NCBI GenBank assembly: GCA_011109175.1
Contig: RDEW01000057.1
Location: 217,206 to 261,906 of the forward strand
DNA: 44,701 bases
Reading direction: 5' to 3'
Source: Dicyema japonicum
Taxonomy: Eukaryota; Animalia; Dicyemida
Shown here: piece after piece, positions 1 through 44,701 of the stretch
Layout: every line of letters starts with the position of its first letter
How positions within the stretch are numbered: position 1 is the stretch's first letter
Program-made: the position numbers and the translations under genes
The notes under the pieces: model-generated
Told to the model about the DNA's origin: nothing
What the model saw: the letters and a program-made list of their open reading frames with translations, nothing else
Database searches by the model: none

Positions 1-529
1 GTGATGTTAAGTGTAGTATTTGAAGAAGTACAATGTATTGCCTAATTTTACTAAAAGTTGTGATTTGCAGTCGATTGAGTATAATTATTGTAATTTGTGG
101 AATTTATCATTGGAAGAAGTACCAAATTGGATGGAAGTAATAGTATTGGTTAATGTAGACTTATTTGTCGATTGTGTTGTTTATAACAGATAATAGGATA
201 ATGACAGTGTATCCTCTGTATTTTGTAGAATATGAGATGGAATGTACATTAAAGGATAGTGATTTGTGTATATTAAGGAATAGTGTATGTGTTGGTGTAA
301 TATTTAGAGGACATTATTTAATTGTGATGATATTATTTCTGCTGTTCAACTTAATATTAAAAATGACACATCATCACGATATCATCGTTGTATTTAATTG
401 TCCTTAGTGTTCCTTTAACCTTACATTTTATAATCACTGAGAGATATAACAACACTAGGAGATGCTTTCAACCAGTTTGAGGAAAATTTGTGAAGTGATT
501 CCATTCTCTTGTAATGAAGGAAATTCTAT

Positions 530-1900
530 GGTTTCTCGTTCGCTACAGCCGTACTGATCGTGGTATCTACTCGAATCTCTGCAAATTTGAAATGTAACAT
601 TTGACCACTTCGTTATGCCACCCATCACCTGTGAACTGTTCAGCATTCTTCCGCACCTGGTGATTGGCAGTCTTCCTTGCTGAGTTGTAATGAATACATT
701 TAGTTTCTCCGTTATCAAAAAACAAGTTGCGATCCTGAAGCAGACGCAGCCTTCCTTCGGTTGCGGGGGAGTTATTTCCATGCAATAACCACTCAGCGAA
801 TTCAACAATATTTACTGTTCTTCAAACACTGATGTAGACCAGAGTCTGGGAGTTCCTTCTCAATTTTCTGCAGTATATGCCCCAATCCCTTTGCATCTAT
901 ACTTTCGAGAAATGAATTCTATGATAGTGTCCATGTGTGTTCTCTTGAATGTAGAATTTCATATCTTAGTAGTTAACCTCATCTTCCAAATCTCCATACA
1001 ATTGAAGAAGCATTTTTCAGCTTTGTGACTGACAGATTCGAGGTCCTCCGAGATAAATTCTTTGTTTGTCGGCGCGAGTGGATGTGGTCGTCAATACTCA
1101 ACATCAATCAAACCAATGTTGTTCATACTCGTTCATTGCTTGTTTACAAAGTTTCAATGTACTGAGTTTCAATCCGTCTTCGTAAAATTGTCTATTCGCA
1201 TGGATGCTTCCTTATAGATCTCCATAATTTATCCTTTCAGAACAATAGTTTTCTTATCTTCAAGAACTCCAATATTCATTCCATTAGGAATCGAGTTTTC
1301 TTAGAGATGACTTCTTCCACAACATTACCATTACATCACTTTGATGAGAAAACAGTTTACATCTTCCATATATAGGAGGTGATTAGTTGCATATGTGAGT
1401 TTCTAGTTTCATATGATCCCATGACCAGGATTTCTAGTCCCCTAGCAGAATTTTTCTTATTTTCTTCATTCCATCTCATTGAAATTTAAGCCTCCTTCTC
1501 CTGACATACATTAAGATTTTTTATAGAATCGTTTTCTATTCTATTCAAATCACCAATTTGATATTCTAAATCTCTTCCTTGATCCATAAACTTAGTTTCT
1601 TATTCACAATAATAATTTCATCACGCATAAAAAACAATACTTCGAAGTCTTTCCTCTTCGACCTATTAAAACCATATGAACACAAAGTATTGTTCCATGG
1701 AATTTTACTTTTTTGGGTACGCAGTTTCCACATTGTTCCAATTTTTGAACAAAACTCTAAGAATATCTCCTAAAATTGCAAATTTCTGCCATTTCCGATT
1801 TGAATATTTTCAAGTTAAGTTTTTATTTGAAACAGTCAAACGCTTAGTGAAAATCCAACGAACCGTCTTCAAATGTTGGGTTTAGTTGAGAATCCTTTGG
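530..1900 (-). mobile_element. Degenerate, internally deleted copy of the R4/Dong-like RT-RLE non-LTR retrotransposon
   Basis: Broken frames match the 32100-34985 ORF (HGNNSPATEGRLRLLQDRNLFFDNGETKC, TRCGRML, HNEVVKC, YATNHLLY, EIRVDTTIST). Multiple frameshifts and deletions. Confidence 0.9.
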
Positions 1901-1959
1901 GGGTAAACTCTGAAAGTGTGGTTAAATTGATGGAATTTGAGCGTTCTGTTTTAAACCCA

Positions 1960-3000
1960 CATGAAAGACTATTTTTTTAATAATGAGGCTTGATTTTTCT
2001 TTGGTCTCCAAGGTTTCAGAATTAATCATAAATGAGAAGGTTTCCATATAGACAGTATGATGTTTTCGTTAACTGATGTGTTAAACAGTCTTGTTATGAT
2101 GGCAATGCCCATTGTTCTCAGATTTTTCAGTAAAATAATGGGAATCCCATCTGCAGGAGAGACTTGTTCTAGTCTGTTTTAGTACATTTTCCCATTCCTC
2201 CAAGACAATGCAGTTGATATAGGCCGCCAGTTTATCAAGAAAAGAAAAACATATATAGGTTTTTAGCATGTTGTTAGTAGTTGATCAGTAGAGACTGACA
2301 CATTGGAGTTGTAGTACCAAGTGACTTTCCTCAGAACGAAAGTTTCTTTTTTGGACTTAAGAAGATTATGATGGCTGATTGAGTCATAAATGACCGACCA
2401 TGACTTTATTGAACTCAGGGAAGGAGAGATAGGAGTCGGTGGTAAGTAACTCTGTAGGGTGTTCTATTTTTTGATGAGTCGGAGTGATCGTCAATGAGTC
2501 CGTCTGTGATAGTGATATCAGTATCTCCCTCTTATGTCAGAGGGTTAACTTGATATCAAAAGTTGGTGCTTTGCATTCAAATCTCCACAGATGAGAACGT
2601 TTTTAAACAGAACAGATAGGTCAGGCATAACATATTTTTTCTGACACAAGCCAGATTGGTGAAGTATACGTTAACTAAGAAAATTTTTCCTTTTGAAATT
2701 GCAAATGATGTCCCAATAATTTCTATAACAACGTCATCTTCCAAGAGGTTCTTCACTTCTTAAAAAACGTCCAACCAGTTTATGTCTTTCCGATATATAG
2801 TTATGACCCCTGTTTATTCGTTCAATGTGACCGTATATAGTTGAAATCATCCGTGAAGCTGCGGCCTTGCTTGAAGTGTGTTTCCAGAGTGCGAGAGACC
2901 TCCCAAGAAGAATTAAGCTAAAAAGCCTAGAATATTATCAAAAATATAATTTAATAGAGCATCTCTGATAAAGAAAGATGAAATATTCATTGTCATTTCG
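1960..3000 (-). mobile_element. APE-type LINE remnant (endonuclease plus start of RT)
   Basis: Minus-strand motifs GVITIYRKDINW, VLICGDLNAKH and SPADGIPIILLKNL, interrupted by stops and frameshifts. Confidence 0.7.
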
Positions 3001-3269
3001 AATAAGGAAAAATGGGGATTAACAGTAAAATGACAACCAAAAGCAATTGTTCCAGTAATCAGTATAGGAATTCAATGTGGTTGGGAAGTTGAAGGGGGGC
3101 CGAGACAAAAAACAGCTTTGTTGTCGTCAATAATCCAAGAGGGATAGAGTTATGAATTGCATTTATGATTTTGTTTATATTGTCTTGTAAAACCTTATGG
3201 TGATTACAGCTGCTTCCACGTGGGTCACTGCCTACAATTGTAGTTATTGACATTTTTCTTAAAAGGGGA

Positions 3270-4020
3270 TTTTATTTATTTACTTCTGGTCCCTCCAAAT
3301 GGAAGAACTGGTCGTTAAAGTCATAACCATAGGTGGCCATTTTAGAGATTGGTAGTTTAACCACCCTTGTGAATTTCCGTTTTATTTATTGTATTAGTGC
3401 TTCCAGTTTGTGTACTCAAAGTTATAGCCGATGACCCTTTTATCATCCTGATTATAACTTTGTAGAGAAGAAAATGAAATTGTCAATGACCATGATGGAT
3501 TTGAATAGGTTAGTATCGGCTATTGCTGGTGGATTGGTATTTAAAGTCGCTTCCAAGAGTTTTTGAAAAGATCTTAGAATCGTCATTCGTAGCTGCTGTC
3601 ACCTGGTGTTCCAAATATTTTACAAAAGGGTCCCTAATCTCCCATAATGTTAGTCAGATATCAAATAGAATAATAATGTTATTTGACGTTGTAGTCCTTT
3701 TTACAGTTAGTGAATGAGTTCATTGGGAAAAGCGTAGTTATCGAACGGTAGGATCAGAGTACCTAGAATTTCTTGTATGATCCAAATAACTGCTTTATAA
3801 TCTATCCCTGAGAGCCATGACAATAACAGAGTGCAGTTTTTGTTAGGCATATATAGATTGAATAATTTTTTTAATTTCATTAGAAAAATGATAAAAGTTA
3901 TCTTCTAATTAAATGATCCCGGTGTCCATACCAATGCTTTACCTGCGGTTAGTTTTGAAGTCCAAGTTTCCTTATCTGACTCGATATGGAGTCCTGGATT
4001 GACTAAATCTGTTGAAAAAG
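3270..4020 (-). mobile_element. LINE 3' remnant(s)
   Basis: RKFTRVVKL-like ORF2 C-terminal trace. 3903-4000 aligns with the LINE 3' end at 19258-19330. Confidence 0.55.
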
Positions 4021-4094
4021 GAGAACCTCTAGTTATAAATATAATATTAAAAAAGTGAATTAATTAATATATTAATAATATTATTTAAATTGTT

Positions 4095-5526
4095 ATGAGA
4101 CTTTTCACGCCTGAGATTTCGTGGCATGAGAGAGAACCAGTAAACTCATTGGACTATCAACAGAAATACAAGGATTTCCCACGACTAGGGACAGTGGCTG
4201 TAGATGGGGCTGCACGTGTAATCTATAAATAATAACTATAAGATATGGAAAGTCAACATCAGTGAAAGTGGTAAGGTTGATGTTGAATATTTATCAACAA
4301 TTCGCAAAGACTGTGGTGCTCTCAATACAATCAGATTCTCCCCCGACGGTTTTTTGATTGCTTACATTTGCAGGTGAATATGTGGCCTTCTGTGGAGTCT
4401 GTTTGATTTGTTGTTATTATTAGCTGCCGTTATTTACATTGGACATCAGTCTATCATTGAAATTAAAACAGCCGGTTTTGGACAGATTGAGTCAGATAAG
4501 GAAACTTGGATATCTCGTAAGTCTCTGAGGTGGCACGTGGCTATATTATTAGGGGGCATTTGTACGACATTCAGTCTCTGCAGTGGTCAACCGACTCACA
4601 GAGAATTGTGTCTGGTTCTATTGATAATACTTTCATCGTGTGGAATGTTACTAAAGGTTTGTGTCATCAATCACACAGGCGAACCCATTAAAGTAGTCAG
4701 GGACAGTCGTGGATATGTTATGGGTGTGGCCTTTGACCCACGTGGACAGTTTATTACCTCAATTGGGAATGATAGAGTACTCCGTGTGTATAATACAAAA
4801 CTAAAAATGATAAATTCAGTGTACAATTACGTGAATGATGATTTAACCAAACGGAGACTTTGGTGTGATGAAAGTCACTGCAGTCTGTTTCGTAGAATGG
4901 AGTTTAGTAATGACGGACAATTACTTGTTGTCCCTTCTGGTTCTGCCCAACAAACAAACAAACGGGAACCTCAATTCGCTTCCTACATCTTTTCGCGGAA
5001 TAATTTTGCCAGGTTTGTTTATATTACTAGTGATAGACCTATTCTTCAGCTTCCCCACTTTTCTGTCCCCACCTGGGCTGTCAGATTTAACCCAAAGCTT
5101 TATAAACTACGTCAACCAGAGAATACTGGTCGTCCTTTGGGTTTACTGATTTGTGACTGTCAGGAAGTACTCCCTATCGACAAATATTTGCTGTTGCCTC
5201 ATTGAACGATGTCCTACTTTACGATACTGAACATATCACTCCCTTTGCTTTTATTGGGGACTTTCACTGTACGCCACTGAGTGACCTTGCTTGGTTTGGC
5301 GGTTTTTTATTGTAGGTCTCCTGATGGCAGGATTTTGGCTGTCTCCTCAACTGACGGGTTCATTTCCTTTGTAGAGTTTGAGGAGGATGAGTTGGGTAGT
5401 GAGTACACTGAGGCTGTCTGTGATATTGTTGATGATGAGGACATTGAAGAGACTATAATATCTGAGCCTAAGAGAAGAAAATTTGAATTGTCTACTTTGT
5501 CATCATTTAAATCCTCTGATGATTAG
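4095..5526 (+). CDS. CHAF1B: Chromatin assembly factor 1 subunit B (CAF-1 p60/Cac2), WD40 protein, 414 aa, 9 exons
   Basis: Exons 4095-4217, 4243-4348, 4374-4400, 4424-4529, 4553-4656, 4679-5012, 5037-5140, 5164-5293, 5316-5526 (1245 nt, in frame). Eight GT-AG introns of 25, 25, 23, 23, 22, 24, 23, 22 nt. Motifs MRLFTPEISWHEREPV, SLRGHLYDI, DRVLRVY, FRRMEFSNDG, PYRQIFAVAS, SDLAWSPDG, SSTDGFISF and a C-terminal KRRKFELSTL resembling the Asf1-binding motif. Confidence 0.95.
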
Positions 5527-6774
5527 TAATATATTGTGTTTTATATTATTTTGATTTGTTTATTCGATTTCTTAGTTTTGGTTTTATTCATTATCCTTGG
5601 ATGGATCGAGAAATAACTAATTAAATTTATCAAGTTCACACTGTCACAGAATCAGAGACATTCCAATGTCACATATAAATTCATTCAGAACCAGGGGAAT
5701 AAAAAACATCCACTCTTTGCAGTTGTGGGAGCCCCTTAGAGCAAATGATCTTTTATAATTCCTTGGTACAAAGCGTCACCTAGGATAGTTGTATCATATG
5801 AAGTCACAAGGAAAAGGAGAGAAACCTTCTATAACATTCTAACCACATCAAATTGATTAAACACTACTGATATACATTTTGTTGACCACGTGTAGGACTA
5901 ATTTAGCATTGAGGTTATGTATTTATAATTATATTTGGTTTGATGTTATTTATTTAACACAAAGAAATAAGTTAAATACAATCCAACAATCCAAGTGATA
6001 GTTGTATGGAATCTCCGGCATTCCTTTAAAGGTAATTTCTACTTTCCCATAAAAAGCCGTTTTTAATTTGAGAGGATATCTCTTCTTGATTATACGACTT
6101 GTAATAAAACTTGTCTAGTAGACTTGATTGTATGTCACTTTAATAATTTAATCTGAACTAAATTGTTTTCATTGACATTCAAATAGCCGCTAAGCATTAT
6201 CAAATTTGAATGGATAATAAACTACTTAATATTACAATTTGTATTCGCCATAAAGTAGTAATCACTCCACATGGAAAGACGACGAGGTACTATTGTTGTC
6301 ACAAGACCACAGTTAAAGTAAAAGAATGTNAATAAGTTAAATACAATCCAAGTGATAGTTGTATGGAATCACCGGCATTCCTTTAAAGGTAATTTCTACT
6401 TTCCCATAAAAAGCCGTTTTTAATTTGAGAAGATATCTCTTCTTGATTATACGACTTGTAATAAAACTTGTCTAGTAGACTTGATTGTATGTCACTTTAA
6501 TAATTTAATCTGAACTAAATTGTTTTCATTGACATTCAAATAGCCGCTAAGCATTATCAATATTGAATGGATAATAAACTACTTAATATTACAATTTGTA
6601 TTCGCCATAAAGTAGTAATCACTCCACATGGAAAGACGACGAGGTATTATTATTGTCACAGGACCACAGTTAAAGGAAAAGAATGTCGAAACCTATTTAA
6701 ATACTAATAAATAATATATAATAAATATAATTAATATGTTATAATTTAAAAATATATCTATAGTAATAGCGTTA

Positions 6775-7159
6775 ATGGCATCAGCAAAAGTATAGTAAAT
6801 ATATATTATAGAGAGAAGAATTTAGAAGATATTTAGAGAAAGGACAAGTAATAAGTGAACTCACTAAAGGTTACAATTTGGCATTATTTGATAGTCCTTG
6901 TCAATTTGTATGAGGAAACAAAGAAGCCTAATCAACCAATGGAGTATTCATTATCTATATTTAGATATATTAGACAGATGATAGGAGAACCATTGGGGGA
7001 TGTCTCAGAGTTGGAAAGACTGAGGACTGAAAACTCTGAGTTATCTATAAAAATAGAACAATTAACAGCCGAGAATCAAAGATTACAGGAATTGGTATTA
7101 TTTCGTATTATTAATATATTTCTAATAATCCTGACATGGATGGACTTAATGGGGAATAA
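6775..7159 (+). CDS. MYCBP: c-Myc-binding protein (AMY-1) homolog, about 97 aa
   Basis: Exons 6775-6789, 6812-6869, 6895-6943, 6965-7094 and probably 7118-7159. Introns 22, 25, 21 nt (GT-AG) plus a putative 23-nt GT-AT. The product REEFRRYLEKGQVISELTKVLVNLYEETKKPNQPMEYIRQ matches the MYCBP N-terminus, followed by a coiled coil. The 3' end is uncertain. Confidence 0.88.
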
Positions 7160-8039
7160 TTAACTTAAATATTTCACTTAATATAATTAAACAAACACGT
7201 GTCTTTTATAGGTGACATTATTGCATAAAGTTATTGTTTAGGAATATATATTTTATATCCCACTACCTTAACCACCGATAGGTCACAACTATGTCCTCGT
7301 TACACTCTGAGTTGTCTTCAAGTTATTTGATCAAGGACATTAAGAAAAAATGTGTCAACCAATTAATTAATCCCAACTTTTAGTAACTCATGAACTCTTT
7401 ACGAGTGAATAGCAACTAATGCTCTTTCTTATAAAGGAAGATGAAGGGACTACCACCGGAGCGAGTTATGCTTCATTCTCGAGAATGAAAGGACGAATCT
7501 CTAGGAAGAATGGTCGGACCAGTGACCTGATGACAAAAACATGGTGATCTGGATAACAGGAGGGGGACTTTTTGTGCAGTATACTTTAAACATTTCACTT
7601 TCGAAGCCCCTTAGTCATGATTCTTTAAGCGTGACGAATAACGTGTGATTCCGAGAATCTTCTGGCATCTTGTAAATGTGATGCNTCTCGAGAATGAAAG
7701 GACGAATCTCTAGGAGGAATGGTCAGACCAGTGACCTGATGACAAAAACATGGTGATCTGGATAACAGGAGGAGGACTTTTTGTGCAGTATACCTAAAAC
7801 ATTTCACTTTCGAAGCCCCTTAGTCATGATTCCTAAAGCGTGACGAATAACGTGTGATTCCGAGAATCTTCTGGCATCTTGTAAATGTGATGCGGATATC
7901 GCTGTGGAACTCCTATCTGTAGTTAAATGGGTAAACTGAGATTTTTGATATAAATTACACTTTAATTTTAGACTAACAAGACTTTGTATACTTACTCATC
8001 TTTATTTCAAACTTATGGGTTTGTATATCAGTTAGTCCA

Positions 8040-9620
8040 CTCAAGTTTAGATATTTAGGCAATAGAGGTACCTCATTATGACCACAATCGGCTTGTCTTT
8101 ACTATAAACTAATAGACTTGCTATCGAGAATACAAAAAGATTTGAGACTCCGGGCTGAGTACACCAAATGTCCATAAAAGAAATCATTATTAAAATAAAA
8201 TGAACTCTAACTTGAGGAACATAAAAAAAAAGTACGCTTGCTCCACGAGAGGACACTTGGACAGTACGCACAGGAGGTTGAGAAACTTAATTTTGTCTCG
8301 GATAGTTCAGAGCAATCCGGTTATAAAACAGAGCGTATTGACAAGAATAGAAGACGAATAATAGACAAAAGATTTGCAGAGAATATTGCTNGGCTTGTCT
8401 TTACTATAAACTAATAGACTTGCTATCGAGAACACAAAAAGATTTGAGACTCCGGGCTGAGTCCACCAAATGTCCAAAAAAGAAATCATTATTAAAATAA
8501 AATGAACTCTAACTTGAGGAACATAAAGAAAAGAGTACGCTTGCTCCACGAGAAAACACTTGGACAGTACGCACAAGAGGTTGAGAAACTTAATTTTGTC
8601 TCGGATAGTTCAGAGCAATCCGGTTATAAAACAGAGCGTATTGACAAGAATAGAAGACGAATAATAGACAAAAAATTTGCAGAGAATATTGCTGATCACT
8701 TTGAATTGCTCTTCAGGGGTGACGACGAACTCATAACTCAATTTGTCGGACACCACAGATCTTCGACTAAGCCAACTATGATGGCAAAGATACACACGGC
8801 TCTGCAAAATTTAAACAACAACAGGAGTTATAGAATTGATGGTATCAACAGGGAACTTCTAAACATTCGCCGCCCTCACTGGCTTATCTATCACCTATGC
8901 AGCATGCTAAATAACATTTTTATTAAACACATGCCTGTCCCACTAGGGTAGGGAATTCTGATACCTATACAGAACATGGAAAGCCGATTGGACTGTTAGA
9001 AAATCTCAGGCCTATAATCCTTCTAACAACTCTACGGAAACTACTATCTTTGATTGTTCTGGATAGGATTTCTCCCACTGTTGACGAATATCTGTCTCTG
9101 AGCCAAAGTGGATTCAGAAGAAGAAGGTCCACGCTGGATATAGCATGGACACATAGATGGATATGCGCCATGACGCAGAGATTCCAGAAGGCTGTTCACG
9201 TACTGAGGATTGATCTCTCCCGAGCGTTCAATACTGGACGCAGAGGGAAACTAATGGTGTTACTTGGCAGATTCCTGCACTTGATGGGGACTATTTGGAC
9301 ATATCTTGGCGATTGATCCTGCTGCTCCAGCAAATGAGGGCATGGAATCGTATTTCCTATCGTCTGTCTAATATATTTCTTAGACACTAGTCCATTTCGA
9401 GGCAGACCATGGACTCCCTTTCTACTAACCATAAGTAATGACCTAATAATGTCAAAATGCGACTGGAAAATGCTGATAACTTAGACGACCTCCTAAAAAT
9501 TACTCAAAAGCAATTTGCTCTGGTGCTCCGCGTTTCCGTCGTCGACCAATGGATAGTCTACCTACCATTTTTGATGAAGATCTTAAGGAAATAATGAGAC
9601 TCCTCAAGGACAGGTAAGAC
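8040..9620 (+). mobile_element. RTE-like LINE ORF pseudogene (post-APE region and RT N-terminal half)
   Basis: DHNRLV, IDGINRELL, SQSGFRRRRSTLDIAWTHRW and VLRIDLSRAFNT, with stops and frameshifts. Confidence 0.85.
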
Positions 9621-10346
9621 CTCTACAGGCTGTGAGACGAGGCAAAGAATCGATTTCTCGTGTTGCATAGTATGTCTCTATAACAATATAAGTCTCGGAG
9701 AGAAGTAAGGACACAAATCACGATCACTGATTCCACTTCCAGTTATTTGCGATAGAAATGTTTTCAAAAATATAAAGGAGGTACGTGAATAGTGACCACA
9801 ATAAACGATCTAATTGTCATAATAAATTCCACGTTATTGCTTGTTATGGTTTCTTCGTCTTCAGATGTCACGAAAACAAACTGTGTCAACTGTGGATCTT
9901 CTAAACACGGGATCAGATATGGAGGATTCCCAGGAACCTTCAAAGATGCACGCGGAATATTCCTGTTGAAGATCAGAGTTATGTTGTTTTCGTTTTTACC
10001 TGGTAGTCGCTGATATTGTTTACTTTACAATTTTGTTTGGGAGACTTCAGCTGGCAAAGTCAGTTGGAAAACACAACACGCGACTGTCAGCTATATTTTA
10101 ATCTTTGTTGACATGTTCGGTCCCCGAAGAATGGAAACTGATGGAGGAATATCTGCTTAAACCATTCACCCACTTGCTCGTTGGCCACCATCCTTGTGAG
10201 GACACATTCTGCCATAGTAATCGACTTTTTGTATGTAATTTCAAAAGATGTGAACAAACTGATTTATTATAAAATGTGTGACGAATCTAAGCAGACAAAA
10301 TATCAAACATAAGTAGTCATCTGACCACCAAGTATCTATTACCTCA

Positions 10347-10400
10347 GGATCACTGGGTTAAAGGAAAAAGACAAAGTTCCCAACTACGTGATTTCAGACC
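10347..10400 (-). mobile_element. Isolated LINE 3' terminus (hairpin family)
   Basis: GGATCACTGGGT...AAGTTCC...GTGAT motif shared with 12870-12915 and 41279-41332. Confidence 0.55.
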
Positions 10401-11689
10401 TACACGGGGGAGGAGGCATCTATACGTTAATTAACAACCCCAATGAATTAGTAGAGAAATATACCAAAAATAGAAAATAAAAAGACAAAGTTCCCAACTA
10501 CGTGATTTCAGACCTACACGGGGGAGGAGGCATCTATACGTTAATTAACAACCCCAATGAATCAGTAGAGAAATATACCAAAAATAGAAAATTTTAATCC
10601 TACATTCATTTCCCATTATTTACTTTAGGGTTTGTTAAGTCATCACTTTAAGGCTCAATTACTTTTAGAAGATGGCTTTCTTGAAACCCTCTGAGTGTCC
10701 TTGTCTTTCCTAACATTGAGGGACTACAAATTTTTTTGTTAGGAGTGTTATGTACATTCATACAAAAACATGTTAAAGACGTCTGTGATGAACTGGGAGG
10801 CAGATCCCAAATGAAAATCTTTCTCAGAAGGTTCCGTTGTTAGTCTGAAATTCAGATCGAAACAAAGATACGGAAATAATGAAGTTTCAGCAGGAGTTGC
10901 TTGATAGGGAAATAACAAATCAACTCCGTCAGTTCTGGCACAATCACTAGAATTTTACAATAGTGGGACTAAGGACACATGATTCTTTCCATGAAAGAAT
11001 CTTATAATTTGATAAGCTAGTGACACTAGGGATCTAACGTAAAGAACAACAACCGACTCAAAGACCACCATCAAAACGTTTTTCTTTTCCAGAATCTTGA
11101 TTTGTCAATAAAATTAGAAATTCTATCAATCTCGTCTTTTTAGACCTGTTATATCCAGATGAACATAAAATATTCAACATTTTGTCTTCTATCCACTTTT
11201 TGAAATCAGGTTAGTGAACCACTATAAGGAACACTCGATGGGGACTATTTGTAAATATATTTGGAATGGATCCTACTGCTCCAGCAAATGAAATTTAGAC
11301 GATCTCCAAAAAATCGCAATCTCAAAAAAAGCATGAAGGCGTCTGACTGCACAGATTATCCGGGGTGCGGCACAAGTGACGTCAATGAACAGATAGATAA
11401 TTTTATTAACATAACAAACTCGTTACTAATTAAACAGGTAGAAGCCAATGAGTTTGTCTTAGTTGATGGGTCTAATCTCCTCTTCAAATTATTGATCCCT
11501 TGCACCAAACAAGATTTATTTTATCAAGTGGTGCAATTTTTTAAATAGACCTTACGCGTATCTCATTTTAACATCGCGATAGCTTTTTTCCTTTTATTCT
11601 TGGTCTAATATTTGGTTCCGAGAACGTATCTCGTTGGCTATTGTTAGGGGAAATAGCATGGCTATTCAGATGCCTTAATTTAAATTCAT

Positions 11690-12830
11690 TTGATAATAAA
11701 ATTATTTGTAAAAAAATCTATAAAAGAACCCTTCGAGTTAACACAAACACCAAGATATTGCAATTGATCCATATATTTGATTGCTCCACTATTAACACAA
11801 ATTATTGACTTATTTCTGTTATTCACAATCCAGGAAACAGTACATTTTTCTAGAGAAAAAATCTATAAAAGAACCCTTCGAGTTAACACAAACACCAAGA
11901 TATTGCAATTGATCCATATATTTGATTGCTCCACTATTAACACAAATTATTGACTTATTTCTGTTACTCACAATCCAGGAAACAGTACATATTTCTAGAT
12001 ATAAGCATAAACCTTTATCACCAACATTTAATTTTTCCAATTTGAAACATGTTTTCGAGGGAATCGATTTATTTATAAGATCTAGCAAGATTACGTCATC
12101 CGAATAAAAAGAAGACTAGTATTAATATTCCCCGGACGTGGAGAACTCGCCATGAATATATTAAACAAAATAGGTCTTAATACCGAACCTTTTGGTACTC
12201 CCCCGATTTATTTATAAGATCTAGCAAGATTACGTCATCCGAATAAAAAGAAGACTAGTATTAATATTCCCTGGACGTGGAGAACTCGCCATGAATATAT
12301 TAAACAAAATAGGTCTCAATACCGAACCTTTTGGTACTCCTCTCTTGAATGATATTGCATCGGATATATTTCCAAACACTTTCACAAAAGATTGTCTTTC
12401 CTGAAGATAATTTCTTAGCCAAACAAATAGGTATCTTGAAACACATGCTGATACAAGCTGCTTTAACAACGCTTCATGCATACACTGTCGAATGCTTTCG
12501 AGATGTCAAGACATAATAAGTTTATTTGCCTTTGGAATTCTTTGCTTTCATGATTTCAAAATTCAGTAGAAAGAAACAGTCTACACAGCCTCTTCCGGGA
12601 CGAAAACCCCACTTCTCCGGAATCAGAAAGTCATTCTCTTCTATATTTCTGCTTATCCTTTTGTTCATTCAATTTCGCGAAAAAACATATTAAGCTAATT
12701 GGTCTGTAGCTTGCCGGATCCCTCTTTGGCTTCCCTGGTTTTGGAATCATCCTCACAACAGCTTTCTTCCATATTAAAAGGATCATCCTCAAACGTATCT
12801 TATAACTTTCTTGTTTTTGCTAATGTGTAT
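11690..12830 (-). mobile_element. I/Jockey-like LINE reverse transcriptase remnant
   Basis: WKKAVVRMIPKPGKPKRDPASYRPISL, WLRNYLQERQS, GVPKGSVLRPILFNIFM, IKYMDQLQYLGV. Confidence 0.85.
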
Positions 12831-12849
12831 AATAATAAACACTTGTAGT

Positions 12850-12960
12850 AATTATTATTATTATCCCTAGGATCACTGGGTCAAAGAGAAAAGTTCTCAT
12901 CTAACTAAGTGATCCCAGACCGACAAAGGTAAAGACGAGTCCGGCAGGGTCGAGAATCCT
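12850..12960 (-). mobile_element. 5'-truncated LINE 3' end with (TAA)n tail
   Basis: Minus strand reads GGGATCACTTAGTTAGATGAGAACTTTTCTCTTTGACCCAGTGATCCTAGGG(ATA)n and is homologous to the end of the 41279-42250 LINE. Confidence 0.7.
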
Positions 12961-13083
12961 GAACAGCTTTTCTCATTTAGTAATTCTTTAATAATGTCAA
13001 AAAAATCCCAAATTTTATTAAAAATTAATTATTAAACACAATTAAATGAATAAATAATATATTCAAATTAAAGTTAAAGTGAA

Positions 13084-13997
13084 ATGGGAAGGAAAAGACG
13101 TATAAGCACATCGTCAAAGCAGTCAACTGATGAATGTATGTCAATTCAAAGTATGACTTCATCGAACATTCCCCCCAGTTCAATTGCCTCCAATGGGGAC
13201 AGCACCACAATGAGTGTTGAATGCACTATTCAAAAGTGTCAATGGGATGGTTGTGGAGAAATATACTACACTGGAGCTAGTCTATTCTCACACATTCAGG
13301 ATGTCCATCTAAACAATCAAACACTAAAGAACTCGACAAACCAATGCCGATGGGAAAAGTGTCGTCGATATGGCCGACAGTCAATGACAGACTATGAACT
13401 AATGCAACACGTGGTTATTCACATTCAGGGAAAGGCATTCCGTTGTATAATCTCCGAATGTGAGAGGACCTTTTCTACTGACTCTCAATTACAAAATCAC
13501 ATTGAACGACATTTTAATAATAGTAAACTCACCAAACCTACCCCCAAAAGACAGAAGAAGACCACTATTCCAGGCGATAATCATTATGGTTGGTCAGAAT
13601 GGGGAATTCTTTAGTTTATAATCGACCTGATTTTTTTGACCCAGGATCTCTTCAAAAAATAATTTTTTTGAATAAGAATTTGAGTAAACCTCTGACATCT
13701 CCACCTAAACTGCCAGTGATGGTGACCCACTCTTCTGATAACAGTATAAAACGTTATTTGGTGGCTTGTCCCTTCCAAAAGTGATGATTTGTTTTATTAT
13801 CTTTGACCCAGGATCTCTTCAAAAAATAATTTTTTTGAATAAGAATTTGAGTAAACCCCTGACATCTCCACCTAAACTGCCAATGATGGTGACCCACTCT
13901 TCTGATAACAGTATAAAACGTTATTTGGTGGCTTGTCCCTTCCAAAAGTGATGATTTGTTTTATTATAGGGATTTCCTCTCTTGGAGAGATGCATAG
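13084..13997 (+). CDS. AEBP2: AEBP2/Jing-like C2H2 zinc-finger protein (PRC2 cofactor), about 232-239 aa
   Basis: Three AEBP2-type fingers (CQWDGC..HIQDVH, CRWEKC..HVVIH, FRCIISEC..HIERHF). After a 26-nt intron (13589-13614) comes RPDFFDPGSL, similar to human RPHDFFDAQTL. A 22-nt intron lies at 13948-13969. A possible extra 29-nt intron (13997-14025) would move the stop to 14047. Exon 2 appears twice in tandem. Confidence 0.85.
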
Positions 13998-14059
13998 TTA
14001 ATTATTCCAACCTTAATACTTATAGTCTTAATATTTATGAAACTTAAAGACCACCAATA

Positions 14060-14700
14060 TATGTGCTTAACCAACTAAGTGATCCCAACCTAACTTTCAA
14101 ATTTCGTTAAGTTATTCCACCACCTTCCGGAGGTGTTTTTTGTATGCCTGTATACTCTACTGGAGTGTTTTTCTTCATCATAAAATAGATTCATCTGTAT
14201 GGAAAATCTTTTTTTGAATGAGTTTCCTGGTTTCTTGCAGAAACTTAGGTAACCTTAGCCATTTTTCAGAGTTGGCTTTTCTAAAAGGTAACTAAAAAGG
14301 TGATTATTTGTCTGAGATAATTTATATGCTCGATCCTCAAGAACGAAAAGGAAAATCTCCAGACGGAATAAGCGTATTTGATGGTAGGNTTTTCTTCATT
14401 ATAAAATAGATTCCTCTGTATGGAAAATCTTTTTTTGAATGGGTTTCCTGGTTTCTTGCAGAAACTTAGGGAACCTTAGCCATTTTTCAGAGTTGGCTTT
14501 TCTGAAAGGTAACTAAAAAATGTGATTATTTGTCTGAGATAATTTATATGATCGATCCTCAAGAACGAAAAGGAAAATCTCCAGACGGAATAAGCGTATT
14601 TGATGGTAGGAGCAATTTNTTCTACTTTCCAACACTGAGCTCCTTGAGAGAGTCGGAAAGACCTATTTAAGAAAATTGAAAACAAACACGGGCACTCCAT
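14060..14700 (-). mobile_element. LINE ORF2 C-terminal remnant with partial 3' motif
   Basis: IAPTIKYAYSVW motif. Ends in GGGATCACTTAGTT near 14070-14090. Confidence 0.6.
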
Positions 14701-14849
14701 AAGGAGACCCCCTTTCTCCTCTACTATTCACAATTTATTTGGAAGCCGCTATGAGGGAACTTAGACCGTTATACCAAGGAAAGACGGAAGGGAACTTAGA
14801 CCGTTATACCAAGGAAAGACGGACGATGTAGACATAATTTCTGAAGACA

Positions 14850-15560
14850 AAGAGGTCCTGGAACACCTATTATAAAAAGCACCAGATGTACTAGGGAAAT
14901 TGTTTCTTACTGTGAACAGAGAGCAAACAGAATTCACAGAGATAAGAAGGATGAGTAACGTCCTAGAAGAGAAGTGGCGACAAGTAAAATATTCAGTTCA
15001 CTTATGGGAGAAAGCGAAGATATTTTACGTAGGAAAACTCTAGTCAATACTGCGTTATATAAAATGAAGAATCTATGGCTCAATCAAAGAGGTATCAACA
15101 CGAAAATGAGAATCCTATTATACGACTCATTCATAAAACCCGTACTTTTATATAACGTTGGAACTTGTGCGACCTCATCAGCGGATATGGAAAGACTAGA
15201 CTCGTTCCACAGAGGTCAGAAAAATAACAGGAACTACTTGGCCTACGAGAATATCAAAAAATATTTTATATAAGAGATACAGTACTAGACCCATCAGTTT
15301 AGAAGTACTGGAATCCCGATGGAAGCTCTTCGGACACGTGCTGAGGATGGAATAAACATCCCCACCGAACATATCGTAGACAACCTAGAAGAACAATGAA
15401 AATAGTTTTACAAAAAACCTGATTAATATTAAAGAAATTCAAAAACTACCGACGACCTTGACACTATGAAAGCTTTGGCTAGGAACAGGGGAGCATGGAT
15501 GACATCTAACCTTGTTTCTTTTGCTGCACACGGGAGGTATAATTAGTATGGCTCTCGTGA
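14850..15560 (+). mobile_element. RTE-like LINE C-terminal remnant
   Basis: SLMGESEDILRRK, LLYDSFIKPVLLYNVGT, RLDSFHR and RWKLFGHVLRM in shifted frames. Confidence 0.8.
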
Positions 15561-15639
15561 AGTCCTTAAATAATAATGGCTAAGCATAGTCTTGAGTTAA
15601 GGATTAAAATAGCTAAAAAAATAAGTGAAAATGAACATC

Positions 15640-16240
15640 TTGTTATCGAGATATTGTAAATAAAAAATTAGTAAAGGTTGTTTAGTAATTTCAGTTTTTA
15701 GGCGCTGTATCAAGTATAAAAATATCTCAATTTTTAATACTGAAACTGTTCAAACAGATTTTTCAGAAAAAAATCAATGCTCTTCTATGTAAGTAAAAAA
15801 TTAGTAAAGGTTGTTTAGTAATTTCAGTTTTTAGGCGCTGTATCAAGTATAAAAATATCTCAATTTTTAATACTGAAACTGTTCTAACAGATTTTTCAGA
15901 AAAAAATCAATGCTCTTCTAATATTTATTTCTTAAAATTGGATAAAATTTTTTTTAGGCTTTTACCAAGACAAGGGAGGAATTTATTTCTTTTAAAAATA
16001 TTGTTTCTAAAGTAGCAAGGATGTTGAATTATTCGCCGTTCAAAGGGTCCAATAGCTGGTTGGAAAAATTTAAGACATTAGTTGTCATTTAAGACAATTA
16101 GTGAAGAGAAAAACTCTTCCGATGTTTCTTCGCTTTGTATGCTTTTTACAAGTATGATGACTACGTAAAAGATTTTAGTCTTCAAAATATTTTTAATTGC
16201 GACGAGACTGGAATATATAATGACTGGATTTTCATTCTCT
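15640..16240 (+). mobile_element. pogo/Tigger (CENP-B-like) transposase remnant
   Basis: FKGSNSWLEKFK (CENP-B HTH end) and NIFNCDETG (first catalytic Asp motif). Confidence 0.75.
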
Positions 16241-16249
16241 CTTGAGACG

Positions 16250-16970
16250 TCTCGAATAGTCTTCAAAACTTTAGAAGTGAATCTATTTCCATTCATAGGA
16301 AAGATTACATGATTCCATCCCGAAATCTCTCAGCCAAAGCTCATCCTCAGTAGTTAATCGGGCAGACTTTTTGAGTTAGTTTTTTTCCTTGATTATGCCG
16401 ACCTCCCATATCCCCTCGCATCCAAAATAGTTCGGTTTACATAAGCTACTATTTTGTCCATGGAAGTACTGTCATCCTGCTAAGGGTACCGAAGTAGGTT
16501 GTCAGTAAGTGAAGTCTTTAGTCTGCACGTTTGTAGTTGAATTTTACTGGAAACCTCTTTCGGTTAAAATTTCTCTCTTGATCTTCAGAAGAATGACAGT
16601 GCGGTTGCTTCTTGAGTTGTAAGTGACTGACCAGGTCGATGTTGCCGCCGAGCCGAAAAAACGAACGTGATGTCTGAATAAGTTAGTTGGTATGACTTCC
16701 TGAAGGGGTTCTCGTATGTTTTGACATTTATGACCGTGAAAGACCTGTTTGCGATATTAGTACTTTTCCTCTTGCATCGGATGGTTGACTTGCCTGCCAT
16801 ATAGGGTGTTTGGCGTTGCTACCAATGATCACATTGTTCGAGGAAGCCAAAGTGTATAGATTGGGCATAACGTAGTGCTTCGGGCAAGAACCAAGCGCGT
16901 AAAAGTTTACAAAGGTAATTTTTCCATTTATTGTTCCAAGTGAGATTGTGTTGACTTCAGAAATAAATAA
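16250..16970 (-). mobile_element. LINE apurinic-like endonuclease remnant
   Basis: ITFVNFYA and NVIIGSNAKHPIWQASQPSDARGKVL. Confidence 0.65.
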
Positions 16971-17699
16971 TCGTTTTATTAGTTAATATTTTAATAATAA
17001 TATTAAAAAAATATTTTATCTAGGGAAACCAATTTTAAATTAATATAATTGATTTTTTAATTAGCACGTTAATGTGATTCCCAGTTATCCTGCGTTTTGC
17101 TTTGCATCAACGTTTAGAAATGCTGGAAACAATATTGGTTACAATTTTGAAAACCAACAGTTCATTATAAGTTTTCCATATATTCCTGATAAGACATATG
17201 GCTAATCGTCTTGATGATAGCTTAAGTTTGTCTCCTTCTTTCATGGATGGACGAAATGAACGCCATGTCTGAATAAAGAATGTTGGATACTCAAAGGCTC
17301 TGAGTTAGAATCTCGCCTACTCGAAGAATCAAAATAGGGACATGCTTTATAATTCGGTGTTAACACAATGAACGCCATGTCTGAATAAAGAATGTTGGAT
17401 ACTCAAAGGCTCTGAGTTAGAATCTCGCCTACTCGAAGAATCAAAATAGGGACATGCTTTATAATTCGGTGTTAACACAGCTGAATCACCCTGGTAGCTA
17501 CCGCACGAGAATAACTATTTTAAGAAATATTGTGTCTTGCACAAAAAGACCGCAACTTATTCTTTACCAATGCTGAGAAGTTGTTATTCTGCAAAGAAAA
17601 ATTTTGACCACTCGCCAACAAGGTGCAGTCTGACTATTTATGAAAACACGAGGTACTGAGGTGCATACACCTATGTCGCCAATATTAAATAAAGTTGCC

Positions 17700-17930
17700 A
17701 AAAAGAGTAAAATCTCACTTGTGGCGAAATCGCGATATTCAAAAAGTTAATTATAATTATGTTGAAGTGAATATAGTCATAACCATGAATGGTATTGTGT
17801 TCTATAAACACCATCAATATAAACTCAAAGTAGATGACACTATATGGGCAATATTCAAACTATCGAGAAGACTCTTGAGAGTATGGGAATAGAACATGAA
17901 TTCGTCACACCAGAATGCTCACGTAAATGA
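17700..17930 (+). mobile_element. Possible copia-like integrase remnant
   Basis: KTLESMGIEHEFVTPE resembles the copia GIEHQFTVPY motif. Short and frameshifted. Confidence 0.3.
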
Positions 17931-18559
17931 TATTGATATTATCGGCGAAGGACATATTGTTGGAAGATTCCATTTGCTAAATGGTATTAACGAAAAAGTT
18001 AAAGAAATGAAAACTCAAACAATTTACTAAAAAATGTGTCTGTTTCAAAAAGAAGACGAATTATTTTTTAAATCCAAGGATCACCGACAAAATAAAAGAG
18101 AATGGGTAGCTGTCAGGTAATCTCGCCCTCCTTAAGCTGTCCCATCCTTTCTCGGTGTTCCTCTGTTTCTTGCAACGCCAATCTCACGGTGATTTAGAGT
18201 GAAAAGTGGAACAAGTTGTTTCTAGTACATAAACCTATTAGCGCTAAAAAAGTATTAAATCGAGCACTTATAGGAATAATTGCTTAAGCGTACTATAACT
18301 GCTTAGGGGATACTATAATGCACCAGTACTATGAAAGAGATCATCACTTTAACCCCGACCATATCTCTTCCACACTACCCACACCCTGGAAGTATCCGAC
18401 CTGTGGATGGATGGGATGACGTCAGAAAAGGATAAGAATATCTCTGCTGTGGGCGTATACTTGATAATGGGCTCAAAGCTTCCCATAGAGATCTCATGAT
18501 TGAGTTCATCCTCTCAAAATCAAGGAACCGACAAAGATTCATACATGTAAGGTGAGTAG

Positions 18560-19100
18560 TTCTGGAGTGAGTCTTCTTAAAACCATGTTAAAAGGATACG
18601 TCCGGAGGTAAGGTGATCGAGAATAATTTTTAAATAGGGACACAGAAGAGATATGTAAAAGAGGCCGATGAGTTTTTCGGTAGTCCAGGTTTTAAGATTG
18701 ATCGTATATCGGATAATTTCCATAAAAGTGGAGTTACTGCCGATTAAGAGGTTGAAAATTTGGGTGAGGGCCATGATACCATAGGGGCCTATCTTCTTCA
18801 ATAGTATTAGGGGATGACATTTGGACCTCTGGGATAGTGTTGAATCCCCTTTCCACACGTCATCCGAGAAAGATTTGTAGTTGCCTTTAGGTTTGATAAA
18901 GAAATGGAAGACCCTCAATTTTCTGGTGAGGGATAATAACCACTGTAGAGAATAAACCTTCGTGATCTTGTTTAAAAAGCTCTTGTTCTCCAAGTCTTCG
19001 CAAGTAGTTTCTGATCTCTCCAAGGCACAAATTTTCAACCTGGTTTCCCAGGATTGAATCTGTAGACTTTTTAAGCAATTTGATTTCTCCGTAAATAAAT
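18560..19100 (-). mobile_element. LINE RT N-terminal remnant
   Basis: ILLKKIGPYGIMALTQIFNL and following domain 1-2 traces. Confidence 0.6.
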
Positions 19101-19209
19101 CGGTTGCGTAAGAAGGCTTTTCGTGAAATGGATTGACTTCATTTTGAAAAAAGTCCTCACACCCTCACTCACTATGCTATTGCAGTACATAACGCATTAT
19201 CGAGGGAAT

Positions 19210-19630
19210 TTTTATTTATTTCATTAATCCTGAAATCACAAGAAGATAAAAGTTATCGTCTAATTAAGTGATCCCGCTGTCCATACCACTCCTTTTCCTG
19301 GGGTTAGATTTGGAGTCCTGGATTAATCTCCACAGCGGGAAAGGTTTCTTCTCATATCTCGGGCAGGCCTCCATATATAGTCTGATGTGCGGCCCGAGGG
19401 GGTGGTCAGGGGACTATGCCATCTTGAAGAAGTTCCGTAAGGTATTCCATGATTGGGGGGACGTTTAATGTTCTCACTAGTAACGAAGTGGATGTCTTTT
19501 TCGACGGTGTCAATAGTATTCTGAGACATCGATTTTTTAAAACTTCCAGCTTCTCTGTGCCAATAGTGATAAGGGGGCAATCCATGCAGCACAGACATAC
19601 TCGATAATAGGTAGAACAAATTGTTTGCAT
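19210..19630 (-). mobile_element. LINE ORF2 C-terminus and 3' end
   Basis: KQFVLPIIEYVCAAW and KLEVLKNRCLRILL. Ends GGGATCACTTAATTAG-hairpin-A-rich tail. Confidence 0.8.
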
Positions 19631-19634
19631 AGAA

Positions 19635-20286
19635 CAGTGGTTCTCAACACGGCCCCCCGGGATTTTTTTGCAGCCCCGACAAATTTTTGTTTTAATTTTA
19701 CTATTATATTTTATTCACTTGTTGAAATATTATTTTTTAATGTTAGTGTGCGTAAACAATCACGGACTATAGTACGGGAAATCAGAGGATTCAAATATGA
19801 ATGAGAGAAGTTCTTTATGATTAAAATACATGGCAAAGTACATTGTTTAAAATGTCACGCAACGATGAAATCGTTAAATACCTACTCCGTCAAAAGACAT
19901 TATCAACAGCACGAATCATTTTACGATTGTTATCAAGGCGATTCTAGAAAAACAAAAAGTCATTTTGTTAAAATCTTAATATTTCAAACAATCTTCATTT
20001 TATAATGTGGTGCCTCTTCCAGAGTTACAAATATGGCTTCAACAAGAATTAGTCATCTTATTGCAAAGCATATGAAGCCATATACTGATGGCGGAATTCT
20101 GAAGGAGGCTATTACAATATTTGCCCAAGTTCACAAAGTATCCTTGACATATTCTATTGTACCAGCTTTTAAAGAGCTAATTGATTAATGGTGTATGAAT
20201 TTACTTTTGATTTCTTTTTTATATTAATTAAGTTTAAAAAACATTGGCGGCTTCTACAAATACAATTATTTATTGATTTGCCCCTG
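19635..20286 (+). mobile_element. hAT (Buster/SPIN-like) transposon remnant
   Basis: Starts CAGTGGTTCTCAAC (hAT-type TIR). BED-like CLKC..KRHYQQH, then RISHLIAKHMKPYTDGGILKE. No matching 8-bp TSD found. Confidence 0.75.
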
Positions 20287-20289
20287 GGT

Positions 20290-21100
20290 CAAAATTCTTG
20301 GTATAGAGACTCTAACGATGGGTGGGAAGATACTGGAGAATGAGTGAAAGCCTTGAGAATTCCAATTTTCTTTTGGATCCTCGCTGTTACTAGGTCCACT
20401 TGATGAGTAAATGTGAAGAGGGGATCCAGGATGATTCCAAGGATTGAAAAAGTCCTCTTAATGGGAAGCGGGAAGTCATACAAGTTTATCGATGTGTTGC
20501 CCAAATTTCTTTACGTGCTGAGGTAAACGTCATTACATGTGACTTTCCTAGTGATATATCCACACGGTTCTTCAGGAACCAAAAACTCAGATCTTTATTT
20601 CTTTACGTGCTGAGGTAAACGTCATTACATGTGACTTTCCTAGTGATATATCCACACGGTTCTTCAGGAACCAAAAACTCAGATCTTGCACGAACCTCCT
20701 CGATTCTTCGATGTTTCACTGCGACCACGAGATCATCCGCATACGATAAAAGAATTGTGTTTTGTTGGTTGGGGATGGGAAATCATTGAGGAACATGTTG
20801 AAGAGCATTTGTGATAGCGGTGATCCTTGTGGAACTCCATTTGGAAGGTATCGCGGTTTGAATTTTGGTTGTTTGCCACCACTTGACCCATTCGACTGTT
20901 GATGAAGTTAGCCAACCATTACTTGAATTTAGGGTGGATGGACGTCGTAAAAAAATTTTGTTTTAAGGATTTTCCGGGATACTGAGTTAAAAGCCCTTAT
21001 TTACATCTACCGAGACCAGCACGGTTCTCTCGTGTGGATTTGAGGTATTCAGGCCGTCCGAATCTTGGGAATTGTAGTAGTTTGGGTCAAACCAATTAAT
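20290..21100 (-). mobile_element. LINE RT remnant
   Basis: RTVLVSVDV, LANFINSRMGQV, GVPQGSPLSQMLFNMF, ILGIILDPLFTFTHQV in shifted frames. Confidence 0.8.
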
Positions 21101-21172
21101 TCATTTTTATTAATTATTTAAAATAAATCATTTTTAATAATATTTTTTTAAATTAAAAAAGTTCAATTTCTT

Positions 21173-21426
21173 ATGAGGTTTACTTTTAGGAGCAAAATTT
21201 TAACCAATATCTTATCTAGATGGCCTGGACAAGAAAGATACGGATTTTATTCATTTTTACCAGTGTTTTTCTTTGCAGGGGCTTTCATGGAATTGACTAT
21301 GATAAAAATTAAAATAAACCAAGTCAATTTTTGTTTGCCACAAATTTTACTTTAGACGAAGTCTTTAAGAAGAATCAGGCTCTAAAAATTGCGTCACAAA
21401 TTGCAAAAACTGAAAAATCGAAATAA
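21173..21426 (+). CDS. UQCC5: Complex III assembly factor UQCC5/SMIM4, 76 aa
   Basis: Exons 21173-21332 and 21356-21426 with a 23-nt GT-AG intron. RWPGQERYGFYSFLPVFFFAGAFMELTMIKIKINQVNFYEVF matches the SMIM4 family pattern (PGKQRFGIYRFLPFFF.LG..MEW.MIK....ETFYDV). Confidence 0.9.
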
Positions 21427-21529
21427 AAATACTTAACATTATTAATTAATTTTTTAAATAAAATTTTATTTGTGCCTCAAGTTTTAGTGAAAATTAGGTT
21501 TGGATTTAATTATTTTTTTTCAAAAGAGG

Positions 21530-22950
21530 ATGAAAGATCGTCCGAGGTGGACCACAGCCAAAAGGATTTAATCAACCTAATAAAATACTATGTGAAAAAA
21601 TCCCATAAAGACCATAAGAAGTCGGATGTATTCCCGAAATATCTCAGTAAACCGAAAAAGGAACCGGATACGATTCACTTCACTGTAAACGACGTGAAAT
21701 ATGCATTGAAATTCATTAAAACAACCAAAATAAAATACTATGTGAAAAAATCCCATAAAGACCATAAGAAGTCGGATGTATTCCCGAAATATCTCAGTAA
21801 ACCGAAAAAGGAACCGGATACGATTCACTTCACTGTAAACGACGTGAAATATGCATTGAAATTCATTAAAACAACCAATTCTAATGGACCGGATAAGATC
21901 CTCCTAAAGAATCTATGGAATCGTTGCATTAACGAGGATATTCAACCACTCCATTAACAAAAATTATATTCCAGCCTTATGGAAGCTTGCCCACCTACGT
22001 CCAATTTTGAAACCCAGTAAAGTGATAAAGGACCCAGCTTCATACAGACTGGTCGCGTTATTGTGTTCGATCTCCAAAATTCTAAAAAGGCTGGTTCTTG
22101 CGAAAATCAAAAATTTCTTCTTGGACTTGTCATTTCAACATAGTTTTAAAAAGGAGAGGTCTACTTCGACCCAATTATCTGAATTGACTAACTTTATACG
22201 ATATGGTTTCTCGAACAGGTCGGGACATATGAAGAATGTACTTTGCTCCATAGACGTCCATAAAGTTTCGACTCTGTGTCAAGGAGGATTTTTACTCGGA
22301 AAATTGACCAAACAAAGATCCCTGGAAAGACAGGTCGGGACATATGAAGAATGTACTTTGCTCCATAGACGTCCATAAAGTTTCGACTCTGTGTCAAGGA
22401 GGATTCTTACTTGGAAAATTTACCAAACAAAGATCCCTGGAAAGCTCAAACTCTGGCTAGCTAACTTCCTTAGTGGTCGGAAGGGACGCATCTGCATTCC
22501 CAAGGATCCCCTTTGTCTCCAGTTTTATTCAACCTATTCATGGCGAACCTCCCCACTCCAGACTCCGAAAATGACATTATTCTAACTTATGCCGACGACA
22601 TCGTAATTGCGTCACGCCATCAGGACATCCAAATTGCCACTTCGAAATTGCAAGAAATCTTGGACTGTCTTGACGAATGGCTATCGAAGAATCGCCTAAC
22701 TGCCAGCAGTGAAAAGTCCGTCACAACCCTGTTTACTTCAGACAAGAGACTGGGAAGACGGACGGTCGAACTAAAGGCAAACAATGAAGCTATTCCTTTC
22801 AGAAAATCCCAAAGGATTCTTGGGGTGACTTTTGACATGCGTATGTCATTCTCTCCTCATGGTGAAAACGTAATTACGAAATGCAAAAAAGAACTAAGAA
22901 ATGCCTCACAGGCTTATGGAAGATCGAATAGCATTCTGTTTTGAGCACTG
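21530..22950 (+). mobile_element. I/Jockey-like LINE RT pseudogene
   Basis: SNGPDKI, DPASYRLVALLCSISKILKRL, SIDVHKVFDS, SPVLFNLFM, LTYADDIVI, RILGVTFD. Confidence 0.9.
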
Positions 22951-22959
22951 TATATAATA

Positions 22960-24010
22960 ATTCATTGAACCATGCATCTCTTATGCATGTGGTATATGGG
23001 GGCCCACTCATCTCTTGGACGAATGTCTTTAAGTCAAGAGTACAGAATTATTCAAATTCACGGAAGACCCAAAAATTCCCAGAGTCAAGGGATTTTTGAA
23101 AGATTCAACCAGGCGGAGTTTATCGAAAATGATGGTTTCGGATGACAAGAGTGGATAAAACACATTCGAAAGGCTGTGTTTTTGTACAATCAAACGCCTC
23201 ACTCATCCANTCATTGAACCATGCATCTCTTATGCATGTGGTATATGGGGGCCCACTCATCTCTTGGACGAATGTCTTTAAGTCAAGAGTACAGAATTAT
23301 TCAAATTCACGGAAGACCCAAAAATTCCCAGAGTCAAGGGATTTTTGAAAGATTCAACCAGGCGGAGTTTATCGAAAATGATGGTTTCGGATGACAAGAG
23401 TGGATAAAACACATTCGAAAGGCTGTGTTTTTGTACAATCAAACGCCTCACTCATCCACAGGTAAATTTGTGCTTTTATTTTTTGCATGTGTTAGAGATA
23501 TCGAGGGATTCTGGGCTATTCTGGCTTTTGCATGTGTTAGAGATATCGACGGATGCTGGGCTACAAAACCATTGTTAAAAATACTGTAACGGAGACAGAC
23601 GGTGAAGACAACCTGGAAAGTGTAGATAATATTGCTGAATTAACAGAGCCAGAAGGTAAAGACAGCATATAGTAAAGGTTTTTTGTTCATTATTTTACAA
23701 AAGGTACAAATTTGATTTTCCTCGGGTAGACTTGAATTATAAAAAATGAATAAAATATAAGAGTGCATCGATCGAAATATGGATTTAACATTGGAGATAG
23801 TGTATTCAATTTATAGTTACTTAAAAAGTTCGTATTCAGAAAGACTATGGAACTGATCCTTCACTACGTCTGCAAAGGTTTGAGTATCCCTACGGATCTG
23901 ATGTCACTATTGTTGCTAAATTGCCCCACAATTGTCAATGTTAAAGATAGTGAGGGAATTGTGAAGAAGGTGCATTCTAAACGCCTTAAAAAGATAATTA
24001 TCAATAATTA
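22960..24010 (+). mobile_element. Retroviral-type DDE integrase remnant (Ginger/Gypsy-like)
   Basis: IHGRPKNSQSQGIFERFNQ, WIKHIRKAVFLYNQTPHSSTG and C-terminal VNVKDSEGIVKKVHSKRLK. Confidence 0.75.
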
Positions 24011-24078
24011 GTTAATTCGCTTTGAAATAATTTATTATTTTATATTTTGACATTGATTTCAGATGTCAAAGCAAATTA

Positions 24079-24564
24079 CAGTCCGACCCAGAATTGGGGC
24101 AGACCACAGGGGTGGGGCACCCTCGGATTTTGGGGCATTTTTTTTGGCCAACATTTTGGCAGAGTAAAATGGAAAATCGATAAAAATATGGAAATTTTGG
24201 GGCACTATAAAATTGTGGGGAATGAAATTATAAGTAAATAAAATTATATTTTACACAACATTATATAGTTTTTTTGTCACCGAGTGCTTTGTATAATATG
24301 ACCTTTAAAACAAATTTTCTTTCCTCCTTTGTTAGTTGATATTATCTCCATTTTGTCACTTATTTTTGCAGCAAGCATAATATTTAAGAAAAAAATGTTA
24401 GAAATTAAAAGTTGCTATTAATGCTATTTAAACACGATATAAATTAAAAAAGACGACTTGACTTTTTTTCCGCACACCATATTACGACCATGGTGTCTCA
24501 TATTCGACTACGCGGTAAGAAAGCTATTTCAGAGCTGGGGTTTTATTGGGGCGGGGTTGTACTG
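24079..24564. mobile_element. Possible non-autonomous TA-targeting (Tc1/pogo-type) MITE
   Basis: TA-CAGTCCGACCC at the left end and GGGTTGTACTG-TA at the right end: imperfect 11-bp inverted ends flanked by TA. Confidence 0.3.
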
Positions 24565-25592
24565 TATTATCTACTGGGAAACAATTTCGCTCTTTGGTGA
24601 TGAGTTCTCAGCTTCTATGACAAAGTCCTCTGGATCACTGTGCTTGGGCGAGGGATTTGTTGGAACGCGTCAGGACCAAGAAATTGTTAGTTTGGTTTTA
24701 CCATTTGTCTTTGGAATAATTTAATAGACCCATTAAAATTGAATTATTGGAAATAAATTAACACGAGTGTTTTGAATTAATTGAAGATAGGATTAATTCA
24801 AATAGATGATCTTCCAATTCTGGGATGGACGTGATTCGATCCATGATCTAATGTGCACGCTAAACTTCATTCCTTCATATCTTTGGGTTTTCGGTGGATT
24901 TTCATTTCGATGTCTCCAATGAGGACCAGAAGAGATTCCATTACGTGAGATAATAAGGTTAAGAGAGAAAATTTTTCCAGATTGGTAAGTTACACATTTG
25001 GTACACCAGAACAAGTAAAGAGCGCTCAAAAACTCAAGGAGGAAAGCTAATGAGGGAATTAAAAGATCTAAACGAATCCTCGTTACCACAGCAAGCACTA
25101 CCGAGCAGGTTGACCTCAAAATGACTAAATTAAACATTATTAGTACAAAACACATATAAAAATACAAAATCCAAAAGATTCTAAGTTTGAATCTCTCTGA
25201 TGTCCATTCCGTTGAAGATTCCACTCATACACGATACTTTTTGGTTTGACAAATGACACCGTAGTCATTGATTCATCACTGCGGGACCGGATTGTCTTCG
25301 AGAATTTGCACGCAGCCCAAAAGAAGTTATGAAAACACTCATCCTGGTTTGGCTACAATCCAGATTAATTATCATAACTGTCCTTTATTTCAAAATAAAG
25401 TGAAATTCCTGTAAAACTGAGGTTCAAGTCATGAAAACAAATATAAATATGTACGAAAAGCCATGGTTATGACTAAGACAAAAGATTGGAATAGCCATAC
25501 TCCGAGGGCACTCGTTCGCAATCCACGCAGCAGGCTTCCTCAACTGACATTTGTTTAATTGTTAAAAAAATTAAAAAAATATGTACGAAGCC

Positions 25593-25883
25593 TTAGTCAA
25601 CTTTGAATTTATCAATAGTTTTACTAACAATATCCAGGTGGTCTAAAATTCCATTCAGGGTTAATCTTTGGGCATTAATATCAACTGATTTGATGTTTAT
25701 TATTAGAAAATTCTCCTCAACGTGCAATTCCTTAGTAGATCCAGATCTTTTCGGCTCCTTTTCTACAACCATGCTGTTATAGGCGATTGTGGCGTCCTTT
25801 AGGCATTTAAATGGGATTTTTATGGATCTAATAGGCAATTATTAAAAACAATACGCTGAAGGCACATCAGACAATTCAAACAT
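25593..25883 (-). CDS. LAGE3: KEOPS/EKC complex subunit Pcc1/LAGE3, 87 aa
   Basis: Exons 25883-25855 and 25827-25593 with a 27-nt GT-AG intron. SIKIPF..KDATIAYNSMVVEKEPKR....KELHVEENFLIINIKSVD...RLTLNGILDHLDIVSKTIDKF fits the Pcc1 pattern. Confidence 0.85.
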
Positions 25884-25912
25884 ATTTAAAAATTAATTAA
25901 TTTAATTTGTAA

Positions 25913-26189
25913 TATAATAACGAGTAAATTAACTAATTAAGCGTATCTTGATCCAGATTGTTGGTAACCCCTCTTCTAAGAGAAGAAGAGGGTGCCATAA
26001 CCTCCCTGTTACTCCGCATCTCCACATCAGATTCAGTCAAAATATCTCCGTTAGAGTCCAGTGGGCTGTCCTCACGGCATGCCAGTTCCACAAGTTGGGA
26101 GGTAGCAGAGGCGTACTCTTCATCGTATACCTTCATCCCATGCTTATGTTCAATGGGCATACTTTCGAGCGTTCTCTTCAGCACAACCG
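25913..26189 (-). mobile_element. 3' end of an R4-like retrotransposon (ends at an N gap)
   Basis: LKRTLESMPIEHKHG C-terminus, homologous to 31411-31620 and 29269-29637. Confidence 0.85.
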
Positions 26190-26229
26190 NTCATTTTAAC
26201 TGCTGCGGTCACACAAATTGTTCCTATTT

Positions 26230-27160
26230 GTGCCAATTAGCATTCCTAGGTAACGAAATATAATTAAATATTTACACTACCCAGCGTTTTGAGATACAAA
26301 AAGCGTGGATCTTTTCGTCTAAGTTGTGACAAGTAGGGTTAAATTATTACCCCATGATCACAGAGTTAAAAAAAACAGAAATACAATGGGAGAGCTTGTC
26401 TGGAAAAGCGATTGACAAGTTCTAGTTCTGTCATCAGCTTTGAGATTTTCTTTTCAGTGTTCTCCAACCACGTACTTTGCGGTTTAACCTTCGCAGTTAA
26501 AGTCATATAAGCACACTGTGCAGCATATAGAATATCAGTAATTTGATTGATATCTTGAGGCGGATTATCTTTCGTAATATATTGCAGAATTTAGTCCCGA
26601 CAAAACATTAACTCTGACATACTTTCTCTGAATTTTGGGTGTTGGTTTTCGAGTATCCCTCGGAATTGACTTAATTTTCTCAATTTGTACTTTTAGTTCC
26701 TCAAGGCAATTTCTGAAGGTGGAAATTTCCACATTAGTATTATTTTGCACTTTGAAACATTCGCCTCCTTTTACATTGTTATTCCGATTTTCAGCATCTT
26801 TTTTAGCTAACATAGACTGGAACTCTTGGAGTACTTTTCAATGAACTTTTTAAGTACGAAGTTCCAGTCACCTCTAGGTATCCTTCCAAATCTTTGTTTC
26901 GTGGCAAGAAAAATCTGAGATACCCACTCAGCTTCAGAGACACAGTGGACCTCTTCAATAATGGCAGATAGTAAATGCGAGTTGGTTTTGGCACCAATAT
27001 TCCCAACGATGTTGATATTAGTTCTTGTGACATTATCCAGCCCCGCAGACGACGGTCCTGCTTCTACTATACTATCTTCTTTATTTGATTTTGCAGGAAG
27101 GCCCATAGGATTCGATTTCTCGGTATGATTAGAAACGGACATGTCAACACCACAACAACT
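26230..27160 (-). mobile_element. 5' part of an R4-like retrotransposon ORF (frameshifted)
   Basis: TKQRFGRIPRGDW, VEISTFRNC and RKPTPKI parallel the N-terminus of the 32100-34985 ORF. Confidence 0.85.
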
Positions 27161-27677
27161 ATGAGAATTACTAAGTATATAATGAGAAATAACTAAATAT
27201 AGATAAAACATTATTATAAATCTCGCATGAAACTACATCCCTGATAGACACTAATTGCCTAAGCGGCCATCGGCCGCTGTTCTTCTGATAGATATTAATT
27301 CCCTATGCGGTTACAGATTCTTCGATCAATGTCATTAAGCTATTGTCTTCCTTTATTTTTTTTATTTTTTTTGAAATAAAACCCGATTTATTTAATAAAA
27401 AAATTTAATTTCCTTTATTTATCTCAATTTTTAAAGTCTTTATTTATGAACTTTATATTCTGATCCATCCTCCTGTTCTACAATAACAAGATTATTGGAG
27501 AATTTTGAATACACGTCAAAAACAGTGAGTAACCAAGAAAATGAATCATTACAGGTTTTAAATCTACAAAATTAAACCATAAGAAATACCTTTTTAAGTC
27601 GATAAAATCTACTTGCAATTTTTCATTCGGGAAGTTAGAAAAAATATTACAAATCTCATACAGGGTTTTCCTATTTA

Positions 27678-27777
27678 TTTAATAACTTTGTCAAAAAATT
27701 TAATAACTTTGTCATAAAATTTAATAACTTTGTCATAAAATTTAATAACTTTGTCAAAATGTTTAATAACTTTGTCA
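27678..27777. repeat. Five 21-bp subterminal direct repeats (TTTAATAACTTTGTCA core)
   Basis: Cores start at 27678, 27699, 27720, 27741 and 27762. The first overlaps the TIR. Confidence 0.9.
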
Positions 27778-27832
27778 AGGGTCAAATTAAAAGAAACCAA
27801 TTTTATAATTAATTGAAAAAAACAACTATAAA

Positions 27833-28883
27833 TTAAAATTCTTCATAAGCCAATGCTTTAACTAAATAGCTCCGCATGTGGCTATACAAATTATTGCACA
27901 CATCTGATGGAATTTCTCCGATGTTTTGGATTGCGTTTATTAATTCCTCAGAGTTCCTACAATTTTTCTTTTTGATGTTATTTTTCCAAACAGAAAAAAA
28001 CTCTTCAATTGGATTGAGTTGAGGAGTATAAGGAGGCAAAAAATACAATTCATACCCTATACACGTTAAAAATTAATTGGATACCAGTTCCGAATACAAC
28101 ATTTTTTAATTGCTCGCTCTTGTGAATTGATGCATTGTCACATATCAATACCATGTCTTAAATATAATATATAACCATACATTTTTTCCCTGCATGTTCA
28201 AGCTTATAATTAAGCTGTATTACAAAATCAATGAACGTCTCTGCACGATAAGGGGAGGAATTGATTTCGTAATGTAAAAGGCCATCCACAGAAATAGCAG
28301 CACAAATAGAAAAATTTTTCTCTCTTATGTTTCTAGTACATTTTTTCGGAGTAACTCCTTTTATAGATCTTCCAAATTTGGATCTCATAGAACAATTGAC
28401 TCCCATTTCGTCTATAAAAATAAGCCGTTGATGATCAATTTCAATTATTTTTCTGGCAAATCTATATCTTTCTTCCATATTTATTGTAGAATTTCTCGCC
28501 ATAGGTACAAATTGAATCTTTTTAAAACTATATCCAAATGTATCTAGCGTCCTATTTATTGTCGATAAAGATACATTTTTTCTTTGCACATCAAATAAAG
28601 AATTTTTTAAATTCTTCAGAGTAAATGAAGCATCTTCTTCAATTTTTTTAGTCAAAAATAAGATGTCCGATGAATTAAGTTTTTTCTTTCGTCCACAATT
28701 ATTTTTTGTTGAAGCAAAACTTCCTGTATTTTTGTATTTTTTGACGATAGAAACAACTGTCTGATAGTTAATACAGATGTCTTCGAATATTTTTGAATAA
28801 GCCAACCCTGCTTCATATTTATTTATAATAAGTTTTCGGTTATCCTCGGATACAGTAGTATTTTTGTTTTTGTAACTATTCAT
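27833..28883 (-). CDS. DD34E transposase, 332 aa, 3 exons, apparently intact
   Basis: Exons 28883-28181, 28156-28085 and 28056-27833 (999 nt). GT-AG introns of 24 nt (28180-28157) and 28 nt (28084-28057). Motifs IFIDEMG, CDNASIH and LPPYTPQLNPIEE, with 34 residues between the second D and E. Confidence 0.92.
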
Positions 28884-29240
28884 TTAATTCAATTTGCGCT
28901 AAAATTTGTATTTATAGGAACTTAATAATCCAATAAATATAAATAATGATCTAATAAATATAAATAATNTGAAGCAAAACTTCCTGTATTTTTGTATTTT
29001 TTGACGATAGAAACAACTGTCTGATAGTTAATACAGATGTCTTCGAATATTTTTGAATAAGCCAACCCTGCTTCATATTTATTTATAATAAGTTTTCGGT
29101 TATCCTCGGATACAGTAGTATTTTTGTTTTTGTAACTATTCATTTAATTCAATTTGCGCTAAAATTTGTATTTATAGGAACTTAATAATCCAATAAATAT
29201 AAATAATGATCTAATAAACTTTGAAAATAAATTGATTAAA

Positions 29241-29641
29241 TTTAATAACGAATAAATTAACTAATCAATTAATTAAGCGTATTTTGATCCAGATTGTTGG
29301 TAATCCCTCTTCTTCTCTTAGAAGAAGAGTGTGCCATAACCTCCCTGTTACTCCGCATCTCCACATCATATTCAGTCAAAATATCTCCGTTAGAGTCCAG
29401 TGGGCTGTCTTCACGGCATGCCAGTTCCACAAGTTGGGAGGTAGCAGAGGCGTACTCTTCATCGTATACCTTCATCCCATGCTTATGTTCAATGAGCATA
29501 CTTTCGAGCGTTCTCTTCAGTACAACCGATTGGATGTAAGTCCTCGTTGATTCTTCAATAGATAATTTATCCATATGATTCTTGAAGCATCTTGAGACAA
29601 CTCCATCCCATGTCAAAACCACTGGAATAATCTTCACTTGG
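29241..29641 (-). mobile_element. 3' end of an R4-like retrotransposon nested inside the Tc1 element
   Basis: KIIPVVLTWDGVVSRCFK..QSVVLKRTLES. The 3' UTR is shared with the 25913 copy. Truncated at N29642. Confidence 0.88.
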
Positions 29642-29920
29642 NCAAAGTTATTAAATAAATAGGAAAACCCTGTAAGATTGTTTCAGAGTTGACGAGAATA
29701 AGCAGACTTCACAATTTTGGACCACACCTCTAATTAAAACGTTCGCCACATAACTTTTCCAAAATGTTTTGTCCACAATGGGCTTGCCGATGTAAGTTTT
29801 CTGCAAGCAAAGTCATAAGAGCATCATTATCAAACGTTATAACCAGCTTGTGGTTATTTAATTGGTCCTAAGATATAAAGATCCATCGAGTAATATACTT
29901 GTGTGTATATATAACTTGGA

Positions 29921-30067
29921 CATCATTTATGGGAATTGGGTCATCATTAATAGGAATTGGGTCATCATTTATGGGAATTGGGTCATCATTAATAGGAATT
30001 TGGTCATCATTAATGGGAATTGGGTCATCATTTATGGGAATTGGGTCATCATTTATGGGAATTGGGT
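29921..30067. repeat. 21-bp minisatellite, 7 copies (CATCATTWATRGGAATTGGGT)
   Basis: Units start at 29921, 29942, 29963, 29984, 30005, 30026 and 30047. Confidence 0.95.
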
Positions 30068-30072
30068 CAACA

Positions 30073-31370
30073 TACTAATCTGCACTTATAGCTATAAAAC
30101 TATTATAGGTCTATGGAGCCTACCTAAAATAAAATCTTAAATATTTTAGTATAGAATGGTTATTTATTCTAGATAGTTAAATACAATTTCAAAATATTCG
30201 CTGTTAATTTAAATAAACACTCGATTTCAAATCGTTATACTAATCTCCACCTTTAGCGATAAAACTATTATTGGTCTATAGAGCTTACCTAAAATAAAAT
30301 CTTAAATATCTTACTATTGGCATGGTTATTTGATTCCAAGAGGTTGTATAATATAGAATAACTCATTATTAATTTAAATAAACATTGGATTTTAAATTGT
30401 ATTACTAATCTGCACTTATATCGATAAAACTATTGTTGGTCTTTAGAGCCTACCTAAAATAAAATCTTAAATATCTTGGTATAGGAATGGTTATTTGATT
30501 CCAAGTGGTTGTATAATATAGAATATAATCATTATTAATTAAAATAAACATTCGATTTAATTGTATTACTAATCTGTACTTAAATAGATAATACTATTGT
30601 TGGTCTTTGGAGCCTACCAAAAATAAAATCTTAAATATTTTGATATAGGCATGGTTATTTGATTCCAGATAGTTAAATACAATTTCAAAATATTCCTTGT
30701 TAATTTAAATAAACACTCAAATTCAAATCGTTATACTAATCTGCACTTATAGATATAAAACTATTATAGGTCTATGAGCTTACCTAAAATAAAATCTTAA
30801 ATATTTTAGTATAGGCATGGTTATTTGATTCCAAGTGGTTATTCCAGGTGGTTATAGTATATAGACATATAGTTGATTTAAAATAAAATCTTTATTTGAA
30901 TTCAAATGATTATACTAATCGGCACTTATTGCAATAATAATGTTATAGGTCTAAGCTTCATCTTGCAGATTAAATCCATTATATAATTGTATAGGCGTCG
31001 TAGTTTGATTCCAGGTTGTTATATAATATTGGCCTATAGTTACTATAAATTTATAATACATATCAGAATTCAAATGGTTATACTAATCGACATTTATTAT
31101 AATAATAATGTTATTGGTCTAAGCTTCATCTTACAGATTAAAACCATAAAATAATTGTATAGGCGTCGTAGTTTGAATTCAGATGGATATTGTAAATAGG
31201 TATATAGTTGATTTAAAATTAAATCTTTATTTGAATTCAAATGGTTATACTAATCGGCGCTTATTATAATAATAATGTTATTGGTCTAAGCTTCATCTTG
31301 CAGATTAAAACCATTAAATAATTGTATAGGCGTCGTAGTTTGATTCCTACTGGTTATAGTATATAGACAT
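30073..31370. repeat. About 166-bp AT-rich satellite, about 8 units
   Basis: TACTAATC anchors at 30073, 30238, 30403, 30567, 30734, 30913, 31081 and 31248 (spacing 164-179 bp). Confidence 0.92.
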
Positions 31371-31374
31371 AATA

Positions 31375-34300
31375 AATATTTTAACGAAACAACGAGTCAC
31401 AAGTAATTAATTAATTAGCTAATCTCCTCTTCTTGGGGCCAACGTCAATTGTCAGTATAGGTGTGTTTTCGTTGTCGCACAACCCACATTCCGAGACTCC
31501 CCTTGGTCGACATTCCTTATCAGCTTCCTCCTCATCAGGTATCGATACTCCATGTCTATCTTCAGCTTGCATGCTCTCCAACGTCTTTCTCAATACTAAC
31601 GTTTGGATGTACGCTTTCACCCTTTCCTCCAGTTTGAGGGCATCCAGATGGNNNNNNNNNTCGATACTCCATGTCTATCTTCAGCTTGCATGCTCTCCAA
31701 CGTCTTTCTCAATACTAACGTTTGGATGTACGCTTTCACCCTTTTCTCCAGTTTGAGGGCATCCAGATGGCCCTTGAAGAATCTCGAAACAATCCCATCC
31801 CAGGTAATGACTACAGGGATTATTTTTACCTTTGCGCAATGAATACATCCGAGTTCGTTCGCCAGTAAGTCATACTTATGGAACTTTTCCACCTCGACTT
31901 GCTTGAGGCAGTTTTGGGACGTGATCCCAATTTCAACGAGAGTAATCGTATTACGCACCTTATCATGAACGAAAATATCGGGTTTGTTATTCTGTACAGC
32001 CGTATCTGTACTAATCGTTGTGTCTACACGAATCTCCACAAATTCATTTAAGACAACAGATTGGACTAAGTGGGTCTTCAGTTTCTTAGTTTTTCTTATT
32101 CAATATTGACGGAATAGGTGTAAGTGAATACATCTGACCACCTCGTTATGCCGCCTGAGATAAAAACTATTCAGCATTCTCCCACATCTAGTTGCAAGGT
32201 GATCAACGGTCTTCTTTCCTGAGTTACAATGTTTGCACTTGGCTTCTCCATTATCAAAAAACATGTTACGATCCTGAAGCAGACACAGCCTTCCTTCGGT
32301 TACAGGAGAATGATTTCCATGAACTAACCACCCTGAGGATTCAGCAATATTCACTTCGGTATCTTTCAGACACTCAAATAGAATAGAGTGCAGCGATTTC
32401 TCTTCAATTTTTCCCAGTAGATATTCATGTTGTATTTCCATCAATTTCAACATTGTCAAATCCTTCACATTTTCAATGTTGTACTTTCTTGAGATGAATT
32501 CTACGATAGTGGCCATGTGTATTTTCTTTGAATTAATGACCCGTAGAATTCCCGCTCTTCTTAGGCAGTAATTTGCCTTATGTTCCAAATCACTATAAAA
32601 TTGGAGGAGCATTCTTTCTGCTTTGTTACTGACTGACTCGAGGCCTCTTCCAAATTTATTTCTTGGTAGATAAAGTCTTTCTTTGTTTGCCGGTTGCAAG
32701 TGGATATGACTGTCCATAAGAATTCTGCGAATATTTTTATCAATCTGTTCAAACTCTCCAGGTTCGATATCAATCAATCCAATGTAATAGTTGTAAAGGG
32801 AGATTGCATACTCATTCATAGCTTTAAACAGGTTCACTGAGTTTAAATCCGTCTTCGTCAAATTTTTGATCCGCTTAGATACTTCTCCATAGATTTTATT
32901 CATAATTTCTCCTTTAAGAACATTGCTGTTCTTATCTTCAAGAACTCCCAAATATCGGTATCCATCCAATCCATCAAGGAAACGAGCTTTCCCAGACAAG
33001 GACTTGACATTTGTTGCAGATTTGTCAAAGTTCCTCTCCAACCCGGCTGCATCAAAAAACGAATCAACTTCTTCCATCATCATAACCATTGAATCACTTT
33101 TGTGAGAAAACAACTTTATATCGTCCATAAACAGAAGGTGATTAGTGGCATATGTTGGCTCTCCATTTCCCGGGCTTCCCATAGTTACTTTAGGAAATTT
33201 TCCATTCAATATTCGGCTAAGGGGGTCCATTAACAAAGCAAAGATCTGTGGCGAAAGAGAGTCCCCCTGTAGAATTCCTCTTCTTATTCTAATCTCCCCC
33301 AACACTTTTCCTTCCAAATTCAGTCGTATCTTCCATTTCCCAACAAGTTTCGTGATAAAACTCACAATCCAGAAAGGCAGGCCAGAATTCTGGAGCACTT
33401 CGCCCAAAAACTCGTGGTCAACGGAATCAAATGCTTTTTTAACATCGATCCAGGTAGAACATAAGTTACTTCCATTTCTTTGATTTAAACATTGGTTCAC
33501 CAAAGCTTGTTCTTTGGCTCCTTGACACATCCTCCGAGTTCCCAATTGATTATCACTTAAGAGATCGTACGATTCAATATATTCAGATAATTTCTTGTTC
33601 ACACACTTTGTCAATAGTTTATAGAGATTAGGCATACAAGTAATTGGTCTTAACTCCTTGGGTGAATTACATACGTCCACTTTTGGTATAAGATGTGTTA
33701 TCCCCGTGTAGAACCAATCACCAGGCGTATATTCATCATTTATGATCTTCTGAATCTCCTCGCAAAGATGTTCATGAATCGAAGTAAAACTTTTGATAAA
33801 GAAGTTATAAACTCCGTCGCACCCAGACGCTTTCCAATTTGGAAGCATCTTGATAGTATCGACGATCGCTTCCTTTGTAAAATCGGCATAAGAATTTTCA
33901 GATCCAGTCACTCTCTTGTTCAACAAGAATTTGCTCTCCTTTCGATCACTCTCATTCCAAATGGTTGTCCAAAAAGGTAGACATTCCCCTTCATCGAAAT
34001 TCAGCACTCCCTTCTTATTATCTCCACTAATATTTCTGTAGAACCGCCTTCTATTCAACTCGAAGCACCAATTGGCTCTTCTAAATCCCTTTCTTGATTC
34101 ATAAATTCTCAATTTCTTCTCAATTATCTTGATTTGATCACGGACATAGGAAGCAATTCTCTCAAATTCTCCCCTCTTCGATTTCTTAAATCCATATGAA
34201 CATAGAGTATTGCGCACTTCTTCATCAAATTGCTTCTTCCCGTTCATTTCACTAGCCATTTGAATTTGCTCAAGTTGTTTCCTAAGTTTAGTGATTTTTC

Positions 34301-35000
34301 CTTTCATGGACTCTTCCCAATTACTTTTAGTGCTATTCCTCCTGGTAAGACTTTCATAGGTGCACTGCCCAGCATATATGATATCTGTGATATCATTGAT
34401 ATCCAAATTAGGCAAGGAATCTATATATTCCTTGATTGCCGCATTAATTCCATTCAAAATATCCTTTTTTATCAATTGTCTGGGAATCTTCCTAGTAGGC
34501 ATGCGAAGGTTCCTTCCCATTGTAATTACTTTCCCAATTTGGCAACAAAACTCTTTAAAGCATTTTCTAAAATTCGAAATTTCTACCTTCTGTATTTCCC
34601 CAACTGGAAGACCACAGAGTGATTCACTCGAATTTGAAAAGAGCAAGCTCTTGAAATTGGTAACGGATTTCGATGTCCCGAATCTTTGGTTAAAAGCATT
34701 CGTAATCAGAGGCCAACCACCACGGGGCATTCTCTTAAATCTGGATTTTGTAGCTTCAACTACTTCCACAGCCCATTGTCTCTTGTCCACAGTGTGAACT
34801 TTGTCGACTACGCATTGCAGTGAGAGAAGATGTTCTTTAAGATCAGTATTGACAACTTTTTGGGTCTTGGACAAGTCATCGACCACATTCTCTACGTTTC
34901 TTTTGTTTTTTCTTTTAGTAACTTTCGTAGATAGGTCGATTGAAACATTTTTTCTTCTTTTCTTACAAGAAACAGCCATGCCCACAACAACAAAAAATTC
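31375..35000 (-). mobile_element. Near full-length R4/Dong-like RT-RLE non-LTR retrotransposon; ORF 34985-31411, about 1151 codons, one internal TGA
   Basis: RT motifs LPNWKASGCDG, LRPITCMP, GAKEQAL, WIDVKKAFDSV, GILQGDSLSP, FMDD and YRYLG. CCHC knuckle CKHC..DHLATRC, RHNEVV and restriction-like endonuclease KPDIF..VEI. The frame continues through TGA 32100-32102. Collapsing the 119-nt overlap at the N gap (31652-31660) keeps the frame to the stop at 31411. Confidence 0.93.
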
Positions 35001-35079
35001 GTTTAATTAAATTATAAAATAAATAATTATATTAATTGTCTTTCTATGCACAACGTAAACTTCCTCCATTTAGGATAGG

Positions 35080-35900
35080 AGACTAAAGTAAAGACGGTTA
35101 TTTAAAGAAAAATGTAAACTACAGTACTTTTTTACATGCAAAGATACATTTTTTAGTTTGCAACAACAGCATTGCCACACCAAGAGTAAAGCTTAAAAAG
35201 ACATTATGAAACTAACCATCGAATGCTTTACAAAAATAGAGCAAGCCAATGTAGCTTCTGTTACTGCGAGCTATGAACTCAGCCGAATGGTCCCAATGGG
35301 TGACAAATCTTACATTGAAGGAGATTATAAAGCATTGATGGTAAGAAATCTGATATTGTTTGCCCATGGAATACACAGTTATGTCAGAACATTCCATTAA
35401 CCAGGAACACTACTGCTGTCAGATTGATGATTACAGGATGATTTTAAACAACGGTTGAAGACTACATCATCTAAATTTGTGAACACCTTTCTTTTGCTAT
35501 TGATGATACCGTTGACATCACTGAAGTAGCACAGCTTGCAGTTTTTATCAGTGCCTGTGACAGGCAGTAATACATTTCAGTCAGAACGAGTGATTTTATA
35601 ATCTTTTAAAAATAATATCAATTGCTATATTTCCAGAAAGTTGGTCTCTCGATTATGAGAGGTAACTCCATCGCGTGCTCAATGCCTGCAGGCCATAATG
35701 GAGACCTGTCATAACAACTTTACTTTAATAATAAGTTGTTATATTTGGCTTAGTGTCATCGTAATATAGTCGGTGTAGTAAGATTACGAATTATTAAATA
35801 CACTTCAATAAGATTACGGTGTTTTTAAAATTTATTAGTGTGGCCCGCTTGTATCCTCAAATTATCTTATGTGGCTCCTGGAGCCTTTTGAGTTTGATAT
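35080..35900 (+). mobile_element. hAT (Buster/SPIN-like) transposase remnant
   Basis: ASVTASYELSR, NIPLTRNT and FSFAIDDTVDITEVAQLAVFI. Confidence 0.75.
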
Positions 35901-35949
35901 GCTTTCTTTAGATGACTGTCCGACGAGGGCTCTTCTGGAACGCGTCATG

Positions 35950-36900
35950 ATCACGGGATTGATATTTTGGTTTTATCCAAGATCTTAGAAATAATTTCGA
36001 TCTGACGCACTTCCTATTTGCACGTGTTACTTTTGGAGGTGTCATTAGGGGTCCTGTTGTCCTCAAAAAATGCTTCGGAAGGAGTTGGTCTTACACCAAG
36101 TTGAGAAGGTTTTAAAGTTCTAGTGACTGTTGCTTGAATAACTTCGATCTTTAGATTTGTATTTTACAGTTTTATCACTCATGCAGCACAGCTAATTGTC
36201 GGTTGTAGAGTGAGCTCATTGTTTAGTTGAAATACTCTTTTTAGTGTCCAAGGAGTGTTTTGACAAAGTTCAGTTTCATTGGTCAACAGAATTTGACCAA
36301 GAATAGCTTGTAAGAGTTTGTGGAGGGGATAAAATTTAAATTAAGATTTAAGATCGATGAAGAGTTAGTCTTCTATTTGAGGTAAAACCATTGTGTATGA
36401 TTTTTCAAGACTTGTGTATAATAGGTTTCCCATAACTCAGGTGGTCTGATAAATCCTGTAAGAGGGCAGCCGCAATGTGAACACACTGGTGTCTTGATGA
36501 TTACATCGTCACAATACGCAAAAACCAGCCTATCGGCGATGGTAATGGTAGGTATATTTTTCAGGAAAAGATTTAACAAAATATGAGATTACTGTGGAAC
36601 ACCATCTGGCAGAAATATAGATAACGATTGCATAGAACGTGCGCCTACCCTTCCAATTCGTCCGTTAAAAAGGTTTGCAATCAAAATTTTCAATTTGTAA
36701 AGAATGTCAGATTTTTCAAAGATTTAAGCTTTTCCTCTTCTCAAGACAAACAATTGTAGTCACGTGAATCCAACAGAGTAACAAAATTTATTCAAGTATT
36801 GAGGTAAATAAGAAATTGAAAATAATCCAATCTACAGAAGAAAAGTCTTTTGATTGAGAAACAACTGGAAGAACCCAAAACTGCAAATTTCAAACTGTTA
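35950..36900 (-). mobile_element. LINE RT remnant
   Basis: DGVPQ*SHILLNLF and LVFAYCDDVII. Confidence 0.6.
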
Positions 36901-37699
36901 AGGGAATTGGAAGAGACTGTAGTCTTTTAAGAAAAAAACTTTAGCTGTGATGTTGTCATCTTTGTTGGACACTTCTAGTAAAGAGCTCTCTAAAAACATA
37001 ACATCAAACTTTGTTACAAACTGAATTAGGAGTTAGCTATAGGGTTTTTTTTAATTATTACAAAAGTGAAAACAAACCAGCCTAAGTCGGTTTACACAAC
37101 TCTTCCCGTCCTCTTGGAACTACGACTGTCAACTCCTTCTCAATTGAGTACAAGACACCGTGCAGATCTAAAGAACCTGAAATAGCTAATAAAATGCCTA
37201 TAATAGCGACCAACAAACAGCACATAATTGTGAGAGCGGAACCCATTAGTGGAAACCTTACAGATTCAACCGATTCTAATATGAGATAGTCAGACAGTCT
37301 GGTTGTTTTCGATTAAGCCTCTCTTTGAGTTTGTCAGGATTGGGCAATGGTTTGGGATTACATATTTGCGGGGCCTGAATGCTGGTGAAATTATGTTTGT
37401 CCGGGCCACTCAAAAAACGGAGAATTAACATCTGGGTGTTTTGGTTTCAGGGCTTCATTCTTGGTGAGAGAATTTGCATGGAAAACCTAAATGTTCTTCA
37501 TTTTAAAGGAAATGGAGTTCCCACGTGTCGAACTTTCTGGATCTGGATGGGTCTCAGTATTTTGAGTGGAATCTTGTTGGTTTTTCTTTGCTCCGAAAAG
37601 CAAAAACAAGAAGGAGACTAAGGGAACAAGATGAAACATTTTTTGGGTATTATTTGAAAAATAATTTTGTGGCATGACAATGACGAAAATCTAAATAAT

Positions 37700-39300
37700 G
37701 GAAAGTATCCATCTCACGACAAATTCCTGTCTCTAGTTTTTCAGAACTAATCGCATAAGCAATTGAAAATGGAATGATGGACACTTGGAATGCATGGATT
37801 TGTCTTCTTGTATTAGGAGCTCATCCAACGGAAGTGAAAAAAGGAAATCTCAGATCAATCATCAATAGGAATGCCTAAGATCCGAAAGTTTAACCTCGAA
37901 GTCACGCTTGGAGTTTAGTCAATTGATGAGACTCGTTATCATCGTTCAGGCAGAAGAATTGTAAGCAAAACCTATGTTCAGTGGGGTGATGCACACTTAC
38001 CTGCAACGACAAGATGGTTCCTCCAACAAGAGACGCCCTTGATGGATTATAGAAAAAGCACCAACTAGCTCCAATGGATCTACGTAAGACACAAATCAGA
38101 ATAAGTACTACACATCTGTAATCATTGTTATGATATGCGGTCGGCTGTATTATCTTTCTCTGGGAGCACCAGTGTTGAACTAGATGGTCTACATTCGATC
38201 CATACAAGGATTTTTAACCTATATGGGAAACACTTAAATGAATTCAATAAAAGCTCTTAGACAATATCTTAAGAGGAGAGATTTGACTTCGCACGTGAAC
38301 TCTTGTTCGCTTCCAGACTGATTGTTTTCAGGAAGTTTTGCGAGAGATAAGATCCATAGCTATTGGGAATGTCCTGAGGCGCATAACAGTTAAAATCACT
38401 GCCAAAGCTGCCTGTGAATTCATAAGCACCTAACTGAGCTTTGGGATTCCTGTGGTGCGAGAGATAAGATCCATAGCTATTGGGAATGTCCTGAGGCGCA
38501 TAACAGTTAAAATCACTGCCAAAGCAGCCTGTGAATTCATAAGCACCTAACTGAGCTTTGGGATTCCTGTGGATGTGAGGCGACAATACAATCTGCTCGT
38601 GATTTCATTATGAGTCGACCGGATTCTCAGAATGTGATGATCAAATTAGACCTCCTCTAGAAACATGCCATCGATCTAATATGAAAAAATGTCTCTATGT
38701 CCACTTCAGGAGACAAAAATGTCACACTCCACTCCCATTCCTGCGTTACCGGGTTATAACATAATCCGGTGTGACCGCCCGTCTGGCCTCAATGTGGAGT
38801 TATTATTCTAATCAAAAAGAAAATCAGCCACTCTAATCGAAATATGACAACCTTATCCCGCTGAGTACATCGCCATCCCAGTTCAACAATCGTCGGTAGC
38901 ATCACCCTAATAAATATGTATATACCCCCTCATATTTCCTGTTACTAAGATTTTAGATTCTCACTGGTAGATGTCCACAATTGTAATTACCTGTTAATAT
39001 GTAGTGACCTGAATGCAAAAAATCCAATATGGTTCAAGGATCAGTTAAAAGATACCAGGGGTGACCAAATATCATCGAATTTGGATAACCTAATGTTTTT
39101 AAACAACCAACTATTCAATAAATAATTCCTTAGACTTAACGGCAGGACGTCCTCTCCGAGCCTTGCAATTGCTTCCAGAACATTGCTCCACTAACCAATT
39201 GGATGATGCATTACAATTTCAGAAGTGACCACAACACAATACTTATCCCGCTTAACTGAAGAGTTTCCTATGAAAGAAAGCCCATATTATTCACTGACTA
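37700..39300 (+). mobile_element. LINE ORF1-like trace plus APE endonuclease remnant
   Basis: LQETK..LPGYNIIRCDR, SDLNAKNPIW and DTRGDQI. The ORF1 assignment is weak. Confidence 0.55.
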
Positions 39301-39599
39301 CATAAAAGTCGAATGGTGAAAGTTTGTTGAGTTGGTCGAATATTATTTATATGGTTTCAACACGGCTAACTTCAAGACCCTTAATAGCACACTAGTTTAA
39401 TAGTGAGAATGGGCATTCGTGCTTTGGAGAAGGAGATCAGAAACTACACCAAGAAGCAAGAGAGTATGGAATAACCTCATGTCTACTCTGGGCAAGCAGA
39501 CATTTCAGACAAATTAAAAATTTGGATTGCAAACTTCACTAACGGACAGACAGGAAGGATAGTTGCACTAAAATCACTCCCGATAAAACATAAAATTAG

Positions 39600-39960
39600 T
39601 TAAGTTTTCCTTGAGCCGTATTCCTAGTCATCCTCTCCGTCAGCCTCGACCATGATCCTCTGTTAGTTCTTTTAGGTCGTCTGCCATTTCCATTATAATG
39701 TTAGATACTGCCCATAATCTTGTAGCATAGTGAATCAGCTCCTGATGGACTGCAAATCCGGGACCACTGAGACCATAATGTCAGCAGGCCAATGAGAGGG
39801 TGAAAAGGTGGAATTTTCTAGACAGTTCTGCGCTTTATACGGTCTTTTTTTTCTCTTGAAGACAACAGAGAGAGACCTCGTATTTTGTTAGATCGCGTAC
39901 CAGTTGGTGTTTCTTCAAAGTTGTTTAAGTCCTCTGCAATTAAAAGATCCCAGAGTGAAC
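39600..39960 (-). mobile_element. RTE-type APE N-terminal remnant
   Basis: YEVSLCCLQE and HYGLSGPGFAVHQ. Confidence 0.5.
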
Positions 39961-40749
39961 GGAGAAGTCGGTAAGGAATACGAATAAGACATAGTGCAAT
40001 AGAGGTGTCATCACCACCTCGACCAATTTTGTTTTAATTAATCTAAAAATTAAATTAAAAATTTAAATTTGGCGGTAAATTTGATAAATACATAATTAGC
40101 CAGTATGGAGACAGCCGGCATAGTAGTTAGGTGTCGGGCTAAAGTGACTTAGATTACGGCTTCGAATCTCGCTGCTGTTCACCTGGTGGAAGGTTCTACG
40201 CATCTACAGTGCTAAAAAGGCTTGATGAGTGACGTCGTCATCAGAGGACTCTCACTGCGGAACTGGATTGTCTAGAAGGGACCCACACAAAAGAAAAAGA
40301 AAATAAAAGTGAAGATTATTCCATGGTTCTACGATTAGTTAAAATTAACTGTTCTTTACTTAAATAAAGTGTGTGTCCCTCCTATGCGGAGCTAATACCA
40401 CGGCTCCGTGAAAAAGGCTGTTAAAAAAAGGAGACAGTGTGAAATAATAATATACTAAATAACATTAATATTTTAGACACTCACTTTAAGAGATAATTTC
40501 TGATCTGAATAAAAAAAGAGATGATGATCTATTTATTCAAACAAATTCAAGAAAGAAATGGAAAACTTACTAAAATGGAGTCTATCCAGGAGAACTTGTA
40601 CAATGCTTATGAACAGGAAAGGAAGATACTTGAAGATAACATTGACGTTATAATAGCACTAATTACTAGAAAATCAGGAAATAAATTCAAGAGATAACGA
40701 ATGAAGAGGTTAAGATAAGCAAATTCAAATCAGGCTTACAATTATGTGT

Positions 40750-41270
40750 ATCTAGTTTATAGTTTTAATAGTTTGTTGTTACTTTATTTTATTCGGTGTA
40801 CGTGGACTGAATAGAAGGAGGTCGAATCCATTTGACGTCCTATATTGCTTTTATCATTAGGGGGTTGTTAAGGATTTTATAGAAGAGGCAGTTTTGTAGG
40901 TTGATTGTACTCAGGAGATTTCGTCATCATTTTGACGGAAGTACTTCAAAATGGATATACTCGGGTCTGATGACTATGTTGGTGGCTTCATGAATAATTT
41001 GTGAAAGAAAGAGCGGAGGGATATGAATATTCCGTTTTGTGTTGAATAATCATGTTATTGAGAATGTTGATTTTACTGCTGTGATGTTGTTTGTATGTAG
41101 AAGAGTTGATGAGGGTTTTGCTTGAAGTACTTCGACCCAGGCTGGGGCATTAAAGTACCTTTTTCCGGCAATATAGGCGATATCGTAGAAGTATGAGATC
41201 GGAAATCAGTTTTAGGTTGAGGAAACCGAGCGAAAGTGCAGAACATCTAGAAAACCATTGGGTAGAATTG
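40750..41270 (-). mobile_element. Possible LINE APE remnant
   Basis: IAG..FNAPAW, resembling GDFNA. Highly decayed. Confidence 0.3.
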
Positions 41271-41278
41271 TTACCCAA

Positions 41279-42250
41279 GGATCACTGGGTCAAAAAGAAC
41301 AAAGTAAAAGTTCTTAATTTACTAAATGATCCCACACCGACAAAGGGAAGGACGAGTCCAGTGGGCCTAGAATCTTCTATTGCTCTTCTCATCGGATATG
41401 GCATCTGCTCAAACTTACTGTGTGATTGTAGATATTTTGTTAGTGCATGGGACAGATGCCAGCTCGGTGGACTATTCTCCTTTAAGAGTTTATGTCGTAA
41501 TTCTATTAAGAAATTTCAATTGGTTGGATCTTGTGTTCTGGTCCAATTAACGTTACTGCAGTCTCCTGGATTGGTGATAGTTTCAATTAAGAGGAGTGTG
41601 AAATCTGCATCCCACGAAGGACTTGCATACGTCATCGTGGGTCGGATAAATTGTTCATTAACTGTGACGAGGCTTCCAGTTCTGCCAAAATTTTTTTGAG
41701 AGCACTTTTAGGATTCTCATTTTCTTCAGATCAGAATTTATCTTGTTCTCAAAATGTGGATAAAAAAAGTCTCTGATCAGAGGTTACCCCAAGAATCGGC
41801 GGATTGAATGCTTCTGCCTTAGAGGATGATTAACGTCGTCAGCGTAGGAGACGACTAGCCAGTTCTCTTATAGCATTTCGTTTATGTAGAGGTCGAAGAG
41901 TTGTGTGACAATGGGGAGCCTTAGGGGCTCCATTGGGAAGCTAGCTAGATGTTGATTTAATGATGCTGCAGAGTACTTGTGCTCGTCTTTCATTTAGAAA
42001 GTTTCCAGGCCAAATTTTTAAGTTCGGGTGAATGTTCGGTTCAAATATTATCTTTGTGAGGAGTTTCTGGGACTGAATCGAACGCTTTTTTAAATATTTA
42101 TAATTTCAATGAGATTCCTTAAGGAATATGCTGCAGCATTTAATCAGATACCCCATCTTTTCAAATTTACTTTGGGGGGATTCCAAATTAAAATTTACTT
42201 GTTTACTAATAGTTACTTGTAAAGAAGCCGAATCTATCTCTGGACAAGAA
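41279..42250 (-). mobile_element. LINE RT, C-terminus and 3' hairpin
   Basis: FKKAFDSV, VVSYADDV and QFIRPTMTYASPSW. Ends GGGATCATTTAG...GTGATCC. Confidence 0.85.
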
Positions 42251-43139
42251 CACCTATTAGGCATTGAACAGTTAGATTGGGGTCACAATTTATAAATAAT
42301 AATTTCTTGGATGCTAAGTAGATAGACCCCATTAGAATCGTCACATATCGCTTGTTTCTGATTTTTCAGATCTCTATAAGGTATAGTTAATTCACTGACC
42401 TACGCCTGTTCTTGAAAAAATCAATGTATTCGATTGAGTGATACTCACATAATCTCTTGCATGTGATTGGAACAATAAGCGAGTTGAAGGGTAAATAAAT
42501 CTCTCACTATGACATTGATAATTTACTGAGAAGGAATCTGATTTAGTTAAAGCCCTCGTGATTTTAAGATCCCACTAATTTACTTCAGTTTAGTCTATTG
42601 TAGACTGTGTAACTCTGACATAGCATATATGTAACAAAGTTAAGTTAGTTGTCAGTTAAAGCACATTCGCGTTACAAGTAAACACTGTTTATGGCTTCGC
42701 TTGTGCTACTTTTTTGACTATCCATTCCGTTAGCCTTCTCCGTCCCTTTCGTTGTCGTCTGGTCTCCTGATAAAGCCAGATCGTCTGCATCCATCCGTTC
42801 GCCTCCGATCACAGCATTTTTTTTGTTTTAAATGTTAAAGTAGTGTAAAAAATTGTTTGTTAAGTCCGTGAAGGTCAACAAAATGTATTTTTGTGTATTT
42901 CACTGTAGTTAGACATAATCCACTATATAATTCCCAGTCTTTGTAGAATCCTTCTCGACATTCTTGTATAATGCCAATTTATCTAGTATCAATTCTGTCA
43001 TACACGATAAACTTGTTTATTTAAAAATTTAAATATCACTTTTTATAATGAATAAAAAATAAATATTTTTTAATTTATAATTTTAAATGTATAAAATTAA
43101 TTAAAAAATAATTTTTATATTTAAGAAAAACTATACGTC

Positions 43140-43348
43140 ATGATAACAGAAATAGAGCACTGGACCAGAGATAGAAGATAGAATCTCTCAAGGACAACGC
43201 TAAATTCTACGAGGCTGTTAAACAGATAAAAGTAAAGAGATTCCGTCAACCGATAATGATAAAATATGACAAATGAACGCAGATTGAGGACCAAAGGGAA
43301 GTGGCGGAAATTATCGCTGCCTAGTTTGGAAAACTTTTCAATCTTATC
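43140..43348 (+). mobile_element. RTE-like LINE fragment abutting the 28S sequence
   Basis: IESLKDNAKFYEAVKQIK..REVAEIIAA*FGKLF parallels the pre-RT region of 8502-8951 (KFAENIADHFELLF). Confidence 0.55.
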
Positions 43349-44701
43349 ACACGGACCAAGGAGATTACCGTACTAGCAAGTCTAATGGAGTTATTCCATG
43401 CGGCGCAATGAAAGTGATTAGATGTGACGATATATTCGGCAACATACACCCCTTTTTGATTCTACGGTTGTAGAGGGAGTGATAGCTAGTGCGTTAAAAC
43501 CCGAAAGATGGCGAACTATACCTGGTTAAGATGAAGCCAGTGGAAACACTGGTGGAGGTCTATCGCGGTTCTGACGTGCAAATCGATTGTCGAAGCTGGG
43601 TATAGGGGCGAAATACTAATCGAGCCATCTAGTAGCTGGTTCTCTCCGAAATTTCTCTCAGGATAGCTGGCGCTCGAGACTAGTTTCATATGTTAAAGCG
43701 AATGATTAGAGGATTTGTGCTTATACGGGTGCAAACTATTCTCAAACTTTAAACGTGTGAGAAGTGTGACTAACTTGAGTGTAGTCATACGTAAAATAAG
43801 GGTGCCAAGTGGGCCAATTATGGTAATCATGACTGGCGCTGTGGGATGAACCAAACGCCTGGTTAAGGTGCTTGACTAGACGCACACAGGATACCATAAA
43901 AAGTGTCAGTTGATTATGACAACAGGAAGGTGGCCTTAGTAGTTGGAAGCCTCTAAGGAGTGTGTAATAACTCACCAGTCGAATTAACTGGCCTTGAAAA
44001 TGGATGGCGCTGTAGCGTCTGACCTATACCGGGCCGTTGTGGCAATGTAAGTTTAACTTGCTAAAGATAGGCCACAACGAGTAGGAGAGCGTGGAGGTAG
44101 CGCAGAAGCCATGTATGTGAGTACTGGTGGAGCTGCTCTCTAGTGCAGATCTTGGTGGTAGTAGCAATTACTCAAATGAGAACTTTGAGGGCCTATGTGG
44201 AGAAGGGTTTCATGTGAACATGAGTTGGACATGAGTTAGTCGGTCCTAAGCACGTTGAAAAGTTTTGAAATGGCTGTTTTAAAAGTGCGAAAGGGAATGG
44301 GGTTAATATTCCCGAACCTAAGAAGGCTGTTTATGCGGTGACGCTGTTGTAACAGTCTAAGACGGCAGGTGTTCTGGGAAGAGTTATCTTTTCTTTTAAA
44401 GGGTCGATTTCTCTAGAAATGGTTTAGCCAGCGAAAGAGAAGTTGTTGATCATAGAGATCTTATCCGTAGAGCATTGCAGTTTTTGCTGTGTCCGGTGTA
44501 TGTCTGACGTTTCATAAAACGCCTGTAACAGTTTAACAGTCACTTGGGCCGTACCAATAACCGCAGCAGGTCTCCAAGGTTAGCAGCCTCTGGTGAATAG
44601 ATAAACGCTGATAAGGGAAGTCGGCAAAATAGATCTGTACCTTCGGTAGAAGGATTGGCTCTATGGGTTGAGCCTATATTACTCTATTTCTGTTGTGATA
44701 G
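43349..44701 (+). rRNA. 28S (LSU) rRNA, partial: 5'-truncated and running off the window; possibly an orphon or pseudogene
   Basis: ACACGGACCAAGGAG, CCATCTAGTAGCTGGTT, GGATAGCTGGCGCTC, GTGCAGATCTTGGTGGTAGTAGCAA, AACCGCAGCAGGTCTCCAAGG and GATAAGGGAAGTCGGCAAA occur in the correct order. No 18S, ITS or 5.8S upstream. Confidence 0.92.

Follow-up and report, generated by a model that had tools for sequence, protein, structure and literature searches.

A Tc1-like DD34E transposon copy in Dicyema japonicum with a transposase gene probably split by two host-format micro-introns

The window, by which we mean the whole 44,701-nt stretch of Dicyema japonicum DNA analysed here, carries on its reverse strand a transposon-type unit delimited by a pair of inverted repeats, in the company of LINE-derived sequences, the host gene CHAF1B and, at the end of the window, a 28S gene. 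The parts of the unit are listed in Table 1. Its terminal inverted repeats agree at 30 of 30 positions, where shuffled sequence leads one to expect 0 chance matches, so the perfect repeats described in the first-pass annotation are real, and a TA dinucleotide of the target type is present on both flanks. The same annotation took the TA duplication as a sign of recent mobility; the dinucleotide is indeed found on either side, but a flank of just 2 nt is weak evidence for this. At the 3' end there is an array of 21-nt subterminal repeats, the outermost of which overlaps the inverted repeat, and these are probably additional, putative binding sites for the transposase. No mirror-image set of such repeats was seen at the 5' end, which is occupied by an assembly gap and a LINE fragment. 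One relative (L004) has 99-nt terminal repeats with similar units of ~22 nt at both ends, whereas here the array is found at the 3' end. The Tc1-like element is present as a single copy, no further copies or fragments of it having been found within the 44,701 nt.

Table 1. Parts of the transposon unit and of the predicted transposase gene, with positions in the window.
Feature	Position	Strand	Remarks
Transposon unit	27661-29672	(-)	Delimited by inverted-repeat pair; TA outside each end
5' terminal inverted repeat, 30 nt	29643..29672	(-)	Exact match to the opposite end; outer TA 29673-29674
Single N, assembly gap mark	29642		Adjoins inner edge of 5' inverted repeat
LINE 3' fragment (ORF end and 3' UTR), nested	29220..29641	(-)	Same orientation as transposase; foreign to the transposon proper
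Duplicate of 5' leader and first 58 codons	28959..29218	(-)	Joined through the N at 28969
Single N, assembly gap mark	28969		Joint of 260-nt tandem duplication
Exon 1	28181..28883	(-)	Start codon 28883-28881; two helix-turn-helix domains; first catalytic Asp D158 (FIDEMG)
Predicted intron 1, 24 nt, phase 1	28157..28180	(-)	GTATGG...TTTAAG; contains in-frame TAA
Exon 2, 72 nt	28085..28156	(-)	Second catalytic Asp D241 in CDNASIH; Pfam DDE_3 positions 81-100
Predicted intron 2, 28 nt, phase 1	28057..28084	(-)	GTATCC...GTATAG; retention gives a frameshift
Exon 3	27833..28056	(-)	LPPYTPQLNPIEE with catalytic Glu E276; protein C-terminus; stop codon 27835-27833
Five 21-nt subterminal repeats, head-to-tail	27677..27781	(-)	Repeat families D2 and D3
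3' terminal inverted repeat, 30 nt	27661..27690	(-)	From repeat comparison; outer TA 27659-27660

Excision of the two short segments that we assign as introns yields an open reading frame of 999 nt (332 codons and a stop), and a stop-free run of this length would occur by chance with a probability of ~6e-14 at this base composition. The frame is thus restored and the product is collinear with its relatives, in agreement with the first-pass proposal of two introns of 24 and 28 nt and a 332-aa DD34E enzyme; the short middle exon does hold the second catalytic aspartate, as was also proposed. Both predicted introns begin with GTAT and end with AG. Eight GT..AG pairs in the region restore the frame, and the proposed one is top-scoring, with 382 bits against 341 for the runner-up (profile built from the relatives). 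The exact boundaries are not fixed by this profile, since several registers tie in score; among the equal-scoring excisions, with any end letters allowed, exactly one register per intron is of the GT..AG type, and the joint chance of this is ~7e-4, or 1e-4 for GTA..AG. Retention of intron 1 leads to a stop 7 codons on, much as the first-pass annotation had it, with a predicted product of 241 aa, while retention of intron 2 shifts the frame and leads to a stop 10 codons on.

The spliced protein contains a catalytic triad of D158, D241 and E276, with a spacer of 34 residues between the last two, which spans intron 2 and so depends on splicing. All three residues sit in columns that are invariant across eight relatives, as is the DN column. 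The Pfam DDE_3 profile is covered in order by the three exons (profile positions 1-72, 81-100 and 108-146), exon 3 matching its part with E = 6.6e-08. In the N-terminal part, HTH_SB is found at residues 7-55 and HTH_Tnp_Tc3_2 at 78-145, both slightly below the Pfam cut-offs, and the N-terminus matches the PAI subdomain of Sleeping Beauty (E = 0.0024). These features support the assignment of the element, as read from its sequence, to Tc1/IS630-type DD34E transposons. A retroviral-type integrase with a 26-nt intron was also considered and rejected, the domain being Tc1-type DDE_3 and the introns 24 and 28 nt long. Three proteins of the window, encoded by the 241-aa ORF, by a zinc-finger ORF of the host and by the LINE, had no exact match on record.

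Would such short introns be usual for this host? CHAF1B, in the same window, requires six GT..AG introns of 22–25 nt, and its exons follow the order of human CHAF1B; these introns were worked out by hand, a generic search for micro-introns across the window having given too much noise. The transposase introns match this size class. The median dicyemid intron is 27 bp long (PMC6543705), the splice signals of D. japonicum are reduced to GTa and AG, and introns of less than 30 nt are known from two animal lineages only (PMC13644364). The first-pass suggestion of spliceosomal-type introns of host size is supported by boundaries, length, frame and collinearity, and we infer that the two segments are spliceosomal micro-introns that would be removed by splicing.

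The 5' part of the copy is more complicated. Between the 5' inverted repeat and the gene lies a LINE fragment (29641-29220) that matches 25885-26189 at 90% DNA identity; the 122-aa ORF within it shows 60% protein identity to 31829-31665, the tail of another LINE, which sits directly downstream of a 961-aa reverse-transcriptase ORF. Next to it, 28970-29218 repeats 28710-28958 over 249 nt with 100% identity and a spacing of 260. Since overlap duplications of the same pattern flank 6 of the 10 N sites in the window, including that at 28969, this tandem duplication of 260 nt was most likely created by the assembly. The link of the 5' repeat to the transposase body itself crosses the gap at 29642. 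With the nested fragment, the gaps and the duplication, the 2012 nt of the unit is not the true length of the element, and the description of this copy as intact in the first-pass annotation goes too far. The two ends may come from different elements and the copy may be immobile.

A profile-free full scan with exon 1 as the query found 2045 relatives, the best of them with 43% identity, so the absence of any match in a word-based protein search with the same exon is an effect of the method and not a lack of relatives. In the alignment of the spliced protein with eight relatives of 330–342 aa, the 15 residues on each side of both junctions are free of gaps, and exon 3 aligns ungapped with 41–53% identity. 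Over the full length, the nearest relatives (P0001-P0009, from loci L001-L005 on metagenome contigs) are 36–43% identical and of similar size. Named relatives come from Anopheles species, where they carry the label 'Tc1-like transposase', and from the fish Scleropages, the other relatives being from metagenome contigs; identity to any named one is 31–35%. The likeness to microsporidian and fungal transposases suggested in the first-pass annotation is not borne out by these matches.

How old are the introns then? Each of the eight best relatives has an uninterrupted ORF, and P0004, P0008 and P0009 among them are intronless in DNA contigs that bear their own inverted repeats. Two truncated relatives, P0036 and P0136, break off close to the intron sites, but no shared introns were found in them: the first is a decayed copy with a one-base frameshift and the second stops at a TAA near the contig end, and both were rejected as intron-bearing. 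Since the relatives checked are intronless, a gain of the introns after the entry of the family into the dicyemid lineage is suggested, and from these comparisons such a gain is most likely, the timing being deduced from the relatives. The first-pass annotation had left it between introns gained and introns shrunk to the host format; the intronless relatives fit a gain better than a shrinkage of old introns. A bolder reading, in which the micro-introns were born inside the transposon itself after this entry and the animal has been making such introns recently and repeatedly, we propose tentatively, at somewhat less than even confidence. Intron-bearing closer relatives could exist unseen, as the nearest known ones are only 36–43% identical. 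The start of each intron slightly resembles the start of the next exon (in frame, GIQLIF in intron 2 and GYELYF in the exon). An intron origin by tandem duplication of the adjoining exon was dropped, shuffling tests giving p = 0.09-0.9.

We propose, with good confidence, that the unit represents a cut-and-paste transposon of the Tc1-like DD34E type, whose transposase gene is divided into three exons by two micro-introns that are of the host format and were most likely gained in this lineage. In this mechanism the host spliceosome would remove both introns (GTA...AG, less than 30 nt) to give the 332-aa enzyme, which would bind the 30-nt terminal repeats together with the 21-nt subterminal repeats, excise the element and integrate it at a TA site. 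A message that keeps intron 1 would encode the DNA-binding part and the first Asp only, and one that keeps intron 2 would encode a protein without the Glu; catalysis would be lost in either case. Activity of the transposon is likewise a prediction. The first-pass ideas that the element may be locked to the spliceosome of its host and may be controlled by intron retention, as in the P element, are plausible conjectures.

An alternative view would be that this is a dead copy, in which small insertions of an ordinary kind disrupted the gene at two sites, their GT..AG ends and sizes being coincidental. A nested LINE fragment is in the element already, and the loose boundaries left by the relatives' profile, with several registers tied, would also suit decay. 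We nevertheless consider this very unlikely, because apart from the two segments there is no stop or frameshift across 332 codons, because GTA..AG ends appear on both segments in the sole fitting register (joint chance ~1e-4 to 7e-4) and because both lengths fall inside the narrow intron range of the host. The state of the 5' end raises another question, namely whether the assembly has joined two different copies across the 29642 gap, one of them contributing the 5' inverted repeat and the other the body and the 3' repeat. The N directly adjoins the 5' repeat on its inner side and is followed at once by LINE sequence, the N sites of the window are typical unclosed gaps, and the 5' end has no array like that of the 3' end. 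The orientation and spacing of the ends, however, suit one element with a nested LINE, so that such a chimera appears to us improbable, while still deserving appreciable weight; it would affect the status of this copy only, and what is said of the family and of the introns would stand. A transposase-derived gene that the host has domesticated and that is no longer mobile, similar to TLEWI, would also be expected to show introns, since they are common in domesticated copies (10.1101/656579). The perfect terminal inverted repeats, the TA flanks and the subterminal repeats argue against it, as do the DD36E signature and the lack of inverted repeats in genes of the TLEWI type, which makes domestication the least credible of the explanations, with hardly any probability left to it.

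The introns could also be real and yet foreign, brought in by horizontal transfer from another host with tiny introns, for example a ciliate or a myxozoan. For some of the distant relatives, the host seems to use TAA as a sense codon (the L007 frame continues past TAA), introns have been predicted in Tc1/mariner elements of Paramecium (PMC3464196), and at 36–43% identity there is room for unseen intermediates. On the other side, the eight best relatives are uninterrupted, three of them confirmed in contigs with their own inverted repeats, and the truncated relatives are explained by a frameshift and by TAA rather than by introns. Moreover, the transposase ORF is without in-frame TAA or TAG, so the ciliate code is not used here. 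We regard such a transfer as unlikely and retain the gain of the introns in the dicyemid lineage as the preferred explanation.

If this explanation is correct, the element would be the first animal transposon that we could find whose enzyme relies on the splicing of introns shorter than 30 nt. Dependence on the spliceosome could then block its function after transfer to ordinary hosts, such elements being dependent on a spliceosome type present in very few other animals. Transposon annotation based on ORFs would label copies of this kind as broken, and repeat annotation in dicyemid, and perhaps myxozoan, genomes would then undercount the elements that still encode their enzyme. As its relatives are intronless, the element would represent a clean case for how and when tiny introns arise, and if intron birth has been recent and repeated, transposon copies would provide a datable record of new introns below 30 nt.

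The DDE_3 domain, the DD34E triad, the paired helix-turn-helix, the inverted repeats, the TA and an enzyme of ~330 aa are all shared with Tc1, Tc3, Minos and Sleeping Beauty, Tc1-like (DD34E) members of the IS630-Tc1-mariner superfamily. Tc1, Tc3 and Minos have one intron each, of ~40–60 nt, toward the 5' part of the gene, whereas here two predicted introns are found in the catalytic domain, flanking the second Asp, and at 24 and 28 nt they are below the size thought workable for ordinary animal spliceosomes. GT..AG introns also divide the Tc1-like transposase gene of TLEWI in bivalves, with 2–5 introns in an exon-intron structure common to the copies (Puzakov et al., bioRxiv 10.1101/656579). 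TLEWI is DD36E, without terminal inverted repeats, of low copy number and thought to be domesticated (10.1101/656579), while the element described here is of the DD34E type and has TA flanks and perfect inverted repeats, and so it is not a TLEWI. In Paramecium, another host with tiny introns, the transposase ORF of the Tc1/mariner elements Anchois, Sardine and Thon is likewise predicted to contain introns (Arnaiz et al. 2012, PMC3464196). With intron-bearing Tc1-like elements (10.1101/656579) and the predicted introns of the Paramecium elements (PMC3464196) on record, calling this an undescribed system, as the first-pass annotation did, was too strong. Anchois, Sardine and Thon are germline-limited elements of a ciliate, larger and with several ORFs, in contrast to the present element, which resides in an animal and uses the standard genetic code.

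Although the ORF list breaks the transposase gene of the Tc1-like element into a 241-aa ORF (28883-28158) followed by 34-aa and 71-aa pieces in other frames, the reading as one gene split by two putative introns holds at the sequence level, with their splicing predicted. Excision of both segments gives a 999-nt frame of 332 codons and a stop; the chance of 332 random stop-free codons at this base composition is ~6e-14. Retention of intron 1 leads to a stop after seven codons, while retention of intron 2 shifts the frame and leads to a stop after ten. The three pieces match the Pfam domain DDE_3 in order (profile positions 1-72, 81-100 and 108-146), HTH_SB and HTH_Tnp_Tc3_2 are also found in exon 1, and the first 55 residues of the exon 1 product match the PAI subdomain of Sleeping Beauty, for which a structure has been solved. 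In the predicted spliced protein the catalytic triad consists of D158 (FIDEMG), D241 (CDNASIH), encoded by the 72-nt exon between the two introns, and E276 (NPIEE), with spacers of 82 and 34 residues; the signature is therefore DD34E. No 30-nt inverted-repeat match like that of the element ends arises in dinucleotide-preserving shuffles of the window, and TA is found directly outside both ends. Computation thus bears out the first-pass annotation in its terminal inverted repeats (identical), TA flanks, uninterrupted 332-aa frame after both excisions and stop upon retention of intron 1.

Features of the element, its surroundings and its relatives (window positions, except for metagenome contigs)
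Feature	Position	Strand	Remarks
5' terminal inverted repeat	29643-29672	-	30 nt, identical to other end
3' terminal inverted repeat	27661-27690	-	30 nt, identical to other end
Five tandem 21-nt subterminal repeats	27677-27781		3' end; outermost unit overlaps inverted repeat
Intron 1	28180-28157	-	24 nt, GTATGG...TTTAAG
Intron 2	28084-28057	-	28 nt, GTATCC...GTATAG
Nested LINE fragment	29641-29220	as transposase	422 nt, between 5' repeat and gene
LINE	31522-34985	-	961-aa ORF (32100-34985): reverse transcriptase, then CCHC-like motif
Single N	29642		exactly between 5' repeat and LINE fragment
Single N	28969		joint of perfect 249-nt tandem duplication (28970-29218 = 28710-28958)
N sites in window	6330, 7685, 8391, 14389, 14619, 23210, 26190, 28969, 29642, 31652-31660		assembly gap marks
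CHAF1B (chromatin assembly factor 1 subunit B)	4095-5526	+	conserved gene, complete 460-aa frame
CHAF1B introns	4218-4242, 4374-4397 (tentative), 4530-4552, 4657-4678, 5141-5163, 5294-5315	+	
28S rRNA gene, eukaryotic, 5' part	42988-44701	+	1070 bits; runs past window end
L002 (metagenome contig)	1-2871		two adjacent related intronless elements; inner repeat copies of end motif
L003 (metagenome contig)			intronless relative; element ends TACAGT
L004 (metagenome contig)	1-1618		complete intronless relative; 99-nt terminal repeats of ~22-nt tandem units

Are the intron boundaries arbitrary? For this region we enumerated all segments of 12-89 nt with GT..AG ends, singly and in pairs. Removing one segment never restores the frame; removing two does so for just eight pairs, among which the proposed pair scores 382 bits against 341 for the next best, with a profile built from the eight best relatives alone. 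When any end letters were allowed for the excised segments, several adjacent registers that keep the length unchanged tied in score, since the junctions fall in poorly conserved loops and have short flanking repeats. Exactly one of the tied registers per intron has GT..AG, the joint chance of which is ~7e-4, or ~1e-4 if A is required as the third base (local composition).

Judged by sequence, both introns fit the format of the host. Dicyemid introns have a median length of 27 bp, two thirds being <30 bp (PMC6543705), and among animals such introns are known only from D. japonicum and myxobolid myxozoans, where little more than GTa and AG is left of the splice signals (PMC13644364). In the window itself, the frame of CHAF1B requires six GT..AG introns of 22-25 nt, with exon pieces collinear with residues 43-82, 160-310, 312-352 and 355-386 of human CHAF1B; one of these introns (4530-4552) contains the palindrome CACGTG. 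The GC content of the window, ~36%, agrees with the 36.7% reported for D. japonicum (PMC6736024).

Queried with exon 1 in a full HMMER scan, a set of 1.84 billion representative proteins yielded 2045 relatives, the best 43% identical and the full-length ones mostly of 330-342 aa. Two shorter ones ending near the intron sites were rejected as intron carriers: P0036, from a Tara Oceans contig, has a one-base frameshift and P0136 a TAA close to the contig end. Named relatives are 'Tc1-like transposase' proteins from species of Anopheles and one protein from the fish Scleropages (31-35% identity). These are animal proteins, and the suggested likeness to microsporidian and fungal elements was not borne out. 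The ORFs of the eight best relatives are all uninterrupted; when the predicted spliced protein is aligned with them, all sequences are free of gaps within 15 residues of both junctions, and the exon 3 product is 41-53% identical to them, above exon 1. The contigs encoding relatives P0004, P0008 and P0009 (among them L002, L003 and L004) are DNA and carry complete, uninterrupted elements that are each bounded by inverted repeats. Since the relatives checked lack the introns, the simplest reading of these sequences, distant as the relatives are, is that both are gains of the lineage from which the element descends.

This copy, which had been called intact, is contradicted in that respect by a nested LINE fragment, two Ns and a duplication artefact. 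The segment 29641-29220 is 90% identical to 25885-26189 and its 122-aa ORF is 60% identical to the tail of the LINE with the 961-aa ORF, which identifies it at the sequence level as a nested, 5'-truncated LINE fragment foreign to the transposon. Six of the ten N sites have sequence from one side recurring 100-300 nt away across the N, a pattern typical of contig ends that were abutted with their overlap left unmerged. Therefore the 249-nt duplication almost certainly arose in assembly, and the 5' junction runs across a gap; for the same reason, tandem duplications adjoining an N in this genome should be treated as artefacts. Further examples of N-linked duplications are a repeated segment in an ORF around 21472-21957 and the LINE tail at 31547-31746. 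Without artefact and LINE fragment, ~1330 nt of the element remain. Its 5' end has a single 21-nt unit versus five at the 3' end. Judging by the relative on L004, where both ends carry units of this type, the absent 5' units were probably pushed out by the LINE or fall within the assembly gap. A 20-mer ~80 nt outside the 5' end (29750-29769) matches the 21-nt repeat at 18/20 positions, which may reflect the remains of an earlier copy or coincidence.

The LINE has a frame break at ~32040-32100, followed by a 140-aa piece whose PD...D/E...K-like motif suggests a restriction-like endonuclease; in a crude scan, a 45-nt GT..AG segment (32110-32066) could bridge the break, a plain frameshift being equally likely. 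The rDNA arrangement at the window end is odd for a normal unit, since neither 5.8S nor 18S rRNA is found in the 8 kb upstream of 28S, even at a relaxed threshold.

We propose that the host spliceosome would remove both introns from the pre-mRNA, and that the 332-aa enzyme would then bind the terminal and subterminal repeats via its paired helix-turn-helix domains, excise the element and reinsert it at TA. Both unspliced messages carry premature stops and would yield truncated proteins incapable of catalysis; regulated intron retention, with the 241-aa product as an inhibitor, is speculation. From the literature on such introns it is fair to infer that 24-28 nt would be too short for the spliceosomes of ordinary animals to excise.

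In the literature on dicyemid transposons we found no paper mentioning an intron-bearing element of this kind. The suggestion of an undescribed system nevertheless has to yield to precedents from other hosts, as Tc1, Tc3 and Minos have one intron each, and two further groups are on record. TLEWI genes of bivalves are Tc1-like and domesticated-looking, with 2-5 spliceosomal introns, a DD36E signature and no inverted repeats (10.1101/656579); the element described here, with DD34E and inverted repeats, lacks TLEWI's defining features. Paramecium is another host with tiny introns, and introns are predicted in the ORFs of its Tc1/mariner elements Anchois, Sardine and Thon (PMC3464196).
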